Source: Octopus vulgaris
Taxonomy: Eukaryota
Assembly (NCBI GenBank): GCA_951406725.2
Contig: OX597822.1
Coordinates: forward strand, 75,516,001 to 75,580,000
Reading direction: 5' to 3'
Length of the DNA stretch: 64,000 nt
Shown piece after piece: positions 1 through 64,000 of the stretch; the first letter of the stretch is position 1, and every line of letters starts with the position of its first letter. The notes beneath the pieces are model-generated. The model had not been told where the DNA came from and did not search any database. It was given only the letters and a program-made list of their open reading frames with translations. The position numbers were made by a program, and so were the translations under genes.

Positions 1-403
1 TACTCTTTTACTTGTTTCAGTCATTTGACTGTGGCCATGCTGGAGCACCACCTTTAGTCGAGCAAATCGAACCGAGGACTTATTCCTTGTAAGCCTAGTA
101 CTTATTCTATCGGTCGCTTTCGCCGAACCGCTAAGTTACGGGGACGTAAACACACCAGCGTCGGTTGTTCAAGCGATGCTGGGGAGACAAACATAGAAAC
201 ACAAACATACACACACACACACATACATACATACATACATACATACATACATACATACATACATACATACATACATACATACATACATACATACGACAGG
301 CTTCTTTCAGTTTCTGTCTACCAAATTCATTCACAAGTCTTTGGTCAGCCCGAGCCTATAGTAGAAGACCGTAACCCAAGCTGCCACGCAGTGGAACTGA
401 ACC
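1..403 (-). mobile_element. SINE family B (tRNA-derived head, internal microsatellite, CR1-like 3' tail), lacking the extreme 5' end
   Basis: Reverse complement reads GGGTTCAGTTCCACTGCGTGGCAGCTTGGG...GAAACTGAAAGAAGCCTGTCG-(TATG)n-...GGTGGTGCTCCAGCATGGCCACAGTCAAATGACTGAAACAAGTAAAAGAGTA; more than 10 related copies in the window. Confidence 0.85.
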
Positions 404-539
404 CATTTTTTACCGGATTTTGCAGAGTTTTGACGTTTCTTAAAACATTTTTTTTTTTTGCAATTTTCTGATAATAGTCACAGACTTGCTCAGATGCATC
501 AATAAATTTCACATTGATATTTTTTCACCTTTGTTTCAA

Positions 540-848
540 TCATCTAAATATGGTTGGAGAGAAAATGCCTGTCACCTGATGTATATGGAAAAAGATGGAA
601 GGCTGTGGCGAGTTTGTTGCGAATGAACCCACATTGTATATCCATAAGGTTTATACCAAAGGTTACAGTCGAAGCAAAACCCGTCCCCCACTTCATTGTT
701 TGTGTATTTATTTTGCTTATCATTTGTTTATCATTCTACTATATAAATTTTTAACTTCATCTCTGAGTAAAAATCATATGCACCATCAACCTTTCTCTCA
801 TTTGTACCGTCCCTCTATGTCAGGCCCTCTTGTGGGCAATAAAGAAAA
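540..848 (+). mobile_element. 3' end of Tx1-like non-LTR retrotransposon (ORF2 C-terminus plus 3' UTR)
   Basis: LERKCLSPDVYGKRWKAVASLLRMN aligns with VERQVLSSECFKKRWVNVARMARMN in the 19221-19885 element; ends CCCTCTTGTGGGCAATAAAGAAA. Confidence 0.6.
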
Positions 849-879
849 CGTTGTTACAATCATCTGAAATAGAACTTTC

Positions 880-1080
880 AAAGCGTGATATTCGAGCACT
901 TTTACTATTCATCTCCAAAAAAAAGATGCAAAGCAGCTGAAACTACTCGCGATATCAGCGAAACTTTTGGTGAGGATTTGAACAGTCAGTGATCTGCTTG
1001 AAAATGGTTTAAACGATTTCGCAGTGGCGACCTCAGCCTTGACGATCAAGAGTGTAGTGGAAGCTCCTCTGTTATTGCTG
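880..1080 (+). pseudogene. Decayed mariner transposase N-terminal HTH fragment
   Basis: Broken reading DIRALLL...TTRDISETFGED...WFKRFRSGDLSLDDQECSG, typical of mariner/SETMAR-type HTH. Confidence 0.65.
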
Positions 1081-1157
1081 TTATTGTAAAAATAACCGAT
1101 TTCTTATTTTCTTTTCAAATTTATCAAATTTCTTTACCGATATTGTGTCATCTCTTC

Positions 1158-1495
1158 GCTATGAAGTGAAGTATGAGAGTTCCAGATAGTGGAAGGTAAT
1201 CAATGATATTTTCGGTGTAACGGTAGTTAGATTAAATAAGGAAACATTACTTCATTGAAAAATATAAGCCAAAATTTAACCATTTCTAGCAATTTCTAGC
1301 AATAAAGAAAATTACCTCATTGGAAAAAAATATAAAGCAAAACTTAACCACTTCTGACCTTCTATTCTTTGTAAACCAAATCATGCTAAATTAATAAAAA
1401 ACAGTCATTCCCAACATTTTTTATTATCTCCCTTATACCGAAAATGTCCCTGATTACCTTCCCCTGTCTGGAACTGTCATACTTCACTTCATAGC
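1158..1495. repeat. ~65-bp inverted repeat pair enclosing a ~65-bp tandem duplication (MITE/foldback-like)
   Basis: GCTATGAAGTGAAGTATGAGAGTTCCAGATAGTGGAAGGTAATC (1158) versus GATTACCTTCCCCTGTCTGGAACTGTCATACTTCACTTCATAGC (ending 1495). Confidence 0.75.
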
Positions 1496-1642
1496 ACAAA
1501 ATTTTATACACAAAATTTTATAACATTTTCCTGACATTTTAAATATATTCTTTAACGATATAAAACAAGTCTTCTGTAGTTTTGTCCCTCTATTTTGTCT
1601 TTTATACATCAAACCACACGACTTCACATTCCAACTTTCTCA

Positions 1643-1687
<45 letters not shown>

Positions 1688-1711
1688 CATGTCTGTATAT
1701 ACATATACAGC

Positions 1712-1768
<57 letters not shown>

Positions 1769-1792
1769 TGTATATGTATATACAGACATGCA

Positions 1793-1832
<40 letters not shown>

Positions 1833-2124
1833 TTCTTATGCTGGTGTGTGAGTCACTTTATTTAAGTATACTCGTAGCTGTGTACTTGTTTGTAACTCTC
1901 TCTCTTTCTATAGTGAGAGAGAGAGACAGAAAGACAGAAACAAGAGAGACAGAAACAGGCAGAAACAAGGAAAATGCCGCATGTATTTGAATACTATGCA
2001 ATTATTCGTTTAAAAAACTTTCTTTTAATTTTCCCAAAATTAAAAAATTTACTTTTTCCATATAGTTGAAAAAATCTCAATGACTGAAACCGGTATTGAA
2101 ATGTTATTTTAGAAAACTTTTTTT

Positions 2125-2174
<50 letters not shown>

Positions 2175-2244
2175 GTCTATATCTATCAATCTATTTGTCT
2201 GTCTATGTATGTATGTATGTATCTATCTATCTATCTACTTTCTT

Positions 2245-2301
<57 letters not shown>

Positions 2302-2470
2302 ATGTATGTATATATGTATGCAGTAATGTATGTCTTTTAAACTTAAAATATATAAGTACGTAAACTACAAGAAAGTACATGGAAGACATATGCCGCTGTT
2401 TAATGTATATATATGATAATTCTTGGAATGTTACTCTCAAACCTACGCATTCACATACACACGCATTCAC

Positions 2471-2508
<38 letters not shown>

Positions 2509-2957
2509 CTACCCACGCGTACATACATGCTTGATATACGCAAATGCTAAGGTGCCTCTGTTTATTGAATAATATAATCTATATACATTTCAATTCTTGG
2601 TAACTAAAACATAAATTAGTTCTTTAAAGATTGGATATGGAGCAGCTGCAATGACAACAATGGCTATCGCATCAGGAACAACAGGATGACGAACGTCAGT
2701 TATGGAAGCAAGTGAAAGTCTAATGGCATTACCACAAGGATGTTAACTATGTGCTTGTACTTTAGAAGCACAGCTATTATTCATGCTGGCAAAGAGACTG
2801 TCAGTTCGTTAATAAGATTCAAACGAAAATTGTAGCTGACTCGAACTCTCATATCTGGCAGACCAACAGCATAACTGTTTGGGTCATGTATATTTACTTC
2901 CACCGAAGGTGAGAGATAAAACTACTGGCACACACACACACACACACACACCCTCAA

Positions 2958-3000
<43 letters not shown>

Positions 3001-3084
3001 CTCTCTCTCTCTCTCTCATACACAGACATACACAGTTGCAATTTCACTTTAGAGTTTGGAATACATAAATGATATGAGTTATCG

Positions 3085-3505
3085 TTTATCTTTTACTTGT
3101 TTCTGTCATTTCACTGTGGCCATGCTACGGCATCGCCTCGAAGAATCATTAGTTGGATGAATCGAACTTATTGTTTTTTGTTTTAAACCGGACACTTATT
3201 CTACGGGTCGTTTTCGCTGAACCACTAAGTTACCGGGACGTAAATACACCAACAGCGGTTGTCAAGCGGTACTCGGGAACAAACGCAGATGCAAACACAC
3301 AAATGTACACTTACACACGCACACACACACACACAAACACACACAGACAGACAAACACACACGCGCGCACGCATATCACGAGCTTCTTTCGGTTTCCGTC
3401 TACCAAATTCTCTCACATGGTCTTAGTCGACCCGCGGCTATAGCAGAATGAATTTGCCCAAGGTCTTTTACAATGGGACTGAACCCGGAACCATGTGTTT
3501 TGGAA
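3085..3505 (-). mobile_element. SINE family B, diverged copy
   Basis: Same head, internal (CA)n-rich tract and tail order as 1-403. Confidence 0.75.
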
Positions 3506-3589
3506 TCAAACTCCTTATCAAATATTAATGCATGCATGCATAACTATAATTATCTACATAACATTTTCATTTATTCTTTTTTTTTTATT

Positions 3590-3856
3590 AATTTGTTTCA
3601 GTCATTTGACTGCGGCCATTCTGGAGCACCGCATTTAATCGAACAAATCAACCCTCAGGATTTATTCTTTGTAAAGCTAGTGCTTATTCTATCGGTCTCT
3701 CTTGCCGAACCACTTAGTTACGGGGAAGTAAACACACCAACATCGGTTGCCAAGCGATGGTGGGGGACAAGCAGAGGTTCACAAATACTTACATACATAC
3801 GTATCTATATACATGCACACATAGATACATAGATAATACATACATACATACATACA

Positions 3857-3892
<36 letters not shown>

Positions 3893-4160
3893 TATCGTGT
3901 TATCTACTATAGCCTCGGGCCGATCAAATCCTTGTGAGTGGATTTGGTAGACGGAAACTGAAAGAAGCCCGTCGTAAATCTCTCACTCTCTCTATATATA
4001 TGTGTGCGTGTATATGTTTGTGTGTCTGTGTTTGTCCCCTCAACATCATTTGACAACCAACGCTAGTATGTTTACGCCGCCGTAACTTTGCGTTTCGGCA
4101 AAAGAGACCGATCAAATAAGTACTGGGATTACAAAGAATAAATCCTGAAACAAGAAAAAG
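3590..4160. mobile_element. Two partial SINE B copies in opposite orientation separated by (TACA)n
   Basis: 3590-3790 is the minus-strand 3' half; 3897-4160 is a plus-strand 5'-truncated copy. Confidence 0.7.
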
Positions 4161-4265
4161 AATATATAATGTACTGATCCGTGATAGAAAATTAAACAAA
4201 AAAAGGTACTCCATCTGATGAGAGATAAATAATATTTATTTAAAGGTCACAATACATGTATTAAA

Positions 4266-4318
4266 ACACTACTAATAGTTTCGCAGGTTGAGAAAACTCA
4301 AGCATATTCCTCAGATGC
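4266..4318 (-). ncRNA. Type I hammerhead ribozyme, degenerate stem II base
   Basis: Minus strand reads GCAU-CUGAGGA-AUAUGCUUGAGuuuuCUCAACCUGC-GAAA-CuauuaG-UA-GUGU; core intact, stem I relies on wobble pairs, stem II only partly paired. Confidence 0.55.
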
Positions 4319-4369
4319 AAACTGCATATCATAACGAACTAAAATTCTTTAGCTTGTTTTATGTGGTTT

Positions 4370-4423
4370 GCGCCTGAAGAATATGTTAGAGTGTTTCAAA
4401 ACATATGAAACTATTAGTAGCGC
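4370..4423 (+). ncRNA. Type I (minimal) hammerhead ribozyme, intact core
   Basis: GCGC-CUGAAGA-AUAUGUU(loop)AACAUAU-GAAA-CuauuaG-UA-GCGC; 7-bp stem II, 4-bp stem I, predicted cleavage after A4419 (GUA). Confidence 0.8.
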
Positions 4424-4451
4424 TTTAATACATGTACTGTGACCTTTAAAT

Positions 4452-4545
<94 letters not shown>

Positions 4546-4570
4546 GATAATATATAGCTAGATAGATATA

Positions 4571-4732
4571 CGACCGGCTTCTTTCAGTTTCTGTCTAGCA
4601 AATCCACTCTCAAGGCTTTGGTCGGCCCGAAGCTATAGTAGAAGACACTTGCCCAAGGTGCCACTCAGTGGGACTGAACCCAGAACTATGTGGTTGGTAA
4701 GCAAGCCACTTACCACACACCCACTCCTGCGT
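4571..4732 (-). mobile_element. SINE B 5' half (tRNA-like head)
   Basis: Reverse complement GCAGGAGTGGGTGTGTGGTAAGTGGCTTGCTTACCAACCACATAGTTCTGGGTTCAGTCCC with A/B-box-like motifs. Confidence 0.8.
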
Positions 4733-4746
4733 ATAAATACATAATA

Positions 4747-5100
4747 TACGAGAGTTATACAGAAAGTTATGCAGTAGCAAGCATAAGTTTTTTATTTATT
4801 AGATGACAAATTTCACACGTTGGTAGGGTAGCTGTTCTTCTATAGAAATTCTTCTATTTCTTCTTCAATACAGACATTTGATTAGTTCCAAGCAGAGACG
4901 ACATAATGTCATTGAATTCTTCACAAAGGGTGGTGTGTAGTCTGTTCGACATTCATATAAAGCTATATGCTGCTTATAGAAATGACTCTATTGACAAAAG
5001 CAACGTGTACAGGTGGATGGAAGATCTTAATGAAAAAGAAACTAGGATTGAGAACAAATCAGACGGTCAGAGCTCATTAATTGCCATCACTGACAACTTT
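4747..5100 (+). pseudogene. Mariner-like transposon 5' remnant
   Basis: TIR-like TACGAGAGTTATACAGAAAGTT and peptide DIHIKLYAAYRNDSIDKSNVYRWMEDLNEKETRIENKS (mariner HTH). Confidence 0.55.
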
Positions 5101-5164
5101 TGTTAGCATTTTTGCTAGCGCTCTGGTTATTCTACCAGATCTACATCATAACAGTCCTTTTTAA

Positions 5165-5370
5165 TCGAAGGCACAAGGCCTGGGGGTTTTCGGGAATGGG
5201 CTACTCGATTACTTCGACCGTAATGTTCAACTGGAACTTATTTTATCGACCCCAAAATGATGAAAAAGAGAGAATCGACCTCGGCGGAATTTGAATTCAG
5301 AACGTAAAGCCAGATGAACTACCACTGAACGTTTTGTCCCGTACGCTAACGATTCTGCCAGCTCATCACT
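5165..5370 (-). mobile_element. SINE family A monomer (short tail)
   Basis: Reverse complement GAGCTGGCAGAATCGTTAGCG...TTCAAATTCCGCCGAGGTCGA...GGCCTTGTGCC. Confidence 0.75.
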
Positions 5371-5392
5371 TTAATAATAATAATGATGATGT

Positions 5393-5426
<34 letters not shown>

Positions 5427-5435
5427 AATAATAAC

Positions 5436-5466
<31 letters not shown>

Positions 5467-5483
5467 TTTATTATTATTATTAC

Positions 5484-5520
<37 letters not shown>

Positions 5521-6667
5521 TGGACTCACAAAATGTGTTAACGATGATGATGAGAAGAAAAAAGCTTGCCAGGCATACCCCATTACTACTATAAATACTT
5601 GAGAATACTTGAGGCAGATGGAATCAAACACCACGACATGAAGGAAAAGACAAAAGGAGAGTATCTGCGGTGAGTGAGAAAAATATTGGCTTCAAATCTG
5701 AAAGCTAGAAGCATAATTTCGGTAATAAACTCGTGCGCAGTCGCAGTAGTTTGGTTTGGTGCTAGAATCCTGAATCAGACAGAGGAAGAGCTAAAGGAAA
5801 TGGATAGGGAGTCAAGAAAGCTCCTAACGATGCATGGAGCGCGTCACCCACGTGCAGACACTGATAGCTTATGCATGAAGAGAGCAAATGGAGGAAGGGT
5901 ACTGATAAGCGTGGAAGACTGCGCGCGTATGGAATTCGAGAGTTTAATGAGATACCTGGCCCAAAGTAAGGAAACCTTGCTAGTGAAAGTTAGGAACGAG
6001 GGAGTATTGAGGGCAAAGAAAAAAAAGGAAAAACAAAGGTAGAAATGCAGAAAGGACATGAAGAAGAATTACGCAAGAAGGGACCACACAATCAGTTCTA
6101 TGTAGTCACAACAGAAGTTGCTGGAAAAATAGGATTGGCTGATGAAAGGAACCCCCCCCCCCCCAAAAAAAAAAAAGAAACCGAGAGCACTATACTGGCA
6201 GTGAAGGACCAAGCTTTGGCCTCGAACTGGAGGATCAACCCGAGGAATGAGTGAGTGACTTTGCTGTGCCGCATCTGCAACAGAGTGGATGAAACCATTT
6301 CCCATATCACGAAGGAATGCCCTAGACTTGCTCAAAACTACAACAAGTAGTAGCAACACGATCAGGTAACTGTTCAAAAAGTGGGGTCTAGAGAGAGACA
6401 AAATTTGGTATGAGCACAAATCGCAGAGAGTAGCAAAGTCTGAATCTAGCAAAATCCTCTGAGACTTCCCAATCCAAATAGAACAAGGAGCTGGAGTATA
6501 ACAGACCGGACTTATAGTGGTGGACAAGGGGCACCACATATGCTATATAGTTGCATGCCGCTTTGACCCACGAATAGTCAAGAAAGAAGGCGAAAAGACA
6601 GTTAGATATTAAGCTTCGTATATTTTAGCCCAATTTCACTTTGATAGCATGCACTGCTCTCTCACTC
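5521..6667 (+). mobile_element. Decayed R4/Dong-like non-LTR retrotransposon (RT C-terminus, zinc knuckle, restriction-like endonuclease)
   Basis: YKYL.ILE, INSCAVAVVWFG, HPRADTDSLCMKRANGGRVLISVEDC, CRIC..VDETISHITKECP, KIL*DFPIQ, RPDL-like motifs with stops and frameshifts; bounded by TAT/TAA repeats. Confidence 0.75.
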
Positions 6668-6851
6668 AATAATAATAATAATAATAATGGCACTCTTCTT
6701 TTAATTTTGGTTCTATATCTTTTGGAGGAGTTACCTCAATCCTTTATATATTAACCAAAATGAAGTAGATTAACAAAATTATTGTTTGAACCTGTTGAAG
6801 ATGTCGAAATATCGTTCGCTAGATGACAATGGCACTCTTCTTTTACTACTA

Positions 6852-6893
<42 letters not shown>

Positions 6894-7097
6894 TCTACTA
6901 TAGGCACAAGGCCTGGAATTTGGGGGTAGTAGGATAGTCGATTACATCGAATCCAGTACTTAATTGGTGTTTAATTTATCGACCCCGAAAGAATCAAAGG
7001 CAAAGTCGACCTCGGCGGAATTTGAACTCAGAACGTAGCGACAGACGAAATTCCGCTAAGCATTTCGCCCGGCGTGCCAATGATTCTGCCAACTCGC

Positions 7098-7102
<5 letters not shown>
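6894..7102 (-). mobile_element. SINE A monomer flanked by (TAA)n on both sides
   Basis: Matches the head and body of 9403-9805. Confidence 0.85.
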
Positions 7103-7144
<42 letters not shown>

Positions 7145-7146
<2 letters not shown>

Positions 7147-7403
7147 TCAGAAATATTCCTATCATAGTAGGCACATTAGGTATGATAAAAAAAAATATTC
7201 AGACAAATACATAACAAAAACACCAGACTAACAAGTATATGTAACATACAGAAAATAGTACTACCAGGCACGGCGCACATCTCACGTAAAACACTTTCAA
7301 TATAATAAAAATAAGAGCATCACAACAAACCACAGCAAATACCCAAGGAACACAGAGCTGCGCTCGGTAGTGCAGTGAATGCACGTGATAAAACTACTGA
7401 ATG

Positions 7404-7405
<2 letters not shown>
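7145..7405 (+). mobile_element. 5'-truncated R4/Dong-like 3' end within (TAA)n
   Basis: IPIIVGTLGMIKK...NIQKIVLPGTAHISRKTL plus a 3' UTR shared with 26862-27085. Confidence 0.75.
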
Positions 7406-7465
<60 letters not shown>

Positions 7466-8277
7466 GTAGATAGATCAAGAGCATGAATAGACATCGAAGC
7501 TAACGAATAAACTAATGAATAAGTGCACGAAGAGAATGAATAGGATTTTTTTGTGAATTCACTTATATAATGCCCGGCTAAATGCGAATATTCATGTTTG
7601 CGAGCCTGTGGTGGACGAACAAAGAAACGCCAAGACCAGTAGAGATGCAGAAACGTGTAATTTCAGCCATCTTTTGTTAAGTCCTCCTCAAAAAGTGCAC
7701 GAAAATTCAGGTATTTGTTTCCTCATTATTGCTGTATTACTCAAAGCTGAGTGTTTTCTATTTGCGTGTCCCACACAATATCTTCTGATTTGCATTCAAA
7801 CCTATTTTAGATTTACGTTGCAGCCATTTTGTATTTGTTTGAGTTAGATGGCAGCCATTTTGGCGAGAGGTTTACGACGAATCTGTGGGAGACTAAACTA
7901 CAATGGAAGGATAACATTTATATATTTTTATTTTTATTTCCTTTTTCAGAATGGAAAAAAGTAGATACTATGGATTAAAAATTAGCCCGGCAACCAGGAT
8001 TAGCTAACTTGCGCATTAACTGAGAAAATTAATAGTGTAATATTTGAAAATTAAGTCACAACTTTAATTTTTATCTAATTCAAAATGCGTGATATGTGGT
8101 TAATATCGTAATTATAAAGTACAGATTTAATACAGACTTACATCAATTTTGCTAATTATTATCACGCTTTCGCCCCTTAGATATAGGACATATAACAAAT
8201 TGTTTCTTTAGAAATAAATCAAAAGGTCGAAACGTGCTGTTGTTGATGATGATGACGATATTGACGATGATAATAAC

Positions 8278-8336
<59 letters not shown>

Positions 8337-8879
8337 CAACAACAATAAAATGTAATCAACAACAGTTCATAGCTGTCATGGCATTAATGAAATGCATTAG
8401 CGAAATAAATTAGATGCATGAGATAAATAGATATACAAGAAAATAATATATAAATGATTGCACAAATAAGCTAATAAGATTTCATATTAGTTTTCCCAGC
8501 CGCTGTTGCAGATGTACTTATATATATATATACACATATATATACTGAAGAAAGACGAGAGAGCAGCAATCTGACCTGGTTGTAAACTGCTGGTAGTGTG
8601 TTTATATTTGTCAATTAGATTTACCTTAGAACAAAATAGAAAGTTGTGATTTTTTTTTTATTTTAATTTTGTTTTATTCTAGAAAGTATAAAGAGAGAGA
8701 TAGCGTCCACACGTTAAGCTAAATATTTTTAGGAGCACTAGGCATACAATTTGAATGTATGTATGTGTATGTGTGTGTGTGAGAGAGAGAGAGAGAGAAA
8801 AAGAGAGGGAGACGGGGTAGTGTGAGGGAGAGAGTGCGAATGAGACTTATAATAAGCATATTAACATCGCAAGGATGGA

Positions 8880-9210
8880 AGGGGCATGGTTCAGTGGTTA
8901 GAGCGTTGTACTCACGATCATGAGGTAGTGAGTTCGATTCTCGGACCGGGCTGTGTGTTGTCTTGAGCGAAACACTTTATTTCACGTTGCTCCAGTTCAC
9001 TCAGCTGTAGAGATGAGCTGCGTCGTCACTGCTGTCAAGCTGTATCAGCCTTTACCTTTTCCCTTGGGTAACATCAGTGGTGTGGAGAGGGCAGGCTGGT
9101 ATGCATGGAAAACTACTTGTCCTCCATAAACAACCTTGCCTGAACTTGTACCTTGGAGGAGAACTTTCTACGTGCAATTCTGTGATCATTCATGACCGAA
9201 AGGGTCTTTT
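8880..9210 (+). mobile_element. tRNA-derived SINE (family C, CORE-like central region)
   Basis: GGCATGGTTCAGTGGTTAGAGCG (A box) and GAGTTCGATTC (B box), then CTTGAGCGAAACACTTTATTTCACGTTGCTCCAG; related copy at 43885-44180. Confidence 0.8.
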
Positions 9211-9402
9211 TGTTTCTGAACTGGAGTCCATATGACCCTCAAGGGTTCATATGATCTTTAGCGTTTCATACGACGCTTAGGGGTTCATATAAGATGTTGT
9301 CGTTAAAATGTATGTGCAATTAATCAGTTAATTTTCTACAATACTCAAAATAGTTTAATGATTTTTGAAATACAATTCTTAATAATATTAAAGAAAATAT
9401 AA

Positions 9403-9805
9403 GGCGGCGAGCTGGCAGAATCGTTAGCACGCCGGACGAAATGCGTAGCAATATTTCGTCTGCCGTTACGTTCTGATTTCAAATTCCGCCGAGGTCGACT
9501 TTGCCTTTCATCCTTTCGCAGTCGATAAATTAAATACCAGTTACGCACTGGGGTCGATGTAATCGACTTAATCCGTGTGCCTGTCCTTGTTTGTCCCCTC
9601 TGGGTTTAGCCCCTTGTGGGTAGTAAAGAAATAGGTATTTCGTCTGCCGTTACGTTCTGAGTTCAAATTCCGCCGAGGTCGACTTTGCCTTTCATCCTTT
9701 CGAGGTCGATAAAATAAGTACCAGTTGCGTACTGGGGTTGATCTAATCGACTGGCCTCTTCCCCCAAAATTTCGGGTCTTGTTCCTAGAGTAGAAAAGAA
9801 TATTA
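9403..9805 (+). mobile_element. SINE A dimer: head-body-long tail-body-short tail
   Basis: GGCGGCGAGCTGGCAGAATCGTTAGCACG head; body (GTATTTCGTCTGCCGTTACG...ATCGACT) present twice. Confidence 0.9.
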
Positions 9806-9934
9806 CAAAATTATAAAAGGACATCGGGGTCCAGGAGGGAGAAATATAAATCAAAGGGATCTATATGCAAAAAGTGGGTAAGAACCACTGAATTAAAAGG
9901 AATCTGATAAGTTGTGAGATAAAGTCTTTTGTTT

Positions 9935-10125
9935 TGTTCCTAATTAATTTTAATCCTTCTTTTTCTTCAACTATCTTTACAAATCGGTCAATGATGTATT
10001 CTTCATTTTTCACGACTTCTTGCCAACGTTTCCCAAGCTTGTCTAAACCTTCCGGGTAGAAAGCTCGACTTGAGAAACGTTTTCAGCTCCATGTCGTTGT
10101 TGAATGAAACTCCTCACAGACTGTG
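9935..10125 (-). pseudogene. Mariner transposase C-terminal remnant
   Basis: GVSFNNDMELKTF...FYPEGLDKLGKRWQEVVKNEEYIID*. Confidence 0.65.
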
Positions 10126-10381
10126 ACTGTCATAGCAAAATATAATTTGCAGAACTATACACGAGACGTCCATACGAGATTGAACGTGCATATAATTTTG
10201 TATCTTTTCATTTGTCTTGCTCGCTTACATTCTGGCGTTTGCTGAACTTTCTTGAGAACAATTATTATATGTATATATGTATGTGTATGTATATATATAT
10301 ATTTGTATGTATGTATATTTATATGCATATATATAGAGGTATGTAAATATGTATGTGTATATATAGGTATATATGTGTATG

Positions 10382-10433
<52 letters not shown>

Positions 10434-11709
10434 TGTATATTCATATGTATATATGAATGTGTAAATGTGTGTGTGTGTATTTGTATTTGTGCTTGTCCCT
10501 CTTACCGCATGACAATCGGTGTCGGTTTGTGCATGTCCATATAACTTAGCGCGGCTGCCGTCGCCACAAACAACCACCAACACCTCATCTATCACAGCTA
10601 CCAGCGGCTGCACCATCACCACCACCACATCCATCACAATCAATGACCATCAGCACCAACATCACAGCTACATCCACCACAGTTACCACCACTACCACCG
10701 CTACCACCACCACCACCACCACCACACTTACCACTATTATCATCGTAACTATCACCACCACCACCATTCTCAAGATCATAAAGGACACGGCTATAAAGAA
10801 TGCCACCTCCACCGACACCAACCATTATTCCACCACCTCCGATATCGCAAGCACAAATTATAACACAACCACAATAATCTCCAACAATTTCACCAACACC
10901 AATAAAACCACCATCACCACCACCACCACAATCACGACCACCACCAATAACGACGACAACAGCAACAGCAACAATACCACCACCTCCGTTTCCAGCATGG
11001 ACACCACGAACGACTCCATCACTAATATCACCTTCACCATCTTCGTCCTCGCCACCACCTTCGAATATTCGCCTGAGACATTAACTATTGCTGATTGCAT
11101 CTTTAATTATTAAAAGAGGCACGTGTACGTATTAACCGCGGATTTTTGACGCAATAAAAAGCTATCAAACAAAACACCATCACATAGGGGTCAACGTTAT
11201 CGCAAAGAACCACTGCAAAGAGGTCCCACAGAGGGCCATCATAAAGAATTATCGCAAAGGGGTCACTCTAAACTAAATTGTATTGTAAACTACAATCACA
11301 AAAAGGTAATAGAATCTATTCACTGCAATGATCAAGTGAATTTAGCCATTACCCCTGTACTACCATACTGAGTTGAGTGGAGTGGCTCAAACTGGTCGAT
11401 GAAATTGTTTGAAATAGCAGCTAAATGTCCTTAAAATTAAACACTACCATCTTGAAAAAGAACATATTACGGGTGCTAAAAAGTGATGTCGTATTTTCAA
11501 GCAAATAGTTTGACGTCATACCACAAGAGGATCCATATCAAACTATCAGGAATTTATCAAGGAGGTTTAATAAACTTTGGTCCACCGTGCAAGATAATTT
11601 CAAGCAGGTTGGTAAAAAATGTATAAAGTGGGGTGGGAGGACCAGAGAATCAAGGCTACATTCAGTGAAGATAACCCAAGAACAGATAAATCCATTAGCC
11701 TGATAATTC

Positions 11710-11935
11710 GTTTGTCTGTCTTTGTTTGTCCTCTCTGTGTTTAGCACCTTGTGGATAGTAAAGAAATAGGTATTTCGTCTGTCTTTACGTTCTGAGTTCA
11801 AATTCCGCCGAGGTCGACTTTGCCTTTCATCCTTTCGAGGTCGATAAAATAAGTACCAATTGCGTACTGGTGTCGATCTAATCGACTGCCCCTCCCCCAA
11901 AATTTCGGGCCTTGTGTCTAGTGTAGAAAAGATTA
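11710..11935 (+). mobile_element. 5'-truncated SINE A dimer
   Basis: Begins inside the long tail and keeps the AAAGAAATA|GGTATTTCG junction. Confidence 0.8.
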
Positions 11936-12542
11936 TGCCAGCTCGGCGCCTTACAAAGTAAACATATTAACCAATCCAATATACGCTATATACACCGGTG
12001 AGAGAATATCTACATGGTCGTACGTCTTCCTAGAAATAGTAGCTATATCAGTTCCAAATCATAGTCTATATCTTAAACATCGCGAAGTGCGCAAAGTGTA
12101 ATGAATTACTGTCACAATATTCTCTCTTACAAGAAAGACGAGATGGTCATTTCTGGAACATTTTTGATAATACGTCTTCTTAATCACGACTGACCTGGGG
12201 GCTAAATAATAAAAAACAGCAACCAGAATCTAACACATGAAGTCGATATAATACAATATTTAATTAACATATGTTGCAATGTTAATGTTAGAAGCGTGAT
12301 TACAGAGACGTGTACTAAAATTATATTATTATGTTGTATAGAAATATACGGCATATTAATTGAGTTATAAGGATAAAAAGTTCTCTTCATTGTTGCATTA
12401 ATTTTCTAGAACTATTTAATAATTTTTTTTATTCTTCGTTGTTTATATCTATCACAACACCAGTTTCTTCTACTCCTCCTCCTCTACTGCTTCTCTATCG
12501 TTTTCTTTCTCTCTCTCTTTCTCTTTATATATAAGTATATGT

Positions 12543-12573
<31 letters not shown>

Positions 12574-12625
12574 TGTATGCATTTATATATATATGAATAT
12601 ATGAATATTTATATATAACTATGCA

Positions 12626-12715
<90 letters not shown>

Positions 12716-12888
12716 TGCGTGTGTACATATACTTACGAACATATATATATACATATATATGTGTGTATGTATATATATATATATATGTATATGTATATGT
12801 ATATATATATGTATATGTATATATATGTATACATTTATATATATATATGTATATGTATATATATGTATACATTTATATATAAATATGT

Positions 12889-12930
<42 letters not shown>

Positions 12931-14185
12931 ACACACACACACACACACACTCACACACACTCACGCACACACACGCGCACACACACACACATATGTAGAT
13001 ATATATAGTCAACAGTCAAGATCAATATAGAAGACACTTTGTAGCGTTCAAATGAATTGAAAATACAATCCGAAATTTTTGCCGAGAACTTTGGCAATAA
13101 TAGAAAACCAGGTGAGCAGATACGGAAGATAATGATGCAAATAAACAAAGAAAATGTATATACAAAATATACATTCATATAGACTTGTAAACAGAGTGAA
13201 AGTCAAGACTCAATATATTCAATCGATGAGTATTCATGTCTAAATATATAGCTATTTATATATTAAGAGAGCAGTAGTATACTGAGTAAAAAGACAAAGG
13301 AAATTAAAGAGAAAAGAGATGGTGTTATATGTCTGACAGCTGTTTTTGTGGGCTCGGAACTACTTCGAAATGTTGGCAGATGTTGTCCACAATAGTGTTA
13401 TGCAACCAGTAACAGTGGGAGCATATAAACATTAGATAGATCCGGTCCCCGTCTTAAGAGTCCAGAGATAAGAGATTTATGTATGTATGTATGTATGTAT
13501 GTATGTATGTATATTGTAGTTTCTATTAGACTTGATAAACTAGTCTATAAATTAGAACTAAATCCCACCCCATTAGTAAATCTGAATAACAAAATAAAAT
13601 CAATGTAAAGTAGTGTCTTCCTGTCAAAAAATATCAGTTACAATTATGATGTTGTTTATGAAACATGTTCTTTGTCTATCTACTTATCCTCTTTGTGATT
13701 TTAGATAATAGGAAAACTATACAAATGAATCCTTCGAATTTAATTAAATTCTATATTTTTATGCAGCTGAAGATTACTCTACATTTTAAAATTGATGTAA
13801 TATTTGCATTGTTCAATTAAATGGAGTGGCATGAAACGCTCGTACTGCATTACCTCTGGATATCCTTGTTGCTTATTTCAATTGTAATCACCCCATTTTG
13901 AATTATATGGATAATTCTGGTGCCTTTAACTTGAGTACCATATTCAACTGAATCTAAATTTTACTGAACTTATATATATATATATATTGGAGTTCGGTTA
14001 ATATAGAAGCTATTGTTACCTCTTGCACCTCCTCCCATACATACATACATACATATATACATACATACATACATACATATATACATACATACATACATAC
14101 ATACATACATACATACATACATACATACATACATACATACATACATACATACATCGATACATAAATACATGCATATATATATATT

Positions 14186-14488
14186 TTTCTAGTTTCAGCT
14201 CAGAGCTGCGGCCATGCTGATGCACCGCTGTTTTGAACTACACTGTTATTACGACGAACCTCGTCTAATATGTGGCACTTGGTGAAGAATGGAGTTTGAT
14301 ATAGCTTCTCTCATTTGCACCTCTTGCCGTGAGGTAGGTTCATCTGGGACTCTCGACAGGAAGACGTCCAGCTTTGATTTAAAAACCGCTACATCTACTT
14401 TGTGCAAGTTCCTCTGACTCTTTGGGAGAATATTTTAAAGCTGTGGGCCCTTGAAACCCAGGCTGTTGCAGAAGCTGGTCCTGAAGCG
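14186..14488 (-). mobile_element. CR1-like LINE 3' end
   Basis: [17 protein letters not shown]...[17 protein letters not shown], then tail GCGGTGCATCAGCATGGCCGCAGC...GCTGAAAC. Confidence 0.7.
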
Positions 14489-14547
14489 TATATATGAGTA
14501 TATATATATACTCATATATATACATATGTATATATATACATATATGC

Positions 14548-14599
<52 letters not shown>

Positions 14600-15027
14600 G
14601 CATACATATATATGTATATATATATATATATATATGTGTGTATTATATAATATTTGGATGCAATGTATAAGAATTTAATGCATCGCTAGACGCGTTTCCT
14701 CAAATCACGTCTATTAAGATCGCAGTCCATATTCCTGGGATTATTGCAGTGTAATCCGTAATATCCGTTCGCATCGTGTTGATCATCTTCATGGGTTCAT
14801 CTCTTCAGGCGATATAACATTAGTGGATGTACAACAGAGGGATGGTTATCTATTTTCACCCGTATGTTCATAAATTCCATCCAAAGATTATTGTTATTAT
14901 TACCATATTTATCCAACGTTATACCGATGTAGCCGCAAAAAACTTGTTCACCAGTCAGTATCATTAGACAGTGGCCGGCATAATAAAATAGGAGTTTATT
15001 TGCGTATTGAAAATGTTAACCGAAAAC

Positions 15028-15094
<67 letters not shown>

Positions 15095-15362
15095 GTAAAG
15101 GTAAAAAAATATACAAACTGGGACAAGAACGGGAAACATTTAGAAGACGACACAAAAAACATGGACGGGACATTCGAAGCCCTCAATCATCAGTCAAGAA
15201 CCGGATCATCTTCGCAATTTCGGCTGATTAATCTTGAGATTGCTCCGATCTGGGCAGCCGCCAAGGGAAATCTAAGCCAAGCGCATTGGTTAGTTACCAA
15301 TCTATAGAAAGTTCAGCTATAAGGTAACCAGTTAAACCGTGGTTCATATATCTATATTTAAA

Positions 15363-15474
15363 GGATAAGGAAAAAATGGAGAGGTAATTAATAAAATTAT
15401 TCATTAATTATAAAATATGACAATTATAATTAATAAATAATTTTATTAATTACCTCTCCATTTTCTCCTTATTC
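15363..15474. repeat. Near-perfect AT-rich palindrome
   Basis: GGATAAGGAAAAAATGGAGAGGTAATTAATAAAATTATT pairs with AATAATTTTATTAATTACCTCTCCATTTTCTCCTTATTC. Confidence 0.8.
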
Positions 15475-15531
15475 TTTATGTGCATATACACACACACACA
15501 CACACGCACGCACACACACACACACAAACAA

Positions 15532-15584
<53 letters not shown>

Positions 15585-15605
15585 GTGAGAGAGAGAGAGA
15601 AAGCC

Positions 15606-15722
15606 GATTAGAAAATGGAGGAAAAATAACAATCAGAAGTGTGTAATTTTCGCTAGAAAAATAATGGCTACCTAGCGCAAAAGACACACTTCTTATTGTT
15701 ATTTTTCTTCCATTTTCTTATC
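15606..15722. repeat. Second imperfect palindrome
   Basis: AGAAAATGGAGGAAAAATAACAATCAGAAGTGTGT pairs with ACACACTTCTTATTGTTATTTTTCTTCCATTTTCT. Confidence 0.8.
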
Positions 15723-15861
15723 GTCTATATAACTTAAACTACGGTTTACTCGCTAAATTACCTGCTGCCGTATACCTTCTAACAAGGACTATACGTACTG
15801 GGGTAATTACTTTGGATGTATCTATCCCCTAGAGGCTTTACACACGTCATATATATATATA

Positions 15862-15897
<36 letters not shown>

Positions 15898-15898
15898 C

Positions 15899-15972
<74 letters not shown>

Positions 15973-15976
<4 letters not shown>

Positions 15977-16122
15977 GACGGGCTTCTTTCAGTTTCCGTC
16001 TACCAAGTCTACTCACAAGGCTTTGGCCAGCCCGAGGTTATAGTAGCAGACACTCACCCAAGTTGCTACGCAATGCGACTGAACTCGGAACCATGTGGTT
16101 TGGAAGCAAGCTTCTTACAACA
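15973..16122 (-). mobile_element. SINE B 5' half
   Basis: ACGACGGGCTTCTTTCAGTTTCCGTCTACC...GGAACCATGTGGTTTGGAAGCAAGCTTCTTAC. Confidence 0.8.
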
Positions 16123-16674
16123 TACATCTGTGTCGTCTGTGTGTATGTGTTTTATGTGAGAAGCAAACACGCACACGAATAGATCTGTATAACCTTAGCT
16201 GTAGCTCTTGACGTTAATCGAATCTTGCCGTTGTAGTTGTTGCTGTTGTTGTTTGTTGCTCCTGATGTATTTGCTACTGCTGCAGTTGTCTTCTTCTTCT
16301 TCTTCTTCTTCTTCTTCTTCTTCTTCTTCTTCTTCTTCTTCTTCTTCTTCTTCTTCTTCTTCTTCTTCTGCTTCTTCTTCCAATCAGGACTCGCGCCATT
16401 AGCCACAAATTATAATCTCTAATTCGAGCCCACTCCAAGCTGCTAAGAATGCGTGTAGCCACTTGGAGCTCTACCCACCATACGCGATAGACTGGCTGTT
16501 GCACGGGCGCGAAAGCTACGTTGTTATCCTCATTCCGTAAACGGTGTCTTTTTGAACGGGTGGAGAGCTGAACCATCCTGGGGGTACAGAGGATTCGCAA
16601 TCTAGACTAGGGTTTGAAAGTTTAGCACACCATAGGGGGTTACACCATGGTTCCTCTGCTTTGTGTTAGAAGTA

Positions 16675-16861
16675 GGAAGAAATAGTGAGAGAAAGTTGTG
16701 GTGAAAGAGTACAGCGGGGTTCACCACCACCACTCCGCCGGAGCCTCGTGGAGCTTAGGTACTTTTGCTCAATAAACGCCCACAATGCCCGGCCTGGGAA
16801 TCGAAACCACGTTCTTACGACCTCGAGTTCGCTGCCCTAACCACTGGATCATTGCGCCTCC
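16675..16861 (-). mobile_element. tRNA-derived SINE (another family)
   Basis: Reverse complement GAGGCGCAATGATCCAGTGGTTAGGGCAGCG...GGTTTCGATTCCCAGG, tRNA A/B boxes. Confidence 0.7.
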
Positions 16862-17659
16862 ACTGCTGCTGTTGTTGTTATTACTGCTGTTTCTGTCGTT
16901 CTTGTTTTTGGTGGTGGTCGTGGTGGTGGTTGTGGTGGTGATGCAGTTGTTTAACCACAGCTCAACCATGATCGACAATCTTTCCAATGATATCCACCCT
17001 CTTTTGTTTGCGTAGGAATCCTAGATCGAATGCGTACTTCCGTTTAATCACACAATAATGTCTTATACATGGAAAATCTGGCTGATATTTCTAGCGTGCC
17101 GACCAACCACGCAGTAAAGTGAGGTGTTTTTTTTTTGACGAAGTACACACTGCCGCTGCTGCTGCTGCTGCTGCTATTAATGTCGTGCTTGTTTCTCTGC
17201 TGTTATTTTTACAAATTACTCTAATTTTTCTGTTTATGATGCTAGTCTTATCGGTAAATTCTTTGACGCTATTTATTACTTTTTTTGTCTAAACATCCTC
17301 TGTAAATCATTTTGGCTTTCTTTCTAAACCATCAACTTCTTTAATTTTGACTCAGGAGATTTGGCATAAGTAGATATTTATTTGGTTAAATTTGTTTATG
17401 GTCAGTGATACGAGGATATCTATTCATTCATTATGGTCACTAGGTAGAAAATCAATTTAATCAATAGTGATAGATAAGGGTAGGTGGGTGTTGGTGGAAA
17501 CATGTTTGACTCAATCGGTTTCCGTCTCATACGAGCAATATTGTTTTAGACATTTAATTGTTGTAGTCATTAGATTGTCTTGCATTATTTGTCCTGGTTT
17601 TCTGCGCACTGAGTTCAATCTCACGGAGGTAAAATTTACACTTCATCCTTTCTCACCAA

Positions 17660-18560
17660 ATGAAGAACCAGTCAAATCATGTACCTATCAAATAAAGTAC
17701 CGACCAAGTGAAGTACCGACCAAGTGAAGTACCGACCATATAAGAAGTACAAATCAAACGACGTAGTTATCAAATAAAGTAGCAGCCAAGTCCAGTACAC
17801 ATCACATATAAATTTCCTGTCAAATAGAGTACCAATCATATAAAGTACCTGTCAGATGGAGTACCGATCATATAAAGTACCTGTAGAATAGAGTACCTAT
17901 CACATAAAGTACCTGTCAAATAAAGTACCCATCATATAAAGTACCTGTCAAATAGAGTACCCATCACATAAAGTACCTGTCAAATGAAATATCTGTGAAA
18001 GAAAGTACGTGCCAATTAAGTACCTAAAGTAAAGAAACAGTCAAATAATGTACCTTCACATAGAGTACATATCAAATGAAGTACTTATTAAACAATGTAT
18101 ATACCAAAGAATGTAACTTTTATATAAACTGCATAAAACGAAGTACTTATGAAAGTATACCAGGCAAATAAAGTACTTCTCAAGTAAAGTACTAATCATA
18201 TTGGCTTCAGACTTTGACGTAAACCACTAATTTCTACGAGGCGGGTAAGACGATTACATCGTTCCCACCGATTGACTGGTACTTATTTTATCGACCTCGA
18301 AAGAGCGAAAGACAAACTCGACCTCGGCGGAATTAAAACTCACAAAGTAAACGCGGACAAAATGCCAATAAGCATTTTGTCCGGCGTGCTCTCCATTCTG
18401 CCAGCTCGCCACCTTATGACACCAATCGTATTGAGTACATATCAACTGAAGATCCTAAAGTACTTAGTGAATAAAGTACCTATGAAATGAATGAAGTACC
18501 TTTCAAATGTAATATTTATCAAATGAAGTACGAATCAAATGAAATACTATCAAATAAAAT
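17660..18560 (+). repeat. ~16-bp minisatellite (TAAAGTACCTGTCAAA / TAGAGTACCCATCACA alternating) interrupted by a SINE A
   Basis: AGTAC recurs about every 16 bp; cleanest at 17810-17990. Confidence 0.8.
18205..18414 (-). mobile_element. SINE A monomer inserted in the minisatellite
   Basis: Reverse complement AAGGTGGCGAGCTGGCAGAATGG...TTCCGCCGAGGTCGAG. Confidence 0.75.
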
Positions 18561-18948
18561 ACCACTGTAGTGACGTAGCTAAAGTGTGCACCACTTGGGG
18601 CCTCTCTTGAATTTCTCGGCTCATGCCCCTACACTGGCTTGTACAGCTGACTCAAAAATATCACCATTATTAAATCGCCCCTCGTGGAGAAACTGTCCCA
18701 CCCCCCAATTCCCCTCTACATACACTACTGGTGAATTGGTAGAACGGAAAGAACATCATACTATATAGCTTGTAGTATTTATTTCCAGAATTTTGCTTTC
18801 TGATGTCTTGTGTCGTACACTTAATTCGTTGTCACGTTTAAAACCATGCGTATTAATAATGATTTCAAAGTTATTCTTTTACTCCTTTCCTCTATATCAC
18901 CATCTCATTAATATATACGATTCTGATTTTCCCTACTTCTCCCTATCT

Positions 18949-19005
18949 GTCTCTGATGAGGGAATATCCCAAACTCAAGGGATATCCCCAAAACATACGT
19001 AAGAC
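18949..19005 (+). ncRNA. Type I hammerhead ribozyme with G12-to-A substitution (probably inactive)
   Basis: GUCU-CUGAUGA-GGGAAUAUCCC(aaacucaa)GGGAUAUCCCC-AAAA-CauacG-UA-AGAC; stem II pairs at 10 of 11 positions, 4-bp stem I. Confidence 0.65.
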
Positions 19006-19086
19006 TTGGAATTTTTTCCAATAATAATATTGTATACCACTTGAGATGTTTGCCTTACCTTAAAGTTTGCTATACTCTTTAACAAT

Positions 19087-19219
<133 letters not shown>

Positions 19220-19220
19220 A

Positions 19221-19885
19221 GCTGAGTCTATCGTCAATATTGTCACGCCTCCTTCCTTCAAACGGGAAGGAAGAGCTATTTTCATCATCCTTGTGGCTAT
19301 GGCGAAAGAATGTATCTGGTGGACGCGTCTGAAAGGATTGGAGACAAACACTTTCCTCTCTGGTCAATCTCTCATCAACTTCTTCAAGTACCACTTGAAA
19401 AGGAAAGTGAGAGTAGAGAGGCAAGTTTTGTCTAGCGAATGTTTTAAAAAAAGATGGGTGAATGTAGCAAGAATGGCACGTATGAATGACGAAGCCACCT
19501 TGAGCATGATCCTATGAACCCAGAAATTGAAAACAGAGAGTTGCTTATTCGCAAAAAAAAAAAAAAAAAGAAATATAACATGTGACTCCATTGACCGAGG
19601 TTACCGTGGTCTTTTCCATAGGCTTTTCTTTCCACGGGTAAACCTCACCTGTCCTCCCCTTTACACTTCATATTGACATTTCTGTGATAACGATCCCTAT
19701 TGATCAATTTTTTTTCTCCTCCCCCCCTTTTTAACCCCCTTTTTTGTCCTCTTTCTCTCCTTTTGCGATCCCTTTTGATCGAAACTCCCCCTTCCTTTTT
19801 TTTTTTTTTTAAACCTTCAAAAGAAAAGCTCTACCTTGTAATTTGTTCTATCTGTGTGCAGCCCTGTGTGGCTAATAAAGAAACA
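19221..19885 (+). mobile_element. 5'-truncated Tx1-like LINE 3' end embedded in (CTAT)n
   Basis: Open frame ...VAMAKECIWWTRLKG...FFKYHLKRKVRVERQVLSSECFKKRW (AK..IW..R...F...W pattern of L1/Tx1 ORF2 end), pyrimidine-rich UTR, AATAAA, (CTAT)n on both sides. Confidence 0.7.
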
Positions 19886-19940
<55 letters not shown>

Positions 19941-20360
19941 TTAGCTCGCTAGCTATTTGTCTGTCTGTCTGTGAACCTATCGATATATTTCTGTCTGAGA
20001 GATACGATGGTCTTACAATTTCCGTCCACCAAATTCACTCACTGAGTATTGGTCGAAGACACCATAAAATTTAACATGAGCCGATGTAAGCTGATAAGAT
20101 TTCACAAGTGTTTATTATGTCAAACCCGGAAAGAAATAAAAAGCGATGTTGACATAATAAGGGTTTGAAAGTGAAGCAGATTGGCGGGGCATATGAATAA
20201 CAACTTGCATCCAACTGTCTGCTGTTTCAATCACGCCCAGCAGCATTCAGCTATAAAAGAAGAGACATAGTCGTAACTATGTGAATCTTGTTTAAACAAA
20301 GTTTGATATAATTTCTGATTTCCGTCATAGATAGATATGGATAGATAAATAGATAGAAAA

Positions 20361-20775
20361 GGCGGCGAGCTGGCAGAATCGTTAGCACACCGGGCGAAAT
20401 GCTTAGCGGTATTTCGTCTGCTGTTACTTTCTGAGTTCAAATTCCGCCGAGGTCGACTTTGCCTTTCATCCTTTCAGGGTCGCTTAAATAAGTACCAGTT
20501 ACGCACTAGGGTCGATATAATCGACTTAATCCGTTTTTCTGTCCTTGTTTGTCCTCTCTGTGTTTAGCTCCTTGTGGGTAGTAAAGAAATAGGTATTTCG
20601 TCTGCCGTTACGTTCTGAGTTCAAATTCCGCCGAAGTCGACTTTGCCTTTCATCCTTTCGGGGTCGATTAAATGAGTACCAGTGACGCACTTGGGTCCAT
20701 ATAATCGACTTAATCCGTTTGTCTGTCCTTGTTTGTCTCCTCTGTGTGTAGTCCCTTGTGGGCAGTAAAGAAATA
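20361..20775 (+). mobile_element. SINE A dimer with two long tails, in GATA-rich repeat
   Basis: Head-body-long tail-body-long tail ending CCCTTGTGGGCAGTAAAGAAATA. Confidence 0.9.
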
Positions 20776-21135
20776 AGATAAATAGAGAGATAGGCAGATA
20801 TACAGATAGAAGGATAGATAGATTGATAGATAGGTGGAGAGACAGAGAGATAGAGAGATAGATGGATAGATAGATAGATCTGATTCAACATGTGAGTGTA
20901 CTTGATTCCACGTTTGTGTATCTCGATTCACCGATCAGGTATTATGCATGTATGAGAGTAAACGTGTCGCCGTGTGAATGCGATTGTGTCTCGGTGAGTT
21001 AAGTGTAAGCACACGCGCGAGACGTTTCTGTATATATTAATACGGAAGAGCACGCCTTATTGAGCTGAACATATGTTGAGATTGTTAATTTTTTTTGTCA
21101 CATGTGTATAGAACAAAGAGATTTTAATGTATGTA

Positions 21136-21171
<36 letters not shown>

Positions 21172-21192
21172 CATACATACACATACATAGGG

Positions 21193-21268
<76 letters not shown>

Positions 21269-21510
21269 GTATATATATGTGTATATATATATACCTATAT
21301 TAAAATATATATATATGAAGTCACATTTGTGTATATATATATGTATATATACATTTATATATACATATATATGTATGTAAACATATATATATATATATAT
21401 ATAGGCCTATGTGTATACGCATATATATATGTATATATACAAATATATATATATATATATATATATATGCGTGTGTGTGTGTATGTAAATATGCAACGTA
21501 TGTATGTGTA

Positions 21511-21544
<34 letters not shown>

Positions 21545-21832
21545 CATACATACATACATACATACATACATACATACATTCAGAGATGAATATTGACAAA
21601 TACTCATAAATATGCATGAATGCAAATATTGAGTGTCATAGACAAACACACAGCAGGCACAAATAAGGCACAAACACAAACACGCCAACACACATACGCA
21701 CACACACACAAATCCGCATTGGCTGTGAACCGATTCTGTTCCTCTCACTCACCACACAAACATACAAGTTCATAGACGCACCTGCATACGAAAGAGTGCC
21801 ACATATAAATATGCATGCATACACATAAACGG

Positions 21833-21865
<33 letters not shown>

Positions 21866-22085
21866 TGCCTGTGTGTGTTCATCTATATACATATACACAT
21901 ACATATATACATACACATTCACCTATATATATACATATATATATATATACATATATATATATGCATATATATGTATACATATATACATATGTAGATATAT
22001 ACATATATATATATATGCTCATATATATATATATATATATATGTGTATGTGTCTATGTGTATATATGTATATATATGTACATATA

Positions 22086-22118
<33 letters not shown>

Positions 22119-22319
22119 GGTAAATACATATATGTTTACATATGTGTGATATATACATACATATATATATATATATATTTATATACATACTATATGAATA
22201 TCACAGTGTCAAATACTTATGAATAAACATAGTGTATACATCTGTGTGTGAGTGCTAGCATATGTATGTGTATGTGTGTGTGTGTGTGTGTGTGTGTATG
22301 TTTATGACACGAAGACACG

Positions 22320-22366
<47 letters not shown>

Positions 22367-22426
22367 TACCTGTATTGCTGAGTATGTGTATATGTGCAAA
22401 TCTTACACACACACGCATAAATACAT

Positions 22427-22535
<109 letters not shown>

Positions 22536-23001
22536 TATATACATATATATATACACACACAAATCTGTGCTTACGACTGTATCTATTTATGTAGAAAGGT
22601 GTTGGGGGAGGGAAAGAGGTAAGTTTTATTAATGGACTTTATAAAGTAATTTCATAGCTATATCATAGATTTAATATATATATAGCCGTTGCGCTGTATG
22701 TAAGATGTGAGTTTCAATGTGACGTATTATGTATACTCTTTATTGCACATAGATGTTTGTATTACAGAAACCAAATATAAAACAACCGAAGAAGAAGAAG
22801 AAATATAAATCCATCATTATTTGAAAGACTATATAACTATAAAGCGAACTAAAAAAAAAACAAACAAACAAAGAAAAGAATAATAAAGATTAAAGATTTT
22901 TACAAAATAAAACAAAACGAATCATTGTATCACATACAGAATGACTATGAAAAATGAACGGAACATGCGTAACGGATAGTTAAATCAGAGCATAGATTCA
23001 C

Positions 23002-23067
<66 letters not shown>

Positions 23068-23494
23068 GCGCACATATGCATGTGGGCAGTCGTACGCGCA
23101 AGCACATAGGCACATATGCACACAGGCATATACATACACCGAAAGCCAACATACATACGTATGTGTGTGTGTGCACATATATATACATATATATATATAT
23201 ATATGTATATGTATATATATATATTTATATAAAAACACAAATATATATATATATATAATATATGTATGTATGCATATATATATATTTATATAGGTACACA
23301 CACACATATATGTATATATTATGTATGTCTCCATGTATGTATACACAGATACACACGTACACCGACCGATTGAAGTACATTTGAATGTATATACGTTTAT
23401 TTGAATTTATATATGTGTATATGTGATTTTATCGAATTGTTTATATTTAACACTATGATAATGTGCAGTACGGGTAATGAAATCACTATATATG

Positions 23495-23545
<51 letters not shown>

Positions 23546-23743
23546 CACGACAGAAACACGTGTGTGCTGTGTATATATTCACAGAGTAAATAGTTAAATG
23601 TATATAAGTATGCTCGCATGTATGTATGTATATGCAACTGTGTGTATGTGTGTATTACCGCACATGTACACACTTATACACTTAAAACCTCATATATACG
23701 TGTGTAGGATTGTGTGCATGATTTCATTGTTACCCAAGTAGAT

Positions 23744-23783
<40 letters not shown>

Positions 23784-23827
23784 AGGATAAATATACGCGT
23801 AAATACACACACAGGTACACATATAAA

Positions 23828-23870
<43 letters not shown>

Positions 23871-24274
23871 CGTATGTATGTATACGCATACACACACATA
23901 TACAAATATAAATGTGTATATCGATCAAAATTTCGTTTTTGATACATATATACATATGCAATATAAACATTCAATTTAATGAAGTGAAGAATGTAACAGC
24001 TGCAATGACAGCGCTGCAGGTACGTGTGTGTGTGGTTGTGTGTTTGCGTTTGTGTGTTCGTGTGTGTGTGTGTGTGTGTGTGCGTGTGTGTATTCATCGA
24101 TATATATGTATATATATATATGTATACACATACAAACACACATATAAATGCATATATCATTCTCACTTTTCATCTATCTTATCTATATATCTATCTCTCT
24201 ATATAAATGTATATGATACATGTGACTCTCGATCTGTCTCTCAGTCGCTCTCACTGTGTCTATCTTTGTCTGTA

Positions 24275-24305
<31 letters not shown>

Positions 24306-24985
24306 GTGTGTGTATGTATGCATGTATGTATGTATGCATGCATATGTATATATATATGTATATATATATATGTTTATATATATATATATACATATATGTA
24401 TGTGTGTGTATATATATATATATATATATACATATATGTATGTGTATATATATATATATATATACATATATATATACATATGCATACATACATATATGCA
24501 TACATACATACACACACACACATATATATATATTATGAGTTATGTGTGTGTGTGTGATGTGTATGTTTCTCATGTTGACGTTTCTCTCAGCGGCCGATTA
24601 TGATAACTCGTCCAGCCACACAACGCTTTCACTGACATGCGTATTGGTTTCGGGTTTGATATGTGTGACACAAACTTGTTATTATGATAACAGCTTCATG
24701 TATAATGCTGAAGAGCTGCGACAATAATGATGGAAAGTGTGACTGTTGTGGTTAGTGGTGATGATGATGATGATGATGATGGTGGCAAAGACTAGGACGA
24801 TGACATTGATGATGATGATGATGATGATGTTGATGATGATGATGATGATGATGACGATGATGATGATGATGACGATGAAGATTATGATGATTATGGTGAC
24901 GGCAAAGGCGAGGACGATCATGAGTTTAATGCCGATCAAAATGATGATGATGATGACGATGATAAACGACGACGTCTTCGAGGAC

Positions 24986-25038
<53 letters not shown>

Positions 25039-25656
25039 CGATATAGATGATGATGATGAAGATTATGATGATTATGGTGACGGCAAAGGCTAGGACGATC
25101 ATGAGTTTAATGCCGATCAAAATGATGACAACGACGACGACGACGATGATGATAATGATGATGGTGATGACAACGACTACGACGATGATAATGATTATGG
25201 TTGTTATGGTGCCGACGACGACGACGATGATGATGGTGATGATCATTATGGTTGTTATGGTGACAACAAAGGCGATGAGATTGATGCTGATAACGCTGAT
25301 AATGATGATGGTGATGATAACGACTACTATCCTGGGGTGGTTAGGGTTGGATGCTGGTAGTATTGACGGAGATGATTATACTGCTGATGACAATGATGGT
25401 TATGATGATGGTGATGACAGTGGTGGTGTGGTAGTGGTGACGGTGGTAATGATGGTGATGGTGATGATAATGACGATGATGATGTTGTGGTGGTGGTGGT
25501 ATTTTTCGTGGTGGGGACGAAGGCGAGGCCAACTAAGACTTTGCATTTACTGGTGATAGTGATGATTATGATTATGGGTTTCAACGATTATGCTTATAAC
25601 GATCATAATCATCATCATACCGACGATTTTGATGCTGGTAGAATGATTGTAAAATA

Positions 25657-26582
25657 ATCCTTTCTCTGAAATTTGGGGGAATGGATCAAGTCGCTTACAT
25701 CGAGCTCAGTGCTCAGCCGTTACTCATTTCATCGACTGGTACTTATTTTGTAAAATCCGAAAGGATGGAATGCAAAAAGGAGCTCAGCTGAATTAGGTCT
25801 CAGCACGGAAAGATGGACGAAATACCGCGAAGAATTTTGCGCTCCGTGCTAACGATTCTGCCAGCGCGTTGTATTATGATAATGATTATAGTAATTATTT
25901 CTACTATAGGCACAAATGCCTGAAATTTTGGGCGAAGGGACTAGTCGATTACATCGACCCCAGTGTTGCACTGGTACTTAATTTATCAACCACGAAAGGA
26001 GAAAAGGTGAAACTGACCTCGGCGGAATTGGAACTCAGAACGTAAAAATGAACGAAACGCCACTAAGCATTTTGTCCGACGTGCTAACGATTCTGACAGC
26101 TCACTGTTTTGTTATAATAATCCTTTCTATCATAAGCACAAGGCCTGAAATCTTGGAGAAGGGGACAAGTTGATTATGGCGACTCCAGTGTTTCACTGGT
26201 ACCTAATTTATCGACTCCGATGGGATAAAAGGTGAAGACGACCTCGGTGGAATTAGAACTCAGAACGTAACGGCAGACAAAATACCGTAAAACATTTCGC
26301 CCGGCGTCCTAACAATTCTGCCAGCTTTGTTATAATAATCCCTGCGTGCTAACGATTCTTATCTCTTTACTGCCCACAAGGGGCTAAACATAGAGGGGAC
26401 GAACAAGGGCAGACAAAGGGATTAAGCCTATTATATCGACCTCAGTGCGTAACTGGTACTTAATATATCGACCCCGAAAGGATGAAAGGCAAAGTCGACG
26501 TCGGCGGAATTTGAACTCAGAACGTAAAGGCAGACGAAATACTGCTAAACATTTCGCCCGGCGTCCTAACGATTCTGCCAGT
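25657..26582 (-). mobile_element. Head-to-tail array of about four SINE A monomers of differing divergence
   Basis: Repeated AACGATTCTGCCAG heads near 25860, 26100, 26320 and 26580. Confidence 0.8.
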
Positions 26583-26826
26583 GCGATGCTTTGTTATGAT
26601 TATTACAATAATGACAATAATGTTAATGATAACGACCACGATAATAATGATGACGATATTGGTAATAATTAAGAAAACGATGACGAATAACAACGAATGA
26701 CATCGACTTGCCCCAAAACAATATAATTTGGGACGACACGATGAGATAACCGAAGTGCAACATTGGAAACCATGTGAACAGTGGAGTTTAGAGAGAGGAA
26801 GGATGTGGAATGAATATAAACAGTTC

Positions 26827-26861
<35 letters not shown>

Positions 26862-26867
<6 letters not shown>

Positions 26868-27085
26868 TATTCAGACAAATACATAACAAAAACACCAGGA
26901 CTTACAAACACATATAACATACAGAAAATTGCACTACTAGGCACTGCACACATCCTACGCAGAACACTTTCCATACAATAACCATCAGAGCATCACAACA
27001 AATCACAGCACATACCCAAGCCACACAGAGCTGCGCTCGGTAGTGAAGTGAATGCACGCTATAAAAATAAAACTACTGAATAATG
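26862..27085 (+). mobile_element. 5'-truncated R4/Dong-like 3' end within (TAA)n
   Basis: YNIQKIALLGTAHILRRTL plus a 3' UTR matching 7145-7405. Confidence 0.75.
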
Positions 27086-27117
27086 ATAATAATAATAATA
27101 ATAATAATAATAATTCT

Positions 27118-27300
27118 TTTTACTATAGGCACAGGACCTGGCAGGGGAGAAGTTGATTACATCGATCCCAGTGTTTCACTGGTACTTAAATTATCGACCC
27201 CAAAAGAATGAGAGACAAAGTCAACCTCGGTGGAATTTGAACTCAAATGCCACTAAGCATTTTGCCCGGCGCTCTAACGGTTCTGCCAGCTCACCGCCTC
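27118..27300 (-). mobile_element. SINE A monomer, internally deleted
   Basis: Reverse complement GGCGGTGAGCTGGCAGAACCGTTAGAGCG. Confidence 0.7.
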
Positions 27301-27311
27301 ACTACTACTAC

Positions 27312-27433
<122 letters not shown>

Positions 27434-27454
27434 GTAATAATAATAATAATAATA

Positions 27455-28055
27455 TTGGTGACATAAAATCAAAGCTTGCTTACCAGAAAGTATCAGGTCA
27501 ATGTTCTTCAAGATGGTTCTGACCCTGAATGCAGATTCTGCAACACTTTTAATGAAACAATAAACCATAGCGTTTCAGGACGTCCTTTGCTGACATCAAG
27601 GGAATACAAAAATATCCACGATAGCGTAGGAGAGTATGTGCATTGGAAAATTTGTAAACACTACAAAAACTTACTGGTATCAAAATTAATCCTGAGCCAG
27701 TTGTCACTATCCTCTGGGATTTTCCAGTCAACACTAACATGCTAATCGACCACAAATTAATTATAAAAGCAGGGAATAAAATACTTGTAAATTAATAGAT
27801 GTAAGTATTCGCACTGATAAAAATACATTTATAAAAAAATTTGACAAAGTAATTAAATATAAGGACCTGGTAATTGAACTACAAAAGATATGGCATCTTA
27901 AAGCAAGAACTGTTCCTGTTATTGTAGGTGCCCTAGGTATGATAAAAAAAGGGATGTCAGAAACATCTAGATAACATCCCAGGAGAACCATGTCGCAGAG
28001 AAATTCAAAAGATTGAACTGCCAAATAGTGCCCACATCCTTAGAAAAGCCTTATA
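27455..28055 (+). mobile_element. R4/Dong-like zinc knuckle plus RLE fragment after (TAA)n
   Basis: CRFCNTFNETINHSVSG..L...EYKNIHD, ILWDFPV, LIDVSI...KYKDLVIELQKIWHLKARTVPVIVGALGMIKKG. Confidence 0.8.
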
Positions 28056-28189
28056 AATTTAATGATTGTGTTATATTACGTGAAGATATTTTGCTATTGC
28101 CCCTTCTACTTCCCTTCCCCTTAAGCTTTCAGTCATACTGTAACATCACTTATCCTTCACTCGCCCTAAGAGGCTGGGTGTATCTCGGC

Positions 28190-28236
28190 CTTATTAGTGG
28201 ATTTGGTAGAAGGAAACTGAAAGAAGGTCGTCGTAT

Positions 28237-28300
<64 letters not shown>

Positions 28301-28375
28301 TATGTATATATGTATGTATGTATGTATTATGTATGTATGTATGTATGTATGTATGTATGTATGTATGTATGTATG

Positions 28376-28406
<31 letters not shown>

Positions 28407-28620
28407 TTGTGTGTCTGATTTGTCTCCCCACCACCGCTAGACAATCGATGTTGATTTGTTTACGTTCCCGTAACTAAGCTGTTCGGCAAAAGACAACCGG
28501 TAGAATAAGTACTAGGCTTATAAAGAATATGTTCTGGAGTCAATTTGTTGGACTGAAAAGTATGAGCCTCAGCATGACCGCAGAAAAATGACTGAAACAA
28601 GTAAAAAATAAAAGAATGAA
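28190..28620 (+). mobile_element. SINE B, 5'-truncated
   Basis: GTGGATTTGGTAGAAGGAAACTGAAAGAAGG, microsatellite, ATGACTGAAACAAGTAAAA. Confidence 0.75.
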
Positions 28621-28679
28621 AGCATACATAAATACATATGTATGCATACATATATATAGTCTATATATATATATTAATA

Positions 28680-28793
<114 letters not shown>

Positions 28794-28950
28794 TGTATAT
28801 ATATATTGACATATATAAACATATATATATATATAGATAGATATATGTATATATATATATGTATATATATTTATATATGTATATATATATATATATTACA
28901 AAATATTTGGTGAAATTGATTAATAACTAATTAATTTTACCCTCAATTGT

Positions 28951-28999
<49 letters not shown>

Positions 29000-29107
29000 C
29001 TTACAGACATACACGATGATCATGAGGCGGCTATTGATGGTGATGACAATAGTGGTAGTGATGACAACGTTGATGGTGGTGATGGTGATGTAGATAACGA
29101 GTATGAC

Positions 29108-29142
<35 letters not shown>

Positions 29143-29850
29143 TCGTACTGATGGTGATGTTGCTGTAGTTGTTGCTGACTGCTCAATAACATCGCCGACC
29201 TGCTCGAACGAAAACAAACGTAAACGAACAAACAGCTGTAGCAAGAAGAAGGTGAAGAAGGAGGAGGAGGAGAAGAAGAAGAAGAAGAAGGTGAAGAAGG
29301 AGAAGAAGAAGAAGAAGAAGAAGAAGAAGAAGAAGAAGAAGAAGAAGAAGAAGAACAACAACAACAACAACAACAACAACAGTAGCTGTAGCAGTAGCAG
29401 CAGCAGCAAAATTATCAAGAAAACCGGAAACCAATATCGAGATGGACATTCATTGGAATGTCTTTGAACAAAAATCTGCTCGATCAGGAATGGCCCGTAT
29501 TTTTAATCGTAACAAGATCGTCGTTATCATCATCATCATCATTATCATCAACGCCACCACCAACAACAACATCAACAAGGAGAGCCGACATTCGTGTTCT
29601 TCATCGGATCCCTAAATCAACAACACAAGGAACACGAAGATAATTCAATTTTGGAATTGAATTTTTGTTTACTGTAAATATACACTTTCTAAATATTAAA
29701 TACTCAATATTTGATACGCACGAAATTTTCCTCGTTTATTTACATAAAGAATACAACATTTCTTCCCTTTTATGCAGCTACGAAATTAATATCCATCTTT
29801 AAAGCTACAAACAAAAGTTACATTTATAAATATGTGTGTGGTTATGTACG

Positions 29851-29908
<58 letters not shown>

Positions 29909-30030
29909 GTATACATATATATATGATAATATAATATTAATATGTTAATGTATATGTATGATATATGTGTTTATATGTATGTATGAATATATATATATAT
30001 AAACATCTGCATCTCTCTCTTTCTCTTTCT

Positions 30031-30086
<56 letters not shown>

Positions 30087-30191
30087 GTGCGTCTGTCTAT
30101 ATGTATATACATATATATATGTATATGTCTATACATATAAACATGTATACATATGTATATGTATAATATATATGTTTATATGTATGTATGA

Positions 30192-30231
<40 letters not shown>

Positions 30232-32007
30232 ATAAACATCTGCATCTCTCTCTCCCTCTTTCTCTCTTTATATATATACTGATTTTTGCAGTGACGAGCG
30301 TAAGGTCGTGGGTTCGATTTCAGGAGCAAAGTCTTCATTTCACGTTATTCCACTCCACACAGCTGCAAATGCTCACATGCTTATGCATATATACACACGT
30401 ATATGTACATACTCACATCAAAAGAGCTCGATAGAATAAGTACTAGGCTTACAAAGAATAAGTCCTGGCGGGTGATTTGTTCGAGTAAAGGTGGTGCTCC
30501 ATCATGGCCGCAGTCAAATGACTGAAACAAATAGAGGAATAAAAGAACATGTAAATGTGTGTGCATGTGTGTAATTGTGTGTGTATTCGGAGAAGTGTGT
30601 CCGTATCCTCACCTGTATTTATGTTTATCAGCGTAATCCGAGCGTCCTGTAAGAGATAAGCTAACGCGGTGTTCGATAAATAGAAATCAATAAAAATATG
30701 CAAGATTGAAAGTTGTACTGGAATAGATATTTTCGACTAAAAGTATATGGAAGTGATACCTCAGCATGACCAAAATGTAATGATCATAGCCAGAAGGATA
30801 AATAAAGAATCAAATGTGTAAAAATGAAACCCAAAACAGTAAAAAAGATAGCGGGTGTTGTTAGATAAGTTCGTTTATCTTATTCCAATTGTCTCTTTCG
30901 CTCGGAGCTTCTGTGACCCATACATCGAGTTTTGGGAGCCCTTTCATCGAGTGAATGTGACGGTATGATGAGAGCATCTGATCTGTTAGGCCTGTTCCCT
31001 AGTAGATTGGCGCGGATTCTTGTGTTTGATCTCGTTCAATTGAATATTACTGAAGTTAACAGTTTAGCTCGAATATGAGGTTGACTTTCTCCGACTCAAA
31101 ATGTGGAAACCATTTTCGTGTAGTTCTTTCAGTTATAGAGCATTCTCCGTACACAACACAAATGTCTCGATCGGCTTTGATAAATTTTTCTCCATGACTA
31201 AAAGCGAGGAGAAGAAGATGCTCTTTTTTTTTTACCCGCTTGGCACTCCATCACTATATATCTGCAAAAAGGTAAAAAATTATTCAAATTTCAAAACCGA
31301 TGAACAAAAGTTGTAGAGGAATAAAGCTAAAACTAAAAATAATAATAATAAAAAAACATCATAAAGCTCTACGATGAAAATACCTATCGTACCAATTCAA
31401 ATAACATTCGTAAGAAACGAACGAATCTATTTGACGACTCGCTACATATCACACAGTCGCATGTAAGTCGTATGAATAACATCGCAGATGAAGTATACTT
31501 ATTTTCGACCAGAATATACAATGTGACTATATACAGCACACGTCTACGCTTAAACATGAACAGTAGTAACATCAGTACATTAACGGATTTTTAGCATGTG
31601 ATCTTTACCGAAATTCCACAAGCGATCCAAGAGCTGGTGTCCTTACCGCCAATTTTATCAGCAAGCGACTAGAAAGGAAGTTTCTGGAAATTAAACGAGT
31701 CTGTTATCTACACAACAAACTTATTTTCGGCACAAGTTGGGGAAGTAAGCACCGATCCTCGATTTACTGGAAATTGTGAAGCTAGCTGGGTGGCTGGTTG
31801 GCTGGTTGGCTGGCTGGCTGGCTGACACGGCTTCAATCACTGCTGATAGTTCTTTGATCTCGTCAAAAGCAGACATATTAGTTACTAAACCAATTTCAAT
31901 ATATTCGTTTTAAAGATATCGCAAACGGGAGGTGCACTTCAGCGAAATAACCACTGAGGTACTCCGTCAATAGGAATGGAATAAAGAGAGCAACATCATC
32001 ATCATCA

Positions 32008-32042
<35 letters not shown>

Positions 32043-32111
32043 ATCATCGTCATTATCGTCATCATCATCGACATCATCCTCATCATCATCATCGTCATCA
32101 TCGTCATCATC

Positions 32112-32160
<49 letters not shown>

Positions 32161-33064
32161 CCATCATCATCATGGCTATCATCGTCGTCATCATCATAAT
32201 CATCATTGTCGTCGTCGTCGTCATCGTCGTCATCTTCACCACCACCATCATCATCATCATCATCATCTTTAACATCGTCATCATCGTCATCATCATCATC
32301 AAGGTTATCGTTGTCATCATCATTATCCTCATCCTCATCCTCCTCCCCATCATCATCATCCTCATACTCCTCATCCTCCCTCTCCTCCTCCTCATCAATA
32401 ACGACATCAGAAAATACATTTTGGTTTTAATGTTGAGCATAGGGCCAGCAACTTTTGTGGGGAGGGGTGAGTCGATTACATCGATCCTCATCGATCCTAG
32501 AGCTGGAAAGTAAACTCTATCTTGGCGGTATTTGAACTCAGAGCGTATTGCATTGGAAGACAGCGCTAAGAATTTTCTCTGTCAAAGAGATGATCTGTGT
32601 AAAGGAAAATCTGAAAACTGTGATCACCTGCTCAACAACAAGGAACCACTAGTTATGCCGCAACATCAGCGCATGTCTACGCATCGTCAATCACAGCATG
32701 TCCAGTCCGTCACACAGTTGATATTAACATCAAATGAAGTGCGTGACAAGTAGAGCACGTTTATTCCGCAGAAAGCGGAAGATCAGGCGATCAAAGCTGC
32801 TCAAAAGTGAACTGGAGCAAGGCACGACGGTCGGGTGGCAATATATGAACTCGCCACTTCTGCCCAAGCATTCAGGAAAAACTTTTTCTTTCAGGTTGAG
32901 ATCGGCCACTCTGCTCGTCATGTCCTATTTCTTCTCTCGTTAGCGACCTGGACTGTAATATTTTGGCCGTGGTGCCCTGCATTTGTTAGTATCGGAACCA
33001 TTGATATATTACTTCAGATGTTAGACTAAAAAGTCTGTGGCTACTTTTACTTTCACTTCATTTC

Positions 33065-33151
<87 letters not shown>

Positions 33152-33242
33152 TAGTAGTAGTAACAGAAGTATTAGTAGTGGCAGCAGTAGTAGTAATAGT
33201 AGTGGTAGTAATAGCAGCAGCAGTGATGGCGGCGGCGACGGC

Positions 33243-33305
<63 letters not shown>

Positions 33306-34234
33306 GGTGGTGGTGGTGGTGGTGGTGGTGATGGTAGTAGTAGTAGTAGTAGTAGTAGTAGTAACAACACAAGGAATTATGAACCGTCAGATAAAATATA
33401 GACGGCAACCGTTTTTCTGTCAAACATCAGACGAGATGTTTAAGATGCAACAGAAGAAATTAACAGTGTGCAGCAATAAGTGATGCGAGAGGAGGTAGTA
33501 ATGGTTGATTGTAGCACATGACAAGGTATGTAACCTCTTCAGGCCTCAATGAATACAAACCACCAATCAGACGGTGACATTCAGACAGATAATCTAATGG
33601 TAAACGAAATAAAAGACAGTCTCAGAGACAAGAAAGTATATTGAGAGAATATCGTGTCTAACAGTAAGTCATTATCGAAGAAAACTTCGAAAAGTGTTGA
33701 AAAGTGCCATAAAGAATTCTTGAGAAAGTCTTAAAGCAATAATCAAAACACATGAAATATATGCCACAGATTTCAGCCATTTGATCTCTTCTACAATTAG
33801 TAGTGATAGCGATAACGAAAGTGAAAGTATAATACAGAGATTCGATAGGAAAGGAAATACTACCAATACGTAACTTCAGATGATAAATATAAAATCTTAC
33901 TCAAAAGTTAGTAAACACAGAAAGGAGCTTGCAATAATAAAGGACACTAAAGTAGAAAGAAGAGTGTGCATATAAAACAAAAATGGGAGATAATGCAATG
34001 TGAAGACGAGATACGAGGGACGGTAGATGTTAGAGATGTCAGAATAGATCCAAACGAAGTACGGAACTAGATCGGAGGGGAGACAATGCACAATGCTATT
34101 CATTTAGCTACCGTGTAATTAACAAGTATGGGGTTTCGAATGAGTTAAGACTCCTTTCGTCGTAACTTGGACAAACGTGTTCTATGAATTGGTAGACGAG
34201 ATTAGTGATATATATATATATATATATATAACTT

Positions 34235-34316
34235 GAGCAAGTGTTTCCTACTATAGCGTTGGGCCGACCAAAGCCTTGTGTCTGGATTTGGTAGACGGAA
34301 ACTAAAAAAAAGCCCG

Positions 34317-34354
<38 letters not shown>

Positions 34355-34578
34355 ATGTATGTATTTGTTCTTTGTGTCTGTGTTTGTTCTCATAACATCA
34401 CTTGACATCCGATGTCGGTATGTTTACGTCCCAGTCACTTAGCGGTTTGGCATAAAGAGCCCGATACAATGAACACTAGGCTTACAAAGAATAAGTCCTG
34501 GGTCAATTTGTTCGACTAAATGTGGTGCTCCAGCATGGCCGCAGTCAAATGACTGAAACAAGTAAAAGAGTAAACGAA
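34235..34578 (+). mobile_element. SINE B, 5'-truncated
   Basis: Standard SINE B body and tail GGTGCTCCAGCATGGCCGCAGTCAAATGACTGAAACAAGTAAAAGAG. Confidence 0.8.
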
Positions 34579-34844
34579 TATGTGTGTGTGTGTCTGTATG
34601 TATGTGTATGTATGTGTATCCGTATGTTGGTATTTGGTTAAGAGAGACGATGAGGAATAGCTAGAGGAATATTGAATTAAATCTGATAACCAGTTGATCT
34701 TGCGTGTGGGACCTTATTTTAGTAAGAGGAGATGATGGACAATGATGCTGTCGAGAGGTAGGCCCCGAAACGACGCGCAATCTTTCCTGATGGCCCCATA
34801 AATTTACTGATATGCGGAGCTTTCAGCTGGTAGCACTTATATAT

Positions 34845-34997
34845 TTCTTTCCGTTTCTGTCTACCAAATCCACTCACAAGTCTTTCATCGTCCCGAGGCT
34901 ATAATACGAGACACTTGCCCAAGATTCCACGCAGTGGGACTGAACCCGGAACCATACGGTTGGGAAGCAAGCTTCTTACCATACAGCCACACCTGCG

Positions 34998-35000
<3 letters not shown>
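34845..35000 (-). mobile_element. SINE B 5' half
   Basis: Reverse complement AGGCGCAGGTGTGGCTGTATGGTAAGAAGCTTGCTTCCC. Confidence 0.8.
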
Positions 35001-35035
<35 letters not shown>

Positions 35036-35210
35036 TATGATGTGTGTGAACAAAGTTTGATTTTTTAAAAGCGTTGAGATGTATAGAAATATACAAATAT
35101 GGAAATATTTTACTCTCAAATGCATAATAGTAATGCTGAATAGCATAAATAGGATAGAACATCCTTATATTGCAGAAGAATTTGTTGCGTTTGACTGTAA
35201 AATTTTTCCA

Positions 35211-35277
<67 letters not shown>

Positions 35278-35397
35278 ACAATCAAGGAACGGCCATAATA
35301 GGCCATTCACCCACTAGAAATAACAGCCAAAAGCTTTAACCGCAAAATAACGTTAATTCCGTAAACCAGGAGAAAATTGAAAAACATTTACCCTGTA

Positions 35398-35504
35398 ATT
35401 TCTTAGACGATGCACCGTTTCATCTTCTGTTTAATGGAAAACTAACCTGATTAAATTAAATCAAGCCAATCTACCATAGGCCCTTAGAATCATCAGTAAG
35501 AAAT
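35398..35504 (-). ncRNA. Type I hammerhead ribozyme, monomer 1
   Basis: Reverse complement of the motif at 37018-37124. Confidence 0.75.
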
Positions 35505-35891
35505 AGCCAAGCCGGAACAGATATTTTTCACGAGGCATTCTCGTTGCTACCTCGTCAATATCTGACCTAAAATTTTCAAATCGTCGCACTCGCGCCAAAT
35601 TTATCGGCAGCAAATAAATATAAGCCGCCGATTCCATTACGGAATTAACCAGAAAATTCATAATTAATCAATATAGGGTGGCAAAAAAAAAATTTTGTAG
35701 AATTCTTTTGCCACCAGCGGCCTAGTGGGAAAAAATTAAATAATCATAAACTATTTTTAAGTTCAACATCAACAATCAAGGAACGGCCATAATAGGCCAT
35801 TCACCCACTAGAAATAACAGCCAAAAGCTTTAACCGCAAAATAACGTTAATTCCGTAAACCAGGAGAAAATTGAAAAACATTTACCCTGTA

Positions 35892-35998
35892 ATTTCTTAG
35901 ACGATGCACCGTTTCATCTTCTGTTTAATGGAAAACTAACCTGATTAAATTAAATCAAGCCAATCTACCATAGGCCCTTAGAATCATCAGTAAGAAAT
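35892..35998 (-). ncRNA. Type I hammerhead ribozyme, monomer 2
   Basis: Reverse complement of the motif at 37018-37124. Confidence 0.75.
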
Positions 35999-36382
35999 AG
36001 CCAAGCCGGAACAGATATTTTTCACGAGGCATTCTCGTTGCTACCTCGTCAATATCTGACCTAAAATTTTCAAATCGTCGCACTCGCGCCAAATTTATCG
36101 GCAGCAAATAAATATAAGCCGCCGATTCCATTACGGAATTAACCAGAAAATTCATAATTAATCAATATAGGGTGGCAAAAAAAATTTTGTAGAATTCTTT
36201 TGCCACCAGCGGCCTAGTGGGAAAAAATTAAATAGTCATAAACTATTTTTAAGTTCAACATCAACAATCAAGGAACGGCCATAATAGGCCATTCACCCAC
36301 TAGAAATAACAGCCAAAAGCTTTAACCGCAAAATAACGTCAATTCCGTAAACCAGGAGAAAATTGAAAACATTTACCCTGTA

Positions 36383-36489
36383 ATTTCTTAGACGATGCAC
36401 CGTTTCATCTTCTGTTTAATGGAAAACTAACCTGATTAAATTAAATCAAGCCAATCTACCATAGGCCCTTAGAATCATCAGTAAGAAAT
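36383..36489 (-). ncRNA. Type I hammerhead ribozyme, monomer 3
   Basis: Reverse complement of the motif at 37018-37124. Confidence 0.75.
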
Positions 36490-37017
36490 AGCCAAGCCGA
36501 ACAGATATTTTTCACGAGGCATTCTCGTTGCTACCTCGTCAATATCTGATCTAAAATTTTCAAATCGTCGCACTCGCGCCAAATTTATCGGCAGCAAATA
36601 AATATAAGCCGCCGATTCCATTAGGAATTAACCAGAAAATTCATAATTAATCAATATAGGGTGGCAAAAAAAAATTTTGTAGAATTCTTTTTGCCACCAG
36701 CGGCCTAGTGGGAAAAAATTAAATAGTCATAAACTATTTTTAAGAATTCTACAAAATTTTTTTTTGCCACCCTATATTGATTAATTAAATAATTAAATAG
36801 TCATAAACTATTTTTAAGAATTCTACAAAATTTTTTTTTGCCACCCTATATTGATTAATTATGAATTTTCTGGTTAATTCCGTAATGGAATCGGCGGCTT
36901 ATATTTATTTGCTGCCGATAAATTTGGCGCGAGTGCGACGATTTGAAAATTTTAGGTCAGATATTGACGAGGTAGCAACGAGAATGCCTCGTGAAAAATA
37001 TCTGTTCCGGCTTGGCT

Positions 37018-37124
37018 ATTTCTTACTGATGATTCTAAGGGCCTATGGTAGATTGGCTTGATTTAATTTAATCAGGTTAGTTTTCCATTAAACAGAAGAT
37101 GAAACGGTGCATCGTCTAAGAAAT
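37018..37124 (+). ncRNA. Type I hammerhead ribozyme with long stem II, inverted monomer
   Basis: AUUUCUUA-CUGAUGA-(68-nt stem II region)-GAAA-CGGUGCAUCG-UC-UAAGAAAU; perfect 8-bp stem I, predicted cleavage after C37116 (GUC). Confidence 0.75.
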
Positions 37125-37350
37125 TACAGGGTAAATGTTTTTCAATTTTCTCCTGGTTTACGGAATTAACGTTATTTTGCGGTTAAAGCTTTTGGCTGTT
37201 ATTTCTAGTGGGTGAATGGCCTATTATGGCCGTTCCTTGATTGTTGATGTTGAACTTAAAAATAGTTTATGACTATTTAATTTTTTCCCACTAGGCCGCT
37301 GGTGGCAAAAGAATTCTACAAAATTTTTTTTTGCCACCCTATATTGATTA

Positions 37351-37411
<61 letters not shown>

Positions 37412-37655
37412 ATGCGCCCTTTTAAAGCCTAGTCAGGATCATAGGCCCGGTTTCCCGGTTTCAATGGCAGATATGTTCCCCAGCTGGACAGGACTCCAGT
37501 CCATCGCAGCATTACTCATTTTTGCCAGCTGAGTGGACTGGAGCAACGTGAAATGAAGTGTTTTGCTCAAGATCACAACGCGTCGCTCGGTCCAGGAATC
37601 GAAGCCAAAATCTTACGATCATGATGCTGACAACCTTACTAAGCCACGTGCCTTC
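37412..37655 (-). mobile_element. tRNA-derived SINE (CORE/V-like central region)
   Basis: Reverse complement GAAGGCACGTGGCTTAG...TTCGATTCC...CTTGAGCAAAACACTTCATTTCACG...GATGGACTGGAGTCCTGTCCAG. Confidence 0.75.
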
Positions 37656-37696
37656 ACACACACAGACGCACAGACACACACATACATATATATGGC

Positions 37697-37737
<41 letters not shown>

Positions 37738-38274
37738 TACGGAATAGAAGTGTTAAGCAGTGGTGCGTACAAATGCAAACTTGATACCAGTTCAAATAGG
37801 CTTGAGGTATTATCGATTATGCCTCAAGCATATTTGAACTGGTAACAAATTTCCTACACACAAGCTTTATACATACATACATACATACATACATACATAC
37901 ATACATACATACATACATACATACATGCATACATATACGTACGTACCTACATACATACGTACGTACATACATATACATATACATATACATGTATTGGTGT
38001 ATGGTTTTAAACTTTTGTTGGGTACAAATTTATTATTCTTTAACAAGAATTGAGAGTGACTTCGGAGTTTCGTAGTCCGATGTTGCATTGGCTGACCGAC
38101 ATTTTGAATATACTGTTGGTACTATTCTTGTTGAAAAACAAAGTTGACCCTTGGTGGAATTTGAGCTCAGCACGGAGAGAACCGGAAAAGATACAGTTAA
38201 TCATTTTCCCGGACATATATTCCAGAAGTTTCAGACATCTTCAGAATGGATAATTATTAATTTAAAAGAAGTAT

Positions 38275-38680
38275 GACACTCTAGTCTCTTTCAAAGTAGT
38301 ATTCTCTTGCTTCAATGCACGCGTTGTAACACTCCCTCCCCTTCGAGAACCAGCCCCCCAAAGTGAAGAGGTCGAAAACCTTTGTCACAGCCTCCTTCAT
38401 CTTCAAAACGACTGACCTGAGGTTCTCATTCAGTTTGAGGAACAAACAAAAGTTCCAAAGATCAAAGCGTGGACTGTAGTGACGACAAAAGACTGCTTTG
38501 ATACCTATCTCTATCAAATAGTTGGTTACCAGGATGCTTTTCACTGAGGTCACTGGGAGCAAACTTTGCACAAATTTGGCGCATGTACAGGTTTTGATGA
38601 ATAATTTTCTGTCCAGTTGCCACACCAACTCCAAATTGTATATTTACTGTCCCTATAGACACACAACGGTCTTCTTTTAG
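38275..38680 (-). pseudogene. Mariner transposase C-terminal remnant
   Basis: HYSPRFDLWNFCLFLKLNENLR...YNACIEAREYYFE (YSPDL-region motif). Confidence 0.7.
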
Positions 38681-38736
38681 GAAATTGAGAATTTTCTCAA
38701 TTAGCTCTGATCTTCTGACGTCCCTCTCGCTCCTGT

Positions 38737-39000
38737 CTTATCGTCTATCACCTCCTTTCTATCATTTGTCACACCCTTTCAATCGTCTGTCACTTCCTTT
38801 CTATCGTCTGTCACCTCCTTTCAATCGTCTGTCACTTCCTTTCTATCGTCTGTCACCTCCTTTCAATCGTCTGTCACATCCTTTCTATCGTCTGTCACCT
38901 CCTTTCTATCGTATGTCACTTCTTTTCTCTCGCCTGTCACCTCCTGTCTATCCTCTATCCCCTCTTTTCTATCGTCTATCACCTCTTTTCTATCGTCCCT
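38737..39000 (+). repeat. 21-bp minisatellite, about 12 copies
   Basis: Unit CTATCGTCTGTCACCTCCTTT and variants. Confidence 0.9.
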
Positions 39001-39054
39001 AAACCGCTGGTGTCAGCAAAAGAGTAAATCTTTAAGCTGTCTGGAGCATTTTTA

Positions 39055-39510
<456 letters not shown>

Positions 39511-39622
39511 TCATAAATTTCTGTAGTGTTTTTGCCTATGTTAACACCAAAGTTTGTTCAAATTGTCAAAGCTCAACGCCTAACTACTAGTGCAGCAACA
39601 ACTCAAACAGACAACAACAACA

Positions 39623-39669
<47 letters not shown>

Positions 39670-39719
39670 AACTACTGCTGCTGCTACTGCTGCTACTGCT
39701 GCTACTGCTGCTGCTACTG

Positions 39720-39751
<32 letters not shown>

Positions 39752-42039
39752 GCTACTACTGCACTGCTGCTGCTGCTGCCACCGCCACCACCACCACCAC
39801 CACCACCGCCACCACCAACAACAACAATGACAACAATAATAACAACAACAACAGCAACAACAACTACAAAAACAGCAGTGATGATAATAAGGATAAGGAT
39901 AATCCTTTCTAATTTTGGCACAATGCCTGCAAATTTGAGGAAATTGTCTTAGTCGATATCATCGATCTCTGTATTTGGGTGGGGATGAAAAGCGTGTTGG
40001 TCGCGGTGGGATTTGAACTCAGAATGCAAAGTGCATGAACGTGTGCCACAAGATATTTTTGCCATGCATTTGTAATAATGATGGTGAATGAAAATAATGA
40101 TGATGATGACGATGATCATGATGATAGTGATGATGACGATGATCACGATCACTATGATGATGATGATGATGATGATGTTGATGATAAAATAATAATAAAA
40201 TTGTGATGAAAAAGCAGAAAAAGAAGAACAAGATAATGGCGACGGCGACAGCAATAATAACTACGCGGATGACGAATTGTTTGTGATTGTTATCTAAGAA
40301 ATACAGTAGACAACGGAGATTTATAGAAAAGTTACATATTCCTCTCAAACATATAGCTTTCTATATCCGTAACAGATTTTCATTGCTTAGAGTAATTTAC
40401 ATTCGCCCTGCGTAGATAATCACATCCTTCCTTGTTCCAAACAACTCTATAAATTTCGCTAGAAGCAATTTTAACAATGATAATGTCGAAAAATACTTGC
40501 GCACAATGTCGCCTCCTGAGCTATTTGTTATGTTTAAGTATATTCAAAGTAACATACAGTTGTTATTTGTCTTCTGTCTCTTTTCTGCGTATACAACAAC
40601 AGACTGATACTTTCCTTGAATATACAAAAACTTCTCTTTACAATAAACAGCTCAATAAATGGAGATAAATTTAACTGATCAAGTTTGTCAGGAATATCAA
40701 ATAATGTTACTACCCTACGACGAAACCTTATTTCCATAGAGAATTTCAATATACTGAGGTCATTGAAAGTTTTTATGGTGCTATCCTTTTTTTAAGGAGC
40801 CATAAAATAGAATAAAACATGTAATCATATGATTGAGAAGCGAACGTTTTAATCGCTCGTTTCTTCCAGCTTTCATGGACGTTTATTTGCATTAAGCGTC
40901 ACCTCAAACAAACTAACAATTAATTGATTGTGACCCCATCAGGCAATATATATTTTTGATTGACGATGACGTTTATAGGCCCTAAAACCTCCAAATGCAG
41001 ATATGATGCATGCCTAAAAGACAGTTAACATCCCCTTTAAAATTTTCATATAGCCGTAGGTGTAGCTGTGTGGTAAGTAGCTTGCTAACGAACCTCATGA
41101 CTGAAACAAGTAAAAGAGTAAAAGAGTTATCGTTTCATGTACATCGAAAATGGAAATATTCGGGAGCCTTTTTTATATTGCGCATCATTGAACTATCCCC
41201 TTGCTTGTGTATAACTTTTATACACAGAACTTTATACCTTGGCGTCCATGCGTCATAACGCATATACCAATATTTTTTTCAACCACCAGAATAACTTGGG
41301 ACTTATAAAATGAAAGGGAAGCTTTTTACGACTCGGAACGAATGAAACAAGGTATTCGCCTGTGTATCACTGTGAAATACAGGACATCCTACCCTGGCGT
41401 CCATGCATCATATGCACAGTTCCAATTTTCGCTTTTCAATCACCAGAATAACATGGGTCTTATTAAAGGAAAGCTCAGAAAGAATGAAACAAGGGCTTAC
41501 TAGAGGTCCGAACCAAGCATTGACTTTTAGGACAAACTTATGAAAATACTTTGCATAAGCAAAGGGTTAATGTGAGCGGACTAATGCGAGATAGCACGCG
41601 TTTGTGCAGTATTTACCGAAGGGTGCAGCACTGACCTGGTGTTTTTCGTCGGTCTACTTGCTCGATAAAAACCAACCTGATGCTGCACAAAACACCTGAT
41701 GCTTGGGACATTATTTTCTTTCTCACATCAGCAGAAATGCTTCAGTTGCAAGTTTTGGTAGTGGTGGTGGGGGCACAGTGTTCATATCTGTCACTTGTCC
41801 TCTGAAATCGATGAATTCGATTCCGTTAAGATTGATTCAATTCAAAAACTGCAGGAAATGCCTGAATTGGGAGGGAATGAAATTTCAGTGGGCCGATGCC
41901 ATTAGAAAGGTAGACAGGGGCGTAGATTCAGTTCAGGCCATGGAAGAGGGGTCGTTTGTCCCGTGATCATCAACAGAGAAGGGGAAAACACTTTTCAGTC
42001 TGAATATTTTCATCAACAACTGGTCGTTCATCAGATATT

Positions 42040-42465
42040 TTTTTTACTTATTTCAGTCACTGGCCTGCGGCCAAGCTGGAGCAGTGCTTTGATGGCTTCA
42101 GTCGATGAAATTGACCCCAGTGCTTATTTTTAAATCTGGTGCTAATTCTATCAGTCTCATTCGGTGAATTTCTAAGTTGCAGAGACGTAAAGTAACAAAC
42201 ACCTGTTTTCAAGCGTGGCAGAGAAACACATATAAAGTCACATACACGTACCACACATACACAGACACACACGCACGCACGCACACAAACACACATATAC
42301 TCGGCGGGCTTCTTTCTGTTTTCGTCAACTGGTTTCATTCAGAAGGCACTGGTTGAACCGGGGACTATTGTAGAAAGCATTTGCGGAAGGTGCCAAGCAG
42401 TGAGACCGAAATCGAAAGTACATGGCAGTAAAGCGAGCTTCTTAAATGCACAGCAACGCCTGCAC
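42040..42465 (-). mobile_element. SINE B, older diverged copy
   Basis: Same three-part layout with many substitutions. Confidence 0.7.
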
Positions 42466-42474
42466 CAATGTGCG

Positions 42475-43161
42475 AGGGCGGTGAGCTGGAAGAATCGTTA
42501 GCACGCCGGGCGAAATGCTTAGCTGTATTTCGTCCGCCGTTAATGTTCTGAGTTCAAAATCCGCTGAGGTCGACTTTGCCTTTCATCCCTTCGGGGTCGA
42601 TAAATTAAGTACCAGTTGCATATTGGGGTCAATATAATCGACTGGCCTCCTCCCACCAAAAATTTTGGGCCTTGTGCCTAGAGTGAAAAAGAATATTTAA
42701 AGTTCAGCGAGTTGGAAGAATCGTTAGCACGCCGTGCGAAATGCTTAGCGGTATTTCGTCTGCCGTTACGTTCTAAATTCAAATTCCGCCGGGGTCGACT
42801 TTGCCTTTCATCCTTTCGGGATCGATAAATTAACTACCAGTTACGCACTGGGGTCGATGTAATCGACTTAATCCGTTTGTCTGTCCTTGTTTGTCCCCTC
42901 TGTGTTTAGCCCCTTGTGGGTAGTAAAGAAATAGGTATTTCGTCTGCCGTTACGTTCTGAGTTCAAAATCTGCCGAGGTTGACTTTGCCTTTCATCCCTT
43001 CGGGGGTTGATAAATTAAGTACCAGTTGCATACTGGGGGTCGATCTAATCGACTGGCCCTCTCCCCCAAAATTCGGGGGCTTGTGCCTAGAGTACAAAAG
43101 AATATTTAAAGGGCAGCGAGTTTGAAGAATCGTTAGCACGCTAGGCGAAATGTTTAGCGGT
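42475..43161 (+). mobile_element. Tandem SINE A array (monomer, dimer, partial head)
   Basis: Heads at about 42476, 42705 and 43112, the latter two joined after AAAGAATATTTAAAG. Confidence 0.9.
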
Positions 43162-43702
43162 GTAGCCATTATTACACACGAAAATATATCTGGAAAGTAA
43201 ATGGAGAAAATATCCTGAGAAAGACCGCATTTGCCAGAATTAAGGCAGTTCAAGACGTAATAGTAATAATAACGAAAATAATGATAAATGACCTGGAAAA
43301 GAAATGTCGTCTAATCGCTATATCAATTCTTATGTACGAGTATATATATCCAAATAAATGGAGAACCTCTACAAATACGACTACCATTTTTCGTTGTTGG
43401 ACAGCATCGCAGAGTAATTTAATCACATTTCTGCTTTGCCTGATCTGATTACAGAAGCAAGCTCTTAGACCTTAATACTATACTTACCACAACCTCTCCT
43501 CTCATGGATACGCCATGAAGGACAACAGATCATGACATTCGTCGCATCCATGGACCCACATTGGACACCTAGTACTGGTTAAGTATAACTATACATATCT
43601 GCTTTAGGGTTCCCCCCTCATGATCCTTTGTAAAGGTTTACTCCCTTGATTTTTTAAAACACGTATTAAATTACACCATAAGGTATTAGAGGTTTATTTT
43701 TA

Positions 43703-44605
<903 letters not shown>

Positions 44606-45559
44606 TGGACTGGCTAGTGGAAAGTAGGACTGGCTAGAGGAACGCCAGTCCTACTTTCTTGTCCTTTAAACTTATGGTCTGGAGCAACAAGCATCCCAAA
44701 TCCAAAATGGAGGCTCGGCATGGAGTCACTTCCTCTTAGATGACCTACTAAAGAGCTGAAAAACCCTGGGTCCGTTGTGGGGTTTTTGTCTTAATTATGA
44801 CTGTTAATTACTTCCAGAGATAATTCTTTGACATTCAAATTAAGCCATAATCGGGACCCTGACAAGTGCTACTACACCACGTAGTAATTGTAAGCTCGCC
44901 AATACTGGTTAAAATGAGTTTCTGTTGTCAAAACCTTTAACTATGGACCTCATAATTTGTCAGCTTATGTACTGCAGCATCTGTGATTTGGCGTAGGTGC
45001 GGCGTATTAACTCGACATATCGCTTCGTTCCTATTTCATTTCAAAATAAAAACATCAACACAAATGCTTCTATAATACAGAGGCCAGTGCTCACCTTTAA
45101 TAGTTCTTGTGAAGGCTTCACAAAATTTGTTCTACATTCGGTATTGCTTCAGTTTGTAATTATTTTTCTCTTGGATATAATCGTCCGACAGATATGCATT
45201 TTCATGGTTACAGAATTTTGTCAAGTAGATGTCTTTTCAGCTTGTATGTATGTAACCGAAATTTTTCTGTTGCTAGCAACACAAGCAAACGCAAAATTGT
45301 TTTATCATTTCTTTTTTTTTGCTTCTTTAGCTATAAACATTTGTTTTCATATCTGTCTACATAGCGTCAGCTCTTCTTGATGCTGTTGCTGGTGTTGTTT
45401 TTATGGTTGTTGTTGCTGTTGTTGTTTACATTTTTTGTGGTTGTTGTTTTTGTTGTTTTTGCTGTTACTGTCACTGTTATTGTTGTTGTTGCTGCTGTCT
45501 TTTTTTTTACAGATATAAATGTTTATTTCAACGGTAGTGCGTTTCTGCGAGATTAAGTG

Positions 45560-45609
<50 letters not shown>

Positions 45610-45618
45610 TCGCTGCTT

Positions 45619-45697
<79 letters not shown>

Positions 45698-45734
45698 CGT
45701 TATATTCTAGTTAGTGTATATCTGTGTGTGTATT

Positions 45735-46860
45735 CTATTCTTTTATCTTTTATTCTTTTATGGGTTTCAGCCAGAGGCAGAGGCCATGCTGGTGCACCGC
45801 CATTACTACATCCGAGGATTTTTCCAGTATTGCTTTTGGTGAAGTAGCGAGTTGGAAGTTGCCGCTCATTGTGCCTCCAGCTGCGACGTGGGTTCATCCG
45901 GAATTGCAGATAAAAAACTGTCTATACGTTTTTTGAAGACTTCCATGTCTACACCATGCAAATCTCTGATGTTCTATGGTAGAGCATTAAAAAGTTGTTG
46001 TCCCTTGAATCCCAAGCTATTACAATATTGGGTTCGTATCCTCGATGGAGGAGATAGGACCTTTGGTACTGTGCAGTGCAGACCAGTTCGAGAATTGTTG
46101 TAGTTTTCGGTTCCGAGATTTGGAGTTAGATCCTCCATTATTTTCCTTATGCATAGTACTACATACCTCTGGCATTTCCTCTGCAGGGACTAGAGTCCCA
46201 GTTCCTTCAACCTCTCCCAGTAGCCCATGTGTTTTACCGAGTCTATCGTCTTTGTGTAATGGCGTTGGATCGCCTCGTTTTATACTCTGCGGGGGACCAG
46301 ATTTGGGAGCAGTATTCCAGACGACTAAAGACAAAGGTTCTCCAAAGCAGAAGCATTGTGTGTCTGTTCCTGGTCCAGAAGGATCTAAGTATCCAGCCTG
46401 CCACCCGCCTGCATAGTGTTGTCATCTGATCAATGTGCACATGGAAAGTTCCCAGGTCACGCACTGACTCTAACTCTGAGATTACATTGCCTGCTGCTAC
46501 CGTGCAGTTCAGCTATAGTTTGTTTGTGGTCTGATAACAGAGTGCTTGAAATTTTGCGGCATTGAACAGCATATTATTCTCATCTGCCCATTTATATATT
46601 GCGTTCAGGTCATTCTGCACTCTAAGGATGTCAGTAGGATCCTTAATCACCTGAGATACTTTTGTATCATTGGGGTAGCTGGTCAGTGTGGCTGACGCTA
46701 TGGCTGGGGACATGTCCGAGAGGGCAACGACAAACAGTAGTGGTCCCAGCAATGTTCCCTACGGGACTCCGCAGATGATTAGTGTCATTTCACAGAGAAC
46801 ACCATTTGCCGTAACAGATAACAGCCGATCAAGGAATCATGCAGCCACTTTCCCAGTCGA
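45735..46860 (-). mobile_element. Decayed CR1-like LINE (RT domain to 3' tail)
   Basis: GVP*GTLLGPLLF, YPNDTKV (YADD-like), QNDLNAIYKWADENNMLFNAAKF, SRLEYCSQIWSP; tail GGCGGTGCACCAGCATGGCC...GCTGAAAC..TAAAAGAATAAAAGA. Confidence 0.85.
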
Positions 46861-46878
46861 CCAACATACATACATACA

Positions 46879-46914
<36 letters not shown>

Positions 46915-47117
46915 TATCTGTATACATACATATATGTATACATATATATATGTATACATATAAATATGTATACATATATATATATATATATATACATACA
47001 TATATATATATATACACTTATATACCTATATTTTTTACATATATATATATGTATATCTAGTAGTAGTAGTAGTAGTAGTAGTAGTACACTTAATCTCACA
47101 GAAATATTGTGTATATA

Positions 47118-47165
<48 letters not shown>

Positions 47166-47401
47166 GACTGCAGCTTGTCAACGATTAATCAATAGACACA
47201 ATTATTTATTTCTTATAATTTTATGGCTAATTATACATTGCTTCAAAATTTATGGTTCACATTCTCTGCTTTACAATCTTGTTTCGAATTTCTACGTCGT
47301 TTTATATATATATATATGTACGTATGCTTGAATTTATATGTAGAGTTATACGTACTTACTTACATAGATAGACACATAGGCATACATATCTGTGTGTGTG
47401 C

Positions 47402-47444
<43 letters not shown>

Positions 47445-47645
47445 TATATATGTGTGTGTGTACGCGAACATGTGTGTATCTGTTTATAAATACGTTTCTT
47501 AAATGTATGTTACATATGTAAATACGCGCACATACACACACCTATATAAACATATACATATGTATGTTTAAATGTATACGCTTTTGCAGCAATATAGGTT
47601 TGAATGTGATTTTGTACTTGTTCCGTTTCCTTTTCAATGAGGTGT

Positions 47646-47716
<71 letters not shown>

Positions 47717-48241
47717 TAACTTACATGCATGCTTTGCATACACACATATATTCGTATAAGCATATATACACGTACATTTATTAAAATTTATATATATTTC
47801 TATATACAACCACATATTAATACGCACGCACACACACTTATATATATGCACACATTCATGTATATATATATATATATACGTACCTTCATACAGACATCTA
47901 TGTATACATGCGTGAGTACGCTGGATGTGTGTGTTTTATGATGCAATAAAGAATTCTACATCATATTCTTGATCCTCGCTATGAGCCAACAGAGATATTT
48001 TAATCTCCTCGCCAAATTCTCGATGCTGCTTCCTATTGGTTGCTTTCACTTATTGTTCATAATTTTGTTTTAGTTTATTTTTTATATTTTCCTATTTTTA
48101 TTTTTATTTATTTATTTTTTTGTTTTCAATTTTTCTCTTTTTCTTTTTCAATTCCCGGTGTTTGCCATTGTTGTTGCAATGCTCGATGCTTCTACCTATT
48201 TTAAAAGTCACCCTCCCTCTTATCTATCTTCTCCACTTTCC

Positions 48242-48293
<52 letters not shown>

Positions 48294-48370
48294 GTTTCCC
48301 TTCTCTGCCTTCCTCTCTTTTTCTCTTTGTCTTTCTGTCTCTGTCTTTGTCGCATTGTCTTAATGTGTGA

Positions 48371-48462
<92 letters not shown>

Positions 48463-48749
48463 GCATATATATATATATATGTATGTATGTATATATATGT
48501 ATATGTATGTATGTATATATATATATATACATATATATGTATGTATATACATGTAAATATATAGAGAGAGATAGACAGATAGATATAGATATATCCGAAT
48601 ACATATTATATATACATGTGTATATATAATGCATGTATTTATGCATGAATATATATATGTATATATATATACATATATATATATACGGATGTACATATGT
48701 ACATATGTACATATGCACATGTATGAATGTATGTATGTATATATGTATT

Positions 48750-48780
<31 letters not shown>

Positions 48781-48982
48781 GAAGGTCCCAGATATCGTGA
48801 TCATTTGTAGCATATGTTTATACGCCTGTATGGATGTATGTATGCATGTATGTTCGTACGTATATATGTATAATTTTTCCATACTTTTATTTTCTCTGCG
48901 ATTCTCAATTACAATGACATTGTGTAGTTCGCAAATTTTACGGCTCTTGTTTTATATCATTAATTATAAATCAGTTTGCTGT

Positions 48983-49024
<42 letters not shown>

Positions 49025-49174
49025 ACACACACACACGCACACGCACGCATACACACACGCACATAATCTCAGTGATATAGACACCGACATACAGACCCAC
49101 ACACACAATGACACACATATACTCATATAAATAGTGATATATTTATGTACATACATACATAGTCACACACACAC

Positions 49175-49224
<50 letters not shown>

Positions 49225-49902
49225 GTCTTTCTCTAATATATTTGGCGTTTGCTTTTATCTTCTCTCCGAATTTACGTTTTTTCTATCTATACCTGATTTC
49301 ACTTCTCTGTTTGTTTTCTTTGTTTTTTAGCTGTTTGTTTTTATTACTAGTATTATTACGTATTGTTCCCATATACGTACATATATGCATATAATATTTG
49401 TTTGTGCTCGTATTCGTGTATGTATAGCCGTGTATATGTGTTAGTGTGTTTATGTAAGTGTGTAATGGTACGTACTAGTGTTTGAATGATGGCGGCGCTT
49501 ATTAAATTAGAAATTCCATGCCGATATTCACTCAGAGACTACCATTCTTAGTTTGATGGTTTTTTATTCATTCTTCTTTGTAATATAAAAGTGACTTTGT
49601 TATGACATAGTTGTGAGATTTCGGAGAAATCAAACACACGCATGTAATTTCATTCCACTGTATCAGTAAATAAACTGTGGAGGCTAGCACAATCTTTAGT
49701 GCGTCAGACAAAATGCTTAATGGTATTTTCTTCCCATTCATTACATTCGAAGTTCACATTCCGTCGAGGCCTACCTTGCACTGGACTCGATGTAATCTAA
49801 TGAGACAACCAACTCAAATTCCTGGTCTTGTGGCAAAATTATACGGACGTTTATCAGTAAATTCCTTATGGGGAGAGGACCAACATATTTCTATTTTCTT
49901 CC

Positions 49903-50277
49903 CTACGTCCGCCTTAGCAAAGACGGAGGTACTGTTTCCAGTCGTGTTTGTTTGTTTGCTTGATTATCCGTGGACAAAATCTCTCTAGAACCGCTTGATG
50001 GATTCGGATGAAACTTTCCGGGATGTTTGGCCCCGTGACTGGCACGAACTGATTAGATTTTGGAATCGATCCAGTACCGGAGAAGGATTCTGTACTGTTT
50101 TGCTCGTTTTTTTTTTTTACTTAATTTTGAAAGCGGTCGAATTTATTTTTAGTGTTCTCGTTTGTGAGAGCAATCGAGTTTATTTCAGATATTCCCATTT
50201 TAAAAATCATCTCCGGCTAATCGTTGAGAGGACGTTGGTGTCTTTGCGGAGGTTTGCGCTCTCTGAGTGCTCTTGTT
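49903..50277 (+). mobile_element. Non-autonomous Helentron-type (HINE/DINE-like) element
   Basis: 5' TCCGCC...CGGAGG subterminal IR followed by (GTTT)n; 3' TTTGCGGAGGTTTGCGCTCTCTGAGTGC hairpin ending in TT. Confidence 0.65.
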
Positions 50278-50533
50278 CTGATTAACATGAACTTCTGGAA
50301 CAGATCTTCCTCTTTTCACTTTTTAGTTAAAATTTAGTATTTTTAAGAATATATTTTAAAATCTCTTCTCGAAGCGTGGGTGGCATAAGTTACCTCGGGG
50401 CTTCACTGGTTAAGGGACCCAATTATGAATTATGTATGTTCTGTTTTGCTGTCAGGAAATAAATACAATGGTGCCGGGTGCATGTTTTGACATCAGTCAA
50501 ATATCATTGGAAGCACAAATGTCTGCCTCGCGC

Positions 50534-50604
<71 letters not shown>

Positions 50605-51071
50605 TATATAGTTGGAATTTACAAAACAAAAAAAAAAGAGAAAGACAGGTGTACAAGCAACAAACAGGTGCATTAGTTCAACGTTCGGGAAGGTGAGAAA
50701 AAGTCTTTTACTTTTCCAGCCGACCCTTTTCAATAGAGAAAATAAACAGAGCGAGTATCAAAAAAGCTGTAGTGACTAGCAGTCGATCATGGCGGCTTTG
50801 AGGCGTCACGAGTTTAGAGGCTCAAATATAATTTATTAATGTGGTTGACCAATGTTGGTAAATACTATATGACCCACCGCATTGATTTTCTGGGGAGCTT
50901 TAGGGAGCTAGGGACCATTCCTGGTCATTGTATATTCTAGCTAGTTGTCGATGAATAAATACTATAAGGCTCAGCTACACTGATTTAACCGGGGTTAAGG
51001 TTAGAGTGAGGTATATGATGCTGCTAAAACTGCCCTGGACATAACTGATGTGGGGAGCATATATATATATA

Positions 51072-51198
51072 CAGGGTGATTCAAAAGTCGGCATACATAA
51101 GAACAATTTATTTTTTATAGGAAACATTTTTTTTTATTTAACCGTTTCTTATCAAAAAATAAATTTTTCCTATGTATGGTAACTTTTGAATCACCCTG
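51072..51198. mobile_element. Tc1/mariner-type MITE (127 bp)
   Basis: TIRs CAGGGTGATTCAAAAGT and ACTTTTGAATCACCCTG; palindromic interior; TA context. Confidence 0.85.
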
Positions 51199-51221
51199 CA
51201 TATATATACATATGCATATAT

Positions 51222-51358
<137 letters not shown>

Positions 51359-51599
51359 CCGCCATGATCGACCGCTAGCTACTAAAGCTTTTCTTTTTAT
51401 TCTTTCTCTGAACAACTTACTGAGTTTTCTTTCTCCTTCTGGAACCGACCTATACACTCAAGTAAAACACACACACGCACACATACACACTTCACACACA
51501 CATCACACACACATCACACATGCACGCGCACACACACCCCTTTCACTTAAGTAACATATACACACTCACACAGAGTGCCCACTGGCACCCGCCTGTTTA

Positions 51600-52060
51600 G
51601 GAGTCTTGCGACTGACGAATCATAAAGACTCAGAAATACGTATCTACCAAAACCATAGTCAGTGTATCTAGTGAGAGTGGCAGACTTTACGACTGAAGAC
51701 ATGCTTGAAAGAGCTACTACAAACATTGGTGGCTGCAGTACAGTTGCCTGAGGAACTCCGCTGCGGATTGATTTCTCCCCATTGGCTGCAACTGCCTGAC
51801 TTCTGTCCTTTAAAAAGTCGTGTAGCTACTCTTCCAATTTTCCAGTGATACCAAGATCGCGTAGTTTGTTGTGACATATCAGCCTTGATCGACTTTGTCA
51901 AAGATCTTGGTGAAGTCGAGATATATCATATCCGCATTTGAGTGGTTGAGCTGCTCTTTCAGCACCCAATCATGAAGTCGAGTGAGGTAGGTCATCTCTG
52001 TGTGAGGCAGCCCATCCCTGGACGGAAACCATATTGTATCTTTCTGAGCAAGTTATTGTC
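51600..52060 (-). pseudogene. CR1-like RT fragment
   Basis: QYGFRPGMGCLTQ, YLDFTKIFDKVD, KLRDLGITGKL...FLKDRSQAVAANG, SGVPQATVL.P. Confidence 0.75.
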
Positions 52061-52110
<50 letters not shown>

Positions 52111-52124
52111 TCTTTATTTTTCTT

Positions 52125-52435
52125 TTTATTCGTTTCAGTCATTTTGATTGCGGCCATGCTGGAGCACTGCCTTTAGTTGAACAAATCGTCCCCAGGACTT
52201 ATTCCTTGTAAGTCTAGTACTTATTCTATCGGTCGGTTAGGCCGAACGGCTAAGTTACGAGGACATAAATATACCAGTATCGGTTGTCAAGCCGTGTTGT
52301 GTGTGTGTGGTGGGGCAAACACAGACACACAAACATATACATCCATACATATATATATATATGACGGGCTTCTTTCAGTTTCCGTCTTTCAAATCCACTC
52401 ACAAGGCTTTGGTTGGCCCGAGGCTATAGTAGGAG
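52125..52435 (-). mobile_element. SINE B, 5'-truncated
   Basis: Standard body and tail. Confidence 0.8.
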
Positions 52436-53186
52436 ACAGGGTTTCTCGCAATATATAATTTCTAAAGCGCGTGCACGCCCGCACGCCCGCACGCACGCAC
52501 ACGCACACATATATAAATACATGCATATACACACACGCTTCACAAACAGAGGCATATATACACGCATATGCTTACTGGAATAAGTGTGCATCCTTGTGTA
52601 TATGTTTTGCATCCATTAAAATACCCCGTATAATACCAAACATAATCACGCAACAAATACAACGCCAATAGCAGAGTTTAACAGCGAAGCCGCTATAGTT
52701 TGTCAATGTTTATTCGCCTATCAAGCGAAACGAAGAGAGTCGTAGTGATTCAGGAAAAGACTAGTAAAATGTTATGTGTAGTATTCTTGCCAATGTTTTA
52801 CAATGTCTGCTCTAAATTATTGTTTGTTTTCCTTCCTTTTCGCACAGAGATGAATCATTACTGTTACACGTGATATATCATATATTTTATATTACGCACA
52901 AACGTTCCCATAAATATATATACAGATACTTGCGCATGTATATACATCGGAAATGCACATAGACACAATACACAGAGACACACACACACAGACACAGACA
53001 CACACACACACAGAGACACACACACAGACACACACACAGACACACGCACACAGACACAGACACACACACACACAGAGACACACACACAGACACACACACA
53101 GACACACGCACACAGTGAAACTGATCGGAGCGTCAGATAATACCACCTCATTGTACATAATGTATAACTTAATGCATATTCTGTGT

Positions 53187-53272
<86 letters not shown>

Positions 53273-53283
53273 CATATATGCAT

Positions 53284-53348
<65 letters not shown>

Positions 53349-53351
53349 TAC

Positions 53352-53431
<80 letters not shown>

Positions 53432-53478
53432 ACACATCCGTATACATATATATTTGCATATGTATATGCATATATATA

Positions 53479-53527
<49 letters not shown>

Positions 53528-54355
53528 GCCCGTACACATCCATAGACAGTTGCCTATTTCTTCCGTGGCTTCAAATTTCGTGCCAAATATACCTTCTTTA
53601 TAACAAGGAAGAATCGTTGAAAAAATGTTCGGTATTGTTTGTTGTCATGCTGCTATCTTGTTTGCTTCATAATGTTACTATTTTGCTTACAGGTTATCTT
53701 CCATTGGCTGATGTGCTTTTTTTTTTCAATTCTTGCTCTGTTGTAATTTGTTAGGTAGAATTTTCCCTGTGTCGGCATTTCGATATTATCTTAAAGCATC
53801 TGCTGGTTGGATATCAAGTTATATTTCCCCAGCATTACATAACTGCAGTTGCTTTATTTCGTTTATGTCAGCGTACGATGTTCGTTCACTGCCACAACTT
53901 TCTGGATATTCCTGTGTTCTCCATTTCTCCTTCGAGAAAGTTGACTCTTGTTAAAGAAATGGCATTTAACGCCAGCTTTGCATATACTGTTTACTCTATA
54001 ATTCTTTCGTAACCACTTGAAATATTATATTTGCTTTGCAGAGATTATTGTCAATGAATTCGGAATTTGCTTTCTGTTATGCTACCGATTACTTTTGTAC
54101 AGTTATTATTGACTTTTGCATTGTTTATATTAAACAACATAAAGCAAATGACTAATATATGCAGATGTAATTTGCTAGAAAGTGCTTCTTGATTAGGGCT
54201 ACAGAATACTGCATTCAAAACTTCCTCTTTTGTTTAAGTACAAGTTAAATATATATAAAATTTTAATAATCGAACAAACCTGAACACTGCTGTTTTAAAT
54301 ATTATCTCCCACATACAGGTATGCATATGCATGAGTATGTGCATATATATGTATA

Positions 54356-54389
<34 letters not shown>

Positions 54390-54392
54390 CAT

Positions 54393-54467
<75 letters not shown>

Positions 54468-54475
54468 TTGAGTTC

Positions 54476-54539
54476 GTTGCACTGAAGAGCATAGAATGCA
54501 TATTGTGCATTGATTGCGAAATCACAGGTGATATGTAAC
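54476..54539 (+). ncRNA. Type I hammerhead ribozyme, intact core
   Basis: GUUGCA-CUGAAGA-GCAuagAAUGCAuauugUGCAUUgauUGC-GAAA-UCACagGUGA-UA-UGUAAC; predicted cleavage after A54533 (AUA). Confidence 0.85.
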
Positions 54540-54660
54540 TAAATTCTGTTTTTAAATGACTTGCTTTGAAGTTTTGCATTCGGTACAATTTGTTTATTTT
54601 AGTAGTTTTGATTGCAAGAGTCCCTCCTAGCGTGCGGTACCTATGAATAATAGTACCCTC

Positions 54661-54730
<70 letters not shown>

Positions 54731-54848
54731 GGTACTATTATTCATAGGTACCGCACGCTAGGAGGGACTCTTGCAATCAAAACTACTAAAATAAACAAAT
54801 TGTACCGAATGCAAAACTTCAAAGCAAGTAATTTAAAAACAGAATTTA

Positions 54849-54912
54849 GTTACATATCACCTGTGATTTCGCAATCAATGCAGAATATGCATTCTATGCT
54901 CTTCAGTGCAAC
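54849..54912 (-). ncRNA. Type I hammerhead ribozyme, intact core (mirror copy)
   Basis: Reverse complement of 54476-54539 with one change in the stem II loop. Confidence 0.85.
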
Positions 54913-54920
54913 GAACTCAA

Positions 54921-54989
<69 letters not shown>

Positions 54990-55036
54990 ATATGTATATG
55001 TGTGTGTGTGTGTGTATGTACATATACACACAAATC

Positions 55037-55084
<48 letters not shown>

Positions 55085-56266
55085 ATATATGTATGTCATG
55101 TGTATATATGTATGCATATGAATTATGATCTCACCCACGGGATCGTGTAGCAAAAATAAGAGAATATCTTATGGTTTTACTGGGGCATCGGTAGCAGGTT
55201 CGTGCGTTCTTGATCGTAGCAATTGCTACTAGTAGATTCAGTGAGGAACTAGTATAAAAGCCCCCATCATAATATAGAAGCACAACAAATGTAACTTTAA
55301 CCTGGTTTAATCCACTGTTCAGCATATAGTTACTCACTAAGGTAGCGGGAAACTTATCTCTACTAAAACAACACTTCGAACACACAATTATCACTTCGAC
55401 ACCAATAATATTGAAATCAGCTTGTTTTATCTGGTTAACTTTCATTCTTATGTCACACAATTATAGCTATTGTGTGAAAGATACTGTAACTAAAAACAAC
55501 CTTGACAGTCTACACTCCAAACAGCAACGTCTAAGTGTAGAAATCCTCCTTTCTAACGACAGAGGTCTTTTCTTTATAATGCAGTAATACATAAAACAGT
55601 GACGAAATCACAGCTCAGTATTTAATAAAGATATATGGGAATCACCAGCAGCACTTTTAAAATCGTCATTACCAGCATCTAAAGACATACAATAAGAGAG
55701 AGAAACAAACTTGCATACATGTCTCAGTTTGTACGAAAACTCTGTGACTATGAATCGAAATGTACTTCAACAATATAGCACATTGTCTACAATGCAATAT
55801 TGTAGATAATACCTGAAAGAATAATTCTGGATATTAAAATTGTTGGATTTATTACTTAAATGGATTTAAGAGGTAGTGTCTAATTCACGTCATTGAAGCA
55901 AAATCGTGATGAACAACTTCAATACGCATAAATCAAAGATCACAGACTATCGATTTAAACCACAAACCAACACATTCAAGAAGCATCAGAGAGCAGCTGC
56001 TCCATCATGATCATAACGCACCTAAAACAGGTGATTTCCGTTAAATTCCGCTGGAAATTGCCATATTATACATCTGAATTATAAATAAACTGATTCCTCA
56101 ACTAATTCCTGATATATACATACATACATATATATATATACATACATATGTATGTACATACATATATACATATATATATATACATACAAATGGCGGTGCC
56201 CCAGCATGGCCACAGCTCGTGACAGCTCGTGACTAGATAAAATAAAATAAAATAAAATAATACATG

Positions 56267-56315
<49 letters not shown>

Positions 56316-57589
56316 GAATTTTCAGGCGAGGAAAACAAAAACGCTCATTACATGGGGTCCACTTTGGAGATCCTACATACAATAAATCACACTACATTTC
56401 ATACGGGTGTATACTTACCATCACAAATGGAATACCTGCCTATCAATGTTCAGTTGTCTTGGCTAGTATCATCTTCCGTATTTCACTGGATCGCAGGGTA
56501 AATACACAATTTATTATGTAATTATTTTGTGTCCTGAAAGAGACCAATTGTGCATTTATTGTTTACTTTGATTATAGTTAGTTTGAATTTAAAAATTCTA
56601 AACCACCAGACAAATATTAAACTTTGTAATGTCTCAGAGATTATCTTGTGATTATACATCTCCTGTCGTCTCTAAACTTATTTTATAACTGAAATACTAG
56701 TTATTTATTATATAATTTAACTCAAAAACACCACGCATTGCCCTGTACAGGAATCGAAACTACAATCTTACGATTATGACTCCAAACCTCCGAACCACTA
56801 AGCCATGCGCTCTCATGTATTCTTGAGCAAAACACTCCATTTCACCTTGAAATAGTAAACTCAGCTGGTAGAACTGAATGATCCCGCGACCGACCAGTCA
56901 GAGAAACCGAGAAACCGTACCTACTCTCGTTACAGAATAACACTGACTAATCCTCCATCCACTGCACAATATAAATGTCGATTCACAGAAAACAAAAACA
57001 TGTAAGCTCCAAAAAGGATTAATCTCGGTCTCTTCAAATACTAAAGCAGTGCACTTCAGTGTTTTCTGTTGTTGTATTCTCAACATTTATACTCTAAGCA
57101 TTTAATTATCCCTTTCAATAAAGACGAGGAAAAGAATGGAATATCAGTCCTTCTAGATAAGGTGAAGACGTTTATAGTTGGTTTTAAGATCTCTAAAGAT
57201 CATCGGACTTATGCTGAGAGAAAATTTCTCGGGTGGCTGCAAGTTAAAGTTTCTCTTAGTTTTTTCTTTTGAATTTTCTTTTCCTACCTGATTCCTGCAC
57301 TTAACATTGTTTTTCATATCACACGTCTTCTCCAGAGATGCACCATCGTGTATATAGAAAACTTACTAAGCATATTTTTCTTTCTATTTAAAACTGAATC
57401 GAGTGTATTAATCTTCCTCGGGTATTTCTACGAACCAACGAAGTAATCTCTAATATCCCAATTAGACGTATTGAAATGGATGTATAAAAACTTGGATATG
57501 TTTCGACCAAAGATTGGTCCAGGTCATGTCTAACTTAATAGCACCACCTGATAGGATTATCTAAATCCTTTTTAAAGTCAAGCTTTGTT

Positions 57590-57860
57590 TATGGTCTATT
57601 CAAGTAGTGAGTTCTTGTTGAGTGAGTTGTAACCAGGTATGGGTAGCTTATCTGGTATTCCTTGAAGAAATCTGTCCAGACTCCGTTTAAAGGTGATGCG
57701 ATCCTTTTCCTCTTTAATCAGTTTTGGGACAATGTTAAACAGGGCTGGGCCTGTTGAGGAAAAACAAATTATGTCGCAGTGTACTTATATGTTGTGATCT
57801 TCAATTGGGCAGGGAACGTGATGTATAAAAATAACCAAGAGATCATAGTTGACACATTTT
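57590..57860 (-). mobile_element. CR1-like LINE 3' fragment
   Basis: FSSTGPALFNIVPKLIKEEKDRITFKRSLDRFLQGIPDKLPIPGY. Confidence 0.65.
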
Positions 57861-58118
57861 TCTTTATCAAAGATTCGCACAATCGTGACAAAGTTGGGAC
57901 CAAAACCAACAACGAAACATCAGTCAACAAAACACCTTTTACAAGATCACTCGATGTGCATTAATTATCGACTATATCTGCCATTTTAAATATAGATACA
58001 TTAGTTAATGTTGTTTCCGACAGCAAATAGACAAAAAAAGTTGTTGTCAATCGTTTTTTGCCAGTGGATCACATTGATTCCTGTTTTATTTCGGGGAACC
58101 CACATATTCAGAGTTTAA

Positions 58119-58244
58119 GGCGCGACTGTGTGGTAAGTAGCTTGCTTCGCAGCCACATTGTTCCAGGTTTAGTCCCACTACATAGCACCTTGACCAAAGC
58201 TTTGTGAGTGGTTTTAATAGACGGAAATTGAAAGAAGCCCGTTG

Positions 58245-58296
<52 letters not shown>

Positions 58297-58505
58297 CGTG
58301 TGTGTGTGTGTGTGTTTGTCGCAGCCACCGCTTGAAAACCGGTGTCCCCGTAAAATGGCGGTTCGGCATAAGACTAATAGAATGAGTTTTAGGTTTTCAA
58401 AGATAAGTTCTAGTGTTGATTTGATTAGTTCAACTAAAACCTATCAAGGCAATGCCCCAGCTTCGTCGCAGTCAAATTACTGAAACGAGATAAAAGAGAA
58501 AAGAT
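58119..58505 (+). mobile_element. SINE B, diverged
   Basis: Head, microsatellite and tail layout. Confidence 0.75.
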
Positions 58506-58604
58506 ACTTTTTATAATTGGATATTATTAGGAATCGTATTTTAAAAAATTACTAAAATATTTTGTGTATTATAGTCGTATAAGAAAATTATTACTGTTTA
58601 CACT

Positions 58605-58940
58605 TTTACTCTTTTACTTGTTTCAGTCAATTGACTATGGCCAAGCCTAGTACTTATTCTATTGGTCTCTTTTGCCAAACCGGAAGGTTACGGGGATGTA
58701 AACACACCAGCATTGGTTGTCAAGCAATATTGGAGGGAAAAACACGGACATACAAACATATACACACACATACATATATATACATATATACGGCAGGCTT
58801 CTCTCAGTTTCCGTCTACCAAGTCCACTCACAAGGCTTTGGTCAGCCCGAGGCTAGCCCAAGGTGCCATGCAGTGGAAGTGAAACTGGAACCATGTGGTT
58901 CGTAAGCAAGTTACTTACCACACAGCCACTCCAACGCCTA
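58605..58940 (-). mobile_element. SINE B
   Basis: Reverse complement AGGCGTTGGAGTGGCTGTGTGGTAAG...ACTGAAACAAGTAAAAGAG. Confidence 0.8.
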
Positions 58941-60216
58941 TTGCTCACAAATTTTAACAAAAAATTCTTACAGTGGCCCTTATATGCCATATGGAACCCC
59001 AAGTTTCACATGAACCCCTGCTGTAAACCATTGGACCAGACAGTCACTGCTAAAGCACCGTTGATCATAAATCTACTTGTTCTGATTTGGCCTCGGGTTA
59101 AACACCAACGGCATCGAAAACGGCAACTATCTATTAGACTAAAAACTATAACGACACTATCTCTTCAATAATAACTAGTTAAAAATAGAAGAAAAAATAT
59201 TCTGCTAGCGTTTTAAGTTAGTAGTATTGATTTCTATACGCTAAATTATTTACTGTTATTTTAAATCTCCTTAGTTAATATTCTCTTTTTTTCAGTATTT
59301 TATTTGTATCTTGTTTTGAGCTGAAAAAATATACATATTAGGAAATCATTAGTCACAAAAAGATAACAACAAAAAAAAAAAAAGATCTCTTGAGAGAAAG
59401 TTGTATTCTGTTGAATGTAGATTTTGAGACAAGATAAAAATGCTGCATAGGTGTATTATATGCTATTAGCTTTAAGTTACCAAAATTGCATAATCATCAG
59501 ACTTATACATTATGGTCAGGTGACTCAGCATAAAGCGTAAGCCACCCCCTCCAACGGTACCTCTTCTTCTACAGATAATATCACACACACACACACATAA
59601 ACGCACATACACATAAACGCACATACACATACACGCACGCACACTCACACACGCACATTATTCCTTTCTAACCAACGGCATGTAAATTTTATCGAAATGT
59701 AACTGTACAGATTCCATTAACATAGATGTCGAAAACATCCTCCAATGGAATCATGGCTTCTCTTTCTTCAACAGTAACATTAAAAACGTTAACCCTTCCA
59801 TCCAGATACTCGACATCTATATCACGAAAATATTATCGTATCTCATCCCCGTCCAAGATGAGGAGCCCACAACTAGATTCAGCGCCATCTCTTCAACTGC
59901 GTAGCTTCCATTCCTGAGAATTCCTTCTGGTGACTACACATCTATAGAGATTGCATCCGAAAGACTCTCTTCAGAGCGAGGAAATACTCCCACTCTAGAG
60001 TGTAAGAACCGTTAACCTTTTGCGGAACTCAAATGCGGTTCACAGTAGAGCCTATATCAGGCATCATGCTACAGCAGCAATCACAGGAGCTTGAGACAGC
60101 ATTTAGATTGTCGCAGTCATTGACAAATGCACTTCGATCTTTCGCACACAAGCTGTTTCATCTCTCCCCATTCCTCTCTTTGTTGCCATTTCTCACTCTC
60201 TGTCTGTCTGCCTGCA

Positions 60217-60247
<31 letters not shown>

Positions 60248-60769
60248 GCCTTTTTTTGCAGCTTTCACAGTAGTTTCTCTTTCCCAGAGCTGGTTATTTT
60301 CATGCCTCATTCACTCAGGTACTCTTGTAACTCGTCCTTCCGTCATTTCTATTCTTCCCAAAACTCATAATCAGTCCCTAACCACCACATCTAGTTCCCA
60401 CCACAGAGCATAATCCTTCTGCACTACCTTCCGCCTCTGCACTCACTTTTCTTGCAGTTGTCAAATTGCAACAGTTTAAACGAAAAGTAGCGACATCGAT
60501 CTCATCATTCTGCGGTGGCGTGCAAAAAGCCCTGGGAACGACTCTTTTTTCCAGCAGAAACTAACGAAAATTGCTAGAATATACAACATCCACGCTGTAT
60601 ATTCTATATAATAAGAGTAAAGTAGCTACAGATGTAAATATAGATAACTTCTGAACTATTTTTCTGTGAGATTAGAGCTACTTTACAATACTTGTTCATC
60701 TGAGATTTTAAGCATAAACTTGAACTCTGCAAACTGTTTGTTATGCTATAGAAACAAGTCGAGTATAGA

Positions 60770-61163
60770 CTTTTCTACTCTTGGCATAAATCCTGAAATT
60801 TTAGGGGAGGAGGTCAGTCGATTAGATCGACTCCAGTACACAACTGGTACTTAATTTATCGACCCCGAAAGGATAAAAGTAAAGTCGACCTCGGTGGAAT
60901 TTTAACTCATAGCGTAAAGATAGACGTAATACATATTTCTTTACTACCCACAAGGGGCTAAACACAGAGGTGACAAACAAGGACAGACAACGGATTAAGT
61001 CGATTATATCGACCCCAGTGTGTAACCGGTACTTATTTAACGACCCCGAAAGGATGAAAGGCAAAGTCGACCCCGGTGGAATTTGAACTCAGAACGTTGC
61101 GGCAGACGAAATACCGCTAAACATTTCGCCCGGCGTGTTAACGATTCTGCCAGCTCGCCACTT
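60770..61163 (-). mobile_element. SINE A dimer
   Basis: Same architecture as 9403-9805. Confidence 0.85.
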
Positions 61164-61948
61164 TAAGTCGAGTGTATTCAGAGAGAACTGTGGTTTATAT
61201 GTTATTGGTGGGTTATATGAACGTGGGATCGTTGTGATACATACAGGTGTGCCAAGTAATCCTCGTTTGAAGAATATTTACTTGTAATGGAGTGAGGAAA
61301 ACGTTTTAATGCGAAAGAGCTGAGGCTTATGCTGTGACCAAACAGCTCAAAGTAGTATGTACTCGTTGAAAGTACGAAATAACTCTTGAAATTACGAATT
61401 CCTGATATAGAATCATAGCCGATATCTTTTATTACGGATTGGTTTTAAAAATATGAAGATCATGCGGCTTTTTAAATAATTGTTTTTAATTTTAAAAACA
61501 TGAAAAATGATTGTCTAATCTGTCTGATATGTGCAAGTACACGAAACACTTGGCCCTTGAGTTACACTGATTAAAAACAAAATAAATACATATGTACTAA
61601 TTTTGTTGTATCTTGGGAGGGTCATTATGCCAATAATAAACACGCTTCACTTTCTCGTTTATTTCTCGGTTAGTTAATTATTTAACAATTTAATTAATAG
61701 GTTTATTTGATCATTCGGTTAATCAACCAGTCAGATAGGTTTGTCAAAGTTCTTTCGTCCATGTCTGCTTCCAAGATACAAAAAGCCATCTTCCAACACA
61801 AGTTCACTTCATGAGTTTTGCAAATCAAATATATAATCGAAATATGTACTAATGCTTTGAGTTCGCTTTTCCTCTTTGCATTACCAAAGCTAAAATAATA
61901 TCTATAGATTTCTTCCACTCCTTGATAAACGAAAAGCTGTGCCAAGAG

Positions 61949-62374
61949 CAGGGCCTGATTAAGACCCATCGAGACCCTAAGCACTTAAAAGATTTTGGTA
62001 CCCTCATAAAAGACTATATAATTCAAAATATACACGATAACAAACCATAAAATAAATTTGTATTTTTCAAATTGAAACAAAACAGTAAGAGGGAAAATAA
62101 TGTTTATTTTTTTATACTTCTACTTTATTTATATCTGAAAAGTTCCTCCTACTTTTTTGAATTTCAAATCCTTTGATCAGATCCTCATAATTAATCTTAG
62201 GTAACACATCTGCATCTATACTTAGTAGAGATAAAGGCATCCCGAATATTATTTAGCAAGTTTAAAGCGATTTCTTTTGTGCCGTAAACCATTTACAGTT
62301 TCTGTGGTTGCCTCTCTCCCTCCCTTGATGCCCTAAGCACGTGCTTCTTTTGTTCAATGGTTAATCCAGTGCTG
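61949..62374 (-). mobile_element. Internally deleted hAT transposon with 8-bp TSD
   Basis: TIRs CAGGGCCTGATTAA and TTAATCCAGTGCTG; TSD GCCAAGAG/GTCAAGAG; minus-strand LSLLSIDADVLPKINYEDLIKGFEIQKSRR (hAT dimerisation-domain end). Confidence 0.75.
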
Positions 62375-62634
62375 GTCAAGAGGCAAACGACGGAATCTCA
62401 ACGCAGTAGGGTGAACCGTCAGAAATAGCAAGCGTATGTGCTTCAAATAACAAGGAAACCCCTTAAAACGAAAATAGCACATTAGATTATTAAACATTGA
62501 CGGCTTAAATATCATTAAAAAGACAGAATGGTCACGGCCGGAATGCCTTAGAATATACATCAACCAGATTACGGTTGAATTTTGACTACAAACCAATAAA
62601 GCAATCACATGTGTAACCTTAACAACTAAATTAT

Positions 62635-62840
62635 GGTTCCTACTTTTGGAACAAGGCCAAAATACTTAATGGGAGGAGGTTAATCGATTTCATCTGCTTT
62701 ATAGCTTGCCTGGTACTTATTTTACTGATTCCGAAATAATGAAAGACAAGGTCGACACCTGTGGAATCTGAACTCAGAACGTAAAACCTGAAGAAATGCC
62801 GCTAAGCATTATGCTCGTCGCGCTAACGATTCGCTCGCCT
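62635..62840 (-). mobile_element. SINE A monomer, diverged
   Basis: Reverse complement GAATCGTTAGCG...TTCTGAGTTCAGATTCC. Confidence 0.7.
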
Positions 62841-63254
62841 CCATCTGAAATAGCTAAATAATAAAGTCAATACTTATAAAATGTAACATATTTTAATATT
62901 CTGTATCGTACATCAATAAAGAATTTTCTACAAATATGCGATCAGCAGGAACTAAAAGACGACAATATATAAACACATATCCGTAATATTCAGAACTAAA
63001 TCTGAATTGAAACGTACAGATATGCCTTTTCATGAATTCTATGGAAATTCTTTAAATGCATAAACATAGATATACCAATAGAAAACCTCACAGCGGAGAC
63101 ACACACGTAAACACATACAAACTCATACACACACACACACTCACAGGACCATATTATGCATAGACATATTTCATCGCTAATGATACCGAAATAAATTTAA
63201 TAGCTGTGTGTGTGTGTGTGTGTGTGCTTGTATAAAATATACACACATTTATGC

Positions 63255-63303
<49 letters not shown>

Positions 63304-63413
63304 TACATATTTATATACATACATATGCACATATATAAATATACAATTATAGATATATATGTATACAATTATACATATATGTGTGTGTGTATAAAATATA
63401 CACATATTTATGC

Positions 63414-63444
<31 letters not shown>

Positions 63445-63559
63445 CGCATATATATATATATACATATATACATACACACACATATATACATATTTATATA
63501 CATACATATGCACATATATAAATATACAATTATAGATACATATGTATACATACAAATGC

Positions 63560-63590
<31 letters not shown>

Positions 63591-63832
63591 TGTATGTGCG
63601 TCTAAACACGCACACACGTTCACTCATATTCATACATATATTTACATATAATTATAGATGTAATTGCGTCTATGTATGCTCTTTAACATGTATAATTATG
63701 TGTATTATTGCGTGTAGATACGAATGCGTATGTATGGCTTTTATACGCACACAAACGCACACAGGACACATACGCACACACACACATACACACATACAAC
63801 ACATACATGCACATATTTATATATACAAAGAC

Positions 63833-63888
<56 letters not shown>

Positions 63889-64000
63889 AGACAGAGAAAG
63901 ATAGGGAGAGAGCGAGAGAGAGACAGGGTGGAAGAGACCGAGAGAAACGCGAGAGTCTGCTACCATCAGTTAACTATTTATCTTGCATATTCAAGTTTTA

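Follow-up and report, generated by a model that had tools for sequence, protein, structure and literature searches.

Two hammerhead copies in a palindrome of Octopus vulgaris, probably a head-to-head pair of pseudo-LTR ends from an old Hydra-clade Penelope-like element

A palindrome in the genome of Octopus vulgaris (contig OX597822.1 of GCA_951406725.2) carries a hammerhead ribozyme (HHR) motif on each strand, and the question raised by this locus is what the two motifs are and whether either is still at work. The palindrome lies within a stretch of 64,000 nucleotides (forward-strand positions 75,516,001 to 75,580,000), which was analysed as a whole and is called the window below. A first-pass annotation of these letters regarded the motifs as two structurally divergent ribozymes whose core nucleotides had been kept while the arms around them diverged. 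The features now recognised (Table 1) are very probably those of a head-to-head pair of ~295 bp, made up of the 5′-truncated pseudo-LTR (pLTR) ends of an old, broken Penelope-like element (PLE) of the Hydra clade, which likely arrived in one insertion and decayed later, with the same hammerhead in each arm.

Table 1. Features of the palindrome and its right flank (window positions)
Feature	Position	Strand	Description
Left arm	4162..4344	-	5′-truncated 3′ end of an element placed by motifs in the Hydra clade (pLTR plus tail)
Tail, ~70 nt	4162..4232	-	Left arm only; in longer copies, the same sequence lies immediately upstream of the ORF
Head-to-head junction	4343..4346		Self-complementary AATT; arms begin at reference positions ~199 and ~193
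Right arm	4345..4456	+	5′-truncated pLTR; stops at the short 3′ end of the family, without tail
Type I HHR	4370-4423	+	Intact core; helices I-III kept; distal stem II decayed
Decayed type I HHR	4266-4318	-	Core retained, as are helices I and III; stem II broken in its proximal part
(CA)n(TA)n microsatellite	4457..4541		Right flank

The palindrome and its two hammerhead copies

Both the palindrome and the two annotated cores were recovered: the inverted repeat arms 4233-4295 and 4394-4456 pair over 63 nt without a gap at 87% complementarity, and the fold of 4160-4460 (−112.7 kcal/mol, z = −14.5) was equalled by none of 100 shuffles. However, the boundaries first given, 4233..4456, were too narrow, as the minus arm continues to 4162, where its homology to the copies L057, L064, L067 and L068 also extends, and the whole insertion thus covers 4162-4456. 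Against the 3′ end of copy L031, the left arm is 88% identical over reference positions 199-379 and the right arm 87% identical over positions 193-310. A short TA run lies to the left (about 4153-4161), no target-site duplication is discernible at the palindrome flanks, and the flanking microsatellite is the likely insertion target. In the four DNA runs (organisms A-D), contigs contain the family and its 3′ end, and those of all four lose the match at 4162 and continue into TA repeats; no piece among those listed from these runs spans the junction, so this palindrome is attested solely by the assembly. Very high-copy interspersed repeats, presumably SINE-like, flank the palindrome (window 3655-4148 and 4550-4730); they include an inverted pair (3655-3766 and 4037-4148), and the contig depth at window 4082-4135 is in the millions.

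The plus-strand motif is intact, as annotated, with a helix I of 4 bp, CUGAAGA at 4374, a helix II of 7 bp, GAAA at 4407 and a palindromic helix III, and its predicted cut falls after A4419, between 4419 and 4420. A strict HHR descriptor matched this motif alone in the window and nothing in 30 shuffled windows. The homology claimed for the minus-strand motif was also borne out, as it possesses a CUGAGGA core and a GAAACUAUUAGUA segment identical to that of the plus arm, with a predicted cut between 4270 and 4269. In both arms and in the family majority described below, the CUGANGA/GAAA core and the U16.1-H17 cleavage site are present. Helix I closes the motif with 4 bp in both arms (type I topology), including two G-U pairs in the minus arm. 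Helix II reaches the 7-8 bp expected of a minimal HHR in the plus arm and the family majority (7 bp), whereas the minus arm falls short, having lost three of the seven proximal pairs of stem II, with four remaining and the 10.1-11.1 pair broken. The HHR fold has an energy of −10.6 kcal/mol in the majority, −4.4 kcal/mol in the plus arm and +4.5 kcal/mol in the minus arm, whose copy is predicted to be dead. The 10.1-11.1 pair of this hammerhead is A-U rather than G-C and no extra base follows A9, both of which are departures from tendencies of the consensus, not from invariants. Helix III can pair with itself as 4 + 4 bp around a U-U mismatch (−4.9 kcal/mol), i.e., it is palindromic and would permit a dimer.

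The first-pass annotation had assigned a different stem II hairpin to each arm. However, in the majority sequence of 77 family copies the two hairpins, AUAUGUU/AACAUAU and UUGAG/CUCAA, belong to a single stem II, of which they form the proximal and distal parts, with an overlap. The two arms depart from this majority at 7 of 102 sites (6.9%) and 11 of 105 sites (10.5%), have no derived change in common and disagree with one another at 21 columns, which indicates the independent decay of one sequence rather than two structurally divergent ribozymes. General searches returned no hammerhead, either among the four Rfam matches to 4180-4460 at E ≤ 10 or among the 150 listed of 399 matches to the whole window. 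When single arms were folded, neither HHR was more stable than its shuffles (z between 0.13 and −0.68), so minimum free energy is no test for HHRs here. A CUGAUGA at 4216, considered as a third HHR, was rejected, being the reverse strand of the tail with a private C-to-T change (place 4218).

A broken Hydra-clade family and its relatives

Copies were sought in the octopus genome itself (2.8 Gb, 227 contigs) with the plus arm as the query. There were 1,006 first-look candidates, and the 40 that were scored yielded 46 matches; in all, 103 alignments represent 77 distinct copies. The family is old, as the first-pass annotation had supposed, and also broken: a tree of 42 copies is star-like, with a median tip of 0.076 and firm support for only 3 of 39 inner branches, and stops interrupt 52 of the 59 non-self protein matches (56-80% identity), the other seven being free of a stop within the match. 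In longer copies, the homology continues upstream of the HHR for up to 2.2 kb (L031/L032, 82%), and these upstream parts translate, in broken pieces, to reverse transcriptase (RT) and endonuclease motifs. The PLE ORF that the annotation had proposed to look for is thus present in the family, although in the window itself tblastn with a related 717-aa ORF found no Hydra-type ORF. The pieces include RWK (L073, L077, L080, L086, L087, L088 and L090), DKT as a modified DKG (L031, L032, L074, L081 and L082), a CxCX5C linker (L031, L033, L034 and L035) and CxxC with CxH in place of CCHH (L031 and L032). A single ORF, with the RT followed by a GIY-YIG endonuclease at the C terminus, emerges from these motifs and from colinear tblastn matches to the 717-aa ORF of a sister family, pieced across copies. 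Pfam assigned no family to four ORF pieces (two weak matches fell below the cut-off) or to the intact sister ORF, and a PDB search with the ORF gave one weak, unrelated match only, so the RT/GIY-YIG identity rests on motifs, among them those listed in PMC8557442. Seven homologues are 37-46% identical, and the motifs are present in the two that were checked (P0001 and P0005).

RWK, DKT, CxCX5C, CxxC/CxH and (TA)n targets are given as features of the Hydra clade (PMC8557442, section 11), and TA or TA/CA repeats lie at the end of most of the 77 copies, matching the (TA)n insertion of that clade. By its motifs, the parent element is a Hydra-clade PLE. Membership of Neptune/Nematis was rejected, given the CxCX5C linker and the absence of CCHH. 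The length of the element, for which less than 3 kb is expected in this clade, is provisionally estimated from pieces at ~2.7 kb, no complete copy having been seen at any one locus, and its ORF starts beyond the tail, at some distance downstream of the HHR. L032 repeats the architecture of the locus with a 2.3-kb direct arm; a partial direct upstream pLTR occurs in L080 and L082, and L032 and L057 are among the loci with inverted copies. Minimal type I HHRs in a PLE pseudo-LTR, left as an inverted pLTR pair, had been proposed for the locus, and both the family architecture and the ORF motifs agree with this.

Two further families are related to this one. The first (L081, L082, L085, L087 and L122-L146) yielded 1,305 first-look candidates, of which 25 copies were aligned; it is old and Hydra-type, its tail is common to both families, and its stem II is much longer with a U-U basal pair. 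The second is young, with intact 717-aa ORFs (L058:4263-6413, plus strand, and also L059, L060 and L061) and with tandem and inverted copies 98-99% alike; its pLTRs (L058, about 6610-6680) carry a predicted HHR-like fold, with a CCGAAGA core, i.e., C at position 4, in both. Separately, L035:1-2077 (oriented minus), near a family copy, is a tandem array with units of ~104-108 nt at ~90% identity.

Hammerheads of the Hydra clade, a Hydra family from an octopus and inverted pairs of HHRs have all been published, and the pair at this locus is a common product of truncation. The clade is exemplified by Hydra-1_Obim of Octopus bimaculoides and by Penelope-1_HM, -13_HM and -18_HMa of Hydra, and the elements described in PMC8557442 share with the present family the C-terminal endonuclease, RWK, DKT, CxCX5C, CxxC/CxH, (TA)n and a hammerhead within the 3′ repeat. 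The cleavage base and helix III are those given there for Penelope-1_HM and -18_HMa, and Penelope-13_HM is listed with a 5′-truncated inverted copy and with an HHR on each strand (PMC8557442, File S2). However, the HHR of Hydra-1_Obim as given in that source differs from the present one in helices I, II and III, and the 13-nt segment common to both arms has no match in the supplement text of PMC8557442, so the octopus copies belong to another family. The family also differs from the Hydra-clade PLEs compared there in being old and broken and in its tail of ~70 nt, where that source gives 30-40 bp for PLEs. The metazoan PLE minimal HHRs described in PMC4209133 resemble the octopus motif in a helix I of 4 bp, a helix II of 7 bp and a palindromic helix III, whereas the latter has A-U in place of G10.1-C11.1, no base after A9 and a helix III of 3 bp instead of none; many Hydra HHRs listed in PMC8557442 likewise depart from G10.1-C11.1 or from the extra base after A9. 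Dual minimal HHRs ~100-700 bp apart on opposite strands, as well as many solo motifs from truncated PLEs, are reported in PMC4209133. The literature searched, which left out Repbase, Dfam and most subscription papers, holds no description of the family.

Two fixed 3′ ends and the origin of the head-to-head pair

The 77 copies have two discrete 3′ ends, 41 being long and 31 short (5 are other), and these ends nearly always run into TA or CA/TA repeats. The short end follows a AAATAAATA run, while the long end lies ~70 nt further on. The extra stretch is also found directly upstream of the ORF (L073, L076, L080 and L090) and thus corresponds to the tail of PLEs. Among 13 pairs found, L031 (a 72% arm, 6.4 kb away, of another family) and L082 (of the sister family) were dropped; the remaining 11 are all head to head, none being tail to tail, and span from 260 nt to 5.3 kb. 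Nine of them join one long to one short end, one has a partial tail, and one has two short ends; i.e., as a rule each pair carries one tail.

This rule bears on whether the two arms came together by chance. Two independent insertions of solo pLTRs, adjacent and in opposite orientation, would agree with the lack of any derived change common to the arms and with their unequal divergence from the majority, in a family that is abundant and targets microsatellites. However, the arms abut at a self-complementary junction of only 4 nt with no microsatellite between them, their truncation points are no more than 6 nt apart, the rule of one long and one short end and the head-to-head orientation recur across the pairs, and the pairs of L004, L006, L024 and L098 likewise share only 0-1 derived changes. 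Independent insertion is therefore very improbable, and a single insertion whose arms decayed separately remains the preferred reading.

A single insertion of this kind would have begun when the RT/GIY-YIG protein of the element nicked a TA-rich microsatellite. Reverse transcription may then have started at two sites ~70 nt apart, giving the long and the short end, and both cDNAs would have halted early, ~30 nt past the HHR, before a head-to-head join linked them, perhaps through fold-back priming at the AATT. Two start sites of reverse transcription were shown in vitro for the anole PLE Poseidon_Ac, whose tail is the sequence between them (PMC11167929), and self-priming has been proposed (PMC3846280). 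As described in PMC11167929, Poseidon_Ac (PAc, Anolis) resembles the octopus family in its two fixed 3′ ends, in a tail that is the start of the element body, in AT-rich targets and in an HHR within the pLTR, and differs in belonging to the Penelope/Poseidon clade and in an HHR that overlaps the ORF start.

Palindromes of similar span exist in the family (296 nt at L001, 313 nt at L006, 287 nt at L019 and 260 nt at L024), as might be expected if the palindrome itself were a non-autonomous mobile unit, like a MITE or a retrozyme, and spread in that form. Such a unit is extremely unlikely here, given that the junction points differ among the short palindromes, that the spans form a continuum up to 5.3 kb with ORF pieces inside, and that a target-site duplication is lacking. 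Direct tandem copies with a 3′ end, by which a non-LTR retrozyme would be recognised, are found neither in L001-L121 nor in the window. The non-LTR retrozymes described in bioRxiv 10.64898/2026.07.22.740005 are comparable in being short non-coding units related to PLE pLTRs with type I HHRs; however, they form head-to-tail arrays with HHRs on one strand, in contrast to the single inverted pair at this locus.

Two other structures of the window are recorded here. A young palindrome at 54332-55046 holds two type I HHRs that are nearly identical, at 54476-54539 (+) and 54849-54912 (−); they lie tail to tail about a (TA)n centre, in contrast to the family at 4162-4456, whose pairs are head to head. 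It has 1,672 candidates, the best matches being mostly 97-99% identical and several lying ~490 nt apart on one strand, and no Hydra ORF was found in 20 loci. The structure at 35274-37352, which is PLE-pLTR-like and young (99% identical), consists of three tandem units of ~490 nt and one inverted unit with (TA)n flanks, and the descriptors used detected no canonical HHR core in it.

Hammerhead function in the source element and at the locus

Comparison of the family majority with that of the old sister family revealed double compensatory changes at stem II pairs 3 (A-U to G-C) and 6 (U-A to C-G) and at stem I pair 3 (C-G to U-A), while the core is unchanged except at N7; the unpaired centre of helix III has also changed. 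The family majority has the hammerhead core, and the covariation expected of its stems holds between the two majorities. Within the family, however, covariation is weak and due to CpG sites: substitutions in stem II occur at the rate of the flanks (9.3%) and mostly break pairs, and all helices together show 137 single breaks against 20 double-compensated cells, the latter mostly at CpG sites.

Core conservation was measured in 47 copies chosen by queries other than the HHR, and only copies with an alignment spanning the HHR were used (1 of 19 protein-search loci, 18 of 20 5′-ORF loci, most of which stop before the HHR, and 2 of 30 3′-UTR loci were excluded). The 11 core sites are substituted at 4.9%, against 8.6% at 334 non-CpG control sites (Mann-Whitney P = 0.016; P = 0.005-0.008 in base- and trinucleotide-matched permutations). 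The compensatory stem changes relative to the sister family and the roughly halved substitution rate of the core suggest that the HHR worked in the source element. In the active parent, it likely cleaved between tandem pLTRs, as a dimer via the palindromic helix III or with the help of a protein; PLE minimal HHRs are reported to cleave weakly and as dimers only (PMC4209133), and cleavage has also been described with the element protein (PMC11167929).

The same deficit could also be read as selection after insertion, i.e., the plus HHR, or the cores throughout the family, may have been kept for a use by the host such as cutting transcripts. In addition to the deficit among copies, this would fit the arm-versus-arm differences of nine pairs (4 of 98 in the core against 188 of 1568 elsewhere, P = 0.014) and the short stretches of 65-82 nt identical to the left arm (0 differences) in contigs from organisms A, B and C. 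However, five of the nine pairs had been chosen with the HHR as the query, and the four unbiased pairs give 3 of 44 in the core against 80 of 820 elsewhere (P = 0.79). Singleton alleles are not depleted in the core (1.09 per site against 0.86); only recurrent alleles are, which fits selection in the source elements rather than after insertion, although the numbers are small. Core and stems together are intact in only 16 of the 47 unbiased copies, and at the locus itself the hairpin sequesters the HHR. Retention for host use is accordingly judged very doubtful, as is the broader proposal that the host keeps hundreds of fossil HHRs, including that at 4370-4423, as RNA cutters, with inverted pairs serving as hairpin on/off switches, to which we give hardly any credence.

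With 5-9% neutral change per site, both cores would be intact by chance with a probability of 0.13-0.32, so this locus alone shows no selection, and the annotated contrast between a kept core and diverged arms falls within neutral decay. A cleavage assay with a dimeric construct had been suggested; however, the two HHRs lie on opposite strands and never share an RNA, and a dimer in cis is therefore impossible at the locus. The stems of the plus-arm HHR have a pairing probability of 0.00 in the read-through RNA and of 0.01-0.02 in the isolated arm. With the copies on opposite strands, the HHR stems unpaired in a read-through RNA that would fold into a ~110-bp hairpin, and a minus copy without stem II, the locus is predicted to be silent, and is most likely an inert fossil.

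The family adds to the Hydra clade a hammerhead family that is apparently not yet listed. Its compensatory stems and spared core provide comparative support that PLE hammerheads were functional, and its rule of one arm with a tail (9 of 11 pairs) fits the two starts of reverse transcription observed in vitro in another clade. The same genome also contains the young sister family, whose 717-aa ORFs are intact and which offers a test case for this two-start model.

Follow-up and report, generated by a model that had tools for sequence, protein, structure and literature searches.

A non-autonomous hammerhead repeat of Octopus vulgaris with the insertion marks of Penelope-like elements

Results

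A head-to-tail array and an inverted arm lie between two (TA)n tracts

The DNA analyzed here (the window) is a 64,000-nucleotide stretch of the Octopus vulgaris genome, and all coordinates are those of the window. A repeat insertion (locus L105) is flanked by two (TA)n tracts recognized by Tandem Repeats Finder (TRF), wherein the left tract (nucleotides 35210–35275, 33 copies of AT) is the insertion target and the right tract spans 37351–37409. The insertion has two arms of opposite orientation, both of which sit inside (TA)n. The long arm, on the minus strand at 35274–36744, is a head-to-tail array of 1471 nt, or 2.98 units of ~493 nt (TRF period 494, 3.0 copies, 98% matches). Its outer 3′ end is at unit position 132 after the predicted ribozyme cut, called site A, and its inner 5′ end is at position 139. 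The short arm, on the plus strand at 36816–37352, is 537 nt long (1.09 units), with its inner 5′ end at position 193 and its outer 3′ end at position 237, called site B. Thus, the left outer end of the insertion is A and the right outer end is B. The inverted match between the arms is 100% complementary over 505 nt. This layout is the one originally predicted, namely three nearly identical monomers and ~1.1 inverted monomers with TA tracts on both sides, and the ~43 bp by which the inverted arm was said to overrun one monomer is measured here as ~44 nt.

Both end modules are present in the short arm. The site A module, which is composed of a hairpin followed by CCTTGATTG, is located at 37214–37248 (plus strand), where 37248 is the position of the short outer end of the insertions. 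The ~105-nt “tail” that follows (37249–37352, plus strand) is found at one outer end only and terminates in the site B module, wherein a hairpin (37301–37338) precedes CCTATATTG. At the inversion point, the end of the long arm and the start of the short arm form a 74-bp tandem duplication (2 × 74 bp, 36713–36861) that was absent from the original prediction. Elsewhere in the window, a short frame at 5674–6042 resembles a fragment of a non-LTR retrotransposon protein as judged by eye.

Near-perfect inverted repeats in TA tracts are prone to misassembly, and the 74-bp junction duplication could be an error of this kind. Nevertheless, it is barely conceivable that the array is an assembly artefact, given that dozens of independent loci have their own flanks, haplotypes, and duplications and obey one common rule for their ends. 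The head-to-tail joint is also present in contigs of four public runs, whose kind we guessed; these contigs cover 29 to 30 of 30 bins and are equally compatible with a circle or a tandem, carrying no information on RNA, strand, or ends.

Each unit carries a type I hammerhead with an extended helix II

A descriptor scan of the whole window identifies four identical type I hammerheads. In each, helix I measures 8 bp, the core is intact with its halves 67 nt apart, and the cut site is GUC. Three are on the minus strand, at 35398–35504 (core 35496, predicted cut after C35406), 35892–35998 (core 35990, predicted cut after C35900), and 36383–36489 (core 36481, predicted cut after C36391). The fourth, on the plus strand at 37018–37124 (core 37026, predicted cut after C37116), is likewise modeled with an 8-bp helix I, a 67-nt extended helix II that has a U·U at its base, and a helix III with a palindromic loop. 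The positions 35398, 35892, 36383, and 37018 that had been assigned to one ribozyme per monomer are correct and represent the outer ends of helix I. An Rfam search of the window, which had been suggested as a check, returned no hammerhead at the gathering score or at E ≤ 10, probably because 67 nt separate the core halves. Weak matches to miRNA models were dismissed as the inversion hairpin and the TA tracts.

The three minus-strand hammerheads flank just two complete units as delimited by the predicted cuts, one of 494 nt with 36% GC (35406–35899, minus strand) and one of 491 nt (35900–36390, minus strand) that matches the first in 489 of 494 aligned columns; the plus arm holds no complete cut-to-cut unit. 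The longest ATG frame of the unit is 66 aa, and the mapped loci have no flanking LTR or internal region. Minus-strand read-through would cross the three predicted ribozymes and could release the two units, and a transcript across both arms would be expected to form a hairpin of >500 bp. A promoter scan with bacterial models, which are irrelevant to this host, remained at chance level.

Hammerhead viroids and viroid-like RNAs are similar in size, form strongly folding circles, and carry hammerheads. A circle of the 494-nt unit is also predicted to fold strongly (−146 kcal/mol, z −6.7 versus 60 shuffles). However, the octopus element differs from these agents in that its antisense circle folds no better than shuffles (−99.8 versus −109), it spreads as DNA insertions, and its hammerheads are on the sense polarity only, as established by the descriptor scan of the window. 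Because the ribozyme is confined to one polarity, RNA-to-RNA replication is unsupported, and the viroid-like reading originally offered for the element gains no support here.

Comparison of lineages of the repeat reveals that the ribozyme core and helices are conserved down to ~70% identity. The core-adjacent pair of helix I changes from A-U to G-C, the long helix II includes a G-C to A-U change, and loop III changes from UGCA to UAUA with its palindrome kept. Moreover, N7 takes all four bases, and the GUC triplet becomes GUA (a change at H17). The U·U at the base of helix II in the window unit, where most copies have A-U, is a minority state common to four other loci. In an alignment of 15 rows, 97.9% of cells pair and two-sided changes occur in 5 of 35 pairs, a score reached by 0 of 500 shuffles and compared with 0 to 2 for slid controls; because these hand-picked rows are related and most were found by patterns fixing part of the core, this covariation constitutes support for the fold and not proof. 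Applied to nine whole units of five lineages, RNAalifold recovers the hammerhead in the linear unit, with two-sided changes in 12 of 135 pairs. As judged from these alignments, compensatory changes in helices I and II preserve the predicted ribozyme fold across lineages, in the manner of a fold under selection. A count of 0/2619 core substitutions among young copies was discarded as evidence, because mismatches close to the cut are lost where alignments end.

In six variants, the predicted hammerhead fold is less stable than the minimum-energy fold by 2 to 9 kcal/mol, with a gap of 6.6 kcal/mol in the window copy. The palindrome in loop III would suit cleavage by paired ribozymes, as described in PMC4209133.

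The repeat is a dispersed family with several lineages

We searched the 2.8-Gb genome, which is assembled in ~30 large contigs. At least 233 unit matches, located on more than 20 contigs, derive from the best 40 of 1054 candidates, and an exact 27-mer over the cut site (the 3′ motif of the ribozyme) has 955 genomic copies compared with 0 for its reversed control. On contig C1, the 96 matches listed fall in ~35 loci, which puts a fair estimate for the whole genome at a few hundred insertions. A sister lineage, 91.5% identical, adds 820 motif copies, and further lineages are found at ~90%, at 70 to 78% (with a 475-nt unit), and at greater distances still. The dispersal in (TA)n that had been anticipated for the monomer is therefore borne out by several hundred copies in ORF-free arrays, and the element is real and recently mobile. 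An older, more distant lineage (L209, L287–L305) has copies that are ~90% alike and 3168 candidates; its helix II is shorter, and its motif order and B end are as in the main family.

Insertions end at two fixed sites and resemble those of Penelope-like elements

Insertions were mapped in two sets: the 40 best-match loci (set 1) and 33 loci taken from the pattern list irrespective of score, comprising 31 C1 loci not previously fetched and two of C2 (set 2). In the loci mapped, arms are arranged back to back with their 5′ ends inward. Their outer ends fall at unit positions ~128–137 (A) or 230–249, mostly 235–240 (B), counted from the cut, such that the two sites are ~105 nt apart at ~132 and ~237 nt past the cut site. 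Two-armed insertions combine A with B in 33/34 cases of set 1, where the remaining one pairs B with another end, and in 20/23 cases of set 2, where three have one odd end and two neighboring arrays of other lineages are excluded from the count. Pooled, A+B is found in 53/57, and neither A+A nor B+B occurs. Single arms end at B in 5/6 (set 1) and 9/10 (set 2). Lineages at 91.5% and ~70 to 78% identity use identical A and B ends. A conserved hairpin and a CCTWDATTG motif precede both sites, and in the distant lineage the identical 9-mer is present at A and B.

Inner 5′ ends are spread across the unit, and the inner junctions overlap by 1 to 8 nt in 21/34. An apparent clustering of 5′ ends at the cut proved to be an artefact of query phase that vanished on base-by-base extension. 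The longest arm measures 10.4 units. A TA tract of ≥8 nt is present on at least one side in 39/40 and 29/35 cases, and five A+B insertions with imperfect TA targets (L077, L177, L184, L189, and L196) exhibit 14- to 15-bp duplications.

Copies had been described in the original prediction as circularly permuted. Only the inner 5′ ends vary, and the outer ends are fixed at two sites, one per arm. The permutation is therefore not free and corresponds to the “tail” of Penelope-like elements (PLEs), described in PMC8557442 as a one-sided extension that accompanies an inverted truncated copy and explained in vitro by two internal reverse transcriptase (RT) starts (PMC11167929). Indeed, the Penelope link suspected earlier is now reinforced by two fixed 3′ ends, an extension at one of them, an inverted 5′-truncated arm, and an AT-rich or (TA)n target.

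A motif, TTGGCTG(C/T)TATTTCTA, lies 40 to 55 nt before site A and recurs in other, unrelated-looking repeats (L038/L172, L144, and L169), one of which is two-armed with ends ~100 nt apart. It is possibly a shared protein-binding signal.

The units of an insertion probably descend from one unit

Across the 135 full-length units compared, a mean of 1.9 substitutions separates units of one arm and 1.7 those in opposite arms of an insertion, and units from different loci differ by 5.2 on average. Twelve private variants, each restricted to one locus, are present in every covering unit (3 to 7 units) in 6/40 loci, nine of them across both arms, and 20 locus-wide haplotypes are distinguished among the 40 loci. 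The presence of a variant of one unit in all units of both arms implies a single-unit step. Variants confined to a single unit number 117 (0.12% of bases) compared with 20 that are shared by part of the units, and the rarity of the latter indicates that later homogenization is slow. These findings agree with the proposal, made when the array was first noticed, that reverse transcription ran several rounds on one unit.

Cut-site junctions are exact in 287/299 cases, the rest being five junctions to another lineage, four point changes, and three deletions, and none of the 299 has untemplated bases. No arm 5′ end is located exactly at the cut (0/135), as the three scored at position 1 extend to positions 479–485. 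A ligated circle most simply accounts for both the haplotypes and the exact junctions, as far as can be read from genomic copies.

The same junctions bear on a rival mechanism, wherein the ribozyme excises linear units and the enzyme, on reaching the 5′ end of one unit, jumps to a 3′ end, such that no ligation is needed. A single-unit bottleneck is also expected here if the jump stays on the same molecule, mixed units fit jumps between molecules, and the three cut-site deletions (L093 twice, L086) can be cited in its favor. However, these deletions are not striking when 38 other indels of ≥4 nt are found elsewhere in the unit. Along with the exactness of the junctions, their freedom from untemplated bases, and the lack of arm ends at the cut, this makes jumping a very unlikely explanation.

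Another rival dispenses with the circle. Twin priming of the Penelope type could act on an uncut linear multimer read through from the source array, in which case the ribozyme may be idle. Unprocessed RNA is the dominant PLE substrate in vitro (PMC11167929), the ribozyme fold is not that of lowest energy, and the part-shared variants together with the L093 deletion indicate that some templates held unlike units. Copying a multimer, however, cannot spread a one-unit mutation to all units, as the 20 haplotypes among 40 loci and the 12 fixed private variants demand, and the ratio of 117 single-unit to 20 part-shared variants argues that later homogenization is slow. Arms that reach 10.4 units, and a core and helices conserved at ~70% identity, likewise speak against a linear template, which we regard as unlikely.

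Some loci are not explained by a single monomer circle. Part-shared variants occur in 11/40 loci. In L095 and L104 the variants alternate at period 2, in L074 they repeat at period 4, and in L093 one unit of one arm lacks 15 nt at the cut, a deletion also found in the opposite arm. In L095 (G000:C4), linked variants alternate along a six-unit arm, wherein the distance is 4.75 at lag 2 versus 8.4 at lag 1; this locus is a candidate for either a dimer-circle template or a later duplication. Thus, multimeric circles, template switches, or later conversion are needed for these cases. Period 2 was rejected as a general rule, with pooled lag distances being flat (1.97, 1.72, 2.03, and 2.25).

Such periodic patterns in L095, L104, and L074 could be later duplications, as would suit a third rival. 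The units might have started as solo pseudo-LTRs derived from an autonomous PLE and expanded into local satellites by unequal crossing-over after insertion, a scenario found in 10.64898/2026.07.22.740005, and the insertion marks are indeed those of PLEs. It is nonetheless highly improbable, because both of the oppositely oriented arms are multi-unit and have private variants in common, units are seamless with arms ending in part-units, and the mapped loci lack RT-GIY sequence within arrays or continuing from 5′ ends.

Young Penelope-like elements are candidate helpers

The identity of the element as an autonomous PLE was rejected, since no ORF for RT and GIY-YIG is present inside the mapped arrays or continues from any of their 5′ ends; PLE matches nearby are separate insertions. 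Searches with GIY-YIG and PLE proteins identify three young RT-GIY-YIG families within (TA)n (L049 and L055, at G000:C6 and C5; L266–L273; L277 and L283), which have intact open frames of 775 to 781 aa and are 45 to 55% identical to one another. Most young copies have an overlapping upstream frame of ~450 to 480 aa with no convincing Pfam match. A CxxxxCxxC sequence before the nuclease, a motif taken from PMC8557442, suggests the Neptune/Nematis type. The first family (L049, L055) includes a minimal hammerhead-like motif with a U3-A8 core variant. Two of the three families have two 3′ ends spaced 30 to 40 nt apart, and inverted copies, when read by eye, have one long and one short end in 5/5, a rule that the octopus repeat also follows.

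No sequence shared with the unit was found among the 110 PLE loci fetched, for which scoring covered 150 of 6136 and 141 of 5887 candidates. Two weak matches were set aside, where L148 is due to chance and L149 is an older relative of the repeat itself. Divergent lineages that were followed in search of a PLE yielded more ORF-free repeats and no PLE.

Discussion

The element is very probably a non-autonomous hammerhead repeat mobilized by PLEs. The fuller mechanism, in which a PLE-type enzyme pastes the retrozyme into (TA)n by copying a circular form of the unit, we consider likely. In this mechanism, the array would be transcribed, hammerheads probably paired through the palindromic loop III would excise units of 491 to 494 nt, and ligation would convert these to circles. 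Next, both strands of an AT-rich target would be nicked ~14 to 15 bp apart by a GIY-YIG/RT protein, and reverse transcription would be primed from each 3′ end at a separate internal site, with B used on one strand and A on the other. Copying would continue across the ligated cut site, completing up to ten turns before stopping at a random point, whereupon the two cDNAs would be joined, mostly at a few shared bases, to give a back-to-back array. Several observations count against the circle mechanism: the hammerhead fold is not the one of lowest energy and goes unrecognized by Rfam, most Xenopus retrozyme dimers failed to cleave in vitro and ribozyme mutants left PLE insertion unimpaired there, none of the 110 PLE loci fetched shares sequence with the unit, variants are shared by part of the units in 11/40 loci, and the 105-nt tail exceeds the 30 to 40 nt of the PLEs read.

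A still more specific account, which we advance tentatively and judge to have slightly less than an even chance, takes the insertions as traces left in the genome by rolling-circle reverse transcription. The Penelope-type enzyme would be a dimer and would bind one ribozyme-made circle, sometimes a dimer circle, priming from both nicked target strands at two hairpin-CCUWDAUUG modules 105 nt apart and running round from both at once. The RNA would be recognized by structure and not by sequence shared with the helper, and this device would have been kept across some 30 to 40% divergence.

By sequence-level criteria, the element is a new member of the animal non-LTR retrozymes, a class already known. 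As described for coral, Mytilus, and axolotl (Cervera and de la Peña 2020, PMC7229834), such retrozymes consist of tandemly repeated units that are non-coding, contain a single type I hammerhead, have a GC content below 50%, and lack LTRs, and in that report and in 10.64898/2026.07.22.740005 they have duplications of >4 bp and co-exist with PLEs. The octopus repeat has all of these features and is likewise dispersed. Its weak helix II base is matched by axolotl HHR_Amex2, and its 491- to 495-nt unit exceeds the 150 to 450 nt of PMC7229834 but is within the 51 to 972 nt of 10.64898/2026.07.22.740005. It differs in its 67-nt extended helix II and in its back-to-back arms with two fixed ends, which we did not encounter among the retrozyme descriptions of these sources. 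Cleavage and circles were demonstrated for the coral, mussel, and axolotl retrozymes, whereas for the octopus element they are predictions from DNA sequence. In Xenopus, 24 of 57 families matched known transposable elements, nearly all of them PLEs (10.64898/2026.07.22.740005), in contrast to none among the 110 PLE loci here; according to the same source, 8/9 Xenopus retrozyme dimers did not cleave in vitro. Our literature search found no paper on this family or on a cephalopod retrozyme, and an entry in a repeat database (Repbase or Dfam) is possible. Thus, of the original interpretation, the non-coding tandem hammerhead retrozyme kind, dispersal in (TA)n, the Penelope link, and multi-turn copying stand, whereas free permutation and the viroid-like label do not.

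EN+ PLEs (Craig et al. 2021, PMC8557442; Frangieh et al. 2024, PMC11167929) resemble the octopus element in their partial tandems, inverted 5′-truncated copy, one-end extension, AT-rich or (TA)n targets, two internal RT starts, and hammerhead upstream of the starts. The octopus element differs from them, as they are described there, in having no ORF, a tail of ~105 nt versus 30 to 40, many seamless whole units per arm, and a full hammerhead with a 3- to 4-bp helix III in place of the minimal form. PLE insertion in vitro is not impaired by ribozyme mutants (PMC11167929). Non-autonomous PLEs of Chlamys, such as MRC1 (PMC8557442), are also inserted as multi-copy, head-to-tail, pseudo-LTR (pLTR)-like arrays. 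In that account, they generally share a 3′ end with an autonomous family and belong to a clade without canonical hammerheads, whereas the octopus element has a hammerhead and no partner of shared sequence was found for it among the PLE loci fetched.

Mobilization of retrozymes by PLEs was proposed in PMC7229834 and 10.64898/2026.07.22.740005, and the spread by circle template and PLE helper has so far been argued from co-occurrence and pLTR likeness, with the latter source also weighing local satellite growth. The insertion sites described here bear PLE marks, locate both start sites with a precision of a few bases, and tie multi-unit arms to one unit. With intact young PLE proteins encoded in the same genome, the circle template and the one-long, one-short rule become direct in vitro tests. 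The end rule, the duplications, and the haplotype pattern thus open a life cycle that had been proposed to a defined experiment. Nothing points to a function for the host.

Other hammerhead elements are present in this genome. At 54465–54925 of the window, two 200-nt copies of an unrelated element face each other across a TA tract, with hammerhead cores at 54482 (plus strand) and 54906 (minus strand). This second element has 2142 genomic candidates, the best 40 of which are at 98 to 99%, and two 3′ ends ~85 nt apart; its convergent layout departs from the family rule and possibly reflects a later fold-back. Near PLE copies, several further type I hammerheads with a long helix II represent other families (L039/L173, L054, L056, L146, L034, and L042), some of them as inverted pairs.

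Follow-up and report, generated by a model that had tools for sequence, protein, structure and literature searches.

The window, a 64,000-nucleotide stretch of Octopus vulgaris DNA (assembly GCA_951406725.2, contig OX597822.1, positions 75,516,001 to 75,580,000 of the forward strand), contains a near-perfect palindrome in which two arms, each with a hammerhead ribozyme motif, face one another across a TA tract (Table 1). The first-pass annotation had described arms of 196 bp with 2 mismatches and (TA)n at both flanks and in the centre, and a comparison of the arms in the assembly verified this description. The arms are reverse complements of each other, mismatched solely at positions 54505 and 54558, which amounts to a divergence of about 1%. 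The core between them consists of 67 nt of TA with a single additional A close to the left arm. The 3′ junctions of the two arms are unequal: the left arm retains the extra A of the element, whereas the right arm passes into pure TA. The left arm has two private bases, one of which (54505) is found in this arm only and the other (54612) is common to both arms; the right arm carries a minor family allele at the position mirroring 54558. (TA)n tracts border the palindrome on both the left and the right, and the two outer flanks are unlike each other. The left flank is single-copy, and there is no second haplotype in the assembly. An apparent wider inverted repeat of 354 nt around the palindrome turned out to be a compound microsatellite and no true mirror.

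Table 1. Features of the palindrome and its borders, in positions of the window
Feature	Positions	Strand	Description
Left (TA)n tract	54416..54464	.	Meets the truncated 5′ end of the arm via short AT microhomology; junction compared with family copies
Left arm	54465..54660	+	Monomer positions 297-492 (last 196 nt) of the ~495-bp hammerhead retrozyme; 5′-truncated, tail-less; likely the original insertion
Left-arm hammerhead motif, type I	54476..54539	+	Cleavage predicted between 54533 and 54534; extension of stem I possible to 54470/54546
TA core	54661..54727	.	Self-complementary; initial 8 nt are the element's own continuation; likely the turn-around point of the mirror
Right arm	54728..54923	-	Mirror copy; 5′ end same as in the left arm; tail-less; pure-TA 3′ junction
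Mirror hammerhead motif	54849..54912	-	Predicted cut between 54855 and 54854; placed by mirror arithmetic
Right (TA)n tract	54924..54981	.	

The hammerhead motif and its predicted fold

All parts of a type I hammerhead can be placed in the left arm: a 6-bp stem I (54476-81 paired with 54534-39), CUGAAGA (54482-88), a 29-nt stem II domain with a G-C closing pair, GAAA (54518-21), stem III (54522-31) and an A-U-A cleavage triplet immediately ahead of the predicted cut. The core motifs CUGANGA, GAAA and U-H surround a three-way junction with an open stem I, as in type I hammerheads, and both cores of the palindrome are intact. Stem III is very short and self-complementary. A search of Rfam with a single arm gave no hammerhead match at E≤10, and there was no hammerhead among the 150 of 399 matches listed for the window. 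The missing match is probably due to the 29-nt stem II domain. MicroRNA-like Rfam matches, obtained with both the window and the arm, were rejected, as they are under gathering scores and are caused by the TA repeats and the hairpin. In the sibling families described below, the core and stem III are identical, and the 6-bp stem I and 4-bp stem II differ in sequence yet pair. Since these stems have changed but can still form, the comparison supports a putative genuine ribozyme lineage.

We also considered the predicted folds, using models that leave out tertiary contacts, protein help and dimer folding. The fold constrained to the hammerhead lies above the ensemble by +3.6 kcal/mol for 86 nt, +7.3 kcal/mol for the full arm and +97 kcal/mol for the full palindrome. 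From 120 nt onward the difference is about 7 kcal/mol via a local competing helix, and the same helix is predicted in a typical family copy. The hammerhead is accordingly predicted not to be the ground-state fold and to be disfavoured even in one arm. In young copies of the family, non-majority bases amount to 1.8% in CUGANGA and 1.6% downstream, so that the core is not clearly better conserved. The first-pass annotation had assigned a textbook type I hammerhead to each arm. The core, stems I-III, the G-C closure and the AUA triplet are indeed present, but "textbook" is overstated given the lack of an Rfam match, the short self-complementary stem III and the predicted non-ground-state fold.

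The parent family and its relation to known retroelements

By its sequence, each arm is the 3′ end, truncated on its 5′ side, of a non-LTR retrozyme, a non-coding hammerhead repeat of ~495 bp. The arm is repeated in the 2.8-Gb genome (2113 first-look candidates, 40 of which were scored), and a 20-mer from its 3′ end has 363 exact genome matches, compared with 0 for the control, which gives at least 363 genomic copies of the family 3′ end. A genome search with one arm, proposed as a check in the first-pass annotation, thus found the sequence singly, in tandem and head-to-head. The distance between successive 3′ motifs defines a monomer of 488-497 bp, which occurs both in tandem and dispersed and in which sense stop-free frames do not exceed 78 aa. 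At the level of the family we therefore find what characterizes non-LTR retrozymes, namely, tandem monomers that are short and non-coding and contain a type I hammerhead. The two consecutive hammerhead units by which the available text of Li et al. 2026 recognizes an active copy are absent here, as the palindrome contains two inverted 196-nt ends only.

Several families of sibling retrozymes, ~459 bp in length (loci L134-L163), have the same self-complementary stem III and 3′ region and a 12-nt stem II, and account for 172 exact pattern matches. On the antisense strand, full monomers contain a stop-free frame of up to 156 codons (locus L030, 1939-2409, + strand), a length reached in 0 of 1000 dinucleotide shuffles. 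We rejected this 156-aa frame as a gene: it has no Pfam match and varies between 88 and 156 aa in 13 full monomers and between 48 and 64 aa in 6 sibling monomers. The lengths of most monomers, which are not divisible by three, also count against it. At the same locus (~1995-2280, reverse strand), a separate TA-flanked inverted-repeat element of MITE-like shape lies beside the retrozyme array.

A census of how family copies are arranged covered 98 classified loci, reduced to 95 by the removal of 3 segmental duplicates. Similarity or a junction pattern led to 38 of these loci; the other 57 were picked by position among the first 100 of the 363 matches. The sample comprises 49 head-to-head pairs, 41 single runs, one tail-to-tail pair (the palindrome) and 4 others. 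In 40 of the 49 head-to-head pairs, one arm ends at a short site and the other bears a tail of ~124 nt. Of 92 position-picked runs, 84 have their 3′ end at one or the other of two fixed sites, and the 5′ ends are scattered. The family as a whole thus displays 5′ truncation, head-to-head inversion, a tail at one end and a (TA)n target, all of which are marks of Penelope-like insertion. Within the 49 head-to-head loci the 5′ ends of the two arms are correlated, with 14 of 49 pairs within 15 nt versus 3.9 expected; for position-picked pairs the figures are 6 of 30 versus 2.4 (p 0.025). These near-coincident 5′ stops look as if one RNA had templated both arms.

Metazoan non-LTR retrozymes resemble the family: their monomer is short, AT-rich and non-coding, contains a single type I hammerhead and is found as tandem and dispersed copies, and their mobilization by Penelope-like elements has been proposed (Cervera and de la Pena 2020, PMC7229834; Li, Clavereau and Pollet 2026, 10.64898/2026.07.22.740005). 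The octopus monomer exceeds the 150-450 bp quoted for them in the available text. Unlike tandem retrozymes, the palindrome, which consists of two truncated inverted ends and no tandem, cannot give a unit-length circle. Among the papers listed in a literature search on octopus hammerhead retrozymes, none concerned the ~495-bp family by its title or the start of its abstract. Endonuclease-bearing Penelope-like elements resemble the family in 5′ truncation, head-to-head inversion, two fixed 3′ ends, a one-sided tail and (TA)n targeting, as far as they are described in the available texts (Craig et al. 2021, PMC8557442; PMC3846280; Frangieh et al. 2024, PMC11167929). In particular, an anole Penelope-like element has two reverse transcriptase (RT) start sites, matched by the two 3′ ends of the family (PMC11167929). 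The family differs from these elements in being without an ORF and in having a tail of ~124 nt as opposed to the 30-40 nt given there.

We found no RT/GIY-YIG ORF in the element, and among 30 fetched GIY-YIG loci (of 148 matches) none shares a pLTR with the monomer, although one adjoins a sibling retrozyme. The attachment of the arm to such an ORF, which the first-pass annotation had suggested looking for, thus did not emerge from these 30 loci. Loci L194-L196 represent a young Penelope-like family with a 781-aa frame carrying a C-terminal GIY-YIG, an overlapping upstream frame and an AT-rich end at (TA)n; a pattern search detected no canonical hammerhead in it. As a partner this family was rejected, since it ends at (TA)n but has no sequence in common with the monomer. 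A lead based on a divergent hammerhead with the same stem III was dropped as well, there being no ORF of 120 aa nearby. The idea that the locus is a tail-to-tail pair of a small Penelope-pLTR or retrozyme unit primed on TA repeats therefore survives in part. Penelope-type non-autonomous hammerhead ends, insertion into (TA)n and the tail-to-tail layout are all seen, but the arm is no independent unit; it is the last 196 nt of the ~495-bp monomer.

Origin of the mirror

Within its family the palindrome is exceptional. It is the sole clean tail-to-tail pair in the 95 loci, against 49 head-to-head pairs, and the sole +/- pair among the 153 tail-less 3′ ends listed for exact patterns (100 of 129 plus 53 of 53). 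Two further loci, L099 and L108, have 3′ ends that face each other across TA. An exact pattern for short-core tail-to-tail pairs had 0 matches genome-wide, and the first 100 sibling-family hammerheads listed, counted by eye, include 14 head-to-head and 0 tail-to-tail pairs. Both ends of the palindrome are tail-less, which is the case in only 1 of the 49 head-to-head pairs. Its arms begin at the identical base, whereas the 5′ ends lie within 3 nt of each other in just 1 of the 49. Runs whose 5′ end lies at monomer positions 289-297 make up 2 of the 92 position-picked runs. In addition, the base at 54612, present in both arms, occurs in 0 of 126 other copies, and the 22-mer around it matches the palindrome alone. 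The arrangement is rare and probably accidental.

Duplication of a single insertion at the DNA level was absent from the options of the first-pass annotation, and it fits best. We lean somewhat towards the explanation that one TA-flanked insertion was mirrored when a growing strand folded back or switched template within the self-complementary TA tract. The tail-to-tail layout would then probably be a single copying accident at a TA repeat and not a built-in RNA switch. A Penelope-like RT/GIY-YIG protein would have primed cDNA at nicked (TA)n using the tail-less start site, and drop-off of the RT near monomer positions 292-297 would have left TA-arm-TA. In later replication or repair, or in second-strand synthesis, the strand having copied the arm could have re-primed on its own TA and slid beyond the lone extra A. 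It would then have synthesized the arm in reverse as far as the left TA tract before rejoining the TA on the right. A strand of this kind is able to re-prime in the core and, after reverse copying, to rejoin the right-hand tract, since (TA)n repeats itself in direct and in inverted orientation alike. The slide past the extra A may also be the reason why only the left junction keeps it. After mirroring, each arm would have acquired one substitution, the ribozymes being passengers.

Several observations bear on DNA-level mirroring. A template switch is recognized by a near-exact mirror with homologies for both switches; here, TA tracts lie at all three junctions and the arms share the same 5′ end and a private base. 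Short-range template switches are described as reverse-copying a local segment between short homologies, producing perfect inverted repeats (PMC7954356). The palindrome departs from the cases in the available text of that paper in that its switch points lie in (TA)n, a direct and inverted repeat at once, and in that the ancestral allele is inferred. Single TA-arm-TA copies cut at monomer positions 292-293, the presumed precursor form, exist at three loci (L006, L023 and L070). A search pattern for the exact TA-to-arm 5′ junction was discarded, as 13 of its 17 matches belonged to an unrelated repeat. Locus L099 (G000:C2:43608150-43610300) contains, at 406-1440, an inverted duplicate of a family insertion that includes the inversion junction (360/376 identical). 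This mirror spans a 13-nt TA core, ends at a non-canonical site and is likely a product of DNA-level copying. Judged from sequence comparisons, the exceptional geometry, the broken one-tail rule, the identical 5′ ends, the shared private base, the precursor forms and L099 suggest mirroring.

Other observations speak against it. The shared private base is not diagnostic, since such bases are also found in 6 of 44 other inverted pairs, the 5′ ends of ordinary pairs are correlated, the right arm has a hot-site allele and the 3′ junctions are unequal, the pure-TA type of the right arm being found in 10 of 134 junctions. The hot site, 54558 (monomer position 390), undergoes recurrent G-to-T or G-to-A change at ~10x background; 16 of 109 copies have a base other than G there, and in 0 of 7 other pairs do both arms share the change. 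Tests of its relation to copy age gave mixed results, with p 0.43 over all copies and p 0.028, pointing to older copies, within the position-picked set. The change could stem either from slippage of the RT or from a hot spot in the DNA.

In the main alternative, both arms may have been reverse-transcribed from one RNA source as two copies from the tail-less start, a possibility that is real but, on balance, doubtful. The routes would be a TA tract nicked on both strands with outward 3′ ends, self-priming of the UA-rich 3′ end, or re-insertion of a left-arm transcript next door. With AT-rich DNA, the purified Poseidon protein of the anole cleaves and extends both strands, starting internally and using uncleaved RNA (PMC11167929). 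Self-priming on a sense template is stated to yield tail-to-tail repeats (Arkhipova et al. 2013, PMC3846280). Of the matches listed in a search on tail-to-tail pairs, this was the one Penelope paper of relevance. In the available text of that paper, the combination that sets the palindrome apart from ordinary Penelope-like pairs, a tail-to-tail layout with two tail-less ends, appears solely as an outcome of sense-template self-priming. Since the 5′ ends of ordinary pairs are correlated, double copying of the same RNA could yield near-identical ends, and private bases are shared in some ordinary pairs. The right arm has its own junction type, and its hot-site allele, if the site is one of RT error, would point to a second RT pass. 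Still, among 49 pairs only one has two tail-less ends and only one has 5′ ends ≤3 nt apart, no other same-family tail-to-tail pair with canonical ends is among the 153 ends listed, and no source locus with the private base was found elsewhere in the genome. With similar doubt, the palindrome may be the fixed footprint of a rare Penelope-type integration, by outward double priming or 3′ self-priming on one RNA, the tail-to-tail product being predicted but seldom seen. An assembly or library artefact, whether a chimera from fold-back at TA or the adjacent placement of two haplotypes, is unlikely. TA tracts and inverted Penelope structures are difficult to assemble (PMC8557442), but the arms differ at two substitutions, one of them a natural family allele, and at the junction; moreover, the left flank is single-copy, the flanks differ, and L099 is an older, diverged mirror of similar type. 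Chance insertion of two unrelated copies in opposite orientation into one TA tract is more improbable still. It has a precedent at locus L108 (G000:C2:139461500-139463150), where two sibling retrozyme families, with 3′ ends 72% alike, lie tail-to-tail within a single TA tract. These belong to two different families and thus represent independent insertions, but the arms of the palindrome share a base absent from 126 other copies and have the same 5′ end.

We also assign very little probability to the palindrome being a functional or mobile unit, either MITE-like or a bidirectional ribozyme timer choosing between cleavage and dsRNA. MITEs are short, non-coding and TA-flanked and have long inverted arms. 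The likeness to them noted in the first-pass annotation ends there: the whole inverted-repeat unit was found once, and its arms recur separately as retroelement ends, singly, in tandem and head-to-head. A literature search for hammerhead ribozymes in MITEs or terminal inverted repeats gave no match. In favor of a timer, both cores are intact, and no geometry other than tail-to-tail lets transcription of either strand reach the ribozyme before its complement. However, there is one locus only, the core shows no clear excess of conservation over the remainder in young copies, and the modeled energies disfavor the hammerhead at all three lengths. Transcription elongates at 20-60 nt/s. At such speeds, the fraction cut within a 310-nt window would be 7-19% at a cleavage rate of 0.8 per minute and 35-73% at 5 per minute. 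The lower rate is that reported for a coral retrozyme (PMC7229834). The predicted hairpin has 194 bp in uncut RNA, and one of 126 bp would persist after a cut. According to these models, most read-through RNA of either strand would end up as a ~195-bp hairpin whether or not it is cut, and dsRNA would arise from the 49 head-to-head loci as well. We see no sign of selection at this one-off locus with arms ~1% diverged. The co-transcriptional kinetic switch proposed in the first-pass annotation is thus not borne out, given a hammerhead fold disfavoured in one arm, a small predicted cut fraction and a long hairpin regardless of the cut.

Implications and other hammerhead repeats in the window

As a system the palindrome is ordinary, being one rearranged copy of a retrozyme family of known kind. 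Its interest depends on how it arose. If fold-back is the true course, then TA-targeting retroelements are flanked by tracts that repeat in direct as well as inverted orientation and would be ready substrates for new palindromes. If both arms were made by the RT, the locus would be a rare exception constraining how Penelope-like elements prime and join their two cDNAs. If it represents a rare mode of integration, the hammerhead precedes its own complement on both strands, which would make the locus a natural construct for cleavage versus hairpin capture.

Two other hammerhead repeats are present in the window. The first, at 35275-37352, is a 494-bp unit with a very long stem II, present in three tandem copies and a head-to-head inverted part with TA on either side, which is the usual Penelope-type layout. 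The palindrome had been considered unrelated to this monomer, and the comparison agrees, its best match to the unit at 35275 being 19 nt (E 0.029). The second is a small, degraded fold-back at 4233-4456, with 79% self-complementarity and, on the + strand at ~4370-4425, a minimal type I hammerhead motif.
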